This document shows positions 1 to 64,000 of a stretch of DNA of 64,000 nucleotides, piece by piece (positions within the stretch are counted from its first letter, which is position 1; the number at the start of each line of letters is the position of its first letter). The notes under the pieces were generated by a model that saw only the letters and a program-made list of their open reading frames with translations, had not been told where the DNA came from and made no database searches. The stretch comes from an uncultured Gemmataceae bacterium (lineage in GTDB: Bacteria; Planctomycetota; Planctomycetia; Gemmatales; Gemmataceae), in NCBI GenBank assembly GCA_963750165.1, contig CAVVPN010000003.1, positions 448,001-512,000 on the forward strand, read 5' to 3'. Position numbers and translations under genes: made by a program.

Positions 1-11
1 ACGGCAGCGGC

Positions 12-1559
12 GTGGTCTACGCCGTGGCGGTGCGCCACGGCCGCGCCGCCCAGGATGACGTGCAGCGGGCGCTGGCCCAGCTCGTCAGCCGCGCTGGTGC
101 CGCCGCGCAGCCGCGCTGGGAGGGCCGGCCAGAGGTGGCAGTGCTGCCGTCGCGCGAGGGCGGCGTCGGGCGGCGCCGGCCCACGGCGGGCGCGGCCGTG
201 TACCTCAACGCCGCCCTGGCCGAGGTGCTGTACGCGCCGGCGGACAGCGCCCCCGTGAACCGCTCGCCCGAGCGGCTGCTGGGTGCGCTGCTGGCCCAGC
301 GCGACCGCTCCGCCGTGCCCTGGATTTTCAACACGCTGGCCAACGATGTGGAGCACCGCCTCGGCCAACCGGTGCTGGATAGCTTCCCGCCGGAGATGCA
401 CCTGTCGGTCACCGGCCGCTGCAATATCGAGTGCCGCTTTTGCAGCTACGCCCACGAGAACGCCTACCCGGAGTACGTGGACGTGGGCCGTCTGCGCCGC
501 CTTGACTTCCTCCGCCACCTGCACACACTGCGGCTCTCCAGCGGCCTGGGCGAACCGACCATCAACCCGCACCTGCCCGCGATGCTTGAGGACGTGACCG
601 CCCGCCATCCGCAACTGGCCGTCAACTTTTTCACCAACGGTACGACACTGCTGCGGCGCGGCCTGATCGACGCCCTGGTGGACCGGACCGCGTGGGTCAA
701 CGTGTCGCTGAACGCCGCCACAGCCGCGACCTGGCAGGAGCTGTGCGAGAAGGATTTGTACGACCGGGTGACGGGCGGCCTGCGCGAGTTGCAGCGCGTC
801 AAGCGCGAGCGCGGCGCGGCGCTGCCGGTGGTGTACGGCTCGATGGTGCTGACGGCGAAGAACCTGCACGAGCTGCCGCGGATGCCCGCGCTGTGCCGGG
901 CGCTCGGCGTGGACCGCTTCACCGCCATCCCGTTCTTTTCCTACACCTACGAGCACCCGGCGAAGTACGGCGCCGCGGAGTCCTTCCACCACTGCCGGGA
1001 CGAGTACGACGCCCTGTACGCCACGACGCTGCGCGCAGCCGAGGCGCACGGTGTCAGCGTGGAGCTGCCGCTGCCGGCGGACGAGAAGCGCGCAGCGTTC
1101 GGCGTCGAGGTGCGCGGCTTCTACGACTTCGCCGGCGTCCACGAGACATTTCGACCGCTGTACCGGTTGGTGGAGCACCTGGACTACCCGGCGGGGTCGC
1201 ACTGCCCGGCACTGTGGCGCATCGCCCACGTCGGCTCCACCGACCGCGGCCACGCTGCCGCCACGGACACACACTTCCTGTATCCGTGCCTGGGGCCGCT
1301 GGCGATGGTGGACTTCTCGACGCGCACGGCCTTCGACTTCCCGGACGCGGCGCACTTCCTGGAACTGTGGAACAACCCGGTATTCGTGCGGTTGCGCACG
1401 GCCCAGCAGCGCCGCGGCGTGTCCCGGGTGTGCGACGCCTGCCGCGGCATGGACACGCGCGACCCGGACCACTTCGGCGACCTGGACGCGCTGCTGCGCG
1501 AGTGGCGTGCGCCGCCGCCGCGGGTGCGCGATGAGGAACTGACGCTGATGCGGCGCTGA
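12..1559 (+). CDS. Radical SAM protein with C-terminal SPASM/twitch-like Cys cluster (probably 5'-truncated by the window edge)
   Basis: CxxxCxxC motif (CNIECRFC), GEP motif (GLGEPTINP), FTNG; C-terminal 'YPC...ELWNNPVFVRLR...CDAC'; frame is open to the window start. Confidence 0.85.
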   Translation: MVYAVAVRHGRAAQDDVQRALAQLVSRAGAAAQPRWEGRPEVAVLPSREGGVGRRRPTAGAAVYLNAALAEVLYAPADSAPVNRSPERLLGALLAQRDRSAVPWIFNTLANDVEHRLGQPVLDSFPPEMHLSVTGRCNIECRFCSYAHENAYPEYVDVGRLRRLDFLRHLHTLRLSSGLGEPTINPHLPAMLEDVTARHPQLAVNFFTNGTTLLRRGLIDALVDRTAWVNVSLNAATAATWQELCEKDLYDRVTGGLRELQRVKRERGAALPVVYGSMVLTAKNLHELPRMPALCRALGVDRFTAIPFFSYTYEHPAKYGAAESFHHCRDEYDALYATTLRAAEAHGVSVELPLPADEKRAAFGVEVRGFYDFAGVHETFRPLYRLVEHLDYPAGSHCPALWRIAHVGSTDRGHAAATDTHFLYPCLGPLAMVDFSTRTAFDFPDAAHFLELWNNPVFVRLRTAQQRRGVSRVCDACRGMDTRDPDHFGDLDALLREWRAPPPRVRDEELTLMRR

Positions 1560-1560
1560 G

Positions 1561-1590
1561 CGTGGGGCAGACATTCCTGTCTGCCCCACG
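1561..1590. repeat. REP-like perfect hairpin
   Basis: CGTGGGGCAGACA-TTCC-TGTCTGCCCCACG, 13-bp stem directly after the stop codon. Confidence 0.75.
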
Positions 1591-1645
1591 TTCCAGGCGG
1601 TCGCTATAGTAGGGGGCAGCCCGTTCCTCACTCCGAGTCACCGCC

Positions 1646-2719
1646 ATGCACCCCGTACGCACCGCACTCATCGGCTGCGGCAAGGTCGGTTCGATCCACG
1701 CCGCGGCGCTGCGCGATCTGTCCGAGTCAGCGTTCGTCGGTGTCTGTGACGCGGACGCCGGCCGCGCCGCCGCCTTCGCGGAGCGCTTCGGCACCCGGGC
1801 GTTCACGGACGTGGGCGACCTGCTCCGCGACGCCCGGCCGCAGGCGGTGCTGGTGTGTACGCCGCATCCGCTGCACGCCGCGCCCGTGATCCAGGCTGCC
1901 GACGCGGGAGTGCATGCGCTGGTGGAGAAGCCGCTGGCGGCCAACCTCACGGACTGCGACGCCATGCTGACGGCGGCGCAGCGCGGCGGCACCAGGCTGG
2001 GCGTCATCAGTCAGCGGCGCTGGTACGAGCCGGTGCGGCGCATGAAGGCGGCCATCGACGCCGGCAAGATCGGCCGGCCGGTGCTGGGCGTTTTCCAGAT
2101 GTATAGCTGGCGCGACGAGGCGTATTACCGTTCCGATCCGTGGCGCGGCCGCTGGGACACCGAGGGCGGCGGCGTTCTGGTCAATCAGTCGCCGCACCAG
2201 CTCGACCTGTTGCGCTGGTTCCTGGGCGAGATTGAAGAAGTGAGCGGTTACTGGGCGAACCTCAATCACCCTTACATCGAAGTCGAGGACACGGCCCTGG
2301 CCATGCTCCGCTTCAAGGGCGGCGGCCTGGGGTCGATTGTCACCAGCCTGTCACAGCGGCCGGGCATTTACACGAAGGTGCATGTCCACGGTTCCAGCGG
2401 CGCCTCGGTGGGCGTGGAGACGGACCGCGGCGCCACGTTCGTGGCGGGCGTGTCGGAGGTGGCCGAGCCGCCGCTGAACGATCTGTGGACGGTGCCGGGC
2501 GAGGAGCATTTGTTGCAGGAATTCCAGGCGGCGGATCGCGCCCGCTTCGGCGAAGTGAACGCCACGAGTCATTATCACGCGCTGCAGATCCAGGATTTTT
2601 TGCAGGCGGTGCGCGACGACCGGCCGCCACTGGTGAGCGGTGCGGACGGCCGCGCCGTGGTGGAGCTGTTCACGGCGATCTACCGCTCGCAGCGTGAACT
2701 GCGGCCGATCCGCCTTTGA
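1646..2719 (+). CDS. Gfo/Idh/MocA family oxidoreductase
   Basis: IGCGKVG Rossmann motif, EKP motif, 'GGGVLVNQSPHQLD'. Confidence 0.92.
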   Translation: MHPVRTALIGCGKVGSIHAAALRDLSESAFVGVCDADAGRAAAFAERFGTRAFTDVGDLLRDARPQAVLVCTPHPLHAAPVIQAADAGVHALVEKPLAANLTDCDAMLTAAQRGGTRLGVISQRRWYEPVRRMKAAIDAGKIGRPVLGVFQMYSWRDEAYYRSDPWRGRWDTEGGGVLVNQSPHQLDLLRWFLGEIEEVSGYWANLNHPYIEVEDTALAMLRFKGGGLGSIVTSLSQRPGIYTKVHVHGSSGASVGVETDRGATFVAGVSEVAEPPLNDLWTVPGEEHLLQEFQAADRARFGEVNATSHYHALQIQDFLQAVRDDRPPLVSGADGRAVVELFTAIYRSQRELRPIRL

Positions 2720-2811
2720 TCAGAAGTCAGCAAACGCGAGAAGGGTTGCGGCACCGGTGGTTACCCTGGCGCCCCAACCCTTCTGTTTTAATCTCTGACT
2801 TCTGACCTCTG
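2720..2811. repeat. Short heptamer (TCAGAAG/CTCTGAC) arms around an imperfect hairpin between convergent genes; possible terminator
   Basis: TCAGAAGTCAG ... AGAAGGGTTG...CAACCCTTCT ... CTCTGACTTCTGACCTCTG. Confidence 0.5.
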
Positions 2812-2815
2812 CCGC

Positions 2816-3650
2816 TCAACACGCTTCCATGCGTTCGTTGAGCATGGCGAGGGCGTCGCGTTCGATCTGGCGGACGCGCTCGCGGGTCAGGCCGAGGTGT
2901 TCGCCGATTTCCTTGAGGGTCATCGGTTCACGGCCGGTCAGGCCGAAACGCAACCGCAGCACGGTCGCCTCGCGCTGGCCGAGCTTGTCGAGCAGGTCGA
3001 GCACCTGCTGCAGGTCATCGGCCCGCATCATTTCCATGTCCGGCGTGGAGTCGTTCGACTCGATGGCCATGTTGTCCATGGTCCAGCCGGTGTCGCTCTG
3101 GTCGCCCTGCGGGCCGGCGTTGTAAATGCGGATGGCCTTCTTGACGATGGCCATTTTCTTCTTCGGCAGGTTCAACCGGACGGCCACTTCGTCCTCGGTC
3201 GGCGCACGGCCGAGTTCTTCTTGCAGGCGGGTGCTGGCGCGGCGCCATTCGGTCAGCAACTGGACCATGTAGGCCGGCAACCGCACCGTCTTGGCGGTGT
3301 TGACGACGGCCCGCTTCATCGACTGCTTGATCCAGAAGGCGGCGTAAGTGCTGAAGCGCGTGTTCATCGACGGGTCGTAGCCCTCGACGGCACGGAGCAG
3401 ACCAAGGTTGCCCTCGGCGATCAGATCCTGCAGGCTCAGGCCCTTGTTCTGGTAGCCGCGGGCGATGTTGACGACCAGACGTAGGTTGGCGCGGACCAGG
3501 TGGTCGCGGGCTGCGCTGTCGCCCTGTTCGACACGGTAGGCCAGTTCCTTTTCTTCTTGCGCGGAGGAGGGGAGTTTCGTTGATCTCGCGCAGGTAGGTT
3601 TCCAGCGGGGATTGAACGGCCCGGGTGCGCATGCGAACGGTGCGGAGCAT
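2816..3650 (-). CDS. RNA polymerase sigma-70 factor, RpoD/RpoS-like (frameshift near 3565)
   Basis: Region 1.2 'LETYLREINETPLL', region 2 'RFSTYAAFWIKQS', region 4 'TLKEIGEHLGLTRERVRQIE'; split over two frames. Confidence 0.88.
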
Positions 3651-3909
3651 GGGGGAATCCCTCTTCGCGACGATGTTTTCCTTCAACCGGACCAACTCTA
3701 GGGTACGATTCAGGCGAAGGCAAAAAAAAACGAAACATTTTGCGGATGTTGTCGGGTCTTCCGATTATTCCCCTAGCCCCCTCACGGTTGTGGCCTAGTG
3801 CCGGGCAAGGGGTATGCTGTTCGTGGCACGGCACTCCAGAGTCGTGTCACGATGGCACAACCTGCCGCTTGAGTTGGCACTCGCCCCCGGTTGGGTTGCG
3901 ACGAGGACT

Positions 3910-6900
3910 TCAGCGCCAGGCCGCGTACCAGGTCATGCTCTGGTAGTCGCGCACGAACCCCGCGTTTTCCAGCAATTCCCGCCCCGCCGTCGCCGTCACC
4001 GGCTGGCCGTTCCACGCGGCGACGGTGAGCCGGTGGCGCACGTCGCGGCGCTGGTCGCGACTCAGGATGCTCGGCAGACACGCCACCGCCGCGGCCAGTT
4101 CCTCGCGGCTGGCGCTGGCCAGGGCAGTCAGGCGTTCGCCACGTTGCTCGATCAGCAGCACCGGCCGGCCGGCGCACTGCACCAGCCAGTTGCCGGGCCG
4201 CCGGCTCAGCGACCGACTGCCGCCGTCCAGCAGCGCCACGTCGAAGGGGGCGCCGGCGCCGTAGAGGTTGGCCGGGTCCAGGCTGTGCAGCAGCAGTACC
4301 GGGGCGGCGACGCTGGACGGCAGCGCGACCTCCTGCAGCAGCTGGGCCGCCTCCGGCAGCGCGAACTGCGCCCCGCTCAGGCCCTCGGCGAAGTAGCCGC
4401 GGCGCACCGCCCCTGCCAGTTCCATGCGGTTGAGCACCTCGTACAGGACGCGCCACGGCAGCAGCCACGGGTCCATCTGCGCCAGCTCGCGCGCGGCGAC
4501 GCCGTAGCGGTGCAGCAGCAGCGTCGCCTGGTACACGGCCAGCGCCTCGGTGTCGGGACTGCCCCACGGTAGCAGGGACCAGCGGCCCTCCGGTCGGAAC
4601 TGCGTCCGCCGCGGCGCCGCCCGCCAGCGGCCCACGGCGGTGGTGGTCGCCGCAGCCGGCGCCGGCGCCGCGTTGCCGGTGCGGATCACGTCGAAGCGGT
4701 CGTTGCTGACCAGGCCGCGGCGCAGCAGGTCCGCCAGCGCCGCCCGCACAGCGCTCGGCGCCAGCGTGGTCTGCTGGGCCAGGTCGGTCACGAACAGCGC
4801 CCCGCGCTGCCTCAGACATTCGCGCATGCGCTCCGCCGCCTCGTCGAGCGGCGTCTCGGTGGCCGCGGCCGGCGCCGGCAACTCCGCCAGACGGTCGCGC
4901 GGCAGGAACGCCAGTGACCCCAGGCTGTCACTGCCGCCCTGGCACGCCCACGTCCAGGCGCCGCCGGCCAGGCACTCATCCAGCCAGCGCGGCTCAAAAT
5001 CGCTGACGCGCGCCGGCAGCAGCGTCTGCTCCCACAATTCCGCGGGGGCCAGCACGCCCTGCAACCGCAGCAGCACATCGTTCAATCCGTCCACGCCAGC
5101 GGTGCGTGTCGCAGGGTGGACGGCCTGCCAGCGGGCGACGAAGTCCGCGAACTGTGTCGGTGGCACCGTGACGATCTCGCGGCGCAGCAGGGCCAGTGTG
5201 CTGCGCTGCAACTGCTCCAGGTTGCCGGGGGCCGCCCACTGCGCCGGCTCCGCCGTGGTCGCGGCCGGCACCGGCACCAGACGGCCGCTCTGCGTCCACT
5301 CCTCCAGTTTGTGCTTCGCCCAGCCCGGATCGAACGGATAGCGGCCCAGCACGTCCGCCAGCGCCACCAGGGCGTGCGTCTCCAGAAAGCGGAACAGAAT
5401 CACCTGCGCCGCCGCGTTCGCCGCGCCGGGGTCCGATCCGAACGCCGCGTCGTACAGCTCGCGTTCCTCGGCCAGAATCCAGCGCTGCGGCTCGCGGACG
5501 CGTGGCAGTTCGATGGTCGTGACGACACCGCCTGCCTCCAGTTCGCCGAGGAACGCCACCATCGGGCCGTGCAGATCGCTCGCGGCCAGGTCGCCGAGCC
5601 GCCGCAGCCATTCCGCCATTTCCACAGCGGTGCGCGGCGGCTGGCCCAGGCCGCGCAACCGGCCCTCGACCTGCCGCACTGCCCGCGGGTCCAGCAAGGG
5701 GCCGTGCTTGCCCGGCGACAGGATTTGATCGAGCAACTGCTGATCCAGCTGTGGCGCCGGGCCGCGTTCGGGCTCGGTGCCGTCGTACTGATACATATAA
5801 GCCATCGTGAATGCGAACAGCAGGCTCGCGGCGAACGGCGACGGGCTATCGAGCTGCTGTGTCACCACCTCGACACTGCCGGCGCGCACGTCCGCCAGCA
5901 ATTGTTGCAGCCGGGACAGGTCGAGGTGATCGTGCAGACATTCGCGGAACGTCTCGGCGATGACCGGGAAGTCGGCATGCTTGCGGGCCACCTGCAACAG
6001 ATCGCGACCGCGCAGGCGCTGCAACCACAGCGGAGCGCGACGGCCGGCGGTACGCGGCATCAGCAGCGCCCGCGCCGCGTTCTGGCGGAAGCGCAGCGCG
6101 AACAGCGGACTGTCGGCCAGCTCCGGCAGGATGAGTTCTTGCAGGTTCTCGGGCGTCAGGCCGTCGAGCAGGTCGAGCACGGGTTCGGTGGAATCGGTCA
6201 GGCGGAGGAGGATACCGTTGTCATGGTGCAGACACTGCGGCGCGTAGCCGAGCCGCTGCCGCAGCCGTGCCTCCAGCGCCAACCGCAACGCCAGGTGCAG
6301 CCGGGCGCCGAACGGGCTCAGCAAGACCACCTGCCAGTCGCCGAGCTGATCGCGGCTGGCCTCGATGACGATGGTTTTATCGGTCGGTAGACAGTTGCAG
6401 CGGTCCAGCTGGCGGTGGATGTGCATCCGCAGACTCTTCGCGGCGGGCAGGTCCATCAGGTACTCGCGCTGCAGCCAGTCGAGGGTGGATTCCTTTTGCG
6501 GAATGTCGCCCTCCGGCGAGCGGCGCGGCGTCAGCCCGCCGGTGCTTGGAAGTACCGGCGGGCTGACGCCGCGCCGCTCGCCGCAGAAAGAGGCATCTTC
6601 GGAGCGCAACCGCTCCGCCAACTCGCGCAGGAAGCGCCCGATCGCCAGGCCCAGGTCGAAACTGCGTCCCACCTGCTCGCCGCGCCAGAACGGAATCAGC
6701 GCCGGCGCCCCCTCCGCCGGCGTCACAATGACGCGATCCGCCTCGATCTGCTGCACGCGCCAGCTGTTCGTGCCCAGCAAAAAAGCGTCGCCGATGCGGC
6801 GCTCGTAGATGAACTCCTCGTCCAGTTCGCCGAGGCGCGTGCCGTCCGGCGTCAGCACCGCGTACTGGCCGGTGTCCGGGATGGTGCCGCCGCCCTGCAG

Positions 6901-8470
6901 CGCCAGGGATTGACTGCCCGGCAGCGGCAGCAGCCGGTTGTGAACGCGGTCCCAGCTGACGCGCGGTTGCAGCGCCACCAGCGTCGAGGTCGCCAGGGCC
7001 GGCCCCTCCTCGGCGCGGGGCGAAGCGGTAGCGGCCCGAGATCATCTCCAGCACCGCCTCGAACGCCGCCGGCGCCAGGTCGCGGAACGGATACGCCCGC
7101 CGCACCAACGTGTACAGCGCCGGTACGTCCCACGGCTCCACCGCCACCATTGCCACAACCTGCTGCGCCAGCACGTCCAGGCAATTCTCCGGCACGTGCA
7201 GCGCCTCGACGCGGCCGGCGGCCATCTCGCGCGCCAGCACCGCCTGTTCGAGCAGGTCCATCAGCGTCTTGGCGATCAACCGGCCCTTGCTCTTCTGGCC
7301 GACGAGGTGCCCCGCCCGGCCGACGCGCTGCAGGCCGCGCGCGACGTTGCCCGGCGACTCCACCTGACACACCAGGTCCACCGGCCCCATGTCGATGCCG
7401 AGTTCCAGCGACGCGGTCGCGACCACCGCCTGCAAAACGCCGTCCTTCAGCGCCTGCTCAATCTGCTGCCGCACCTCCAGCGCCACGCTGCCGTGGTGCG
7501 CCTGCGCCCGCGGTGTCTCCGGCTCGTCGTAGGCGGCCAGCACGTTCGGGTTGCCGGAATGGGCCGGGTCGCCCTCCTGGTTCAAATGGGCGGTGATGCG
7601 CTCGACACCGCGGCGGTTGTTGGCGAACACGATGGTCGAACGGTGCTGGGCGATCAACTCCGCCAGCAGCCGGTAGATCGACGGCCAGACCGTCTTTTCC
7701 GGCAGCGGCCCGAAGTGCTCGACGGGGCTGAGCACACGCAGATCGAGGTCTTTCCGCAGCCCGGCGTCCACGACGGCGACCGGCCGCGGCGTCACGGTGC
7801 CGTCCGCGGCAATGTCGCGGCCGCCAAGGTAGTCGGCGACCATTTCCAGCGGCCGCTGCGTCGCGGACAGGCCGATGCGCACGAAGCCGCGCGGGTTCAG
7901 CGCCTGCAACCGCTCCAGCAGCAGCGCCAGGAAAACGCCGCGCTTGTTCGGACACAGGGCGTGAATCTCATCGACGATGACGTGCGTCACGCCCGTCAGT
8001 GTTTCACGGGCGCGCGCGGTCAGCAGCAGGTGCAGCGATTCCGGCGTGGTGATGAGCACGTGCGGCGGCCGGCGCAGCAGCCGCTGTCGCTCCGCGGCGG
8101 GCGTGTCGCCGGTGCGCACGGCCACGTCAATCGGCGGCAACTCCTGACCGAGTTCCTGCGCCGCCGCGGCGACGCCGGCCAGCGGCACCTGCAAATTGCG
8201 GTAAATGTCGTTGTTCAGTGCCTTCAGCGGCGAGACGTACAGGACGCGGACGCCGCGCGGCAGTTCGGGTTGACGCCAGAGGTGATCGAGGCAGGCGAGG
8301 AACGCGGCCAGCGTTTTGCCGGAGCCGGTCGGGGCGAGGATGAGCGTGTTCTGCCCGGCGGCAATGAGCGGCCAGCCCTGACGCTGCGGCGGCGTTGGTT
8401 CGCCGAGCGCGGTACGGAACCAGTGCCGGACGGGCGGCAGAAACAGATCGAGCGGGTCAGCGTTACTCAT
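3910..8470 (-). CDS. lhr: Lhr-family ATP-dependent DEAD/H helicase, long form (frameshift near 7000)
   Basis: APTGSGKT, DEIH, SAT, 'AHHGS', 'ATASLELGID', QRVGRAGH; C-terminal 'GGTIPDTG', 'RRGYFAEGLSGAQFA', 'DPANLYG'. Confidence 0.9.
6514..6583. repeat. Palindromic element inserted in frame within lhr
   Basis: Perfect 30-bp arms 6514-6543 / 6554-6583; encodes GERRGVSPPVLPSTGGLTPRRSP. Confidence 0.85.
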
Positions 8471-9329
8471 GCGGATCGCCCTTGCCGTCGAAAATGGCGG
8501 CGACGGATTGTGCGACGGTGACGCAGTAGCGGTCCAGGTCCAGGTCGTCCGGGTCGGTGCCGAACGGCTCCTCCACCACGGAATCGACCAGCTCGACGCC
8601 GAGTATCGGCGCGAAGATCAGCAGCAGCATCGGCACGCCCCAGAAACCCAGCTCGGGCAGGCTGAGCCAGGGCGCCAGCAGGATGTTCGCCGCCAGGCCG
8701 GCGCGGATCAGCGCCTTGTACGATGGCGAAATGGCGGTGTTGCGGATGCGCTCGCAGGCGCCGCACACGTCCAGCAGCGCCCGGGCGTGAACGTCGAGCA
8801 CCAGTACGGTGCTGCCGTCGATCAGGCCGCGCTGGTGCCAGTCGGCCAGGCCCGTCAGCAGCCGGCCGGCCAGGTACAGCGGCACGTGGGCCGGCGTCTC
8901 CGGTTCGTGCTCGAAGCCGGCGATGTCCTGCAGCCGCGCCCCGCCGCGCAGGTGCTGCTCGAGCGCCTCCGCGAAACCCGTCAGCACCGCCGGCAACCTG
9001 GCCTCGGTCACGACCGCCGCGGGCAGGTAGCCGCGAAGCTTCCAGGCCAGGTTGCGCAGCTCGTTGATGAGCTGGCCCCAGAGCTGGCGACCTTCCCACC
9101 AGCGGTCGTAGGACGCCCGGTTGCGGAACGCCAGCAGCAGGCCGAGAATGAAGCCCTCGGCCACCGCCCCTTGCAGACCCAGTTCGACACGCGGCAGTCC
9201 GTACCAGTTAACAACGAAGGCCACCGCGAAACAGTACACGGCGATGGCGGCCAGCCAGAAGCGCAGTCGCCGGTAGACCCACACCAGGGTGTCCAGCAAC
9301 GGGTGCTCGTTCGTCGGGCCGCCCCCCAC
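8463..9329 (-). CDS. Bestrophin-family (YneE-like) anion channel
   Basis: 'LLLAFRNRASYDRWWEGRQLWG' and 'EEPFGTDPDDL' signatures; about 4 TM segments. Confidence 0.9.
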   Translation of the reverse strand: MGGGPTNEHPLLDTLVWVYRRLRFWLAAIAVYCFAVAFVVNWYGLPRVELGLQGAVAEGFILGLLLAFRNRASYDRWWEGRQLWGQLINELRNLAWKLRGYLPAAVVTEARLPAVLTGFAEALEQHLRGGARLQDIAGFEHEPETPAHVPLYLAGRLLTGLADWHQRGLIDGSTVLVLDVHARALLDVCGACERIRNTAISPSYKALIRAGLAANILLAPWLSLPELGFWGVPMLLLIFAPILGVELVDSVVEEPFGTDPDDLDLDRYCVTVAQSVAAIFDGKGDPHE

Positions 9330-9333
9330 GGTG

Positions 9334-10196
9334 TCACTCCCCTGTCAGTAGCCGGCGGACGAGGGCGCTGCCGGCCACCTGCGCCGCCAGTTGCTGCTGG
9401 CCTTCCCGGTCGCGCGGCGGCTCGATCAGCCCGACATCCCGCAGGCCGTCGGCGCGCTGCAGCGGCACGCCCACCAGGCGCTTCGCCAGGTCATAGATGC
9501 CGAAGACCACGCGCAGGCCGTGCTTCTCCGCCTCGGGAACCTCCTGGCGCAACATCGCCGCGGTCAGCGCCGCGTTGAACACGACCGCGACCTCGATCAG
9601 CGCTGCCCGGTAGCCGGGCTGCTTCTCGACGCCGTCGCCGTGCAGGTGCGCCAGCGCCACGGCGGCGCCGCGCACGGCCGGCCACAGGTGGTTGACGACC
9701 GCCCGCAGCGGGTGGCTGGAGGCGACGCTCAGGTATTCCGTCGGGCGCAGGAACACGTCCACCGCAGCGGTCACGGCGCCACAGCCGGTGTGACCCAGCA
9801 CCACCAGCAGCCGCAGGCTCTCGCCCAGGTATTCGAGCGCGTAGTCGATGCTGCCGAGCCCCTCCGGGCCGATGAGGTTGCCGGCGGCGCGCACGACGAA
9901 GAGTTCGTTGCATGCCCGGTTGAAGATCAGCTCGATCGGCACGCGGGCGTCGGAGCAGCCGACGACCACCGCGAAGGGCCGCTGCTGCGGGGTGCTGCCG
10001 TCGGCGCCGATGCCGATGTCCTCCAGGTCGAACAGCCTCACGCGCGACCCGGACGGCACCGTGCCGGGCGCCGTGCCGAGCAACTGGGCGAACTCGCGGT
10101 TGCCGTCTTCGAGGCGCCGCCGGGCTTCCTCGGCGTCCGCGGGCGACTTGCGCTCGCCGCCCTGCGCTGGGTCATAGCGATAGATGAGTTCAAACA
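9334..10196 (-). CDS. Beta-class carbonic anhydrase
   Basis: Zn ligand motifs CSDARVP and HTGCGAV; start placed at MFELIYRYDP because the longer ORF runs into a REP palindrome. Confidence 0.88.
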
Positions 10197-10212
10197 TCAG
10201 TGCCCCGTGTTT

Positions 10213-10271
10213 TCGTGGTGCAGGCGTCCCGTCTGCATTGGGGTCCCGCAGGCGGGACGCCTGCACCACGA
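10213..10271. repeat. REP-like palindrome (GTGGTGCAGGCGTCCCG family), copy 1
   Basis: TCGTGGTGCAGGCGTCCCGTCTGC ... GCAGGCGGGACGCCTGCACCACGA; near-identical copy at 47451. Confidence 0.85.
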
Positions 10272-10280
10272 CGAGTTATT

Positions 10281-11683
10281 TTACGTGTTCGGTAAAGGGG
10301 CGCCGCGGAACAGCCGCCGGCCCACGCGCGGCACCAGACACGCCACCGCGAACGCCGCGAAGCAGAGCATGACGCCGTCGAGCGGCAGCCGCGGCCCGCT
10401 CAGCAACTCGGCGTGGCTGAGCACATACGGCAGCGGTATCCAGATCAGCGCCAGCGTCGCCACGCGCGTCTGGCGGCGCCAGCCGTAGGTCCAGCGCCAG
10501 CCGAGCAGATGCAACAGCAGCAGCGCCAGCAGCGCCGCCTGCAGGGCGAGGGAGTGATACCGCCGGACCAGTTCCGGCAGCGACTCGGTCTGTTCGGCAC
10601 GGCACAGGCTGCGGTTGCTCAACCACTGCCGGCCGAACACGAAACAGAGTGCGGCGCGGATGCGCAGCGCCACGCAGCGTTCGGCCTCGTGCTCACCGTG
10701 GTGGTTGTAGACCAGTTCGTCGCTCAACAGGCGGTAGCGCTTGACCTGGTCCGGTTCGTCGAGCAGGCGTCCGGTCTCCGTCTCCCCGAGGACGCACCGC
10801 ATCAACTCCTCGTCCTGCGGGCCGCCGGTGGCCGCGCGATTGTTCCCCATCCACAAATGCAAATACGTTGCGTCGCTGACGGGCAGCACGTCGCGGAACG
10901 CCTGGTAATTGCGCAGCCCCCACGGCGTCAGGCCGTTGGCCAGGCCGAGCACCGCCACCAGGCCGCACAGCCAGCCGCGCGGCACCCGGCGGCAGCGCAG
11001 CAGGAACCACAGGCACGCCACCAGCGCGAACGGCAACAGGGTGGCCCGCAGCAGCGCCAGCCCCGCCAGCGCCAACCCGAACAGCAGGCTCGCGAACGCC
11101 CCGCCCTCCTGCGCCAGCGACGCCAGTACCAGCACCGCCGCCAGCGTGCACGCCGTCAGCGTGCCGTCCTCGACCTCCGCGACGTTGATGATCCAGAACG
11201 GCCACAGCGCACAGAACAGGCCGGTCAGCAGTGCCACCGTGTTGCTGCGGAACGCTCGCCAGGCGAACAGAAAGTACAGCCCCGCCGTCAACGCCCCCAG
11301 CGCCGCCTGCGTCCAGCGCAGCACTTGCAGGGCGTCGCCACGGTCGGGGACCGCGCGCGTCAGCTGGGCCAGCAGCCAGATGTAGCCGGGGGCGCGGTGG
11401 CGCTCAGTTCCTCGTGGTCCGCCAGCGGCGCCTGCGTGCCGAACCAGCGGTATTCGCGGACGTGGTACACCAGGTCGTCGATTTCGTTCGGCGTCGGGTA
11501 AAACGTGTTCTCGGCGGCCCTGGGTTGCGGGATGGGCCGTGGCGCATCCTGCACAGCCAGCGGCGTTGGACCGCGGCCGTCCTCGACGCAGGCGATGAGA
11601 TACCAGGCACGGACGCCGCCCGCGAGAGCCAGCACCAGCAGCAGCCAGAGCAGGGTTTTCCAGCCGAACGGCCGATCCATCAT
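10281..11683 (-). CDS. Multi-pass membrane protein, ArnT/PMT (GT-C) glycosyltransferase-like (frameshift near 11400)
   Basis: Many TM helices, 'APGY', 'TPWGLRNYQAF', 'LWMGNN', 'GPRLPLD'. Confidence 0.65.
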
Positions 11684-11862
11684 GCGTCATCCTCCGCCGC
11701 CGCCCGCGCCGCGGCCGCCGCGGCCCCGGCTGGTCGTCGTGACCTCAATGCCGTCATCATAGGGCGTCGCCGTCGGGCGTGCCACACCTGCTTGCTCCCG
11801 ACAGGACCGGTCATTACACTTGGTTGAAGTTCAGGGACCGATTCTCGGAAAAGGAACCTCCA

Positions 11863-13795
11863 ATGCGTCGATCTGTCCGCTTTTTCGTACTCCTCGCCCT
11901 GTTCGGGATCTTCATGAGCGGCGGCCTCGTGACGGCCGGCGACCCGCCGCGGCTGCCGCGCGACAACCTGCTCGTCTACCGCGGCCCGGACGGCAAACCC
12001 GCCCCCGTGAAAAGCGTCGCGGACTGGGCGAAGCGTCGGGCCGAGGTGGTCCGCGGCATGGCGGCAGTGATGGGCAAACTGCCCGGCGCCGACAAGCGCT
12101 GCCCGCTCGACCTGAAGGTACTACGCGGAGGTCGAGGACGGCCCGGTCGTGCGCCGGCTCATCACCTACGCCGCGGAGCCCGGCGGCCGGGTGCCGGCGT
12201 ACCTGCTCATTCCCAGGGACGTGCTCGCCGGCAAGAAAAAGGCGGCGGCCATCCTCTGCCTGCACGGCACGGACAACGTGGTCGGGCACGGGACCGTGGT
12301 CGGCCTCGGCAAGAACGCGAACCGAGCCTACGCCCTGGAGCTGGCCAAACGCGGCTACGTCACGCTGGCCCCGAATTATCCGCTGCTGGCGAAGTATCAG
12401 CCGGACCTGAAAAGGCTCGGCTGGGAGAGCGGGACGTTGAAGGCCGTGTGGGACAACCTGCGCGGCCTTGACCTGCTGGCGGCGCTGCCGTTCGTGGACG
12501 CTGCGAAGGGGTTTGGGGCCATCGGCCATTCGCTCGGCGGCCACAATGCCGTTTACACCGCCGTGTTCGACGACCGCATCAAGGCTGTCGTGTCGAGTTG
12601 CGGGCTGGACTCGTACCTCGACTACTTCAACGGCGACCAGAAGAACTGGGATCCGGAGCGTGGCTGGTGCCAGACGCGCTACATGCGCAAGCTCGCCGAC
12701 TACAAGGGCCGGCTCGCGGACATCCCCTTCGACTTCCACGAGATGATCGGCGCCCTGGCACCGCGGCACGTGTTCCTCATCGCCCCGAAAAAGGACTCCA
12801 ACTTTCGCGCCGATAGTGTGGACCGCATCGCCGCCGCCGCCCGGCCGATCTTCAAGCTATACGGCCATGAGGACCGGCTACGCATCGAGCACCCCGACGG
12901 CGGCCACGATTTCCCGCCGGAGATGCGTGACGCAGCGTATCGGTTGTTCGACGCGGTGCTCAAGGGCGACGGCCCGCGACGGAAAAAGGCGTTGATCATC
13001 GGCATCGACGGTTGCCGGCCGGACGCCCTGCTCGTGGCGAAGGCGCCGCAGCTGCACGGCCTCATCAAGCAGGGCGCCTTCAGTGACAAGGCGCAGACCG
13101 GCGACATGACGGCCAGCGGCAGCGGTTGGGGCAGTCTGTTGACCGGCGTCTGGCGTGAGAAACACGGCGTCCGCGGCAACGACTTCAAGCTCGCCAATTT
13201 CGGCGAGTTTCCTGACCTGCTCACGCGCATCAAGAAGGCCCGGCCCGTCAGCTTCGTCGCCTCGGTCGTCCACTGGGACCCCATTCAAAAACTCATCATC
13301 AAGAAGGCGGACGTGAACGCCGCTTACAAGACGGACGCCCAGGTCGCCACGGCCGCCTGCAAGCTGCTGGGCGAGAACAAGCTGGATCTGCTGTTCATTC
13401 ACTTCGATGATGTCGATGGCGCGGGCCACAAGTACGGTTTCGACCCCATGCAGCCCAGATATCTCGCGGCGATTGCGCAGACCGATGATTACGTGGGAGC
13501 GCTGTTACACGCGCTGGCACAGCGGCCGTCCTACGCACAGGAAGACTGGCTCATCGTGGTCAGCACCGATCACGGCGGGTCGGGAAAGGGGCACGGGCTG
13601 AACATCCCCGCGCACCGGACCATCTTTCTGATCGTGAGCGGACCGTCGGCTGCCCGGGGAACCATCGAGCCGGTGCCGGGCATCGTGGACGTGGCCCCGA
13701 CGGTCTTGCAGCACCTGGGGGTGAGCATCGATGCCCGGTGGCGCCTCGACGGCAAGGCCGTCGGCCTCAAGGCGGTCGCCCAGCGCGCTCCGTGA
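11863..13795 (+). CDS. Secreted alpha/beta hydrolase fused to an alkaline-phosphatase-superfamily (phosphodiesterase/nucleotide pyrophosphatase) domain (frameshift near 12125)
   Basis: Signal peptide; GHSLGG nucleophile elbow and 'GGHDF'; second domain 'IGIDGCRPD', 'DDVDGAGH', 'STDHGG'. Confidence 0.8.
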
Positions 13796-13852
13796 GGCGG
13801 CCGGCTGGAAATAACTTGAATCCGCGCCGGGCCTGGCGCAATGGCCAACCGG

Positions 13853-14189
13853 TTAGGCGTCCGTCAGCGAAACCACGAGACGCTTGCCCACGGCCTCGGC
13901 GTAGCGCACCAGCGTCTCCACGGTGGGGTTGGCGCTGGCCGGTTTCGAGCTTCGAGAGCGCTGAGCGGTCCATGCCGGTCAGGTCCGTCAAGTCGGCCAG
14001 GCTCAGCCCTTTCGCTTCGCGCGCGGCCTTCAGCTGCTGGAGCAGTTCTTGCAACTGGTCCAGGGTGGCCATGCGTTCCTGGTGGCGGGCGACCAGGTCG
14101 GGCAATTCCTCGGCGACCTGCTCTCGGATCGCTTGATACTTGGCGGCTTCTTCAGGTGTTAACTGTCGGTTGCGGGTAATGCGTTTCAT
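13853..14189 (-). CDS. XRE-family helix-turn-helix protein (frameshift near 13935)
   Basis: 'LKAAREAKGLSLADLTDLTGMDRSALSKLETGQR' continuing in another frame as 'NPTVETLVRYAEAVGKRL'. Confidence 0.8.
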
Positions 14190-14827
14190 GGTGCTTGCCT
14201 CCTTACCACCCGTCCCTCGATCCGCAGCCGCCCCGCCGCGAAGAGCCGCACCGCCTCCGGATACGCCTCGCACTCCTGCGCGAACACCCGCGCCGCCAGC
14301 GTCTCCGGCGTGTCCTCGTCGCGCACCTCGACCGCCCGCTGCAAAATGATCGGCCCGTGGTCGTACTCGTTGTCGGCGAAGTGGACGGTGCAGCCGCTGA
14401 TTTTCGCGCCGTACGCCAGCACCGCTTCGTGGACGTGGTGGCCGTAATAGCCCTTGCCGCAGAACGCCGGGATCAGCGCCGGATGCACATTCATGACCCG
14501 GCCCAGAAAATCCGCCGGCACCTCAATCAGTTGCAGGAACCCCGCCAGACACACCAGCTCCGCCCGCGCTTGCCGGCAGGCGTCGAACAGTTTCGCGCTG
14601 AACTCCGCCCGCGACGCACACGCCTTGCGCTCGACCACCACCGTCGGCACGCCCGCCCGCCGCGCCCGCTCCAGCCCCTGGGCGTCCGCCTTGCTGCTGC
14701 CCACGATCACCACTTCAGCGCGCAGCCGGCCGTCGCGGATGCGGTCGAGGAAGTTTTGCAGCGTCGTGCCGCCGCCGCTCAGCAGCACGCCCAGCCGGAT
14801 TGGCGGCCTGTCCTCGTTCATGCTCAT
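14186..14827 (-). CDS. purN: Phosphoribosylglycinamide formyltransferase
   Basis: 'VLLSGGGTTLQ', 'LAGF', 'NVHPALIPAF', 'SGCTVHF', 'DHGPII'. Confidence 0.95.
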   Translation of the reverse strand: MSMNEDRPPIRLGVLLSGGGTTLQNFLDRIRDGRLRAEVVIVGSSKADAQGLERARRAGVPTVVVERKACASRAEFSAKLFDACRQARAELVCLAGFLQLIEVPADFLGRVMNVHPALIPAFCGKGYYGHHVHEAVLAYGAKISGCTVHFADNEYDHGPIILQRAVEVRDEDTPETLAARVFAQECEAYPEAVRLFAAGRLRIEGRVVRRQAP

Positions 14828-16116
14828 TTGACGTGGAAAATGCGCACCGCGTTCTCGCGCAGCAGCAGCCGGGCCACGTCCAGCGCCTGCGCCTCGGTGT
14901 AGACCTTGCGCCGCACGTAATCGTCCGCCAGCACCTCCGCCAGAATGCGGCGGTACATGTTGTACTTGGGCAGGATGAACTCCAGCTTGTAGGCGTCGCT
15001 GTAGTAGCCGAGCTGCTTGGTTTTCGGCACCGCGTGCAGGCGGGCGCGCAGATCCTGCTCGACGTAGGCCGGCACGTTCGAGTACCACCAGTGGCCGCTG
15101 GTGACCACGTTCGGGAAGATCCAGCTGTAGCTGACCAGCTCCTGATTCTGGCCGCTCGATAGCACCGAGACGCAGAACGTCACGTTCGGGAAGTCGTTGA
15201 ACAACTCGGCGTACTGGATCAGCGACGTGCGCTGGTCAAACAGGTCCTGACCCTGGTGGACGCCCTCGCGGAAGACGCGGCGGTTGACGCCGATCATCAG
15301 GTCGAACGGCAGCTTGTACGCCCGGCAGAACTCCGCGAGCATCCAGAAGACGCCGAGGCCGCAGGTGCGCAGGTCAGCCGGGTCGTGTGTCTTCTCGGAG
15401 GTGCTCTGCCGCAGCCGGCCGAGGCTGGCGGACACGTCGGCCAGAGCGACCGGTCGCGGCGAAAAGTCCGGCGGCAGCGAGATGGCGCACGCCTTGGCCC
15501 CGTGCCGCGTGAAATGATCGAACAGCACCGTCAGCGCCTGCCGCAGCCCCGCGGCGTCGCCGACCTCCACGTTGGTCGCCTTCGCCAGACGCTGCCGCAC
15601 TTCCGGCCGGTGCAGGTGGAACACCAGATCGTCGGTGCGCAGGCACGGCACATACTTGCCGGTATCGAAGCCCTTGAGCGGGTCGTCGAAGTCGTTGGTC
15701 AAAAACACCTTCTCGACGTTGGAGCGGCGCAGCACCTGCTCGGCCCAGTCCGGCTGCGCCATGACGCGCTCGGCGCTGCTGATCAGGGCGTCGGCGTCCT
15801 TCGCGGTGAGGCGGTCGCCGCGGAAGTTCAGGAAAGTGCGAGCGATTTCGAGGAACCAGCTGTACTGGGCGGTGTTGTCAAAGCGGTTCATGTGGGCGAG
15901 GATGCTGCGGACGCGCTGCCGCGGCTCGACGTTCGCAGCCAGCGGCCCCCTGTCCATGCCGGCAGAGTGGGCCAGTTCGGTGTAGTAGTGGTAGCCCAGG
16001 ATGTCGTCGAGCGTGCGCGACGCCGGCCGGTGGGGGTCGATGTGCGAGTGTGGGTCGATCAGCGGGATGTCGCAGATGGCGGCGTACAGATCCTGTATGA
16101 GCTGGTCGTCAGCCAT
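14824..16116 (-). CDS. uxaC: Glucuronate (uronate) isomerase-like amidohydrolase
   Basis: 'IDPHSHIDP' metal motif, 'GHWWY', 'YSDAYKLE'. Confidence 0.75.
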   Translation of the reverse strand: MADDQLIQDLYAAICDIPLIDPHSHIDPHRPASRTLDDILGYHYYTELAHSAGMDRGPLAANVEPRQRVRSILAHMNRFDNTAQYSWFLEIARTFLNFRGDRLTAKDADALISSAERVMAQPDWAEQVLRRSNVEKVFLTNDFDDPLKGFDTGKYVPCLRTDDLVFHLHRPEVRQRLAKATNVEVGDAAGLRQALTVLFDHFTRHGAKACAISLPPDFSPRPVALADVSASLGRLRQSTSEKTHDPADLRTCGLGVFWMLAEFCRAYKLPFDLMIGVNRRVFREGVHQGQDLFDQRTSLIQYAELFNDFPNVTFCVSVLSSGQNQELVSYSWIFPNVVTSGHWWYSNVPAYVEQDLRARLHAVPKTKQLGYYSDAYKLEFILPKYNMYRRILAEVLADDYVRRKVYTEAQALDVARLLLRENAVRIFHVK

Positions 16117-16566
16117 GGTGAACTCGTCGCGTTTGCGATCTTGCCCTCGTTGCTGGAAAAGCCCTTCTTTTACTATATCAGGACGGCGGTCGGAAGCACT
16201 TTTTACAAGTTTTGTTGAAGTTTACAAAGGCGCCGCCGCCGCCGCCACCAGGACGGCCGTCGGCGCTGACACGATCGGCCCTTTCTTTTTTTCTGCAATC
16301 GCCCGAGAGGTAACCGGTTACGGAAGCGTCGAGGCGGTGGGTCCGCGACAACGGCATCGTAGTTGCCAACCTGTTCGATGTCACCGCGGACGGCGGCTGC
16401 ATCTCCCCAGCAGTCCCGTCCCGAGAGCGATACACGGTTGTCCCCCGGTTGGCCGTCGCCTCGGCCAGCCTTTAGAACCGTGGCCCCCGTTGTCCCCAAA
16501 TGATGGAGCGACCTGACCAGCCGCACCCCGTCAGTGGGCCACCCTCCGTCCCCCCGGAGGGTGGCC

Positions 16567-16857
16567 TCATTTCGTTTTTCCCGCTATGGCGTAGGCGGCT
16601 TCATGGGGCAGCAGTTCGAAAATCCCCATGATCGACCTGGCGAGTTCCCGAGCCTTGATCAGGGCTATCCGGCACTCTCCTCCCATGGCGCACCTCCTCG
16701 AAGAAAACGGGGGCGTCCGTTCTCCCGCGCCGGATGAATATTCGCCCTTGAGCAGTTTGCTCCAGCCTCCCGATTTTTTTGCGGCGTGCCGGCTGATCCA
16801 GAGCACGCCCAGCATCAACCCCAGCAACACCAGACTGCCCCACGGAAATGCGTTCAT
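16567..16857 (-). CDS. Small hypothetical membrane protein
   Basis: ORF from MNAFPWGSLVLLGLMLGVLW with one TM segment; atypical composition. Confidence 0.3.
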   Translation of the reverse strand: MNAFPWGSLVLLGLMLGVLWISRHAAKKSGGWSKLLKGEYSSGAGERTPPFSSRRCAMGGECRIALIKARELARSIMGIFELLPHEAAYAIAGKTK

Positions 16858-16925
16858 GAAAATGGCCCGTATGGACACGGGCCGAGAATTGGCGCATTGC
16901 CTTAACCCATGCGCTGCAATCGCAT

Positions 16926-17050
16926 TAGAGCGGTTCACAGCCGCGTGGATCACGCCCCGTAGGACGGCTCTCCAGAGCCGTCTCCGAGACAAGGACGGCT
17001 CTGGAGAGCCGTCCCACAGGCTGTGCGCAAACCAAGTGTGAACCGCTCTA
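16926..17050. mobile_element. MITE-like element with 14-bp terminal inverted repeats, containing a REP doublet
   Basis: TAGAGCGGTTCACA (16926-16939) / TGTGAACCGCTCTA (17037-17050); internal GTAGGACGGCTCTCCAGAGCCGTC ... GACGGCTCTGGAGAGCCGTCCCAC. Confidence 0.65.
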
Positions 17051-17172
17051 GGCAATTGAACGCCGGTCGGCGGGGTCATCGGCAGCGGCCGCGGGGTGGT
17101 CCACGTCCAGTTCGCTGCCGACCGGCGGCCGTTGTGCTGGGCGCCTGAAACCCATCTCGGTCGTCCCGCCAA

Positions 17173-18084
17173 TCACGCCAGCAGCCAGCGCAGCAGCGCC
17201 TTCTGCGCGTGCAGCCGGTTGCCGGCCTGCTGGAAGACAATACTGCGGTCGCCATCGATCACCTCGCCGGTGACCTCTTCGCCGCGGTGCGCCGGCAGAC
17301 AATGCATCACCCGTGCGTGCGGCGGCGCCAGCGCCAGCAACTCCGCGTTCACCTGATACTGCTGGAACTCGCGCAGTCGCCGCTCGCGCTCCGCTTCCTG
17401 GCCCATGCTCGTCCACACGTCCGTGTAGATCACGTCCGCGGCGCCGACCGCGTGCCGGGGGTCGCCGTTCTCGATCAACTCGCCCCTGGGCACATGGCGG
17501 TGGTACATCTCCAGGAAGGGCGCGTCAAAATGGTAGCCGTCCGGCGCCGCCAGAATGAAGCGCATCCCCAGTTTGCCGCAGCAGACTGCCACGGAGCGGG
17601 CCACGTTATTGCCGTCGCCCACGAACACCAGCGTCCGGCCAACCACCGAGCCGAACACCTCGTGCACCGTGTACAGGTCCGCCAGCGCCTGGCAGGGGTG
17701 CGCGTAGTCCGACAGGCCGTTGATGACGGGGCAGCAGGCATGCTGCGCGAACTGCTCGACCGTGGCGTGCTGGAAGGTGCGCAGCACCACCGCATCGACG
17801 TATTCGCCGAGGGTGCGGGCCACATCCGCGACGCTCTCGCGCGCCCCGAGGCCCACCTCGCCGCCGGACAGGAAAATGCTGGAGCCGCCCAGCTGAGCGA
17901 TGGCGGACTGGAAACTGACGCGCGTCCGCAGCGACGGTTTCTCGAAGATCATCCCGAGCACGCGACCCTGCAAGACCGGCGTCACCTCGCGCCGCCGCTG
18001 GGCCTCCTTCAGCCGCTGCGTTTCGCGCAGCAGCAGGCCAATCTCTTCGCCGTCCACCTCAAGCAAGTCAAGGAAGTGACGCAT
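17173..18084 (-). CDS. argF: Ornithine carbamoyltransferase
   Basis: 'FEKPSLRTRVSF', 'HPCQALAD', 'TDVWTSMGQE', 'MHCLPAHRG'. Confidence 0.97.
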   Translation of the reverse strand: MRHFLDLLEVDGEEIGLLLRETQRLKEAQRRREVTPVLQGRVLGMIFEKPSLRTRVSFQSAIAQLGGSSIFLSGGEVGLGARESVADVARTLGEYVDAVVLRTFQHATVEQFAQHACCPVINGLSDYAHPCQALADLYTVHEVFGSVVGRTLVFVGDGNNVARSVAVCCGKLGMRFILAAPDGYHFDAPFLEMYHRHVPRGELIENGDPRHAVGAADVIYTDVWTSMGQEAERERRLREFQQYQVNAELLALAPPHARVMHCLPAHRGEEVTGEVIDGDRSIVFQQAGNRLHAQKALLRWLLA

Positions 18085-18100
18085 GGTGCGTGGTCCGTGA

Positions 18101-18223
18101 CCAGAGGTCAGAAGTCAGAGGTCAGAAGTCACAGGTCAGAGGTCAGCGTTGGTATTTCTGCCGCTTGCGGCTTAGCGCTGACTTCTGACCTCTGACCTCT
18201 GACTTCTGACCTCTGACTTCTGG
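18101..18223. repeat. Inverted pair of tandem heptamer arrays (GTCAGAR / YTCTGAC)
   Basis: About 6-7 units on each arm (18101-18148, 18176-18223) between argD and argF. Confidence 0.85.
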
Positions 18224-18230
18224 GATCTGG

Positions 18231-19430
18231 TTACGTCTTGGAAGTCAACACCTCATCAAGAATGTCGCAGCCCTGGTGCAACTGCTCGTCCGTGAGGGTC
18301 AGGGCCGGCAGCAAGCGCAGCACCGTCCCGTGCGTGCAGTTGACGAGCAGCTGGCGGCGCAGACACCGCTCCACAAACGGCGTGCCCTCGACCGCCAGCT
18401 CCACCCCGATCATCGCGCCTTTGATGCGGATGTCGGTGATGAGCGGGCACCGGGCCCGCAGTGCCTCGAAGCGCTGACGGAACGCCGTGCCGATCTGCTC
18501 CGCCCGGGCCAGCAGGCCCTCCGCCTCGATCGTTTCAATGGTCGCCAGGGCCGCCCGGCAGGCAATCGGATTGCCGCCGAACGTCGCCGCGTGCGTGCCC
18601 GGCTTCAGATACTCCGCGACCTGCGGCCGCGCCACCAGGCCGCCGCAGGCGATGCCGCCCGCCACCGCCTTGGCCAGCGTCATCACGTCCGGCAGCACGC
18701 CCCAGTGCTGGTGCGCGTACCACCGGCCCGTGCGGCCCATGCCGCTCTGCACCTCGTCAAACATCAACAAAAGCTTATGTTGGTCCGCCAACTCCCGCAA
18801 ACCTTCCAGGTAGCCCCGCGGCGGCAGATGGATGCCGCCCTCGCCCTGGATCGGCTCCAGCAGAATGGCGCAGGTCTCGTCGTCGATCAGTTGCGTCGCC
18901 GCGTCCAGATCGCCGTAGGGGGCGTAGCTGAAGCCGGCCAGCAGCGGCTCCAGGCCCTGATGGTACTTCGGCTGGCCGGTGGCACTGAGTGCCCCGAGAG
19001 TGCGGCCGTGGAAGCTGTTCAACATGGAAATGATCTTGTAGCGACCCGGCTTGCCGTACAGCCGCGCCAGCTTGATCGCCGCCTCGACCGCCTCGGTGCC
19101 GCTGTTGCAGAAGAAGCAGCGGCCGTCGAAATCGGTGCGTTCGCTCAGCGCCTGCGCCAGCCGGCCCTGCGCCTCGGTGTACCAGGTGTTCGGCACGTGG
19201 ATCAGCTCGGCCACCTGCTCACGCACCGCCTCGACCACGCGCGGCGGACAGTGGCCCAGCAGGTCGCAGCCCCAGCCGGGGAAGAAGTCAAGGTAGCGCT
19301 TGCCCTCGGCGTCCCAGACCCAGGAACCTTCGCCGTGCGTCAGCGCCACCGGGTAGCGCGTGTAGTTGCCGATGACGTACCGCTTGAAAAGGTCGATGAT
19401 CTCGGCGGAAGTAGTCGTTTTCGTGCTCAT
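18231..19430 (-). CDS. argD: Acetylornithine aminotransferase
   Basis: 'NSGTEAVEAAIK', 'SFHGRT', 'EPIQGEGG', 'DEVQSGMGRTG', 'TLAK'; lies between argB and argF. Confidence 0.95.
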   Translation of the reverse strand: MSTKTTTSAEIIDLFKRYVIGNYTRYPVALTHGEGSWVWDAEGKRYLDFFPGWGCDLLGHCPPRVVEAVREQVAELIHVPNTWYTEAQGRLAQALSERTDFDGRCFFCNSGTEAVEAAIKLARLYGKPGRYKIISMLNSFHGRTLGALSATGQPKYHQGLEPLLAGFSYAPYGDLDAATQLIDDETCAILLEPIQGEGGIHLPPRGYLEGLRELADQHKLLLMFDEVQSGMGRTGRWYAHQHWGVLPDVMTLAKAVAGGIACGGLVARPQVAEYLKPGTHAATFGGNPIACRAALATIETIEAEGLLARAEQIGTAFRQRFEALRARCPLITDIRIKGAMIGVELAVEGTPFVERCLRRQLLVNCTHGTVLRLLPALTLTDEQLHQGCDILDEVLTSKT

Positions 19431-19446
19431 GGTTCAGTTCCGGAAA

Positions 19447-19503
19447 GATGAAGGATGAAGGATGAATGGAAGCCATTCATCCTTCATCCTTCATCCTTCA
19501 TCC
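19447..19503. repeat. Inverted tandem heptamer array (GGATGAA / TTCATCC)
   Basis: GATGAAGGATGAAGGATGAA ... TTCATCCTTCATCCTTCATCCTTCATCC. Confidence 0.85.
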
Positions 19504-20382
19504 TTTTTGAAGGACGATCTCGGTGCCGACGCCGCGGTCGGTGTAGATTTCGAGCAGCAGCGAGTGGCGCACGCGGCCGTCGATGATGTGCGTCTTGCGG
19601 ACGCCGCCGCGCAGGCTGTCCAGGCACGCCTCCACCTTGGGGATCATGCCTTCGTCGATGACCCGGCGGGCGATCAGGTCCTGACACTCCGCGGCGTCGA
19701 GACCGCGGACCAGCGAGTCGGGGTCGCGGCGGTCGCGCAGGATGCCGGGCGTGTCGGTGAGCAGCACGAGCTTTTCGGCGCCGAGGTGGGTGGCGACCGC
19801 GGCGGCAGCGGTGTCGGCGTTGACGTTCAGCCAGCCGCCGGCCTCGTCCTGGGCCACGGACGCGATCACCGGCACCACACCGGCAGCGCAGAAGTCGCGG
19901 AGCAGGTCCGTCTCGACGCGCGTGACGCCGCCGACCCGGCCAAGGTCGATCGGCTCGCCGCCAGGGTTGGGCAGCGTCAGGCGTTCGCCGTGCAGGTACT
20001 GGAAGGAGCCGAGGTGGGCGCCGACAGCGCGGCCGCCGAGTTGACGAATCTGGGCCTCGATGGCAGCGTTGGTTTCCTTGAGCAGCACGCGAACCACGAT
20101 GTCGAGCGTGGCGTCGTCGGTGTAGCGCCGGCCCTGGACCTTGCGCGGTTGCAGACCGGCGTCAGCCATGGCGCGGTCGATGGCCTTGCCGCCGCCATGC
20201 ACCAGGATCGGCCGCATGCCAACCGTTTCCATGAAGACGACATCTTGCAGTGTGGCGCGCAGCGCTTCGGGCTCTTCCATGGCGCTGCCGCCGAGTTTGA
20301 TCACCGTCAGCCGATCGCGGAAGTTGCGAATGTAGCTGAGCGCTTCGATCAGGGTTTCCGCTTTGCGGATGGCGTTGTCCAT
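19498..20382 (-). CDS. argB: Acetylglutamate kinase
   Basis: 'VIKLGGSAM', 'VHGGGK', 'NVNAD', 'GMIPKV', 'HIIDGR'. Confidence 0.97.
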   Translation of the reverse strand: MDNAIRKAETLIEALSYIRNFRDRLTVIKLGGSAMEEPEALRATLQDVVFMETVGMRPILVHGGGKAIDRAMADAGLQPRKVQGRRYTDDATLDIVVRVLLKETNAAIEAQIRQLGGRAVGAHLGSFQYLHGERLTLPNPGGEPIDLGRVGGVTRVETDLLRDFCAAGVVPVIASVAQDEAGGWLNVNADTAAAAVATHLGAEKLVLLTDTPGILRDRRDPDSLVRGLDAAECQDLIARRVIDEGMIPKVEACLDSLRGGVRKTHIIDGRVRHSLLLEIYTDRGVGTEIVLQKG

Positions 20383-20588
20383 GAGCCCACGTCGCGGGAG
20401 GGCATGCGGCCTGGGCGGCCGTGGATTAAAAGATTGATTGTAGATGGTGCCACGTCGCTGTCAATCTTCCAGTCGTTTTTTCACGCGCTTGCTTGTCGCC
20501 GCGTGCGGCCCCTGGTACGCTGGCGGAAGATCGTGCCCCGCGCTTGCGCGTCGGGCAGCCTGGATCTGCAGAAGAAAGGTGGTGAACC

Positions 20589-20969
20589 GTGGACTGGTGG
20601 TTCTGGCCTGTTGTCGCTTTCTTGATCGGCATGCTGTTCACCGCTGTGCTGAACGTCGTCCTTGTTTCCCTCAAGCGAAAATCCTTGATCCGCAAGAGCC
20701 TGCACGCCCAACTGTTACTCGGGTTACTTACCGACTTCAAACCAGAACTCCGGGAGCAACTCGACCTGGATCCACCCCCAGATGACGTTGACGCCACGTT
20801 TGCTCGGGAAGCACCGGACGACGAGCCGCGCTTAATCGTGACGGTGCGTCGCGGTGATGCCACCCAGAAAGCGGCTGCGGTGGTCAGTAAGGGGGAGCTG
20901 GAAACTCTCTCAAACCTCATTCTTGGATTGGGTGACAAGCGGCCGAAACAGGAGACCACCCGTGTCTGA
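20589..20969 (+). CDS. Hypothetical membrane-anchored protein
   Basis: N-terminal TM helix; RBS-like AAAGGTGGTG upstream; lower GC. Confidence 0.55.
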   Translation: MDWWFWPVVAFLIGMLFTAVLNVVLVSLKRKSLIRKSLHAQLLLGLLTDFKPELREQLDLDPPPDDVDATFAREAPDDEPRLIVTVRRGDATQKAAAVVSKGELETLSNLILGLGDKRPKQETTRV

Positions 20970-21426
20970 CCCCGACCTCGCCCCGGGGGCCTCTGGGCCG
21001 CAACAGACTCCGCGAAGATCTCGCTCCCCTGCCCAGTCGAAGTCGCGAACGCCCTCCGCCTTACCTACGCGGGACGAAACCGGCGCCGGGGCGGGGGTGG
21101 CTGGCCTCAGTATCGGATCCTTGATCGCCGTGGTCGCGAGTGCGTTGCCGGAAGGCGTATAGAAGTCCGTGTTGATCTGGTTCGCCCCGGCGTCCACGAT
21201 GGCGTTCTGGACCGCCTGGAATTGGGCGGCGCAGCGGTTGCGAATTTACCTGGAAGCCAGGGCCATTGAAACAGCCTTTCGGAAGGCCAAAGCGGCCATC
21301 GAAGATGCTCTGAAAGCTCCGCTCACCCCGGCGCAGCACGCCCTGTTCACCCAACGGCTCGCTGACCTGCACCGGGACATTACCGAGTTTCGTCTATCGC
21401 GGCTTTCGTCGCACATCAAGAAATGA
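20962..21426 (+). pseudogene. Hypothetical membrane protein interrupted by an in-frame TAG at 21160
   Basis: ORFs 20854-21162 and 21169-21426 are in the same frame; the hydrophobic segment continues across the stop. Confidence 0.4.
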
Positions 21427-21584
21427 AACGGCGGAGTTTTTGTGCAGGATGTGGGCGGAAAAGCATCAACCAGCGCCGTCGCCCCAGCGTAGAATGCTCG
21501 GCGGATCGAGAATCACAGTTATCGGCAAACGGGAAGAGCGGTTTCTGGTACACGTCCTTCGGAGCGTTCAGCGGAGGTCCACGT

Positions 21585-22834
21585 ATGCAAGTCCCCGATC
21601 CTGTGCCGTCGCGCAGCCCCTGGTCGCCGATGGGCTACCGCGTCGTGACCGTCGCGGAGGAGACCGGTCCCCCGCAGCCGTGTCCGCAGCCGCCGGCCTC
21701 CCTGAGCTACCGGGTCAACCCGGTGGGCGAGGAAGACGTGCCTCCCCGGCCGCGCGCGGCGGAGCGCTTCCCAGGACCGCCGCGCCGGCTGCTGCGGAAA
21801 CCGCTTCCAGAGAAGTCGCAGTCCAAACCCCTGTGGTGGGCGGTTGTCCTGTTCGGCTCGTTCATGGCCCTGTGCCTGATTGCGCTGTTGATCGGCTCGT
21901 CTGACCGCCGATCCGCCCCGCCGCCGGTCGGATTCGAACCTGAGGTGGTGATAAACGATGTCCGCGGCCCCGAGGTGCGCATCCCCCATGTGCCCCCCGA
22001 GAAGGATGACAAGCCTGTCGCCCAGGTGCCCTTCCCGGACATCCAGGCCGCTGCCGAGAAGAAGGCCGGGCCGCAATTCTTCGGCTTCCCCGCCGCGGAG
22101 GTGTGCAAGAACGACCCACCGCGGCCAGCGCCCGGCGGCCGTGAGACGTTCGGCACCGCCGTGGAGTTCGCCCGCAACCCGCAGGAGGCGGCCCGGCAGG
22201 CGGCAGCGGCTCGCAAGCTCACCTTCCTGCTGCACGTCTCTGGGAACTTTGAAGACGCCGGCTTCACCTGAAACAACGCCGAGCGCTCCGTGTGAACGCC
22301 CTGACCCAGCCCCAGGTCGGACAGTATCTGAACCGTCATTTCGTGTCGGCCTTCCAGAAGGTCGCCACCTTCCAGATCAACGGCGCCGCCAAGCAGGGCG
22401 GCAACGTCGCCGCGTATTTCTGCACACCCGAGGGCCGCGTCCTGCACGCCATCGCCGGCCCGGTGGACGCCGCGACCTTCCTGCGCGAGGCCCGCTGGGC
22501 CAACGAGACGTATCAACTGGCGCTGCTGGACAACCCTGGGCCGCTGCAAGTGCAAGGCTTTTTCCGCAAGGCCCACCTCGACCGGCTGAAACTGGAGCGG
22601 GGGGAACTGCGCCTGGCTGAGAACAAGCTGCCGGCCACGGACGCCGTCAGTGGCAAATTGCTGGATCAGCTCCTGGTGCAGAACCAGAACCTGGGCCTGA
22701 ACAACTCGGGCAAAGTTCACCTGATGCTGACGGTGGGGCCGCTGGCCCGGATCGATCAGGTGTATCGCGTGGTGTTTGAACGCATCCTGGAGGAGAAGAT
22801 CACGACCAACCCGGTGGCCGTGAACGGCAAGTAA
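21585..22834 (+). CDS. Putative membrane-anchored thioredoxin-fold selenoprotein (SelN-like); in-frame TGA at 22269-22271 plus a 1-bp frameshift near 22283
   Basis: GGAGG RBS; TM helix; 'ARKLTFLLHVSGNFEDAGFT-TGA-NNAE(ALR)VNALTQPQVGQYLNRHFV...YFCTPEGRVLHAIAGP' reads as one continuous Trx-like domain. Confidence 0.6.
22283..22299 (+). promoter_or_regulatory. Candidate bacterial SECIS hairpin
   Basis: GCGCTC-CGTGT-GAACGC (one C.A mismatch); loop starts about 18 nt after the UGA with G at loop position 2. Confidence 0.4.
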
Positions 22835-22848
22835 GGATGTGAGAAACA

Positions 22849-22902
22849 ACGGCGCCCGCGGCGCCAGCAAGGGCAGCCTTGCTGGCGCCGTGGGCGCCGG
22901 TT
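22849..22902. terminator. Long GC-rich hairpin between convergent genes
   Basis: CGGCGCCCGCGGCGCCAGCAAGG-GCAG-CCTTGCTGGCGCCGTGGGCGCCG followed by TTTT. Confidence 0.6.
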
Positions 22903-22903
22903 T

Positions 22904-24692
22904 TCAGCGCTGTGGTGCAGCGACCGTCCCCAGATCGTAGCAAGCAATCTCCCGGTCGTTGCGCACGTACAGGCGGCCGTGGGCGACCACCGGATGATTC
23001 CAGGTTTTGCTCGTGAAGACCGCCAACCGTCCCCGTTCCTCGTGCCGCTTCGGGTCAGCCGCCAGCAGCACCACCTCCCCCTGTTCCGACTGCACCAGCA
23101 GCAGCCGCTGCTCCGCCAGCAGCGCCACCTGCCCGTAACCGTAGCGCCCCTGTTTCCAGCGCCGCTTGCCCGTCTCCAGATCGACACAGCAGAACAGATG
23201 GCCGTCGAAGCCGAAGGCGCAGCCGTCCTGCACCACCAGGTCGTTGAACGATGGCCGCAGGTGCCGCGACGACCAGCGCCTCCGCCGTCCGCCAGCCGGT
23301 GCCATCGCGGGTCACCTCGATCAGCACGGTGTCCGCTTCCATGCCGCCCAGCACCAGGATCTGCGACGTGCCGACGAGTTGCGGTTGCAACGAGCGCGGG
23401 CTGCCCCCCGGCAGCGCGTGCTCCCAGAGCACCGCGCCGGTGGCTGGCGCGAGGGCGCTCACGCCGCGGTCGCTGATGAACAGCACCTGTTCCTGCCCGT
23501 CAAGGCGGAAGAGCTGTGGCGAGACGTAACTGTGCTTGCCCACGTCGGCCGTCCACGCCGGCTCGCCCGACACCGCCTGATAGGCGAGCAGGTTTTTCGA
23601 TCCGGAGCCGCCGGCAAAGACCACGACCACCCCCTGCACCACCAGCGGCGAACTGGCGAACCCCCAGATGGGAGCGGTGGCGCCGGCCTCGGCGGCGATG
23701 TCGCGCGTCCAGTGCCGGGTGCCGGTGGCGGCGTCGAAGCAGTTCAGGATGCCGGTCGCCCCCAGGGTGTAGAGCCGGCCCTCCGCGAACGTGGGCGTGG
23801 CCCGCGGGCCGGGGCCGCCCTGACCGTCCGAGAACCGCGCCGCGTCGTGGTGCGCCCACATTTCCGCGCCGGTGTCGGCGTCCAGGCACACGACTGCTTC
23901 CTCCTGGCCGCGCTGCTCCTGCGTGAACAACCGGTTCCCGACCACCGCAACCGAGGACCACGCCGGACCGATGCGCTGCTTCCAGAGCAGCCGCGGCGGC
24001 TGGGCGTCCCAGTCGGTGGCAATGCGGACGCCGCGCACCACGCCGTCGCGCTCCGGGCCGCGGAAGCCGGGCCAGTCCTCCGGCCGGAGATTCAGCGCTT
24101 GAGCGCTGTCGGCGGTGTGGGCGTCGCCGGCGACGTACTCTTGCTCGGCGGTGGGGTTCCAGCGCCAGTGGAAGGCGGGCCGGTAGTCGCCGGTGTCGGG
24201 ATCGCCTTCCAGGCCCTCCATGCGGAGCGTCAGGAAGGCCGACCAGGTTAGCAGCAGCGCCGTCATCAGCCCATACCGGCGCGTGGTTGGGGACGCCCAG
24301 CGGGTGAGCACCAGGCCCACGGCCCAGGCGGTAAGCGCGTACGGCAGCCCCAGCATCAATATGATGCCCGCCGGCACGCTCGGGTCCGCGAGGAGCCAGG
24401 CCAGCAACCCGCCGGCCGTCGCGGTGCCGAACACCAACAGCCGATCCCGCATGGGGATGCGCCGGCTGAAGAACCAGACGCCCAGGAACAGCAGTGCCAC
24501 CAGGAGGCCGGCGCCCATGCGCATCAGGAAGCGCGTGAACCCCTGCAGTTCCATCCAGCCCGTGACGAAAAAGCACCCCCAGTACACGGCGACCAGCGCC
24601 ACCGCCGGCCAGATGCGCGGGCGCTGCGGCGTGGCGGCGGGCAGCCGTTCGGGTTGCGGGACAGGCGCCAGCGGAGACACGTCAACCGTCAT
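22904..24692 (-). CDS. PQQ-binding-like beta-propeller protein with N-terminal TM helices (frameshift near 23260)
   Basis: 'DWPGFRGPERDG', 'GPRATPT', 'WGFASSP', 'KTWNHPVVAHGRLYVRN'. Confidence 0.85.
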
Positions 24693-24854
24693 GCGTGGAA
24701 CCTCCAGCGTTCAAGGTGGGGCGACGATTCGATGCGACGGTGACCGCCACTTGGCGGGCATCGTCGCGGCAGGGTATATTGCCCTGGGCTTCCCGGAAAC
24801 GGTAGCCCGGATTTAATTGTACGTGCAGTCTAAACAAATTCCCGTGGGCGTCAA

Positions 24855-25481
24855 GTGATGTGTGCGCGCCGTTATCAACTCGGACTGCGTCAGGCGGCGG
24901 CGGAACAGACCCGCGCCCGCATTCTGGCGGCGGCGCAGGAGTTTCTCGTGGCCCCGGACGGGATTGCCGGCTTCACCATAGAAGCGGTCGCACGGCAGGC
25001 CGGCGTGGCCCGGATGACGGTCTATTACCAGTTCGGTTCCAAGGCGGGGTTATTGGAGGCGCTGTGCGACCTGTTAGCGGTTCGCGGCGGTATGATGGAG
25101 CTAAAGGCCGGGGCCTTCTGCCAGCCAGACGCCCGGCAGGGGCTGGCGGATCTCATCGCGATCTTCGGCCGATTCTGGAGTTCGGATCGGTTGGTGTTGC
25201 GACGGCTGCTCGCACTGGCGGCCCTGGACCCGGAGGTCGGTCGCGTCCTCGGGGCCCGGCTACAGCGGCGGCGTGAGGGGCTCAGGGTCATGCTCGGTCG
25301 CCTGGCGGCGCAGCACGGCCAGCCACGCCCGGAGGCGCTGGACGAAACGCTCGACGTGCTCATGGCCCTGACGAGCTTCGAGACGTACGACTGCCTGGCC
25401 GGGGAGCGGCGCACGCCGGAAGAGGTGACGCCGCTGGTCCGCCGCCTGGTGTTCGGCGTGCTGGGCCTGAGCGAAGGTTGA
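24855..25481 (+). CDS. TetR/AcrR family transcriptional regulator
   Basis: HTH 'FTIEAVARQAGVARMTVYYQFGSKAGLL'. Confidence 0.92.
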   Translation: MMCARRYQLGLRQAAAEQTRARILAAAQEFLVAPDGIAGFTIEAVARQAGVARMTVYYQFGSKAGLLEALCDLLAVRGGMMELKAGAFCQPDARQGLADLIAIFGRFWSSDRLVLRRLLALAALDPEVGRVLGARLQRRREGLRVMLGRLAAQHGQPRPEALDETLDVLMALTSFETYDCLAGERRTPEEVTPLVRRLVFGVLGLSEG

Positions 25482-25535
25482 GCCGGGCAGCCCGGCCAGG
25501 CGGCTTTCTGGTCGTGGGAGATTCGGAGTGACGAG

Positions 25536-25886
25536 TTACAAGGGGAAATACTTCACGACGACCTTGCATTCATCCAGAGACAGGCACTGAATGGCGAGGA
25601 GAAGTTCCTCGATGGCCTGACCCGTCGGTAGGTGGTCGTTGACTGGAAAGACGCCGGGCATGGGCAGCCCCGCAATCGTCCGCTCCTCGACGAACCGTGG
25701 GATCGTTCGCCGATCGTGCGTCAGGAGAATGCGGTCCTGCGCGGCGGCCCACTCGAGGACCGCCGGGTCGGCCGCTTCCGCCAGGCCCACGTCTCGAACA
25801 TGCACCACGTCCAACTCCGGCTCTCGGCGCAACAGGCCGTCCAGGATGTGCCCGTTGAAGTTTTGCTCGACCAGCAAACGCATCAC
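25536..25886 (-). CDS. DUF5615 PIN-like toxin
   Basis: 'VHVRDVGLAEAADPAVLEWAAAQDRILLTHD'; start overlaps the DUF433 stop. Confidence 0.8.
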   Translation of the reverse strand: MMRLLVEQNFNGHILDGLLRREPELDVVHVRDVGLAEAADPAVLEWAAAQDRILLTHDRRTIPRFVEERTIAGLPMPGVFPVNDHLPTGQAIEELLLAIQCLSLDECKVVVKYFPL

Positions 25887-26233
25887 AGGTTCAACCCCTT
25901 CGCCCGGGCGCGGGCCAGCAGTTCTTCCTTGCTGGGCGGTGGCGGTTGGGACGCCTCGATTTTGCGACGCAGGGCGTCCGCTTCCTCGTCACACTGGCGC
26001 AGATAGTCGTTGATTTCCGCCGAATAGGCGTGGTAGTACGCAAGGACAGCGAGCACGTCGCCGAGTTCCAGGGCGTCATACATGCGCACGATGTCCTGGG
26101 GTGCCGTGCCCCGCTGATAGGCGCGAATGACCAGTTCCAGCAGGACGCGAGTCTTGCCGATGCGCAGGACGCCCGGCGGGTCTTCCCGCAAGGGGACCGA
26201 CAAGGTGAAGGGCTGGCGCTCCAGAACGGTCAT
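25883..26233 (-). CDS. DUF433 domain antitoxin
   Basis: 'LRIGKTRVLLELVIRAYQRG..PQDIVRMYDAL..GDVLAVLAYY'. Confidence 0.82.
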   Translation of the reverse strand: MTVLERQPFTLSVPLREDPPGVLRIGKTRVLLELVIRAYQRGTAPQDIVRMYDALELGDVLAVLAYYHAYSAEINDYLRQCDEEADALRRKIEASQPPPPSKEELLARARAKGLNL

Positions 26234-26368
26234 GGTTTTTTCTCCAACGGGAATGGCTTACCCTATATTTTACCTGAGTTCCGACGGGAGGCGATGGATC
26301 TGTGCATAACCTGGCAAATAGCTGCGTCCCCCTTGTATTTCCCTGGACAAGCTGGAAGGAAAATAACC

Positions 26369-26938
26369 GTGGCACGCCTGCGCACCTTCATCGCCCTGGA
26401 CCTCGGCCCGCAGATCCAGGGCCGCATCATCGCGTTGCAGGGCCGGCTGGCCCAGACCACCAACGAGGTGAAATGGGTCGAAGCGGACAACATTCACCTG
26501 ACCCTGCTGTTCCTGGGCGAAGTGGACGAGCGCGGCGTGCCGGACGTCTGCAAAACGGTCGCGGAAGCCGCCACCGCAGTCGGCCCGATTGCCCTGACCG
26601 TGGAGGGCGTCGGCTGTTTCCCGAACCTGCGCCGGCCGCGCATCCTCTGGGTGGGCGTTGGCGAGGGCAGTGCGGCGGTGATCGACCTGCACGACCGCCT
26701 GGAAGAACCGCTGTTCCAGCTGGGCTGCTACCGCCGCGAGGAGCGGCAGTACACACCGCACATCACGCTGGGCCGGCTCAAGGGCGATGAGCCAACGGAG
26801 AAGTTGGTCACGGTGATCAACAAGCACCAGGCCTGGAAAGGCGGCGAAACGACCATCGACGAGGTCCACGTCATGAGCAGCGAACTGACCCGCGAGGGGC
26901 CGATTTACACCGTGCTCAGCCGGGCCAAGCTGGGCTAA
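26369..26938 (+). CDS. thpR: RNA 2',3'-cyclic phosphodiesterase (2H phosphoesterase)
   Basis: Two HxT motifs: 'IHLTLLFLG' and 'PHITLGR'. Confidence 0.92.
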   Translation: MARLRTFIALDLGPQIQGRIIALQGRLAQTTNEVKWVEADNIHLTLLFLGEVDERGVPDVCKTVAEAATAVGPIALTVEGVGCFPNLRRPRILWVGVGEGSAAVIDLHDRLEEPLFQLGCYRREERQYTPHITLGRLKGDEPTEKLVTVINKHQAWKGGETTIDEVHVMSSELTREGPIYTVLSRAKLG

Positions 26939-26979
26939 CGTTGCCGGGCAAGGGTGCCAAATCTCGACGTATGAAAAAG

Positions 26980-27009
26980 TTGGCCCCCTTGGCCCCCTTG
27001 GCCCCCTTG
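26980..27009. repeat. 9-bp tandem repeat (GGCCCCCTT) x3
   Basis: TTGGCCCCCTTGGCCCCCTTGGCCCCCTTG. Confidence 0.7.
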
Positions 27010-27203
27010 CTCGGTCAACGGGCGCCGCTCGCTGCCCGGCCCTGCCAGGTATCATCGGCCTTCTGGACCTGTTAAGCTGGAGGAACCACGGTTGCATTTC
27101 CGGCGATGGGCGATATGCTAATCAGTCAGACAAACGGATTTGTCGGCATCACGGCATGAGAATTGCCAGGTTTGGGGCCCTTCCCCGAGGAGCATTATCA
27201 GCA

Positions 27204-29789
27204 ATGGCTGGTCGCGCGATTCGCACGTTCACCGTCTTACCGCATCTGCCCGGTCGCCTGCAAGCGCTGCAAAAACTGGCATACAACCTGTGGTGGTGCT
27301 GGAACCAGGAGGCCGTCTCGCTCTTCCGCCGCATTGACGACGACCGCTTCGCCGAGCTGGAGAACAGCCCCGTCAAGCTCCTCGGTTCCATCGCCCAGGA
27401 CCGCCTCGAGCAGTTGCAGCGTGACGACGGCTTCCTGGCGCACATGGACCGCGTCGAGGAGGGCCTGCAGCGCTACATGACGGCGCCGACGTGGTTCCAG
27501 GAGACGTACAGCGACCTGTTCAGCGGCGACACGCCGGTGGAGGACCGCTGCCGCATCGCGTACTTCTCGGCGGAGTTCGGCATCCACGAGAGCATCCCGA
27601 TCTACTCCGGCGGTCTCGGTCTGCTGGCCGGCGACCACCTCAAGGCGGCGTCGGACCTCGGCATCCCGCTGGTCGGTGTCAGTCTGATGTACCGCGAGGG
27701 CTACTTCCGCCAGTACCTCAACGTCGATGGCTGGCAGCAGGAGCGCTACCCCGAGAACGACTTCTTCAATCTGCCGCTCATCCCCGAGACGACGAAGGAC
27801 GGCACACCGTTGCTGATCAGTGTGCCGTTCCCGGGCCGCGACGTGTGGGCGCGGATCTGGCGCATCCAGGTCGGCCGGGTGCCGCTCTACCTGCTCGACA
27901 CCAACATCCAGCAAAACAACGCCGAGGACCGCACCATCACCAGCCGGCTGTACGGCGGCGACGTGGACATGCGCGTCCGCCAGGAAATGATCCTGGGCGT
28001 CGGCGGCATCCGGGCGTTGCGGGCCCTGGGCAAGCCGCCAGTGGTCTGCCACATGAACGAGGGCCATTCCGCCTTCTGCGGCCTGGAGCGTATCCGCCTG
28101 ATGATGGAGGAGCACAAGCTCGACTTCACCACGGCGCGCGAGGCGGTGACGGCGGGCACCTGCTTCACCACGCACACACCGGTGCCGGCCGGCAATGACA
28201 TGTTCGCGCCGCAGCTGGTCGAGAGCTACTTCGGCAACCTGTTCCCGCAGTTCCGCATCAGCCGCGAGGAGTTTCTGGGTCTGGGCCGCGTCAACCCGCG
28301 CGACAACAACGAGCCGTTCTGCATGACGGTGCTGGCCATCCGCCTGTCGAACACCAGCAACGGCGTCAGCAAGCTGCACGGCGCCGTGTCGCGCAAGATG
28401 TGGAAGGAAATCTGGCCGACGCTGCCCGAGGCGGAGGTGCCGATCACGTCGATCACCAACGGCGTCCACACGCGCACCTGGCTGGCGCCGGAAATGGCAC
28501 TGATTTACGAGCGCTACATGGGCGTGCAGTGGGAGGAGAAGCCAACCGATCACAGTGTCTGGAAGCGTGTGGAGAACATCCCCAACGCGGAACTGTGGCG
28601 GACGCACGAGCGGCGGCGCGAGCGGCTGGTGGCGTTCGCGCGCAGCCGGCTCAAGATCCAGCTAAATCGCCGCGGCGCCCCACCGGCGGAGGTCGCCCGC
28701 GCCGAGGAGGCGCTGGACCCGGAGGCGCTGACGCTCGGCTTCGCGCGGCGCTTCGCGACGTACAAGCGCGGCACCCTGCTGTTCCGCAACCTGGACCGGC
28801 TGACGGCGATCCTGAACAACAAGGACCGGCCGGTGCAGATCGTCTTCGCCGGCAAGGCGCACCCGCGCGACCACGGCGGCAAGGAGCTGATCGCCGAGAT
28901 CGTCCACATCGCGCGGCGGCCGGAACTGCGGCGGCGCATCGTCTTCATCGAGGACTACGACATCAACGTGGCCCGCTACCTGGTGCAGGGCGTGGACGTG
29001 TGGGTAAACAATCCGCGGCGGCCGCTGGAGGCGTCGGGCACGAGCGGCATGAAGGTGTGCGTCAACGGCGGCATCAACATGTCGGTGCTGGACGGCTGGT
29101 GGTGCGAGGCCTACGCCGGCGACAACGGCTGGGCCATCGGCGCCGGCGAGGAGTACACCGACCTGACCTACCAGGACGACATCGAGAGCCGGGCCATCTA
29201 TGATCTGCTGGAGCAGGAGATTGTGCCGCTGTTCTACAACCGCGCGACCGACGGGCTGCCGCGTGGCTGGCTCAAGGTGATGAAGCGGGCCATGATGACG
29301 GTGAACCCGGTCTTCAACACTGGCCGCATGGTGCAGGAGTACATGGAGAAGAGTTACGTCCCCGCGGCGGAGCGCTACGACAAGCTGACGGCCGCCAACC
29401 TGAAGCGGGCGGCTCAGCTGGCACAGTGGCGGCGCGGCGTGACACAGGGCTGGCCGCAGGTGCGCGTGGAGAACGTCGAGGCCACCGGGGCGGACCCGAT
29501 GCACGTCGGGGCGCAGTTGCAGGTCAAGGCCCGGGTGAACCTGGGGGCGCTGTCGCCGGACGACGTGCAGGTGCAGTTGTTCCACGGCGTGCTGGACAAT
29601 CTCGGCGACATCCCGCAGCCGAGCACGGTGCCGATGAGCCACAACGGCAAGTACGAGGGCAATGCGTGGGTGTTCAGCGGCACCATCGCCTGCCGGGCGA
29701 GCGGCCAGCACGGCTACGCGGTGCGCGTGCTGCCGAAGAACCCCGACCTGGCCAACCCGTTTGAGACGGGGCTGATCACGTGGGGATAA
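27204..29789 (+). CDS. glgP: Alpha-glucan (glycogen/starch) phosphorylase
   Basis: 'YSGGLGLLAGDH', 'HMNEGH', 'FARRFATYKR', PLP site 'EASGTSGMK'. Confidence 0.96.
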   Translation: MAGRAIRTFTVLPHLPGRLQALQKLAYNLWWCWNQEAVSLFRRIDDDRFAELENSPVKLLGSIAQDRLEQLQRDDGFLAHMDRVEEGLQRYMTAPTWFQETYSDLFSGDTPVEDRCRIAYFSAEFGIHESIPIYSGGLGLLAGDHLKAASDLGIPLVGVSLMYREGYFRQYLNVDGWQQERYPENDFFNLPLIPETTKDGTPLLISVPFPGRDVWARIWRIQVGRVPLYLLDTNIQQNNAEDRTITSRLYGGDVDMRVRQEMILGVGGIRALRALGKPPVVCHMNEGHSAFCGLERIRLMMEEHKLDFTTAREAVTAGTCFTTHTPVPAGNDMFAPQLVESYFGNLFPQFRISREEFLGLGRVNPRDNNEPFCMTVLAIRLSNTSNGVSKLHGAVSRKMWKEIWPTLPEAEVPITSITNGVHTRTWLAPEMALIYERYMGVQWEEKPTDHSVWKRVENIPNAELWRTHERRRERLVAFARSRLKIQLNRRGAPPAEVARAEEALDPEALTLGFARRFATYKRGTLLFRNLDRLTAILNNKDRPVQIVFAGKAHPRDHGGKELIAEIVHIARRPELRRRIVFIEDYDINVARYLVQGVDVWVNNPRRPLEASGTSGMKVCVNGGINMSVLDGWWCEAYAGDNGWAIGAGEEYTDLTYQDDIESRAIYDLLEQEIVPLFYNRATDGLPRGWLKVMKRAMMTVNPVFNTGRMVQEYMEKSYVPAAERYDKLTAANLKRAAQLAQWRRGVTQGWPQVRVENVEATGADPMHVGAQLQVKARVNLGALSPDDVQVQLFHGVLDNLGDIPQPSTVPMSHNGKYEGNAWVFSGTIACRASGQHGYAVRVLPKNPDLANPFETGLITWG

Positions 29790-29885
29790 AGAGATCGATC
29801 CACAGATGACACAGAGGAACTCAGATAAAAACAAAAAAAGGGTCTTTATCTGAGTTCCTCTGTGCCATCTGTGGATCGATCTCTT
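29789..29885. repeat. Long AT-rich inverted repeat (41-bp arms)
   Basis: Arms 29789-29829 / 29845-29885 match at 40 of 41 positions; built from CACAGAT-like units. Confidence 0.85.
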
Positions 29886-29925
29886 GACGTTAGACAGGCC
29901 GTGTCCACCCGCACCGTAATTACGC

Positions 29926-30335
29926 ATGAATAACCCCTGGTATCAGGACGGTCTACATTTCCGCTGCACGCAATGCGGCGACTGCTGCACGGGCGCTGCC
30001 GGCTTCGTCTGGGTGGACGACGCCGAGCTGGCCGCCATCGCCGACTTCCGCGGCGAGGACGTGGCCGAGGTGCGCGGTCGGTACACGCGCTCGGCCCACC
30101 GCGGCGCCACCCTGCGCGAGAAGCTCAACGGCGATTGCGTGTTCTACGACCGCGTCGCCGGCTGCACCATTTACCCGGTGCGACCGCGGCAGTGCCGGAC
30201 CTGGCCGTTCTGGGAGAGCAACGTCCGCACGCCAGAGGCCTGGGAGAAGACCTGCCGCAGCTGCCCGGCGCCGGCACCGGCGACCTGATTCCGGCGGAGG
30301 AGATCACGCGCCGGTTGAATGTGATCCCGTTGTGA
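29926..30335 (+). CDS. YkgJ family cysteine-cluster protein (frameshift near 30265)
   Basis: CTQCGDCC...CVFY...CTIYPVRPRQCRTWPFW. Confidence 0.88.
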
Positions 30336-30781
30336 GCGAGGGCGGTTTCCCCATGATCGAGTCGCCGGAACTGGCCGCGACCGTGCGGCAGCGCGTCCTG
30401 GAGTTGTACCGCGCAGCGGACGCCGCTGTGGCCGCCGCGGGTCCGGTGTGCGTCGCCAGCGGCCGCTGCTGTCGCTTCAAGGAGTATGGTCACACGCTGT
30501 TCCTGAGCAGCCTGGAAGCGGAAGTGCTCCTGGCGGCCGCGCCGCCGTATGACCGACCGGTGACGGCGGACTTCTGCCCGTTCCAGCGCGACCAGCTGTG
30601 TACCGCCCGGGAGCCGCGGCCGCTGGGCTGCCGTGTCTACTTCTGCGACCCGGCGTATCAGGAAACCGGCCAGCACATCAGCGAGGAATTCGTGCAGCGG
30701 CTCAAGCGGCTGGCCGAGGAACTGGGCGTCGCATGGCGTTACGCGCCGCTGCACCATTTCCTGAACAAGGATGAAGGATGA
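30332..30781 (+). CDS. YkgJ-like cysteine-cluster protein
   Basis: CVASGRCC...CPFQ...CTAREPRPLGCRVYFC. Confidence 0.75.
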   Translation: MSEGGFPMIESPELAATVRQRVLELYRAADAAVAAAGPVCVASGRCCRFKEYGHTLFLSSLEAEVLLAAAPPYDRPVTADFCPFQRDQLCTAREPRPLGCRVYFCDPAYQETGQHISEEFVQRLKRLAEELGVAWRYAPLHHFLNKDEG

Positions 30782-30829
30782 AGGATGAAGGATGAATTGT
30801 CTTCCCTTCATCCTTCATCCTTCATCCTT
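30767..30829. repeat. Inverted tandem heptamer array (GGATGAA / TTCATCC), copy 2
   Basis: Same unit and layout as 19447-19503. Confidence 0.85.
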
Positions 30830-30848
30830 CCAAGAAAGGGAGGTTACC

Positions 30849-32084
30849 ATGCGTTGGTTGCGCACCTTGCTCGTCGGCGGTCTGTTCGCCGGCACTGCGG
30901 CGGCCGCGGACTGGCCGCAGTTCCTCGGCCCCAACCGCAACGGCTCGACCTCGGAAAAGGTCGTCCCGTGGAAGGGCGAGCTGAAAATTCTCTGGCGGCA
31001 GCCGGTCGGCGAGGGCCACAGCTCACCGGTGGTCGCCGACGGCGTCGTCTACCTGCACTACAAGTTGCGCGGCGAGGAAGCCGAGGCGCTGCAGGCGTTC
31101 GACGCCACGACGGGCAAGCCGCGCTGGCAGACGTCGTACCCGCGCTTCACGTACAAGGGCCTGTTCGGCAGCGGCCCGCGGGCAACGCCGAGCGTCGCCG
31201 GCGACCAGATCTTCACGCACGGCATCACCGGCCTGGTGACCTGCTTCGACAAGGGTGGCAAAAAAATCTGGCAGGTCGATACGCAGAAGGACCTGAAGGC
31301 GCCCAAGCTGTTCTTCGGCGCGTCATCGTCACCGCTGGTACACGGCGATCAGGTGGTTGTCCTGGTCGGCGCCGAGGGGGCGAGTCTGGTGGCGTTCCAG
31401 CGCCGCGACGGGAAAATCGCCTGGAAAGCCCTGGACGACAGGGCCAGCTATTCGTCGCCGGTGATCCTCGGCACGAAGGAGCAGCCGCAGCTGGTGGCGC
31501 TGACGCAGAAACGGCTGGTGTCGGTCCACCCCACCGATGGCAAGCTGTACTGGGACTTCGCGCTCAAGGACAAGCTCAGCGAAAGCTCCTCGACGCCGGT
31601 CGTGGTCGGCCGCGGTGTGCTCGTCGCCAGTTCGATCACCTACGGCAGCGTCGGCCTGAAAATGGAGTCGAAAGAGAACAAGCCCGCGGTGGAAAAGCTC
31701 TGGTTCAAGGAGGAATTGAACTGCTACTTCTCGACGCCGGTGGGCGTGGGCACCGATCAGCTCTACGTCGTGACCGGCACCAAGCCACCGGCGCTGGCGA
31801 CCTCGGCGACGCTGCGCTGCGTCGATCCGGCCACCGGCAAGGAATACTGGAATCGGCCGAACGTCGGCAAGTATCACGCCTCGCTGCTGCGCACCGGCAA
31901 CAACAAGCTGCTGATGCTGGAGGAGAAGGGCGACCTGGTGCTGTTGGAGCCGGATGTGAAGGCGTACCGGGAACTGGCGCGGGCCAAGGTCTGTGGCGAC
32001 ACCTGGGCGCACCCGGCGCGGGCCAACGGCCGGCTGTACGTCCGCGACAGCAAGGAGCTGATCTGCGTGCAGCTCGCGCCATGA
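30849..32084 (+). CDS. Secreted PQQ-binding-like beta-propeller protein
   Basis: Signal peptide, 'DWPQFLGPNRNG', 'GPRATP', 'TWAHPARANGRLYVRD'. Confidence 0.88.
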   Translation: MRWLRTLLVGGLFAGTAAAADWPQFLGPNRNGSTSEKVVPWKGELKILWRQPVGEGHSSPVVADGVVYLHYKLRGEEAEALQAFDATTGKPRWQTSYPRFTYKGLFGSGPRATPSVAGDQIFTHGITGLVTCFDKGGKKIWQVDTQKDLKAPKLFFGASSSPLVHGDQVVVLVGAEGASLVAFQRRDGKIAWKALDDRASYSSPVILGTKEQPQLVALTQKRLVSVHPTDGKLYWDFALKDKLSESSSTPVVVGRGVLVASSITYGSVGLKMESKENKPAVEKLWFKEELNCYFSTPVGVGTDQLYVVTGTKPPALATSATLRCVDPATGKEYWNRPNVGKYHASLLRTGNNKLLMLEEKGDLVLLEPDVKAYRELARAKVCGDTWAHPARANGRLYVRDSKELICVQLAP

Positions 32085-32091
32085 GGGTTTT

Positions 32092-32312
32092 GGTCCGAGT
32101 TCGTAGTACCGCCTTCAGAGAGCGTCCAGCTTATAAGTGGTGCAGGGAAAGGGTTTACAGCAAGAGGGTTACGTCTCGGAAGAGGCTTTTTTCTTCAGGT
32201 ATTCCCGGACCCCCTCCACCCCCATTTTGGGCCCCCTGGCTCGCCGTAACTCCTTAATTACCAACACTTGAAAGCTGGACGCTCTCTTCAGGCGGTACTA
32301 CGAACCCGGACC
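32092..32312. repeat. GTAG-type REP hairpin split by a nested insertion
   Basis: GGTCCGAGTTCGTAGTACCGCC ... GGCGGTACTACGAACCCGGACC. Confidence 0.8.
32118..32286. mobile_element. 169-bp MITE with terminal inverted repeats and 4-bp target-site duplication TTCA
   Basis: TTCA|GAGAGCGTCCAGCTT ... AAGCTGGACGCTCTC|TTCA; 15-bp perfect TIR, 22/25 when extended. Confidence 0.8.
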
Positions 32313-32338
32313 CGAAGCCTCTGCTGAAGAAGAGTTCC

Positions 32339-33541
32339 GTGAACCGTCAACCCTATCAAACGCCGCCGCGCCGCTGGGAGAGCCAGCTCAGCCCCTGGTG
32401 GGTGCGCCTGTGGCGCCCGCTGCGCCGCCGCGCCCTGCGCCGCGAGCAGAAGCTGGCCCGCATCGACGTGGCCGACCTGGACCAGCTCCGTCAACCCCTG
32501 GCCGAAGGCGCCGCGGTGCTCATCACCCCCAACCACGCCTTCCACTACGACTCCTACGCGCTCATGGAAGCGGGTGACCAGCTGGACCGGCCGTTCCATT
32601 TCCTGACCGCCTGGCAGGCGTTCGCCATGAGCAACCGGTTCGAGCGCTGGTCGATGCAGCGGCACGGCTGCTTCAGTATCGACCGCGAGGGCAACGACAT
32701 GCCGGCCTTCCGTCGCGCCGTGGCGCTGCTGCAGGAGAGCCCGTATCCGCTGGTCATCTTCTCCGAGGGAGACATCTACCACACCAACGACCGGGTGACG
32801 CCGTTCCGTGAAGGTGCCGCCGCCATCGCACTGGCTGCCGCTCGCCGCGCTGACCGGCCCGTCGTGTGTGTGCCGTGCGCCCTCAAATGCTGGTACGTCA
32901 GCGACCCGACGCCCGAGCTGAGCCGCGTGCTGTCGCGGTTGGAGGAGCGCTTGACCTGGCTGCCGCGGCCTGACCTGCCGCTGGTGGAGCGCGTCTACCG
33001 GCTGGGCGAGGGCCTGCTGGCCTTGAAGGAACTGGAGCACCTGGGCGGGCCGCGCACCGGGACGGTGCCGGCGCGCACCGCGGGCCTGATCCGGGAGGTA
33101 CTCGGCCGCCAGGAACGGCAATACGGAGTGGACAGCGCCCCGGACGCGGTTGTGCCGGAGCGCGTCAAGGAATTGCGGCGGCGGTGCATCCTGGCGCTGG
33201 AAAAGCCGGGGGCGGATGCGGCCCGGGTTCGCCGCGACCTGGAGGAACTGTTTCTGGTGACGCAGCTATTCAGCTACCCGGGCGATTACGTCCGCGAAAA
33301 CCCCACCGTCGAGCGCGTGGCCGAGACGATTGACAAGTTGGAGGAGGACGTGTTGCAGGCGCCCTATCCGGGCGTGCGCGGCGTGCGGCGGGTGCTGATC
33401 CGCTTCGGCGCCGCGGTGCCGATTCCCACCGAGCGGCAGAAACGCGACGCGGTGCGGCAACTGTCCGAGAACCTGAGCGGCCGGGTGCAGGGGCTGCTTG
33501 ATGACATGAACCGCACCGTTTCGCGGTCGCGCGTTGATTAG
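32339..33541 (+). CDS. Phospholipid/glycerol acyltransferase (PlsC-like) protein
   Basis: NHxxxxD ('PNHAFHYD'), 'FSIDREG', 'IFSEG'. Confidence 0.82.
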   Translation: MNRQPYQTPPRRWESQLSPWWVRLWRPLRRRALRREQKLARIDVADLDQLRQPLAEGAAVLITPNHAFHYDSYALMEAGDQLDRPFHFLTAWQAFAMSNRFERWSMQRHGCFSIDREGNDMPAFRRAVALLQESPYPLVIFSEGDIYHTNDRVTPFREGAAAIALAAARRADRPVVCVPCALKCWYVSDPTPELSRVLSRLEERLTWLPRPDLPLVERVYRLGEGLLALKELEHLGGPRTGTVPARTAGLIREVLGRQERQYGVDSAPDAVVPERVKELRRRCILALEKPGADAARVRRDLEELFLVTQLFSYPGDYVRENPTVERVAETIDKLEEDVLQAPYPGVRGVRRVLIRFGAAVPIPTERQKRDAVRQLSENLSGRVQGLLDDMNRTVSRSRVD

Positions 33542-33560
33542 CGGCGGTTGGCGTTTGGGG

Positions 33561-33617
33561 GTAGCGGAAGTCGCCAGACTTCCAAAGCCGCTACGGAAGT
33601 CTGGCGACTTCCGCTAC
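33561..33617. repeat. GTAG-type REP doublet
   Basis: Perfect 23-bp arms GTAGCGGAAGTCGCCAGACTTCC / GGAAGTCTGGCGACTTCCGCTAC. Confidence 0.85.
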
Positions 33618-33672
33618 GAACAGACCGCTACACCCGACCGCGATGCGCACTGGCGGCGGCGACGCCGCCGAG

Positions 33673-36600
33673 TCATTTTGTCGGCGGTATCCGCAGCAGT
33701 TCGGCCTCCCGGCGCAGGATCTGGGCCTCCAGCCAGTTGTGACGGTGAAGGTACAACGCATCGGCGTTGGCCGGTAGTTCGCCGCCCAGCGCGTCGAGCC
33801 AGGCGCTGGCCTTGTCCAGCCAGCGTCGCGCTTCGTCCGGCTTGCCCAGTTTCTGATATGTCATCGCCAGCCAGAGCCAGTTCAGGACCGCCGCGCCGGG
33901 CCGGGCCTCGGCCTGAAGACTCCGTTCCAGCAACGGCACGGCCTTCTTGAACTGGTTCGCCCGGTAACGCAAGGCCCCCTGTTCCGTGAGGGACCAGAAG
34001 GCCGTCGCGAATTGCTGCAATTCCTGCGCGCTCACTTGCTCCAGGAGCGACACATTCTCGACCGCGCCCGGGGCCAGGGTACAGGCGCGGGCCACGAGAT
34101 AGTGGCGCACCTTGTTGAAGCGTCCGCCCTCCAGCATCCACTTGCAGGTTTGCCGGTAACCCTTCCGATCTCCCGACAGCAGTTGCACGGCGGCGTATTC
34201 AAACCAAACCTCGCTATCTTTTACATGCCCGTCCTTGATGAGTTGCGCGTAGACTTCGGCGGCCTTGCCCCATTGCTTCTGGTCGATGTGAGCGCGCGCC
34301 AGTTCAGGGGTCCTGCGCGGTCGCGCGACGCCAGTTCCTTGACATCGGCCCAAAGCTGCTGCCAGGCTTTGCGTTCCTCCTCGGGCAGTTTGGCAAGTGC
34401 GTCCGGGCCGCGGACACCGGCAAGTTCCTTGCACTGCTGCCATTTCCCAAAGACGCTGCGCGTCCATCATTGCATCGCCGCCCCTGGCGTTGTTGGATCG
34501 TTTGACCCAGGCATCAACGTCAGCTCTCAACCACTCCAGAGCCCGCTTGCGCAGCGCGGCTTTCGCGCGGTCATCGAGCTTGGCCGCGTCTTCACCGGAA
34601 CCACATCCCCCGAGTGCAGCCGCGCAGGCCGCGTGAAAACGGTGTTTTGACTCAAGATCATCGGCGAGCGCCGGTTGCCTGGTGAAAACGACATCGTAAA
34701 GCCGAACGGCTGCGAGAGGCAGTCGCCTGTGTGTGCAGCACCACCCGGCCAGCGCCCCCACCGTGGCGGGGTCCTCGGGGAATTCCTTCCCGGCAAGAAG
34801 CGCAGGGAGCCTGGATTCAAGCGGTCGGAGCTGATCGCAAAGGTCGAGGTAACGGCGCAGTTCAGCGTGTCCCGTTGGGCCCACCTGGGGTAAGTCCAGG
34901 GCGTGCTGGGCGGCTGCCTGGGCGTCGGCGAAGCGCCCCACGCACAGGAGCGACTCCACGAGGAGGTGTCGAGCGCCGAGGTATTTGGGAGCGTCGCCGT
35001 CCCTGAGTTCGGCGGCCGTCAGTTGCCTTTTCGGATCGAGACTGCGGATGAGCCACTCAAATTCGCCAATGGCCTCTTCGTGCTTTCCCAGTTCTTGCAA
35101 GGTCAGGCCCAGCGCATGATGCGCCACGGCGTTGAGTGGATCCAGTTGGACCATTTTTCGGAAGGCGCGAGCGCCTGCTCAGGTCGCCCGGTTTTCCGCA
35201 GCGCCACGCCAAGGTTGTAATTGGCCAGGATGTGCTTGGGATTGAGGGCAAGCGCTTTCCGGAACAGCGGAATCGCTTCTTCATCCCGCCCGGCGACGGC
35301 GACGGATACGCCCTGGTTGAAAGCCACCTGGGCAGTGATCGGTTCGGCATTGAGCAACTTCTTTCCTGCGACGAGCACCTCGTCCGCACGTTTCGCCTTG
35401 AGCAAGGCAGTGGTGAGGTTGTTGCGCAGGACTTCGTTGTTGGGATCCAGCTTGCAGGCCTGGCGGAGCACCAGGATGGCCTCGTCCAGTTCGTCGGCAA
35501 GGAGCAAGGCACATCCCAGGTGGCTGAACGTCCACGGGTTTTCCGGACGCAGCGTGATCACAATGCGAAAGTACGCCACCGACTCCTTGAATTTGCCGTC
35601 GCGCCAGTAAGCCAGGGCCATCGCCCAGTTCAGCCGGAAGTCAGCGGGGCGGCGCCGAATCGCCTCCCGCAATAAGCCGAGGCCTTCGGACCGGGCGTCG
35701 AGATTCCACAGCAAGGTCGCCAGGATGGCCAACTGGTGCGCGGGCACCGGTTTCGACACCTTCAAGGCGTTGTCGGCCAGTTGGCGGAGTTTTTGCTTGT
35801 CGCCCCACACGCCAGGATCGCGCAACCGATCGCCCCAGGCCGGATCGGGATCCGCCAACCGGGCAATCCGGAGCAATTGCTCCTGTTCGGCGCGCGGTTC
35901 AGCACGTAGGCAGCCAGCGCCCACTCGTCCAGGGCGGACACGGTTTTGTCGGCCAGCGGCGTGGCGCGGATGCGTGCCGCCGTGACGGCCGCATCCCCGT
36001 CCACGTTGAACCCCGCCTGGATGAACGCCTTTCGCGACTCCGTCGCCAGCAGCTGAAAGTCCACAGGGTGTGGCGAAGAAACATTCCTCTCCGACACGGA
36101 AGCCACGGCGGCTTGAAGAATGTCGCCGAGCAACTCGGCAAACTGCACGTCCGCTTCCGCCCGCGCAGAGCGCACGCGCAATTCGCCGGAATCGGCAACC
36201 GCAAGATGACTTTTGCCCTCGGTTAGAATCACCCTGGCCTCCCGCCAGCGCTCGAGCTTTGCCGATTTGTAGGCCTGGTCAATGACGGTTTCGATGGCCT
36301 GCCGCGCGTGTGCCTGACGACGCTCCTTTTCCGTCTGGCGGAAGTTTTCCTGTTGGCACCACCAGGTGGTGGTTCCGACTGCCGCCGTCACCGCCAGCAG
36401 GGCCGCCACGATGAGCGAGGCGACCGCGGGTCGCCGGCGTGCCCACTTCACGGTGCGCTCGAGAGCGCCAACGGGCCGGGCCAGCACCGGTTGGCCATCG
36501 AGAAAACGGTTCAGGTCATCGGCCAGGTCCTGGGCGCTGGCGTAGCGGCGGATGGGGTGCTTTTGCAGGCACTTCAGGCAGATGGTTTCCAGGTCGCGCG

Positions 36601-37525
36601 GGATTTTGGGATTCAGGCGCGATGGCGGCGTCGGCTCTTCGCCGAGGATCCGCATCTCAATGGCGGCGGCAGATTGTCCGGTGAAGGGTGGCCGGCCCGT
36701 GAGCACCTCGTACAGCATCGCCCCGAGCGCATACACGTCCACAGCGGGCCCGATCGCGTGCGCCTGCCCCAGCGCCTGTTCGGGCGCCATGTAACTGGGC
36801 GTGCCCACCCGCGCGCCGCTCAAGGTAAACTCAGGGCCGCCCGCAATGGATCGTGCCAGGCCGAAGTCCGTGATCTTGGGAATACCATCGGCCGACAGCA
36901 GGATGTTGGCCGGCTTGAGGTCGCGATGAATGAAACCGCTCTGGTGCGCGAATTGCACCGCGACGGCCAGTGTGGCAATCAATTCGGCGGCCCGGGTCGC
37001 CGGTTGCGGGGTGCCGGCCAGTTGCTGGGCTAAACTCCCTCCCTCCACAAACTCCATGATGAAGTAGTGCCGGCCGGCCACTTCGCCGACATCATGGATC
37101 TGCACGATGTTGGGGTGCCGCAGCGCCGCCACGGCCTCGGCTTCACGCCGAAACCGTGCCAGCTCCAGCGGACTCGCATAAGGGCCGGCCAGCAGCATCT
37201 TCACGGCGACGAAGCGATTGAGTTTGCGGTGGCGCGCCTTGAAGACCACGCCCATGCCGCCCCGGCCGAGGACGGAAGCCACGTCGTAGCCGTCGATGTG
37301 CGGCGGTTCGATTTCGGAGTTCAGCAAGAGCGAGTTGTCCTCGCGATTGGTCGAGCCCGGTGACGGGAACAGGGCTTCAATTTGGTATCCGACGCGCTGC
37401 ATGCGATCCCAGCGCTGGCGTACCTCGCACAATAAATCGGGGTCCCCCTGGCAGACCTCTTCGGGGGTGCGCTGGGAGTCCAGCATCTCTTCAAGCAACT
37501 CCTGGATGCGCAGTTCGTCAGGCAT
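33673..37525 (-). CDS. Hanks-type Ser/Thr kinase with TM segment and TPR repeats (several frameshifts)
   Basis: [33 protein letters not shown] motifs in ORFs 35103-35924 and 33673-35154. Confidence 0.85.
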
Positions 37526-37553
37526 CGGTTTCCCCCTGACAATGATCCTGGGC

Positions 37554-38180
37554 TTATGCCTCGCTGGGCGGTCGCGGCCCCGCCTGCAGGTCGGACAGCT
37601 TTTCCGCCAGCAGCATCAAGCTGCGATTCAGACGGCGCTGAATCGTCTTCGCCGAGACGCTCAGCAGGTTCGCTGTCTCGGTCTGACTCATCCCCTGAAT
37701 GCGTACCAGGCTGAAGACTTCGCGCTCGTCCTCGGGAAGGTCGTCGATCGCCTCCAGCATGCGACGGGCGTTCAGACTGAGTCCCGAACCGCTGCTTTCC
37801 GGTGCGGGCGGCAGTCCGTCGGGCAACGCCACGGCGAGCTTCTGTTCGTCTAGGCGGCGGGCCAGGTCATTCAGCTCCCAGCGGATGTGCTGGCTGGCCA
37901 GGCCGAAGAACCGGCGCACAGTCGGCGGATGGGCCTCCCGCATGGCCTTGAGCAACCGTTCCACCACCGCGCTGAGCACCTCATCGGCCTGGGCGTTCAG
38001 CGGCGGACGGGTCAGGCGCGGGTAGCTCTGGTGCAGAAGAGTCGCGCACAGGAGGTGCAGTCGCTGCACGGCCCGGGCCAGCAAGGCGCGGACGATCGGC
38101 TCGGCGGGCGTGTCGCCGCGCACCCCCGCTAACTCGTCCAGGTAACGCTGGACCGCCGCCGTCGTGTGTGTGTCGTCCAT
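37554..38180 (-). CDS. ECF sigma-70 factor upstream of the kinase
   Basis: 'HIRWELNDLARR'; region 4 'LPEDEREVFSLVRIQGMSQTETANLLSVSAKTIQRRL'. Confidence 0.85.
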   Translation of the reverse strand: MDDTHTTAAVQRYLDELAGVRGDTPAEPIVRALLARAVQRLHLLCATLLHQSYPRLTRPPLNAQADEVLSAVVERLLKAMREAHPPTVRRFFGLASQHIRWELNDLARRLDEQKLAVALPDGLPPAPESSGSGLSLNARRMLEAIDDLPEDEREVFSLVRIQGMSQTETANLLSVSAKTIQRRLNRSLMLLAEKLSDLQAGPRPPSEA

Positions 38181-38318
38181 CGTCCACGGTGCCTCGACCA
38201 CCGGCGCTGCCCGCGCCGTTTTCGCTGTCCACCCGTTTCGCCCAGCATTGGTAGAGAGGCTTCGACCCGGCACGGTGAAGCGCGGAGCCCATCTCATCTT
38301 ACGGGAAAGCAGGCTGCC

Positions 38319-38720
38319 ATGAACCGACTCAAGGGAAAAATCGCCGTCGTCACGGGCGCCTCCCCGTCCGGTGGTAGCGTGGTCAACATCAGCTCCGTGG
38401 TCGCCACACTGGCCCCGCCGAACGTTTCCGTGTACAGCGCCACCAAGGCAGCGATGAATGCCATCACCCGGTCCCTGGCCCAGGAGTTGGGGCCGCGCCA
38501 GATTCGGGTGAACGCGAATAACCCCGGCGTGGTCGAAACCACAGGGACGCACGCCGTTGGGCTGGCCGAGGCCGAATCCCGCAAGCAGACCGAGGCGCTG
38601 ACGTCGCTCGGGCGGATTGGCCAACCCCAGGATATTGCGCCGACCGCGGTCTTCCTCGCCTCGTCCGAATCCGCCTGGATCACCGGCGAAACGCTCTACA
38701 TCACCGGCGGGCGGTATTGA
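38319..38720 (+). pseudogene. SDR oxidoreductase with a large internal in-frame deletion
   Basis: 'KIAVVTGAS' joins directly to 'PSGGSVVNISS...YSATK'; GxG, NNAG and about 100 aa are missing. Confidence 0.8.
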
Positions 38721-38763
38721 TGTCTTCGCTCAGACCGCACTTGCTTACATCGGAGGAGCACGC

Positions 38764-39702
38764 ATGGCTATCAGCAATCCCATCCTTGTCACCGGCGCGG
38801 CAGGCAAGCTGGGCGGAGTGGGCCGCACGGTGGTGGAACTGCTTCGCCAGCGCAACCTGCCTGTCCGCGCACTGGTTCATCGCGAAGACGAACGTGTCGC
38901 TGCGCTGCGTGCCAGCGGCGCCGAGGTCGTTGTCGGCGACCTCACCCGTGCCGCAGACATCGCGCGTGCCCTGGAGGGTTGCCAGCGCCTGTACTTCGGC
39001 ATGAGCGCGGCGGTGGCCTACCTGGAGGCCACGGTCATGGCCGCCGCCGTCGCCCGCGAACATCGCGGTCTGGAGGTGTTCGTCAACATCTCGCAGATGA
39101 CGGTGTCGCAAATGAGCCTGGCCAAGATGACCGACTCTCCGCAGCAGCGGCAACACTGGCTCGGCGAGCAGGTGCTGAACTGGTCCGGTTTGCCTGTCGT
39201 CCACATCCGGGCCACGGTTTTCCTTCAAAATCCCTTCTTCCTCGACTGGGCCGCGGAATCGATCGCCCGGGACGGCACGATCCGGCTGCCGTTCGGCACC
39301 GGGCGGACCTCACCGATCGACGCGCGCGACGTTGCGGAGGTGATCGCGATCATCCTGGCGAGTCCGGCCGCCCACGTCGGCAAGGTCTACGAACTCACCG
39401 GGCCGCGGTCCCAGGATCTGCACGCCCTGGCGGCGGAGTATTCCGCGGCACTTGGTCGAACCATCCGCTACGTCGATGTGCCCTTCGAGCAATGGCGCGA
39501 TGGGGAGCTGCGCAGTCGCCAGTTGCCGGACCACGTCTTCGAGCACCTGCTGACGATGGCTCGCCTCCACGCCGCCAACCGCTACGACCGTCTCACGAAC
39601 ACGGTCGAGACGATCACCGGGAAGCCCGCGACGAGCGTCCGTGACTTTATGGCGCGGCACGCGGGAGCATTTTCTTTGTCACCCTCTGACACCAGGAGGT
39701 GA
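38764..39702 (+). CDS. NmrA-like NAD(P)H-binding protein
   Basis: 'ILVTGAAGKLGGVG', 'IDARDVAEV', 'YELTGP'. Confidence 0.88.
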   Translation: MAISNPILVTGAAGKLGGVGRTVVELLRQRNLPVRALVHREDERVAALRASGAEVVVGDLTRAADIARALEGCQRLYFGMSAAVAYLEATVMAAAVAREHRGLEVFVNISQMTVSQMSLAKMTDSPQQRQHWLGEQVLNWSGLPVVHIRATVFLQNPFFLDWAAESIARDGTIRLPFGTGRTSPIDARDVAEVIAIILASPAAHVGKVYELTGPRSQDLHALAAEYSAALGRTIRYVDVPFEQWRDGELRSRQLPDHVFEHLLTMARLHAANRYDRLTNTVETITGKPATSVRDFMARHAGAFSLSPSDTRR

Positions 39703-39704
39703 GC

Positions 39705-41144
39705 ATGTCTCAACCCGAACGCTATGAAGTCCTCATCCTCGGCAGCGGCGCCGGCGGCAAGCTCCTGGCCTGGCACCTGGCCAGGTCAGGGCGGCGGACG
39801 GCCGTCGTGGAACGCAAATGGATCGGCGGCTCCTGCCCGAACGTCAACTGTTTGCCCAGCAAGAACGAAATCTGGAGCGCGAAGGTCGCGGATCTGGTTC
39901 ACCACGCGGCGAAGTTTGGCCTGGTGACGGGCTCGATTGCGATTGACATGGCGCGGGTGCGGCAGCGGAAACGCGACATGGTCGAGGGCCTGGTCGCCCT
40001 GCACCTGGACCTGTACCGGGCCAGCGGTGCCGAGCTGGTCATGGGCGCGGGGCGGTTCGTCGCGCCGAAGACCCTTGAGGTCCGGCTGAATGACGGCGGC
40101 ACGCGCGTGCTGGCCGGGGAGCGCGTGTTCCTCAACGTGGGAACCCACGCCACCATTCCGCCGATCTCCGGCCTGGCGGAGGCGGGGCCGATCACCAATA
40201 TTGAACTCCTCGAACTCGACCGGCTGCCCGAGCACCTCGTCGTCCTCGGCGGCGGGTATGTCGGCCTGGAGTTCGCCCAGGCGTACCGCCGCTTCGGCAG
40301 TCGCGTCACCGTGGTCGAGCACGGGCCGCAGCTCCTGGGCCGCGAGGACCCGGATGTCGCCGCGGAACTCCTGCGCGTGCTCCGTGCCGAGGAAATCGAC
40401 ATCCTGCTCGGGGCCGAAGTGCTCCGGGTCGAGGGCCGCTCGGGAGAAGGGATCCGCCTGCGCGTGCGGACGGCCGAAGGCGAACGGCTCCTCGCCGGCA
40501 GTGACATCCTGATCGCGGCGGGGCGCACGCCCAACACCGCCGGGATCGGATTCGATGTGGCCGGCGTCCAGTTAGACGCGCGGGGCTACATCAAGGTCAA
40601 TGACCGGCTGGAGACGAGCGCGCCCGCTGTCTGGGCGATTGGCGAGTGCGCCGGCAGCCCCCAGTTCACGCACGTGTCCGAGGACGACTTCCGGGTCATC
40701 CGGGACAACCAGGCCCCCCTCACCCTACCCTCTCCCCCCACGGGGGAAGAGGGTAGGGTGAGGGGGGCCGGAGGCAAGCGCAGTACCCGCGACCGCCTCA
40801 TTCCCTACTGCCTGTTCACGGACCCGCCGCTGGCGCGGGTCGGCCTGAGCGAAGGGGAAGCCCGACAACGGGGGCTCGCCATCCGGGTCGCGAAACTCCC
40901 GATGAACGCCGTGCTGCGGACGCGGACCATCGGCGAAACCGCCGGCTTCATGAAAGTGCTCGTCGAGGCAACGGGCGACCGCATTCTCGGCTTCGCGATG
41001 ATCGGCCCCGAGGCCGGGGAGGTCATGGCCGCGGTGCAGCTGGCGATGCTCGGCGGGCTGCCCTACACGCTGTTCCGCGACGCCATTCTCGCGCATCCGA
41101 CGATGGCCGAGGGGCTCAATGCCCTGTTCGCCGCCATCGCGTAA
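39705..41144 (+). CDS. Pyridine nucleotide-disulfide oxidoreductase (RclA/mercuric-reductase-like flavoprotein)
   Basis: GSGAGG, redox motif 'GGSCPNVNCLPSK', GGGYVG, 'HPTMAE'. Confidence 0.9.
   Translation: MSQPERYEVLILGSGAGGKLLAWHLARSGRRTAVVERKWIGGSCPNVNCLPSKNEIWSAKVADLVHHAAKFGLVTGSIAIDMARVRQRKRDMVEGLVALHLDLYRASGAELVMGAGRFVAPKTLEVRLNDGGTRVLAGERVFLNVGTHATIPPISGLAEAGPITNIELLELDRLPEHLVVLGGGYVGLEFAQAYRRFGSRVTVVEHGPQLLGREDPDVAAELLRVLRAEEIDILLGAEVLRVEGRSGEGIRLRVRTAEGERLLAGSDILIAAGRTPNTAGIGFDVAGVQLDARGYIKVNDRLETSAPAVWAIGECAGSPQFTHVSEDDFRVIRDNQAPLTLPSPPTGEEGRVRGAGGKRSTRDRLIPYCLFTDPPLARVGLSEGEARQRGLAIRVAKLPMNAVLRTRTIGETAGFMKVLVEATGDRILGFAMIGPEAGEVMAAVQLAMLGGLPYTLFRDAILAHPTMAEGLNALFAAIA
40712..40769. 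repeat. Palindromic element inserted in frame in the flavoprotein gene
   Basis: 28-bp arms with one mismatch; encodes APLTLPSPPTGEEGRVRGA. Confidence 0.85.
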
Positions 41145-41184
41145 CGAAGGGTAATCAACCTGTCCCGAGAAAGGAGCCTGGACC

Positions 41185-41664
41185 ATGTTCAAGACGAAGA
41201 ATGACCTGCCCGAAACCGCCCGCGTCAAGGTGATCGAGTTGCTGAACGCACGCCTGGCCGACTGCACGGACCTGCAAACGCAGACCAAGCAGGCGCACTG
41301 GAACGTCAAGGGGCCGAACTTCATCGCCCTGCACGAGCTGTTCGACAAGATCAACGAGGACGTGGAGGACTACGTGGACGATCTCGCCGAGCGAGTGGTG
41401 CAGCTCGGCGGCGTGGCCGAGGGGACGGCCCGGATGGTGGCGAAGCGCAGCGCGTTGGCCGAGTACCCCGCCGCGGTGGACGGCCGCAGCCACGTGGAGG
41501 CGCTGTCCTCGGCACTGGCGACGTTCGGCAAGGCGGCGCGGAAGGGCATCGGCCAGGCCGACGAACTGGGCGACCTGGACACCGCCGACCTCTTCACCGA
41601 GATTTCGCGCGGCATCGACAAGTGGCTGTGGTTCGTTGAGGCGCACCTGCAGGCGGAGCGGTAA
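41185..41664 (+). CDS. dps: DNA starvation/stationary-phase protection protein
   Basis: 'AHWNVKGPNFIALHELFD', 'DDLAERVVQLGG', 'DKWLWFVEAH'. Confidence 0.95.
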   Translation: MFKTKNDLPETARVKVIELLNARLADCTDLQTQTKQAHWNVKGPNFIALHELFDKINEDVEDYVDDLAERVVQLGGVAEGTARMVAKRSALAEYPAAVDGRSHVEALSSALATFGKAARKGIGQADELGDLDTADLFTEISRGIDKWLWFVEAHLQAER

Positions 41665-41748
41665 CCGAGGCGGGGGATGCGTCCGGTCGATCTCGTCGAG
41701 CATGACCGCAGCTGAAGCGAGCGCCACCAAGCCCCGTGGGAGAAGCCG

Positions 41749-42663
41749 ATGACAACCGCCGGGCTGGACGTGCGGCCGGAAGTGCAGACGGCCCTGCGCG
41801 AAGGCCGCTCGGTGGTGGCGCTGGAATCGACGCTGATCGCACACGGGCTGCCCTGGCCGGTGAACCTGGAGACGGCCCGGCAGGCGGAGGCGGTGGTGCG
41901 CGCGGCGGGCGCAGTGCCCGCCACCATCGCGGTGCTGCACGGCCGGCCGACGGTGGGCCTGGCCGACGCGGAACTGGCGGCGCTGGCGCAGTCTCGGGAC
42001 GCTCTCAAGGCCAGCCGGCGCGACCTGGCCGCGGCGGTGGCGCTGCGGCGCACCGCGGCGACCACGGTGGCGGCGACAATGTTCCTCGCACACCGGGCCG
42101 GCATCCGCGTCTTCGCCACCGGCGGCATCGGCGGCGCCCACCGCGACGCCCGGCAGCCGTGGGACATCTCCGCCGACCTGACGGAACTGGGCCGGACGCC
42201 CGTCGCGGTGGTCTGCGCCGGGGCCAAGAGCATCCTGAACATCCCGCGGACGCTGGAAATCCTGGAGACGGAGGGGGTGCCGGTGATCGGCTACGGCACG
42301 GACACGTTCCCCGCCTTTTACGTGCGGAGTAGCGGCGAACCGGTGAGCGCCCGCGTGGACACGCCGGCGGAGGTGGCGGCGCTGCTGGCGGCGCACTGGG
42401 AACTGGGCGGCGCCGGCGTCGTGCTGGCTCAACCGCTGCCGCCCGAGCTGGCCCTGCCGGCCGCTGAGTTTGACACGGCCTGGGCGCGGGCGGAGCAGCT
42501 GGCCGTGGCGGCGGGCGTGCGCGGCCAGCAAGTGACGCCGTTCCTGCTCGCCCGCCTGGCGGAGTTGACCGGCGGCAAGACGCTGACCGTCAACCAGGCA
42601 CTGATCGCGGCCAACGCCCGGTTGGCGGCCCAGGTGGCGGTGCAGTTGCCGCTGGTGGCGTAG
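41749..42663 (+). CDS. psuG: Pseudouridine-5'-phosphate glycosidase
   Basis: 'VALESTLIAHGLP', 'KASRRD', 'ATGGIGG', 'DISADL', 'AGAKSIL'. Confidence 0.93.
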   Translation: MTTAGLDVRPEVQTALREGRSVVALESTLIAHGLPWPVNLETARQAEAVVRAAGAVPATIAVLHGRPTVGLADAELAALAQSRDALKASRRDLAAAVALRRTAATTVAATMFLAHRAGIRVFATGGIGGAHRDARQPWDISADLTELGRTPVAVVCAGAKSILNIPRTLEILETEGVPVIGYGTDTFPAFYVRSSGEPVSARVDTPAEVAALLAAHWELGGAGVVLAQPLPPELALPAAEFDTAWARAEQLAVAAGVRGQQVTPFLLARLAELTGGKTLTVNQALIAANARLAAQVAVQLPLVA

Positions 42664-42711
42664 CGGGCCGGCTGCCCAGTGGCGCCGGGCGACAGGAGGG
42701 AGCCCGGGCGC

Positions 42712-42912
42712 TCACTCCGTGTCGGGCATCGGCTGGTACGGCTCCCAACCTTGCCACTCGTGATACTGCCGCATGGCGTCTTCCCAGGTCGGTGCCTCGA
42801 ACACCTTCAAGCAGTGCAGGAGTCCATCCGCCGCCCGCAGGGTCTCGGGCAACTCACAGCCCGCGATGAACGTGTCCGCGACACCGCCCTTGCCCCACGC
42901 AGAGTATTGCAC
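42712..42912 (-). CDS. Small hypothetical protein
   Basis: 66-aa ORF ending 'TWEDAMRQYHEWQGWEPYQPM', co-oriented with the HD gene. Confidence 0.5.
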   Translation of the reverse strand: MQYSAWGKGGVADTFIAGCELPETLRAADGLLHCLKVFEAPTWEDAMRQYHEWQGWEPYQPMPDTE

Positions 42913-42936
42913 GGCTTCCCCTCTGGCGAACTGAGG

Positions 42937-43431
42937 TCACGCACCCCGACTGCGCTGGTACGCCCACTCGATGGTTGATTTCTTCCGGGCAAACTCCGTG
43001 CAGAGGTAAATCGGGTTCGGTCGAATCCGCACCCGGCCAAGGTCGAGCCGATCCGCGTCCCAGCAGGTGACCACGGTCACATCGCCGCGGATCTGGCCCA
43101 GCGCGTGATCGCGGATCGCCAGGTGCAGAAGGGCGAAATCCTCGTCGCCCAGGTGAAGCAGCGTGCCGCGCAGCGACTCGGCGAACTCCGCCGCCCGTTC
43201 GCCGTGGCCGGGGTCGCTGCCGTCGTCTTCCCGACAGCAGTCGTGCAGGAAGGCGAACAACTCGACGATCAACGGGTTGGCCCCGCTGTGCCGGGCGATG
43301 CGCACGCCATTCTCGCGGACGCGCTGCCAGTGGGACACGCCATGAATGCCGCGCAGGTTCATGACGAAGCGCTTCCGGACGGCCTGCACCACTTGCTCGA
43401 AATCCGTCTTGCGCGGGTTGTCGCTGGACAT
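42937..43431 (-). CDS. HD-domain phosphohydrolase
   Basis: 'HGVSHWQRV', 'LHDCCR', 'HGER', 'WDADRLDLGR'. Confidence 0.85.
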   Translation of the reverse strand: MSSDNPRKTDFEQVVQAVRKRFVMNLRGIHGVSHWQRVRENGVRIARHSGANPLIVELFAFLHDCCREDDGSDPGHGERAAEFAESLRGTLLHLGDEDFALLHLAIRDHALGQIRGDVTVVTCWDADRLDLGRVRIRPNPIYLCTEFARKKSTIEWAYQRSRGA

Positions 43432-43516
43432 CGGTAGCTCACAATTGGGTAGAGGTTTTCAGCCCAGGGAAGGACACCGCCGTGGAGCCAGGGTTCGGGC
43501 CGACCGCAGCCCCGAT

Positions 43517-44496
43517 TCAACCCGATTGCCCATTTCCCGACAGCGGCGCCGGCGCTGGTGCCTGGTGCAGCAGCCGTGCGAACGCCCCCTCGCCGCCGTC
43601 CTTGCGCCAGTGCGCCCACCACGCCTCGAAGCGCTTGCGCTCCTGGGGCAACCGCTCCTCGTGGAAGTGCAGCAGTCCCTCAATGCCCGCTTTGAAGCGC
43701 TTCCACTCCTTCGGCAGTCGCGCCTGCAGCGCCCGGGCCAGGTCGCGCAGCCGGGCCGTGGCCACGTGACTGTCGTTGGCCCGGCCCAGGATTTCCTGCA
43801 TCTCCTCGACCGCGGCATAGTGGACGGATCGGAACTCCGGCGCGAAGCAGTCCGCGAACACCTCCATCGCGTAGCGCAGCCGCTTGCCCACGAGGCGCAC
43901 CCGGTGCAGGTGTTCGTAGTCATGCAGGTCGCGTGTGCCGGCCAGGGTCAGTTCCTGGAGCAGGGCCAGCAACACCGGCCGGGCAAGGTCCAGCAGCGTC
44001 GCCGTGCCGGGGCCAGGGTCGCGAAGCGCCGCCAGCGTCTCGAACTGCAGGCGGTCGAACGGCGCCGGGAACTCCGGGTTGGCCGCGAGCAGATGCTCCT
44101 GGGCCCGCTCGCGCTGCACCAGGGCGTGGCCGCACAGGAAGTCCAGCCCCGGCCGCTGCCGCGCCGGCCGCCCGACCCCCTCCCGGGCCAGCGCCTCCAA
44201 AAACACGTCCCAGTCCCGGGCCTCTCCCGCGGCGCGGCGCACGGTCCGCAGCTGCTTGGCGCGGTTCGGTACACCTTCTTCGGCAGGCACAGCCCAAAAA
44301 TATCCAGGGCGGAGCCGGCCCGGCGGCTGCCGACGCGCAACTGGTGGACGTATTCGGTGTCCTGCTCCGAGTCGCGCAACGCCAACTCAAGGTGGTCGCG
44401 CACCGCCTGCAGCCGCAGCCCGAGCACCCGGCGGGCGGCGTCCGCCACCGGCGTCGCCGCTGTCAATTCGCTGATCCATTTGCCGACTGTCGCCAT
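43517..44496 (-). CDS. CHAD domain protein (frameshift near 44270)
   Basis: 'VHQLRVGSRR', 'GEARDWDV', 'LHRVRLVGKRLRYAME', 'QEILGRAND'. Confidence 0.88.
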
Positions 44497-44650
44497 GCCA
44501 CCTCCTGGCTGAATCGTTCGGCACCATTGTACGCGGCGGCCGACTTATCGGGGAATGCGGATCGGGCCAAGGTCCATTGACCCCGCCGCGCCGCTCTGGC
44601 ATCATGCCCTGCCAATACCCCGGGACGCCCTCGGCACACGGAGGTTGCCA

Positions 44651-46278
44651 ATGCCGGCCGCCGCTCCGCCCTGCCCGCGCACGCTGCGCAACTGCCTGCC
44701 CTTCCTCTGGACGCACACCCTCTTCCCCGCGGCGCCGGCACCGGCCGGTCGTCCACGTGTCGCGGCCGTGCTGCTCCTGCTGCTGCTGCCGGCGGCGCTG
44801 CTCTACCCGTGCCTGTCGTTCTACCTCTTCGAGCCGGACGAGGGCCGCTACGCCGAGATCCCGCGCGAGATGTTGCAGCGCGGCGACTGGGTGGTGCCGC
44901 ACCTGTTCGGCGCACCCTACCTCGACAAGCCGCCGCTGTGCTACTGGCTGGTGACGGCCAGCTACGCCGCCTTCGGCACGCACGACTGGTCGGCGCGACT
45001 GGTGCCGGCGCTGGCGGTCCACCTGGCGGTACTGCTGACGTACCTGCTCGGCTGCCGCGGCCTTGGCGAACGCACCGCCTTCTTCGGAGCGCTGCTGCTG
45101 GCGCTGGCGCCGGGCTTTTTCGGCATGGGCCGGCTGCTGCTGCTCGACGGTCTGCTGGCGCTGTGGGTGACGCTGGCATTGTTCGCCGGCTTTGAGGCGC
45201 TTCGTGCGGCCCCGCTGCGGCGCGGCTGGTGGCTGCTGGCGGCGGCGGCGTGCGGCCTCGGCGTGCTGACCAAGGGGCCGGTGATTCTGCTGCTGGCGCT
45301 GCCGCCGTGGTGCCTGTACGCGCGGTTGACGCCGGGCGCCGCACGGCCATCATGGCGGGCCTGGGCGACGTTCGCGGCGGTGGTGCTGGCGCTGCCGCTG
45401 CCGTGGCTCGTCGCGATGTGCTTACGCTCCCCCGACTTCGCGCAGCACTTCTTCTGGGAGCACAACGTCGTCCGCTTCCTGAGTCCGTTCGACCACCTGG
45501 AGCCGGTGTGGTTCTACGGTCCCATCCTGCTGTGGGGCCTGCTGCCGGCGACGCTGCTGCTCTGGCCGTTCCTGCGCTTCCTGGCGTCCGGCGACGCGGC
45601 CCAATACCGCTGTCCGGCGCTGGGCTTCACGCTGCTGGCGGGCGGCTGGGGCGTGCTGTTCTTCTCGCTCTCCGGTTGCAAACTGCCGACGTATGTGCTG
45701 CCGGCGTTCCCGCCGCTGGCGCTGGCGCTCGGGCGCTTCCTGACAGTGACGCGCTGGGGCGCGGGCGGGCACTGGCGGGGCTGCTGACGCTGGGGCTGGT
45801 GGTGCAGGCGGCCAGTCATTACGTGGTGGTGCCGTGGTATGCAGCCTACCGCTCGCCGGCGGACCAGTGGCCGGAGATCGCCAGGCACTGCGGCGACCGC
45901 GACACGCCGGTGCTGTGCTACCCGCGCATGGCCCATTCGGTAGCGTTCTACCTGGAGCGCAACGACGTGCGCAGTTACCGCAGCAAGGAAGTCGCGCTGT
46001 TGCTTCAAGAACTGCGAGCGCGACCGCGGACGGTGGTGCTGTGTACACACCGGCACTCGCTGCAGGCGCTGCGGCAGTTTTTGCCGGCGGACCTGCGCGT
46101 GGTGGAGCAGACGCACTTCGGGCTGAAATTGCCGGGGTTGAGGGACGCGGTGGCGCGGCAGGTCAACGCGCGCCTGGGCGAGACGGCGCTGGGGCTGTGC
46201 GATCTGGTGGTGGTCGAGCGCGTTGGGCCGCCGCGGGTCACGGAGGTCGGCGCGGCGTTCGAGGCGGAGTGGCCGTGA
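44651..46278 (+). CDS. ArnT-family (GT83/GT39) glycosyltransferase (frameshift near 45780)
   Basis: 'EPDEGRYAEIPREM', 'YLDKPPL', 'LTKGPV', 'KLPTYVLPAFP'. Confidence 0.88.
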
Positions 46279-46570
46279 GGGGCTATCGTGGTTATCTGAA
46301 CTGTCGCACGTTTTCATGAACAGATGCGCACTGGCAGTTTTGACCGTCGGCCCGTGAAAGGGAAAGGGGTTCCTCAGCCCCGAAGCGCGGCGGGCGGTTC
46401 GCGCCGGGATAAGCGGGTTCCTGAAACAATTCCTGGAGTCGAACCCGTCCTTTCTCGATTTCGCCCTGCGCCGGCAAACCTCGTAGGAAGAACGGAACGG
46501 GACGGTCGCGTGATCCAGGTTTGAAAGCGCCGCGCAGACAGCAGCGGGTACACATCCTTCGGAGGCATCC

Positions 46571-46993
46571 GTGACGACGTTTCTGGAATCCGCCCAACAA
46601 ATGCTACGGGGCGAGCAGCAACCGCCGCCCATCGCCTGCCTGCTGGGGTTCACGCTGAAGGCCATCGAGCCGGGGCGGGCCGTCTTCGAGCTGGCGGTGG
46701 ACGCGCGGCACCACAACCCGATGGGCACGCTGCACGGCGGCGTCTACTGCGACCTGGCCGACGCCGCGATGGGCTACGCCTACGCCGCCACGCTCCCGGA
46801 GGGCGAGAGCTTCACCACCATCGAGTTGAAAATCAACTTCCTGCGGGCGGTGCGGCAGGCGACGCTGACCGCCGAGGCGACGGTCATCAAGGCCGGCTCC
46901 ACGCTGGGCTACGTCGAATGTGAGGTCAAGGACGAGCAGGGCCGACTGGTCGCCAGGGCGTCGAGCACCTGCATGAAGCTGAAACGCGAATGA
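46571..46993 (+). CDS. PaaI family thioesterase
   Basis: 'NPMGTLHGGVYCDLADAAMG', 'ELKINFLR'. Confidence 0.92.
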   Translation: MTTFLESAQQMLRGEQQPPPIACLLGFTLKAIEPGRAVFELAVDARHHNPMGTLHGGVYCDLADAAMGYAYAATLPEGESFTTIELKINFLRAVRQATLTAEATVIKAGSTLGYVECEVKDEQGRLVARASSTCMKLKRE

Positions 46994-47005
46994 GGGCAAG
47001 ACGGC

Positions 47006-47386
47006 TCACTCGGTCACGGTGATGTTCCACGACCGGGCGGCGCCGTCGGGGTCGAGCGGGTTGATGCCCTCGACGTGGAACCGGCCCACCTTCTCGGCCC
47101 GGTAGATGTAACTGATGGTCTTCCACGAGATGGAGTAGGACGGCAACTCCGGGGACACGCCGTTGACGCGCACGACACACGCGACGGGGCCATCGCCCTT
47201 GGGGCCGAGTGGTAGGTGCAGCACATCGCCGACCTGCGCCGTGACCTCGACCTGGCCCACCGGCACGTCGGTCCAGGTCGCCACTTCGAGGAAGTTGCCG
47301 GAGGGCGAGTTTAGCACGAACGCCCAGCCCGTACAGCCGACAGCCGTGCCGATCAGCGCCGCCACCGCCAGTGAGAGCAGTCGCAT
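47006..47386 (-). CDS. Hypothetical exported protein
   Basis: Signal-like N-terminus MRLLSLAVAALIGTAVGC; AAAGGAG RBS. Confidence 0.6.
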   Translation of the reverse strand: MRLLSLAVAALIGTAVGCTGWAFVLNSPSGNFLEVATWTDVPVGQVEVTAQVGDVLHLPLGPKGDGPVACVVRVNGVSPELPSYSISWKTISYIYRAEKVGRFHVEGINPLDPDGAARSWNITVTE

Positions 47387-47450
47387 AGCGACTCCTTTGC
47401 TTTTGGGATGGCGGCTTGTATCCGCGATCGGTCGCGCGGTCAAGGGCTGT

Positions 47451-47512
47451 TTCGTGGTGCAGGCGTCTCGCCTGCGGATCCGGTTCCGCAGGCGGGACGC
47501 CTGCACCACGAA
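47451..47512. repeat. REP-like palindrome, copy 2 of the 10213 family
   Basis: TTCGTGGTGCAGGCGTCTCGCCTGCGGA ... TCCGCAGGCGGGACGCCTGCACCACGAA. Confidence 0.85.
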
Positions 47513-47518
47513 GAATGG

Positions 47519-48886
47519 TCAGACCACCTCGGGCATTGGGCTCACGTCCTGATCGACCAGGTACTGCGGCCGGCCGTTGGGGTCGAAGACGCGCACCACG
47601 TTGGGGTTCAGCCCAATGTTGCGGTACAGCGTGGCGAACACCTCCTGGAAGCGCACCGGCCGCCGTGCCGCGGTGCCGCCCTGGCGGTCGGTGGCGCCGA
47701 TGACCTGGCCCGTCCGCATGCCGCCGCCGGCCAGCAGCGCACAGGACACCTGCGGCCAGTGGTCGCGGCTGGCGTTGCGGTTGATGCGCGGCGTGCGGCC
47801 GAACTCGCCCCAGACCACCACCGACACGTCGCGGTCCAGGCCGCGCACGTGCAGGTCGCTGACCAGCGCCGAGACGCCCGAATCGAGCAGCGGGTGGTTC
47901 TTGCGGCACTCCGGGAAGTTCATGCCATCCGGCCCGTGCCAGTCCCAGCGGCTGAAGTTGAGCGTCACCACACGGGCGCCCGCCTCGACCAGTCGCCGCG
48001 CCACCAGCAGGTTGCGGATCATGCGCGGCGCCCCGTCACGCTGGAAAGTCGGGTCGTCGGTGCCGTAGTTTGCCAGCACGCGCGGATCCTCGCGCGACAC
48101 GTCCAGCGCGTCCACCAGCCGCGATGACGTGAGGATGCCCATCGCCTGTTGTGTGAAGGCGTCCATGCCGTCCATGGTGCCGCGCGTGTCGATCTGGCGG
48201 TTGAGCGTGTCGAAGGAGCGCAGCAGCCGCGTGCGCTCGTGCAGGCGGTCGAGGGTGATGCCCTGCAACGTCATGCCGGCGGCCTGCATGCTGCCGCGGC
48301 GGCCGACGAGGTTGAACGGGTTGTGGCCCATGCCCAGAAAGCCGCCGCCGTATGGGTCGCCCCAGCGCGACTCGCCCGTGGCGTACATCAGCGACAGGTT
48401 CGGCGGCACATCAATGTTCGTCGGCCCCTGGAAGCGCGACACCCACGAGCCCATCATCGGCCAGTAGGCGGCGGTCTGCGGCGTCTTGCGGCGGCCGGTC
48501 ATGCACTGGAACGAGTCGTGCAGGCCGTCGCAATCGACCAGCGAGCGGATGAAAATGAACTTGTCCGCCATGCGGGCGATGCGCGGGAATAACTCGCAGA
48601 TTTGAATGCCGGGCACGTTGGTCGCGATCGGGTTGAACTCGCCGCGGATTTCGCGCGGCGCCTCGGTCTTGATGTCCCACATATCCAGGTGCGGCGGACC
48701 ACCCGGCAGGTAGATGTTGATGATGGCCTTGTGCTGGCTGCCGCGATCCTGGTTGGCCTCGGCGCGCAGCAACTGCGGCAGCATCAGGCCGCCGGCGACG
48801 GAACCGCCGATGGTGAGGAAGTCGCGGCGCGTCAGGCCGTCGCAGAACCCGCCGTTGCGGTTCGGTTTGCCGAAGATCGTCAACAT
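47519..48886 (-). CDS. DUF1501 domain protein with Tat signal
   Basis: 'TRRDFL', 'GGPPHLDMWD', 'ARRLVEAG', 'WGEFGRTP', 'RDHWP'. Confidence 0.92.
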   Translation of the reverse strand: MLTIFGKPNRNGGFCDGLTRRDFLTIGGSVAGGLMLPQLLRAEANQDRGSQHKAIINIYLPGGPPHLDMWDIKTEAPREIRGEFNPIATNVPGIQICELFPRIARMADKFIFIRSLVDCDGLHDSFQCMTGRRKTPQTAAYWPMMGSWVSRFQGPTNIDVPPNLSLMYATGESRWGDPYGGGFLGMGHNPFNLVGRRGSMQAAGMTLQGITLDRLHERTRLLRSFDTLNRQIDTRGTMDGMDAFTQQAMGILTSSRLVDALDVSREDPRVLANYGTDDPTFQRDGAPRMIRNLLVARRLVEAGARVVTLNFSRWDWHGPDGMNFPECRKNHPLLDSGVSALVSDLHVRGLDRDVSVVVWGEFGRTPRINRNASRDHWPQVSCALLAGGGMRTGQVIGATDRQGGTAARRPVRFQEVFATLYRNIGLNPNVVRVFDPNGRPQYLVDQDVSPMPEVV

Positions 48887-49117
48887 GGAGACTGCCTTTC
48901 CGGTGGGGGTCACGGGGTTCGGAGCGGGTGGTGGGAGGGAGACCAGCCCGGCAGGTTTATTTCTTTCTGTACTTTATCAACCCGTGCGCCCGCAGGCAAA
49001 GGAAAAGCGAGCATCTGCGCGACCGTACGGGCCCCAAGAACGGAACGGGCCCGGTCCGGTTTTCCGAAAACGGAAACCAAACCGAGCCCGTAGTGCAGTT
49101 GCTCACGGCGCCGGCGC

Positions 49118-50024
49118 TCACGCGGCCTGCGGGCCGCGGGTGAACCGTGACCGTAGGCGGCGCCACGCCCCGGTCATCCCCAAAGCGGACAGGCTCAGTC
49201 CCATCAGGGCCAGGGAGGTCGGTTCGGGGGTGTTGACGAGCGCGACCGTGCTCAACTCGACGTAGTCGAAGGCGGTGTACGGTTCGTTGGGGGCATTGAA
49301 GTCCACTTTGAGGTAGCCTTCGTTGCCGGTGAACACGTCGCTGTAATTCAGCACGGCCGTGGCCGACTGGATCAGGCCGTCCTGATTGCCCCCCTGCGTC
49401 ATCACGTTGATCGTGTCCTTCGAGCCGTCGAGCCGGGTGATCTGGATCGTGGCCGGCGTCACGTCGTAGTCACCGAAGACGAGGTTGAAGTAGATGGGGT
49501 TCGCCGGGTTGAACTGGCTCGGGTCAATGGTGAAATCGAAGACGAAGCCCGGCTGGTTCGGCAGAACCCCTGGAGACCCGTCGGGGAACGCGCCGCCCGC
49601 GCCGTATTGCGGGTTGGCGGCGGTGCCGCCGACAAAGACCTGGTTGTTGGCCTGGCTGGTGCCGTAGCTGGTCGAGAGCGAAATGTCCGTGTACTTCGAG
49701 CCCGTCGTCCCCGAATTAATGGCGGTCACGCCGGCGCCTGCAAAGTTCAGCGCGTCATTCTTGGCCATCGTGCTCCGCAGGTCGAAGTCGTCGCCCGAGC
49801 CGGTCGCCACAGACCCATTCCTGTTCAGGTCCGGCAAGAAATCGCCGTTGGTCAACACAGCGGAGTTGAGCGGGTTCACGGACCCACCGTTGGCCGCCTT
49901 GAAGCCGTCGCCATTGCCGTAACCGAAGCCGTTGATGTCGCCGATCTGCACGATCATCCCGGCGCGCACCTCAGCCTGCGCTGAGGGTTAGCAGGGCAAG
50001 CCCTGCGATGAAGAACCTCTGCAT
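49118..50024 (-). CDS. PEP-CTERM sorting domain protein (frameshift near 49975)
   Basis: Signal peptide MQRFFIAGLALL; C-terminal 'TPEPTSLALMGL...WRRLRSR'. Confidence 0.85.
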
Positions 50025-50247
50025 CACACACTCCCACGATCAAACAAACGGGCACCGCTTGTGAACGTAAGAAGAGGACTGTTGTAGTGTTTCAAAATGA
50101 TAGGAGGAGTAGAACACGCTACAGACACCAAGTCAAGCGAAAATCTTTTTCTTTTTTTCGCCGCTTTAGCACTTGAACCTTCACGCGAAGCGGCCATCCG
50201 CAGAGCGATGGACCGGGCGCTTTGGCGCTTCCTGCTGTGAAAGACGC

Positions 50248-50308
50248 TCCGTGGCACAGGCGTCCCGCCTGTGATTCCTCAACACAGCGGGGACGTCTGT
50301 GCCACGGA
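50248..50308. repeat. GTGG-type REP doublet
   Basis: TCCGTGGCACAGGCGTCCCGCCTGTG ... CACAGCGGGGACGTCTGTGCCACGGA. Confidence 0.8.
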
Positions 50309-50322
50309 GGCGGGGTGTTGGT

Positions 50323-51170
50323 TCACTTCACGTTCTTCAATGGATGCAGCTCGATCTTGCGGAAGAACACCTCGGCCCCCTCGGACTGGAAGAGAATCTT
50401 GCCCCTGGTGTGGGAGCAATTGGTGCCGTGGTTGACCACTTTGCCGTTGAGGATGTTGGTGATCTCGCCGCCGTTGCAGACGCACTCCAGCTTGTTCCAC
50501 TCGCCGACGGGGTTCTCGACGTCGTTCTTGCCGCGGAAACCGACCTTGTCCGCGAAATTCGGATCGCGGCCGGACCAGTTAATGCGGCCGCCCTTGAACT
50601 CCTTCGCCGGCGCCTTGGGGTTGTAGTACCACTCCTTGTGCTCCTTCGGCACGAAGTTCAACCGCTGCTCCGCGGTGACCGTCAGCCGCGGCGTGTTTTT
50701 CCCGCTCACCAGGATGAAGTCGCCGGTGCCGCCCTCGATCATCTGGCACTCGATCGACTCCAGCCAGACGCCGCCCGCCGCGCCGTCCGCGCCGACGCAG
50801 TGCAGCAGAATGCCGCTGTCGCGCGCTCCCTTTTGCGCGGCGGCCAGGTCTTCGGGCCCCACTTGAACTCCACCACCAAGCGGTAGTTCTCGTACTCCTT
50901 CTCAGTGACGAAGCAGCCGAACACCTTGCCCGAGACGCGAATCATGCCGTCCTGGACCGTGAACACCTTCTCGGGATCGTTGTTCTTGCCGTACTTCGGC
51001 TTGCCCTTCTCCGGCGCGCCCAGGTAGGTGTAGAAGTTCGTCAGGTCCTTGCCGTTGAACAGCTTGATGACCTGCTTGACCTCATCGGCCTGCGCCGGCC
51101 GTCCGCTCGACGGCGCCAGACACGCCATCAGCGCCAGCGCCGCCCCGCCCGCCCATACCCAGCGTTTCAT
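50323..51170 (-). CDS. DUF1080 (3-keto-disaccharide hydrolase family) secreted protein (frameshift near 50860)
   Basis: 'LFNGKDL', 'YENYRLVVEFKW', 'DSGILLH', 'GEWN', 'FQSEGAEVFFR'. Confidence 0.88.
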
Positions 51171-51198
51171 GCCTCGTCCTTTCGTCTGTGACTGTGGA

Positions 51199-51230
51199 CT
51201 CCCCTCGCCCCCTGAAGGGGGCGAGGGGAG
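51199..51230. repeat. C/G-rich hairpin related to the element at 40712
   Basis: CTCCCCTCGCCCCC-TGAA-GGGGGCGAGGGGAG. Confidence 0.7.
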
Positions 51231-51242
51231 CAAGACCAAAAC

Positions 51243-52826
51243 TCACGCCCCCTGCTTGCCCCTGTCCGGTTCCGCCCGACCGCCCAGCCGGCGCAGATGC
51301 AGCCCCAGCGCCGTCAGCGCCGAACTCCACAGCACACCGAAGGCCACCGGCGCCCACTCCAGCCGCAGCGCCATCAGCACCGCGACGCTGAAGAAGATCA
51401 CGCCGATGGCGTAACAGCGGCCCCAGTAATTGCTGCCCATCACGAAGAACGCCAGGCCCGACAGCACTCCCGAGAGCGGGTACAACACCAGGTCCTGCCA
51501 GTGCTCCGGCGCCGCCGGCCCCGGTTGCAGCACGTCCTGCCACACCAGCACGCGCATCAGCAAGAAATTCACACCGTAGGCCGCCAGGTAGCCGAGCCAG
51601 ATCGTCCACAGCTCGCGCTCCGCCGGGCTGGTCGGCAGCAGACGATCGCTGCGGTTCCACCAGAACAGCGCCCCGATGAGCACGAACTGCGACACCCGCG
51701 CCACCGCCACCAGCCCCGACGGCTGCCGCGTCTGCGTCAGCACGAAAATCAGCAGGTGCTCCGCCAGGACGATGCCCGCGGTCGTCAGCACCATCGCGCT
51801 CCAGGTGTGGAACGCCACGTCGTGCTGACTGCGGTCCAGGGCGCGCGTCAGCCAGTCGAGCATGTTGGCGCAGCGTGCCGAGATGCTCTCACCGTTCAGG
51901 TAGCGCTGCAGGTCCTCGGCCAGCGCCTCCGCGGTGAGGTAGCGGTGCCGCGGGTCCTTGTCCAGGCACTTCAGGCAGATGGTTTGCAGGTCGGCGTCCA
52001 CCTTGGGGTTGAGCAGCCGTGGCGGCACTGGGTCGCGCTCCAGCACCTGCATAACCGTGTCCATCGGCGTCTCGGAACGGAACGGCGGCCGGCCGGTCAG
52101 CAGTTCGTAGAGCACGGCGCCGAGGCCGTACACGTCCGTCCAGGGGCCGAGATCCTTGATCTTGCCGGCGGCCTGCTCGGGGGCCATGTAGCTGGGTGTG
52201 CCGAGCACGGCGCCGGTGCGCGTCTGGCCGGAGTCGCCGCCCAGGCGCTTGGCCAGGCCGAAATCGGTGACCTGCGGTTCGTCGCTGGCATCGACCAGGA
52301 TGTTCGATGGCTTCAGGTCGCGGTGCAGGATGTTGTGGCGGTGGGCGAAGTGGACGGCCCGTGCGGTCAGCTGCACATAGCGGGCGGCAACGCGGCTCGG
52401 CAGCGGTCCGGTGGCCAGGCGCTGGGCCAACGTGGTGCCCTCGATGAACTCCATGCTGAAATAATGCTGGCCGTCCAGTTCGCCCACGTCGTAGACCGTG
52501 ACGATGTTCGGGTGCGACAGTTTGGCCGCCGCCTCGGCCTCGGTGCGGAAGCGGGCCAGGTCGTCCGGCGTCGCCAGGCGGCCCGCGAGGATCATCTTCA
52601 GTGCCACGATGCGGTCGAGCGTTTTTTGTCGTGCCTTGTAAACGACGCCCATGCCGCCGCGGGCGATCTCCGCGAGCAGTTCGTAGTCGCCGAAGGTGGT
52701 GTTGGGCTGAAAGGGGCCGGGGCCGTGCGGCGAATCGAGCTGCGTCAGCTGATCGGGGTCCACGGGCGGCCCGATGGCCACGGTGGCCGGGCTCTTGGAG
52801 TCGGCGGCAGGCAACCTATCGGCCAT
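51243..52826 (-). CDS. Ser/Thr protein kinase with C-terminal multi-TM domain
   Basis: [30 protein letters not shown]; about 6 TM helices. Confidence 0.92.
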
Positions 52827-52962
52827 GTCTCGATCTCAACGCGGTGACGACGCAGGGGTGTATGGTTGAATGTAGGAGCCGCCGGCTCGCGACGCAATGG
52901 CCTGGCCGGCTATCATAGCAAATGAACCTCGCCCCCAGTTGCTCATGGAGAGGAGACGCATC

Positions 52963-54138
52963 ATGAACCCGTCCGACGCGGCCCGGCTGCTGGCCGACGT
53001 GGAGGCCTTCTGCCAGGACATCCACGATATTGAAGAACTGTGCTACGTCGAGCACAGGTACAACGACCAGCTGATCCCGCTGGCGAAGAAGCATAACGTT
53101 CTGGGCATGCCAGTGCCAGCGGCTTACGGCGGCCGCGGCGCCGACACCGTGACCTATGCCCGCGCCCTGGCGCGCATCGGCCGTGAAGGAACCGGCGTGC
53201 GCACGTTCTTTTCGGGCCACACCTCCATCGGCCAGTATCCCATTTTCAACTGGGGCAACGAGGAGCAGAAGCAGCGTTATTTACCGGCGTCGGTGCGCGG
53301 CGACAAAATCCTGGCGTTCGGCCTGACGGAGCCCGAGGCCGGCAGCAATCCGCTGCAACTGCAGACGACCTACGAGCGCAAGGGCGACAAGTTCCTGCTC
53401 AACGGCGTCAAGTACCTGATCTCGAACGCCGGCATCGCCACGACGGTGGTCACGTTCGCTTACCCCAAAGGCGGCCAGGGCCGCATTAGCGCGTTCATCG
53501 TCGATCTGACGGACGGGCCGACGTGCGTGCGCGAGGACCTGGTGGCCAAGATGGGCATGCCGACCGCAAACACGGGCATGTTCGAGTTCATCAACCACGA
53601 GGTGCCGGCGGCGAACCTGCTCGGCGAGGAGGGCAACGGCTTCCGCATTGCGATGGGCACGCTGGTCAGCGGCCGGTTGAGCGTGGCGTCGGGCTGCCTG
53701 GGCGTCATCGAGGACTGCCTGGCGGAGTCGGTGCACTACGCGCAGGAGCGCGAGCAGCACGGCAAGCCGATCGGCAAGCACCAGCTGGTGCAGGAGCACC
53801 TGGCGCACATCGAGATGGACCGCGTGGCGACGGAGGCGCTGGTGTTCAAGGCGGCGGCGGCGAAGGACCGCAGCGCCGCGGACCCGGGCAACGCGGCACT
53901 GCGGGCCGAGGCGGAACTGCTGGCGGCCCAGGCGAAGCTGTTCGCGTCGAATGCGGCGTGGGACGCGGCGGACCGGGCGGTGCAGGTCTGGGGCGGCAAG
54001 GGCTGGTCGCTGCTGTTCCGACCGGGCCGGCATCTGGTGGATGTGCGCGTGTGCCGGATTTATGAGGGGACGGATGAGATTTTGAAGCTCAAGATCGCAG
54101 CGAGCTTGCTGGGCAAGGAATTCGAGGCGTACAAGTAA
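52963..54138 (+). CDS. Acyl-CoA dehydrogenase family protein
   Basis: 'AFGLTEPEAGS', 'NGVKYLISN', 'REQHGKPIG', 'IYEGTDEI'. Confidence 0.93.
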   Translation: MNPSDAARLLADVEAFCQDIHDIEELCYVEHRYNDQLIPLAKKHNVLGMPVPAAYGGRGADTVTYARALARIGREGTGVRTFFSGHTSIGQYPIFNWGNEEQKQRYLPASVRGDKILAFGLTEPEAGSNPLQLQTTYERKGDKFLLNGVKYLISNAGIATTVVTFAYPKGGQGRISAFIVDLTDGPTCVREDLVAKMGMPTANTGMFEFINHEVPAANLLGEEGNGFRIAMGTLVSGRLSVASGCLGVIEDCLAESVHYAQEREQHGKPIGKHQLVQEHLAHIEMDRVATEALVFKAAAAKDRSAADPGNAALRAEAELLAAQAKLFASNAAWDAADRAVQVWGGKGWSLLFRPGRHLVDVRVCRIYEGTDEILKLKIAASLLGKEFEAYK

Positions 54139-54229
54139 AGGCCCATCCCCGGTCTGGTCGTGGTGCAGGCCCGCCCGCACTCTGGTGGTTGCCGGGGCGG
54201 CTATCAATATGGAAGGGAGGGCAGTAGCC

Positions 54230-55153
54230 ATGCGTATCTTCCTGATGGGCGGCACCGGTCTGGTCGGCACGCGACTGATTCGCCGGCTGCTCGACCGCAA
54301 CGATCAGATCGTGCTGCTGACGCGGCGGCCGGAAGTGGCCCAGCAGAAGTGGGAGAACAAGTGTACCGTCGTGGCCGGCGACCCCGTGCAGCCCGGCGCC
54401 TGGCAGGACGCGGTCGCGGACTGCGACGCGGTGGTCAATCTGGTCGGCGAGGGCATCTTCAACCGTCGCTGGTCGGCCGCGTTCAAGGCGCAGCTGCGCG
54501 ACAGCCGTGTCAAGAGCACGGAACACGCGGCCCAGGCGCTGGTGCGGTCGCCGCGCACAGCGGACGGCCGGCCCCGGGTGCTGGTCAACGCCTCGGCCAT
54601 CGGCTACTACGGCCCACACGGCGACGAGGAATTGACGGAAGTGGCGCCGCCCGGTAGCGACTTCCTGGCGCAACTGTGCGTTGCCTGGGAGCAGGCGGCG
54701 CAGGCGGTGGAGGCGGCGGGCGTGCGGCTGGTGATCGTCCGCGTCGGCGTGGTGCTGGATTGCGCGGGCGGCGCACTGAAGCAGCTGCTGACGCCGTTCA
54801 AGCTGTTCGTGGGCGGCCCGGCCGGCTCGGGCAAACAGTGGATGAGCTGGATTCACCACGAGGATTTGATCGGCCTGTTCCTGCTGGGGCTGGACAATGC
54901 CGCGGCGTCCGGGCCGCTGAACGGCACGGCGCCGCGGCCGGAAACCAACAGGGCGTTCTCGAAGGCGCTGGGCCGCGCCCTGGGGCGGCCGAGTTTTCTG
55001 CCGACGCCGGGATTCGTGCTGCGCGTGCTGCTCGGCGAGGTGGCGAACGTGGTCACGAAGGGCCAGCGGGTGTTGCCGCAGAAGGCGCTGGCGCTGGGCT
55101 ACCCGTTCAAGTTCCCGGAGATCGACGTGGCACTGCAGGACGTGCTGGCGTGA
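54230..55153 (+). CDS. TIGR01777/YfcH family NAD-dependent epimerase
   Basis: 'GGTGLVG', 'ASAIGYYG', 'GSGKQWMSWIH', 'GQRVLP'. Confidence 0.9.
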   Translation: MRIFLMGGTGLVGTRLIRRLLDRNDQIVLLTRRPEVAQQKWENKCTVVAGDPVQPGAWQDAVADCDAVVNLVGEGIFNRRWSAAFKAQLRDSRVKSTEHAAQALVRSPRTADGRPRVLVNASAIGYYGPHGDEELTEVAPPGSDFLAQLCVAWEQAAQAVEAAGVRLVIVRVGVVLDCAGGALKQLLTPFKLFVGGPAGSGKQWMSWIHHEDLIGLFLLGLDNAAASGPLNGTAPRPETNRAFSKALGRALGRPSFLPTPGFVLRVLLGEVANVVTKGQRVLPQKALALGYPFKFPEIDVALQDVLA

Positions 55154-55160
55154 GGACGGC

Positions 55161-55850
55161 TCACATGCCGAGTTGGCGGGCCAGGCTGACGCAGTATTCC
55201 ACCGCGCCGCCGACGCCCTCGGTCAGCGCCTCCAGCCGGCCCACATCGCGCGCGACCCAGCCGAGCAGGGGCTGCGCGGGCTGGTCCTGGTCCGCCCGCC
55301 GGGCGGCGTGCAGCGCGAAGTAGAACGCGGACAGCGCCAGCTGCCCGGCGACGTACGGCTGCTCGCCATGGTTGATCGGCAGGGCCTGGTACAGGGCGGA
55401 ACTCACGGTGTCGATGGTCGCCGCCGACAGGCGCCGGCCATGGGCACAATCCTCGAGCAGGGGCCACACCGGGCCGGTCAGTCGCCGATGGGACGCCGAC
55501 CCAGCCTCGGCATAGCTCAGACACCACTGGGCGACGCTGAACAGTTCGGCCTGGCTCAACCGGGGCGCCCGCGGCCGCGGCGGCACTTCGCTGAAGACCG
55601 AGACGGCGATGGTGCGACGGTGGTCCACGTCCGTGAGCACCTGGCACGCCCCTTCCAGCGCCAGGCACAGCAGGTGCGGATAACCGAGGGCGCGGGTGGC
55701 GTCGCGGCGCCGGGTCAGGCCGGCGTTGCGCAGTGCTGTGACGGCCAGGTCGAACGGGCCGGCGTTCACGTCGCGGCCGCCGATCTTCTCGGCGACCATG
55801 AGCTGATCCAGAATGGTTTCCAGCGATTCGTCCACGGCCGCGGCCCTCAC
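55161..55850 (-). CDS. Hypothetical protein
   Basis: 229-aa ORF with host-like codon usage; GTGA overlap with the upstream PIN fragment. Confidence 0.6.
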   Translation of the reverse strand: MRAAAVDESLETILDQLMVAEKIGGRDVNAGPFDLAVTALRNAGLTRRRDATRALGYPHLLCLALEGACQVLTDVDHRRTIAVSVFSEVPPRPRAPRLSQAELFSVAQWCLSYAEAGSASHRRLTGPVWPLLEDCAHGRRLSAATIDTVSSALYQALPINHGEQPYVAGQLALSAFYFALHAARRADQDQPAQPLLGWVARDVGRLEALTEGVGGAVEYCVSLARQLGM

Positions 55851-56040
55851 GAGCCCGTCGCCCCGGCGCTTGCCGGCGGCTGCCAGCTGCCCAGCCAGAC
55901 GACGGCCGGGGGCAGGGTCGTTAGCTTGTCCACCAACCTTTGGTCCGCGGTGATCAATTCCACTTGCTCGCGCTGAGCCAGGGCCACGTAGCAGGCGTCG
56001 TAAGCGCTGATGTTATGGGTCAACGCCAGGGCCAGAGCCC
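55847..56040 (-). pseudogene. VapC/PIN-domain toxin, C-terminal half only
   Basis: 'ALALALTHNISAYDACYVALAQREQVELITADQRL'; the 5' part is replaced by a palindromic element. Confidence 0.75.
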
Positions 56041-56190
56041 GTTGTGGCCCGGTCTCCCCCGTTGTGGCCCGGTCTCCTGACCGGGCCACGGCTTTGACCG
56101 AAGGTCTCCTCTACGGAGTCACAAGCATTTGGGGAGACCTTCGGTCGGGCCGAGTGGCCTGGTCCGGAGACCAAGCCACAACAGGGCTCT
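56034..56190. repeat. Composite REP-like palindromic element with a 20-bp tandem duplication
   Basis: Ends AGAGCCCGTTGTGG / CCACAACAGGGCTCT; inner GACCGAAGGTCTCC / GGAGACCTTCGGTC; CCCGTTGTGGCCCGGTCTCC x2. Confidence 0.8.
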
Positions 56191-56205
56191 TACAATCCGC
56201 AATCG

Positions 56206-57378
56206 TTAAATGCCGCCGCCACCGCTGAACTCCATCTCCACGTCGAGCGGTAGCCGGCTGTTCTGCTCGGCAAAGGCGTTCATGTCGTAGAACAGCAGGT
56301 CCACGTCGCTGCGCTGGTCGTGGACGCGGCGCGTCGCCGCCACATGCACCGGCCGCGGCCGGGCGTGGTGGATCAGATAGCCGCCGTTGCCCGCCGCATG
56401 TTCCAGTGGCTGCACCCGGCCCGATTCCGCGGTCGCTCGCGCCAGCAGCGTGTAGTCGCCCGGCGCCGCCACCTCCCACAAGTACTCCCACATCGTCCAC
56501 GAGTACGGCGCCTGCTGGCCGATCAGGTCCGCGCGCCGCCAGCTGCGGCCGTCGTCCCAGCTCAGTTCCACACGGCCCACCGCCTCCGGCCCCGCCCAGG
56601 CGACGCCGAAGATGCGGTTGCTGCCCAGGCCCAGCACCTCGCCCTCGCGCGGCCGCAATAGCTCCGACTTCACCTCCATCGGCCCGACCACCACCGTTTC
56701 GGGGCCGTGCGGGCCAGGCCGCTCCACCGTGTACTTGACCGACTGGAAGTAACCCTGGAACGGCTGGTCGAGCACGACGAGACGCTTCAGCCACTTCACC
56801 GACGCGACGCCGTACCAGCCCGGCACCAGCAGCCGCACCGGGTAACCGTGGTCCGCGTCGAGCAGTTCGCCGTTCATGCGCGTCGCCAGGATCGTGTCCG
56901 GGTCGAGCGCCTTGCCCAGCGGCAGGCTGCGCGCGAAGGCCATCGGCTCCGGATGGTCCGGCTCGGTGCCCACGTCGTAGCCCTCGAACAGCACCTCCAC
57001 GGCGCTGGCCTGCAGGCCGGCGCGCTGTAGCAGGATGCCGACCGGCACGCCGGTCCACTCCGCGTGGCCGACGGCGCCCGCGCCCCACGGCACCCCCGGC
57101 TGCCGCTGCGCCAGGAACGACCGGCCGTTGCCGGCGCACTCCACGGTGCTGAACACGGAGCGCTCCGGCAGACCGCCCAGCTCCTCCCAGGTCAGCTCGA
57201 ACGGCTGCCGCACGCAGCCCTCGACGCGCAGCCGCCACGCCGCGGCGGTCACGTCCGGCACCGGGAAGTGGTTGCGGACGAAAAAGAGGCGGTTTGGCGT
57301 CACCCAGCCGCGGACGCTCTCCAGCGGCGTCTCGCTGTTCTCCGGCTGGGCGGTCACGATCTTGCGCTGCTCGGCCAT
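56206..57378 (-). CDS. Sulfite oxidase family molybdopterin oxidoreductase
   Basis: 'FFVRNH', Moco Cys 'ECAGNGR', 'HGYPVRLLVPGWYGVASVKW', dimerisation domain. Confidence 0.92.
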   Translation of the reverse strand: MAEQRKIVTAQPENSETPLESVRGWVTPNRLFFVRNHFPVPDVTAAAWRLRVEGCVRQPFELTWEELGGLPERSVFSTVECAGNGRSFLAQRQPGVPWGAGAVGHAEWTGVPVGILLQRAGLQASAVEVLFEGYDVGTEPDHPEPMAFARSLPLGKALDPDTILATRMNGELLDADHGYPVRLLVPGWYGVASVKWLKRLVVLDQPFQGYFQSVKYTVERPGPHGPETVVVGPMEVKSELLRPREGEVLGLGSNRIFGVAWAGPEAVGRVELSWDDGRSWRRADLIGQQAPYSWTMWEYLWEVAAPGDYTLLARATAESGRVQPLEHAAGNGGYLIHHARPRPVHVAATRRVHDQRSDVDLLFYDMNAFAEQNSRLPLDVEMEFSGGGGI

Positions 57379-57388
57379 GAACGGCTCC

Positions 57389-57922
57389 TTATATTCCTGC
57401 GGCGTCGCAGAACTCCTCGATCATCAACTCCTCGCCGCGGCCGCGCTCCGTCAGCGAGTAGGTGCCCATGACCAGCAGCGGCGGCGAATAGATGTGCAAC
57501 GTCACCAGATCAGCGTCGCCGGCCTGCAGGTTGGAGACCTGGTGCAGGTCGGTGTCCTCGCTGCCGACCACGCCGCCCGGGGCCAGGTCGCGCGAGCCGA
57601 TCGCCTTGACGTGGCCGTTCGGTGCGAACTCGAACAGCGTCTCCGTCATGGTGCCGCGCAGCACACGCACGCCGCAACTGGAGCCGCGGTGGTCGTGGAT
57701 CGGCGACCGCTGACCGTTACGCCAGCACAGCACCCACAGGTTGTACCAGTCGCTGCCGCGGACCAGGTTGCGGCGATAGGACCGCTCCGAGAAGCGCACG
57801 AAAGGGGCCACCTCGCCGCTTTCCAGCCGCAGCGGCCCGAGTTCGGCCAGCAACTCCGGCAGCGGCGCGCGCCCCCGCAGCGCGTCGAGGTAGTCGAACA
57901 ACTCATTGAGTGTACGGGCCAT
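57389..57922 (-). CDS. Cysteine dioxygenase type I
   Basis: 'YRRNL', 'LCW...SPIHDHRGSSC', 'LHQVSN', 'TLHIYSPP'. Confidence 0.9.
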   Translation of the reverse strand: MARTLNELFDYLDALRGRAPLPELLAELGPLRLESGEVAPFVRFSERSYRRNLVRGSDWYNLWVLCWRNGQRSPIHDHRGSSCGVRVLRGTMTETLFEFAPNGHVKAIGSRDLAPGGVVGSEDTDLHQVSNLQAGDADLVTLHIYSPPLLVMGTYSLTERGRGEELMIEEFCDAAGI

Positions 57923-58328
57923 GATGCGGCCTCCCTCCTGCTTTTTTCCGCGACTTGCAGCGGAAAGAAAATCCGCCTCGCCCTGAGAGCGCCATTGTAT
58001 GAAGCCTCCCGGGCAAGACACAAGCCGCCTGCCATCCTGCGGCCGATCTGAGCCTGTCTCGATCCAATTTTTTCTTTTTTTCCTGTCCCCTCCCCGGCGC
58101 GGATTGCGCTTACCTGATAGACGGCCCTCGCCCTTCTGCTACGATCACCGGCCGGCCCGTCCGGATTCTCGGTCGGGGCGCTGGCCCAGGCGCCCCCGAC
58201 TTTTTCCCGCAGCCGAGCCGACCCGGCGTGCCGTCGCCCGTTCGACTTTTTGATTGCCCGATAACGGACGACCTTTTATGATTGTGAAAAGGATTAAACC
58301 TGTATTTCTCCGTCGGGTCGTCCTGCCC

Positions 58329-58899
58329 ATGTCCTCAGGATCCGTCACCCACTGGCTCGGCCAGTTGCAAGCCGGTAACCATGACGCCGCCCAGCCGCTC
58401 TGGGAGCGCTACTCCGAGCGCCTGGCGGCCCTGGCCCGCCGCCGCCTGCGCGCGCCCCCGCGGCGCCGCCGATGAGGAGGACGTGGTCCTCAGTGTCTTC
58501 GACAGTTTCTTCCGCGATGCCCGCGCCGGCGTCTTCCCGCAACTCAACGACCGCAACGACCTGTGGCGCCTGCTCGTGCTCCGCACCGCTCGCAAGGCCG
58601 TCAGCCTGGTGCGCCACGAGCGCGCCGAGAAGCGCGGCGGCGGTCGCGTCGAGAGCTGCGACGAACTGGAGCAAGTGCTCGGCGATGAGCCGTCGCCGCC
58701 CTTCGCCGCCCAGGTGGCCGAGGAGTACCGCCGTCTGCTCGCCCTGCTGCCCGACGAGGAACTCCGCCAGATCGCCGTCTGGAAAATGGAAGGCTACACC
58801 CTGGAGCAGATCGGCTTTAACCTCGATTATGAACCGCGCACCGTCAAGCGTCGGCTCCAGCTGATCCGTTGCCTGTGGAAGCAGGAGGCACCACCGTGA
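58329..58899 (+). CDS. ECF-type sigma factor (frameshift near 58460)
   Basis: 'SVTHWLGQLQAG..DAAQPLWERY', 'DEEDVVLSVFDSF', 'WKMEGYT..I', 'RTVKRRL'. Confidence 0.85.
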
Positions 58900-60975
58900 A
58901 CGTCCTCCCCGACCTGGACTCCTGGCCACCCGAGGTGCTGCTGCACGTGGACGCGGTCTGCCTCCGCTTCGAGAAGGCCTGGCGCTGGGCCACGGCCCAA
59001 CCTGGAAACCTATCTCAGCGAGGCCGACGACACCGCTCGGCCGCTGCTGCTACAAGAACTGCTGGCCCTGGACCTGGCGTACCGCACCCGCAGTGGCCCG
59101 CCGCCGCGGCCGGAGGAGTACGTCGGCCGTTTCCCCGATCACGGGGACGTGGTGCGCTCGGCGTTCGCGGACGTCTTTCCAGACGGCCCGCTGGCCGGCG
59201 GCAGGAAGGTCGCGGGCCATGAGATCCTGGAAGAACTGGGCCGCGGCGGCATGGGGGTCGTCTACAAGGCCCGACAGCTGAAGCCGCCGCGGCGGCCGCT
59301 GGTCGCCCTCAAGATGATCCTGGCCGGCCCCCACGCCGGCCCCGCCGCCGCCGAGCGCTTCCGCCGCGAGGCCGACGCGCTGGCCCAGCTGCAGCACCCC
59401 AATGTCGTGCAAATCTACGAGGCCGGTGCCTGCGACGGCCTGCCGTACTTCACCATGGAGTACGTGACCGGCGGCACCCTGGCGGCGCGGCTGGACGGCA
59501 AGCCGCTGCTGCCGCGCGCGGCCGCCGAACTGGCCGAGACGCTGGCCCGGGCGGTCCACGCACTGCACCAGAGCAACGTGATCCACCGCGATCTGAAGCC
59601 GGCCAACATCCTGTTGACGGCGGACGGCACACCCAAGGTAGGCGACCTCGGCCTGGCCCGGCGGCTGGACAGCGCCTTCGGCGCAACGCAACTCGGCCAG
59701 GTGATCGGCACCGTGGCGTACATGGCCCCGGAGTTGGCCGACGGCCGCGGCGCCGAGGCCGGCCCGGCCACGGACATCCATGCCCTGGGCGCCATGCTCT
59801 TCGAGTTCCTGACGGGCAAGCCGCCGTTCCAGGCCGACCAGAAGTTGGCGGCGGCGCTGCAACAGTGCCTCCACCACGAGCCGGCGTTTTCACGGCAAGA
59901 CCAGCGACGCATCCCCCTGGACCTGCAACTGATCTGTCTGAAGTGCCTGGAAAAGAACCCGGCGGAGCGCTTCCGCAGCGCTGACGAGCTGGCCGACACA
60001 CTGCGACTGTTCCTGGACGACCAGCCCATCCCGCTGCGACCGCCCGGCTGTCGTGAGCGTGTCGGGCGCTGGCTGCGACGGCACCGGCTGGCGGCGGGCA
60101 TGGCGGGATTGCTGCTGCTGACAGTGGCGGTGACGGCGGGACTCGCGGCGCTGCTGCAACAGGACCGGCCCGCCGAGGAGCGGCCCGACCCGGCGCTGCT
60201 GGCGCGGCAGGACGCGGAGCATCGGTTGGCGGCGGGCGCGGCGGTCACGCTGGTCGGCGACCTGGGGCCGCCGGGGTACTTTGAGTGGGCCTGGGGCGAA
60301 CAGCAGGCCAAGGCTTCGACGACGCAGGCCCGGCCGTTCCAGGTCAGCGCCGTCGGGCTGGCCCTGGTCGAATTCCCCTACGCCGCCCGGCTGAAACATT
60401 ATCGGTTGCGGGCGGAGGTGCGGCACGACGGCAGCCCGGACAGGGGCACCGTGGGCATTTACTGCTGCCGCCAGAGCTACAACGGCCTGGTGCCGCTCAC
60501 GTCGCTGCTGTGCCTGCACTTCGCCGACAGCGGCCGACCGTTATTCGACAAGCAAGGCATCATCCTGCCGAAGCCGGCGCAGTTTGAGTTCCGTTACCTG
60601 GAGCCGCACCCGAACGGCACTTTCGACCTACCCGTTGGTCTGCGCGGGTCCAGGCCCTTTTTCGCGGCCCGGCCCAACTTCGGTGATCCGCCCGCGCCGT
60701 GGCGAAGGTTGACGCTGGAGGTGGGCCCGAAAACCGTGCGCGTGCTCTGGGCCCTGGAGCGCAACCGCCAGGAGCTGGTGACCGAGATGCCGCTGGCCGC
60801 CGCGCTCGCCGAGGCCCGAGTGGTCCAGGACGCAGTGAAGCAGGCCGACCCGAAAAAGTTGCTGGCCGGAGTGGAACTGGAAATCCCGTCCCAGGGGGGC
60901 CTGGGGCTGTTTGTCCAGGATGGCAGTGCGTCCTTCCGCCGGGTAGTGCTGGAGCCGCTGCCGGCGGGGCAATAA
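58896..60975 (+). CDS. Ser/Thr protein kinase with TM segment and extracytoplasmic domain (frameshifts near 58990)
   Basis: LGRGGMG, HRDLKPAN, DLGLA, GTVAYMAPE; start overlaps the ECF stop. Confidence 0.88.
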
Positions 60976-61009
60976 CGCAGCTCCGGGTTCTTCAAGTAAA
61001 GGAGAGTCC

Positions 61010-61303
61010 ATGCCGTCCATCACCCTGAACACGCCGGCGGTCACCGTCACGGAGACAGGACTGGTCATCACGGCTTCCGGCAGCACCAGCGATGTCTCGG
61101 ACCTCTCCACCGCACAGGTTGAGTGTCGGGTGGTGCTGGGCACCGAACTGGACCTGATCGCCACGGGCGTGGGAGTATCCTCCGACGGCATGGGGGGCAA
61201 CAGCTGGTCCACCGGCTTCGGCGCGGCCGAGGCGCCGTTGTTGTCCGGACTGCGCGTGACGGCGCTCCTGTTTGTGGACGGAGGCGCTGGCGGACTCGGG
61301 TGA
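61010..61303 (+). CDS. Small beta-rich hypothetical protein A
   Basis: AAAGGAG RBS; shares motifs with the next ORF. Confidence 0.65.
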   Translation: MPSITLNTPAVTVTETGLVITASGSTSDVSDLSTAQVECRVVLGTELDLIATGVGVSSDGMGGNSWSTGFGAAEAPLLSGLRVTALLFVDGGAGGLG

Positions 61304-61353
61304 CGTGGCCGTTCCTTATCCTTGAAACGCACGCCTTTGTGGAGAAACTGACG

Positions 61354-61680
61354 ATGGCATTCACGATTGACACGGTGAACGGCTCCACAAACTTCAGCAA
61401 GCCGGTGACCGGGGCCACGCTGGCGTTTACAGGAACGGTGCCGGCGTCGCTCGGCATGGCGCCCGCCCCGGCCGTCCGGGTGGAGTGCCGCGTTCTGCTG
61501 GGCGTCGGCAACAACTGGATCAAAACCAACTGCCGGATAACCTCCGGCACCACCTGGCAGGTGACGTTCCCGGTGCTCACGCCGCCGCTGGGCGTGAACC
61601 TGCGCGTCATCGCTCATCTGTTCAACGGCACGAGTCTGGTGTCCACGGTTTGCCAATCGTTCAGCTTCGCCACCTCGTGA
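61354..61680 (+). CDS. Small beta-rich hypothetical protein B (paralog of A)
   Basis: GGAG RBS; 'VECRVLLG', 'W..TF', 'LRVIAHLF'. Confidence 0.65.
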   Translation: MAFTIDTVNGSTNFSKPVTGATLAFTGTVPASLGMAPAPAVRVECRVLLGVGNNWIKTNCRITSGTTWQVTFPVLTPPLGVNLRVIAHLFNGTSLVSTVCQSFSFATS

Positions 61681-61690
61681 CGCTGGCCGG

Positions 61691-62377
61691 TCACAACCCG
61701 TACTGGCGCACCTCAACGCGGTCGGGGTGCTGCACCAGGACGGTGTGCGCCAGGCCGACGAACACGCCGGTGCCGACCACGCCGGGGATGGCGACCACTT
61801 CGCACTCCCACTCGGTCGGCTCCTCCAGGGCGCCGATGCGCACGTCGAGGATGTGGTTGCCGTTGTCGGTCACGAAGGGCTGGCCGTCGTGCAGCCGCAG
61901 ATCCGCCGCCAGGCCCAGGGCGTGCAGCCGGCGGCGCACCAGTGGCAGGCCGAACGGCACCACCTCCACCGGCACCTTGCCGTGCGCGCCGAGTTGTGGC
62001 ACCAGCTTCTCCGGCCCCACCAGCACGACAAACTTTTTGGCCGACACGGCGACGATCTTCTCGCGCACCAGGGCGCCGCCGTAGCCCTTGATGAGGTCAC
62101 CGTGCGGGTCCACCTCATCGGCACCGTCGAAGGCGGCGTCGAGCGTGTCCACGTCATCGAGGGTGGTCAGCGGGATGCCGAGTTGCCGGGCCAGGTCGGC
62201 GGACGCCTGCGAGGTGGGCACGCCGCGCATGCGCAGCCCCGCCTGGACACGGTGACCCAGGGCGTGGATGAAGCTGGTGGCAGCCCGGCCAGTGCCGAGG
62301 CCGATGACGCCGCCGTCAGCGACCCATTGCAGGGCGTGCTCGGCGGCGCTCGGCGGTGCGGGGACGTTGGTGGACAT
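61691..62377 (-). CDS. rpiA: Ribose-5-phosphate isomerase A
   Basis: 'GLGTG', 'DGADEVD', 'KGYGGALVREK', 'TDNGN'. Confidence 0.95.
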   Translation of the reverse strand: MSTNVPAPPSAAEHALQWVADGGVIGLGTGRAATSFIHALGHRVQAGLRMRGVPTSQASADLARQLGIPLTTLDDVDTLDAAFDGADEVDPHGDLIKGYGGALVREKIVAVSAKKFVVLVGPEKLVPQLGAHGKVPVEVVPFGLPLVRRRLHALGLAADLRLHDGQPFVTDNGNHILDVRIGALEEPTEWECEVVAIPGVVGTGVFVGLAHTVLVQHPDRVEVRQYGL

Positions 62378-62416
62378 GAGAATCCCCCCTGGCAGATGGA
62401 ACCCTGGGCGAATTCG

Positions 62417-63070
62417 TTATACGCTGGCGTGCGGCGGTGCGCCGGGGGTCGCGGGGACATCTGTGGCTGCGGGAGCGCTCAGGGAGGAGGCGCCGGCCGG
62501 GGTGGGCGGGCGCAGGGCCAGGGCCAGGGCAACCCACGTCCAGCCGGCCAGCAGCATGTCAATGCCAACGAACAGGCCGACCACCCACAGCGAGGACTCC
62601 GGCCACTGCCGCCAGATCAGGACGCCGAGCAGGGTAGCGATGACGCCGTTGAGCAACACCCAAAGGCGGCCCGCAAACTTCTCGGTGGCGGCGGCGATGA
62701 TGCGGAACAGGCCGCCGATCACCAGCGAAATCGCGATGAACAGCGTCAGGGTGGCCAGGGACAGGAACGGTCGGTCGATGAAGACCACGCCGACGGCCAG
62801 GTACAACAGGCCGGCGATCAGGTGCAGGAAGAAGCCGCCCCACTGACGGGCCATGAAGGCGTTCACCAACTGCAACCCGGCGCCCACCATTAATAGGACG
62901 CCCATCAGTTCCACGGTCAGGACCGAGCCCAGGATCGGACTGGCGATGAAACACAGGCCCACCACTGCCAGGAGGATGCCGATAATCAGCAACACCATCC
63001 AGTTTTGCCGCAGCTGTCCGAGTTCCAGATCTTCCGGGCTGCTGGGAAGGAAGCCGCCACCCATGACCAT
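62417..63070 (-). CDS. HdeD/DUF308 family membrane protein
   Basis: About 6 TM helices, 'WPESSLWVVGLFVGIDMLLAGW'. Confidence 0.85.
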   Translation of the reverse strand: MVMGGGFLPSSPEDLELGQLRQNWMVLLIIGILLAVVGLCFIASPILGSVLTVELMGVLLMVGAGLQLVNAFMARQWGGFFLHLIAGLLYLAVGVVFIDRPFLSLATLTLFIAISLVIGGLFRIIAAATEKFAGRLWVLLNGVIATLLGVLIWRQWPESSLWVVGLFVGIDMLLAGWTWVALALALRPPTPAGASSLSAPAATDVPATPGAPPHASV

Positions 63071-63483
63071 GATCGCCTCGCTTTCTTGGACTTGAAGCAC
63101 CGCGGCCGCGGGCCCGCGACGGAGTTGAAAGGCTCTATGCAACAGAGTAGTCAGAAGGCCGAGATTTGCCAGTGAAAAGTCTGTGATGCCTGGGAAATGG
63201 CCGTAATCAGGACTTCTACGGCATCGAATTGGCGGTTCGTGTTTGAGTGGATGGAGAGTCTGCGCGTCCCCTGGGGCAAACAGGGGTATGTGTGAGATGA
63301 GATGAAAGCCTTCCCTGGCACCATCTAATTATACCGCTGAGAGCGCTCCCGGGGAACTGCTCCTGCGGGTGCGCCGCTCGCCGAAGCGCGGCTCGGACGA
63401 CAGAGGCCCTTGACCTGGGCCGGCGAGTTCATTCAAATAAACGACAGCGTTGGCGCATCATACCCCTTAACAGGAGGCGCGGC

Positions 63484-64000
63484 ATGGCACAGCCACCGAC
63501 GCCATCCCGGATCGGTTATCTTCAGGCCAGTGATGGCGAATTGCTGACGCGCTTCCGTGCCGGCGACGGCCAGGCCCTGGACACGCTCCTGGAACGCTAC
63601 GAGTCGATCCTGTTTCCCTTTCTGCTGGGCATTCTCAAGGACCATCACCAGGCCGAAGACGCATTGCAGGAAACCTGGTGTCGGGCGCTGCAGCACGTGG
63701 ACCGCGTTGACTGGGATCACCTGCGCGGCTGGCTGTTCACGGTCGCCTACCACGAGGCGATGCTGCTCAAGCGCCGCCAGAAGGCCCGTGTCGCTGGCGA
63801 GGAGGGCCAGGATCTGGTGGCGGACGCCACGCCGGGGCCGCCCCTGCTCGCGGAACAGCGTGAGGAGTTACAGCGACTGCGGCAGCTGATCGAACGGTTG
63901 CCGCCGGCCCAGCGCGAGGTCATCCGCCGCCGGATCTACGAGGGACAGCGCTTCCGCGACATCGCGGATGAGTTGCACTGCCCGCTGAACACTGCCCTGG
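63484..64000 (+). CDS. ECF sigma-70 factor (3'-truncated by the window edge)
   Basis: AGGAGG RBS; own translation gives 'DGELLTRFRAGDGQALDTLLERY...AEDALQETW...LRGWLFTVA...LPPAQREVI...FRDIADEL'; not in the ORF track. Confidence 0.88.
   Translation, partial: MAQPPTPSRIGYLQASDGELLTRFRAGDGQALDTLLERYESILFPFLLGILKDHHQAEDALQETWCRALQHVDRVDWDHLRGWLFTVAYHEAMLLKRRQKARVAGEEGQDLVADATPGPPLLAEQREELQRLRQLIERLPPAQREVIRRRIYEGQRFRDIADELHCPLNTAL

Follow-up and report, generated by a model that had tools for sequence, protein, structure and literature searches.

A probable selenocysteine codon splits the gene of a predicted membrane-anchored thioredoxin-fold protein in an uncultured Gemmataceae bacterium

Gene layout and conservation of the in-frame UGA

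Two adjacent hypothetical open reading frames in the genome of an uncultured Gemmataceae bacterium raise the question of whether the UGA between them is a stop codon or a selenocysteine (Sec) codon within a single gene. The locus lies in a window of 64,000 nucleotides (G000:C3:448001-512000) taken from a 9.6 Mb assembly of 12 contigs with ~66% GC. An initial annotation, made from the letters of the window, proposed that read-through of the UGA joins the two frames, that one G is missing shortly after it, and that the product is a membrane-anchored selenoprotein resembling eukaryotic selenoprotein N (SELENON). The comparisons presented here indicate that the TGA splitting this gene is almost certainly a selenocysteine codon in a membrane-anchored redox protein. 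The active-site domain of this protein is distantly related to SELENON, which in humans is a muscle-disease protein. The features of the locus are as follows, with positions numbered within the window.

21573..21577, plus strand: Shine-Dalgarno-like GGAGG in the sequence, 7 nt before ATG 21585
21585..22834, plus strand: whole putative selenoprotein gene, called as two ORFs; ~416 aa, provided that the base is missing through an assembly error
21585..21830, plus strand: proline-rich, basic N-terminal tail, predicted to be cytoplasmic by the positive-inside rule
21831..21893, plus strand: single hydrophobic helix (residues 83-103, mean hydropathy 2.5), predicted type II membrane anchor
22140..22534 (approximate), plus strand: predicted thioredoxin-fold domain of the Thioredoxin_7/DsbH/AGR type, from the L066 model, fold matches and HHalign to SELENON
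22269..22271, plus strand: in-frame TGA, assigned to selenocysteine from alignments; motif T-U-N-N-A (UxxA, without a resolving Cys)
22282..22283, plus strand: one-base deletion relative to intact homologues, a probable assembly error
22283..22299, plus strand: putative bacterial SECIS hairpin with a CGUGU loop and a stem of 5 pairs and one variable pair; the missing base forms one more pair in intact copies
22535..22831, plus strand: predicted helical C-terminal extension with the conserved end HxLL...P(L)...VY..VF..IL.E..ST.PV, from the alignment and the L066 model
22850..22866, no strand assigned: GC-rich hairpin past the stop, in the gap separating two convergent genes; by consensus match, resembles a minus-strand terminator

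ORF1 extends from ATG 21585 to TGA 22269-71 and ends in the residues ...HVSGNFEDAGFT. This ATG is favoured as the start over ATG 21423 on account of the spacing of the GGAGG element. Past the TGA, the ORF1 frame reads NNAERSV and is closed seven codons on by TGA 22293-95; the ORF2 frame begins one base back relative to it. The source genome also contains an intact paralogue on contig C12 (L009; G000:C12:939749-940720, minus strand, ~324 aa), which has a signal-peptide-like start and no anchor and in which FT-TGA-NNAEALRVNAL is read in a single frame. Both halves of the window gene are matched by this paralogue, with near-identical nucleotides 3' of the TGA. An ammonium-transporter-like gene, labelled by reading alone, lies upstream of the paralogue on the opposite strand.

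Between the last codon of ORF1 and the GTG of ORF2 the window copy has 23 nt and the paralogue 24 nt; a single base is therefore absent between 22282 and 22283. The proposal of a lost G was thus right about the one-base deficit and less secure about the letter: relatives carry GAA (39) or GAG (30) at this codon, so that the missing base is G or A, and G is favoured because it is present in 26 of the 34 copies having C at the partner position. The intact gene would comprise 416 codons, the same length as first estimated. Programmed frameshifting was ruled out as an explanation, since intact homologues need none.

Protein conservation was observed on both sides of the TGA, including N-N-A-x-A-x-R, and the Ala of UxxA is nearly invariant. 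The site was TGA in 55 of 55 aligned loci (some of them duplicates; one extra row is a shifted frame of L064) and in 48 of 51 rows of a second, overlapping set, the remaining rows having Ala, Ser and Ser. The 51-row set contains the window gene and further loci, namely the 30 best ORF2 matches (the window included) and 20 hand-picked loci that include stop-free ones. Neither aligned set has TAA or TAG at the site. Together with the in-frame paralogue, this conservation agrees with read-through across the two ORFs. The closest relatives of the window gene have a single intact frame and a hydrophobic helix 100-180 residues before the TGA, and the anchored form is therefore a genuine subfamily beside the signal-peptide form. 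The closed genome G108 contains both subfamilies as intact copies.

Using the C12 paralogue as query, matches were found in 86 of 151 genomes of the same bacterial family, spread over 54 of 80 genera (E up to 0.001), and named records with close relatives were mostly from Gemmataceae and other Planctomycetota. A family profile applied at E up to 1e-15 matched 40 of 251 genomes of the class, mainly in the same bacterial family (26 of 53), and 0 of 60 genomes in one other large family of the class. Four members (L071, L073, P0014 and P0019) carry an extra C-terminal domain of ~240 aa with no Pfam match. Across 105 loci with flanks of 1.5-4 kb, and shadow frames aside, no neighbouring gene family occurred in more than 6 loci, so that gene context indicates neither a target nor a thiol donor.

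Of the 163 aligned stretches in the best 150 of 3305 representative database proteins, 135 start only past the site, as a rule at a Val seven codons on, which indicates that gene callers split these genes, as had been suspected for the window copy. Within the same best 150, 28 proteins span the site, with Cys in 7 and Ser, Ala, Gly, Glu or Asp in 21; stop-free homologues also lack the flanking N-N residues. Given these 21 non-Cys versions, part of the family manages without a redox residue. The occurrence of the second half as a database protein of its own from that Val, and the use of GTG in 71 of 73 Val codons, are compatible with two separate genes, in which the TGA would be a real stop and the GTG seven codons on would start the second protein. 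Such an arrangement is barely credible, however, in that a thioredoxin fold would be truncated behind its first strand, the site is never TAA or TAG, and uninterrupted Cys, Ser and Ala versions exist. The residues between the TGA and the GTG are also conserved as protein, and 10 of 83 copies have Glu, Met, Ala or Arg at the GTG position.

The putative SECIS hairpin, the Sec machinery and integrity of the window copy

A hairpin with the loop CGUGU, G being its second base, follows the UGA at a distance of 17 nt in the assembled sequence and of 18 nt in intact copies. The accessible text of a 2026 review describes bacterial SECIS elements as having a 3-9 nt loop with G in the first two loop positions, a spacing of 16-37 nt, a stem of 4-16 bp and a folding energy of at most -7.5 kcal/mol (PMC13188914). 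Intact copies have the CGUGU loop at 18 nt with 5-7 pairs, and the energy is -7.5 kcal/mol or lower in 77 of 83 of them. RNAalifold applied to 80 of 85 distinct loci returned this hairpin as the only structure. Over its 7 pairs, 84.8% of cells were paired and two-sided changes occurred in 4 pairs (G-C to C-G, and A-U at a synonymous Ala position), with 0 of 500 shuffles as high. A control slid by two positions had a higher covariation score (0.163, compared with 0.146 for the hairpin) but was only 58% paired and had no two-sided change; at one stem position of the hairpin a mismatch was the commonest state (51 of 80). Synonymous codons are frozen at +5 to +9 only, namely GCG in 77 of 83 copies (background 28%), CTC in 66 of 68 (32%), CGT for Arg in 82 of 83 (7%) and GTG in the 71 of 73 Val codons given above (31%). 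The pattern used for locus selection fixed the first 11 nt from the TGA and not these codons.

The hairpin of the window copy as assembled folds at -3.5 kcal/mol (z +0.87) and falls short of the -7.5 kcal/mol bar, compared with -13.4 kcal/mol (z -1.77) for a natural relative with the base present and -9.6 kcal/mol (z only -0.28) for the intact C12 paralogue. The case for a SECIS element therefore rests on covariation and codon freezing and not on the energy of single sequences, and from this conservation we strongly infer that Sec insertion is guided by the downstream hairpin. The hairpin first proposed for this locus was accordingly upheld in its place, its second-position loop G, the 18 nt distance and the additional pair made by the missing base; in the window copy as assembled it is weak.

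The source genome contains selA, selB, selD and tRNA-Sec (selC), all over cut-off, completing the set of Sec genes that the initial annotation had named as a check. A second 'SeC' tRNA called by ARAGORN on C11 was rejected as it was without Rfam support. A cluster of 16 tRNA genes occupies 1.6 kb elsewhere in the genome (G000:C10:88560-90125). As nearly all genomes of this bacterial family have selA (141 of 151), co-occurrence within it says little. Of the 86 family-positive genomes, 3 yielded no selA, although selB is present in all 3 and tRNA-Sec is over cut-off in 2. Across the phylum sample, 60 of 60 genomes whose superfamily match bears a TGA have selA, versus 298 of 401 Planctomycetota overall, in a tally made by hand in which kin genomes are not independent and the TGA position was checked one by one for fetched loci only. 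Genomes with only stop-free superfamily matches had selA in 6 of 10 cases and were without it in 4 of 10. The presence of Sec in the family is held with very high confidence. A superfamily gene lies at most 7 kb from selA in G095:C338 and G442:C23, which may be chance.

Whether the window copy itself is intact depends on the origin of the one-base gap. Frameshifts were found in 11 of the 93 genes of the source assembly that were comparable with proteins of two relatives (11 per 103 kb, a figure for this assembly alone), and in 2 of 29 genes in a smaller trial. The former rate gives a roughly one-in-eight chance for a gene of this size. The remark that such indels are common in the window thus holds for the assembly with respect to frameshifts. 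A short frame 3' of the TGA was found in 8 of 85 distinct copies, the window copy among them. Of the other seven, one lies at a contig edge and six come from assemblies made up of long or few contigs or from the same record series; the long-contig assemblies with broken copies are presumably long-read assemblies. In another assembly (L064:4145-4170) one base is missing at the identical spot after the UGA, which, together with the window gap, suggests a recurring, sequence-specific base-calling fault in the SECIS stem. A search of sequencing reads covered one run at a 0.05 share of words, with no RNA set listed; of three read contigs, the one crossing the junction was from a relative, with 7 differences in 60 nt and an unlike upstream region.

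As an alternative, the selenoprotein family could be real and the window copy a recent true pseudogene, with translation ending at TGA 22293, a crippled SECIS and the C12 paralogue intact. The deletion does stand in the assembly and weakens the hairpin to the value given above, an intact paralogue is available on C12, and the anchored subfamily is patchy in distribution. A pseudogene is nevertheless quite unlikely when set against the frequency of frameshifted genes in this assembly, the long-contig, few-contig or contig-edge origin of post-TGA-broken copies, the identical gap in L064 and the state of the rest of the gene, in which no further lesion was seen and ORF2 is 68% identical to L066 across 178 residues. 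Assembly error is the likelier explanation because 11 of 93 assembly genes are frameshifted, and we regard the gap with good confidence as an error of this kind.

Other genes of the window show similar interruptions. The convergent downstream gene for a PQQ_2 beta-propeller membrane protein (22904-24692, minus strand) is split across two frames, both parts of which match PF13360, a probable second frameshift within 1 kb. An HTH antitoxin-like gene (13767-14273, minus strand) and a CxxCxxCC gene (29926-30335, plus strand) each look frameshifted near their ends.

Predicted fold, topology and chemistry

An AlphaFold2 model was obtained for L066, the closest intact orthologue, with a pLDDT of 91.6. 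Residues ~6-139 of the model superimpose on 3F9U with Z 12.4 and rmsd 2.2 over 107 aligned residues, and the last 100 residues are helical. The nearest solved folds are of the Thioredoxin_7/DsbH/DsbD-gamma/AGR2-3/UAS types (3F9U, 2LST, 3IRA, 3PH9 and 2KUC; Z 9-12). In an alignment of the family profile with 2KUC (E 0.008), Sec falls on the first Cys of CGPC and Ala on the second, which, with the model, places the TGA at the redox site after the first strand of the fold, as originally described. On this modelling a thioredoxin fold is predicted with hardly any doubt. Sequence matches to these exported folds are weak (2KUC as above; PF13899 in 4 of 41 members, E 0.02), and the family differs from them in having UxxA for CxxC, a long insertion before the active site and an extra helical domain. 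The family has no dithiol CxxC or UxxC motif.

The window copy has one hydrophobic helix, and the 20 residues before it contain 6 K/R and 1 D/E, in line with the single membrane anchor claimed at the outset. By hydropathy and charge this would be a type II anchor similar to that of SELENON, and it is absent from the signal-peptide subfamily. Export of the protein is considered highly probable.

In the mechanism that we propose, SelB-tRNA-Sec would read the UGA as selenocysteine with the hairpin 18 nt downstream as guide. The N-terminal helix would anchor the protein in the inner membrane and display the thioredoxin-fold domain outside the cytoplasm. Sec would take the place of the attacking residue, and Ala that of the resolving Cys of thioredoxins. 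The selenolate would attack an exported target protein at a disulfide or an oxidised Cys, and an external thiol donor would then free the selenolate from the resulting mixed Se-S bond. Choice of the target is probably made by the helical C-terminal part. A mono-selenol mechanism is proposed because the family has no resolving or adjacent Cys and because the Phe-Pro-Val loop of SELENON aligns to Gly-Asn-Val, the latter in low-confidence HHalign columns. Thiol-redox catalysis is the likely, predicted function.

Sec could instead be inserted into a protein whose chief role is binding or chaperoning, in the manner of AGR2 or UAS domains; the selenol would then serve for redox sensing or tethering and not for catalytic turnover. 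The nearest folds do include AGR3, UAS and DsbH-type domains, no resolving Cys is present, Gly and Asn occur at the SELENON Phe-Pro-Val loop, and the 21 of 28 stop-free homologues without Cys keep a binding role open, as many of them have Ser or Ala. We consider such a module unlikely as the main role, since nearly every copy, over some 50 genera, retains Sec and a dedicated SECIS. The loss of the flanking N-N from the stop-free versions is likewise what would be expected of copies that had decayed or been put to another use. The best overall explanation, in which we have fair confidence, is one gene with Sec read-through that encodes an inner-membrane-anchored, exported mono-selenol oxidoreductase, the window copy being likely intact.

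Relation to SELENON and to other planctomycete branches

The SELENON set used for comparison came from a short motif scan of metagenomes that returned 31 loci: 29 eukaryotic-looking ones, a single bacterial one (L173) and one match due to chance. One full-length eukaryotic-type sequence retrieves hundreds of proteins, many named selenoprotein N, and the identity of the eukaryotic sequences as SELENON rests on such named matches. The family profile scored 21-32 bits over ~60 residues on 11 transcript-like SELENON sequences versus 19 bits for the best PDB chain, one sister-family row in the profile being of slight help to the SELENON scores. HHalign aligned the family with the SELENON domain at 97% (E 8.9e-11, 99 columns), Sec on Sec and with L-R at +6/+7; the sister family described below aligned with SELENON at 96% and with the present family at 99.9%. 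In the reverse direction, a SELENON-domain profile run against 61,027 six-frame segments of the source genome had the C12 paralogue as its sole significant match (E 0.0016; E 0.04 in another SELENON-profile search), and the five Thioredoxin_7 proteins of that genome were not matched. Among PDB chains the SELENON profile matched no thioredoxin and no solved relative of the domain by sequence. The SELENON-domain and family models have identical nearest solved folds.

In 10 of 401 Planctomycetota genomes the SELENON profile matched genes that are much closer to it (E 1e-18 to 1e-35, one TGA each). With one metagenomic locus, these make up 11 bacterial genes that match the SELENON N-terminal region at E 5e-8 to 2e-22; with that region as phmmer query (P0164 residues 91-400), the best E among ORF1, ORF2 and the paralogue was 0.38. 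In animals this region, which lies between the anchor and the Sec domain, includes an EF-hand; no Pfam EF-hand was found in the ORF halves or the paralogue. A tree was built from 64 rows and 148 columns (15 of 41 family members, 16 of 31 sister-family members, 13 animal sequences, the 11 bacterial orthologues, 4 Leu-Sec sequences and 5 outgroup sequences). Animal SELENON and the 11 bacterial orthologues formed a 100/99 branch that excludes the family, which itself formed a separate long 96/99 branch; deeper forks and the root were poorly supported and the outgroup branches long.

The family and SELENON have in common a homologous thioredoxin-like Sec domain and a single membrane anchor with Sec on the far side, SELENON being described in the accessible text of PMC12839072 as having an SCUG motif and a single anchor with its domain on the far side. 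They differ in that the family is without the SELENON N-terminal region or an EF-hand, has Thr-Sec-Asn-Asn-Ala in place of Ser-Cys-Sec-Gly, has one extra residue before Sec and probably no cis-Pro, and carries its own helical C-terminal extension and a bacterial in-frame SECIS. Sequence comparison thus indicates that the family shares ancestry with the SELENON Sec domain as a side branch, that is, domain homology and not orthology, because the N-terminal region is absent, Thr-Sec replaces Cys-Sec and closer bacterial orthologues exist. The resemblance to SELENON in the initial annotation was therefore justified for the Sec domain and did not extend to the whole protein. Direct orthology of the window gene with the same job as SELENON, for which the Sec domain in register and the single anchor with its far-side domain (PMC12839072, accessible text) would speak, is very unlikely against the N-terminal result and the 100/99 grouping.

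The hairpin after the UGA of animal SELENON (SRE) has been likened to a bacterial SECIS in the accessible text of PMC12936836. With regard to the SRE as a SECIS relic, 21 eukaryote-type sequences (no vertebrate DNA) gave mixed folds with no common loop position.

Neither Pfam nor NCBIfam (June 2026) has a family for the halves, the paralogue or the family alignment; the best thioredoxin-type NCBIfam match to the alignment was NF041383 (1 of 41 members, E 0.14). Catalogued thioredoxin-fold selenoproteins (VPGUxxT NF041382/3, Trx7/PDZ NF041199, TsoX NF045809 and thiol:disulfide interchange-like) are similar in fold, in having Sec at the first redox position and in their coding-region SECIS, but no listed motif equals T-U-N-N-A. 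In the accessible text of PMC13188914, neither the names nor the motifs in a 2026 table of 119 selenoprotein families point to a SELENON-like or planctomycete entry, and the string 'planctomycet' occurs 0 times. Split thioredoxin-like selenoprotein candidates of a planctomycete are listed in the accessible part of PMC4807772. Term searches gave 0 matches in the text and 4 supplements of PMC12013277 and nothing relevant in PMC9312934. No description of the family or of bacterial SELENON was found in the literature searched, subscription papers and theses falling mostly outside it. Word-index searches, which are weak by design, returned 1 and 2 proteins from the sister alignment and L173 without reaching SELENON, and an ESM Atlas query with a natural Cys homologue returned only unnamed bacterial clusters (0.90-0.91).

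This is almost certainly a real bacterial selenoprotein family, absent from the curated lists searched, of a known mechanism class (thioredoxin-fold selenoprotein with coding-region SECIS). It adds a common selenoprotein family, found in over half the genomes sampled from one planctomycete family, often multi-copy and split by gene callers. Aerobic bacteria are said to rarely keep selenoproteins in the accessible text of the 2026 review (PMC13188914), whose silence there on planctomycetes contrasts with the 298 of 401 sampled Planctomycetota that have selA. The biochemistry of SELENON is still called enigmatic (PMC12936836, accessible text). The small exported bacterial relatives, natural Sec, Cys and Ser variants and true orthologues are tractable for structure and substrate trapping.

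Three further branches were found. The sister family (L102:284-1882; L115-L144), with G.LD.EFC-Sec or ..S-Cys, occurs in 53 of 401 genomes of the phylum, and TGA (20) and TGY (10) alternate at the same site among its 30 loci. With Cys in 7 of the 28 spanning proteins as well, the expectation of a TGA or Cys codon conserved in frame was borne out. Against curated families no sister-family match was over cut-off (best E 2.8e-4). A fourth branch (L188-L191) is of the LDDGL-Sec-SAGHSLR type, has its own hairpin and is sister to the SELENON clade at 93/82.

The full-length bacterial SELENON orthologues are L177-L186, in the 10 Planctomycetota genomes, and the metagenome contig L173:1170-2393 (minus strand). 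All have in-frame TGA and SECIS-like hairpins. They resemble the window family in domain, TGA position and similar hairpin spacing, three having the same CTCCGTG core, and differ in keeping the N-terminal region and Cys-Sec and in grouping with animal SELENON. Bacterial SELENON orthologues as such may not be new, and a doctoral thesis reportedly contains one in Poribacteria. We give about an even chance to a putative, so far unrecognised SELENON superfamily of exported selenoproteins in Planctomycetota, with at least four branches (Thr-Sec, multi-copy in Gemmataceae; Cys-Sec/Cys; Leu-Sec; and full-length orthologues with animal SELENON nested among them). If this is true, animal SELENON would derive from an exported selenoenzyme of bacteria, and its chemistry would become accessible to direct test in soluble bacterial members. 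The metagenomic orthologue L173 has a lipoprotein-like start and adjoins pilin-like genes.
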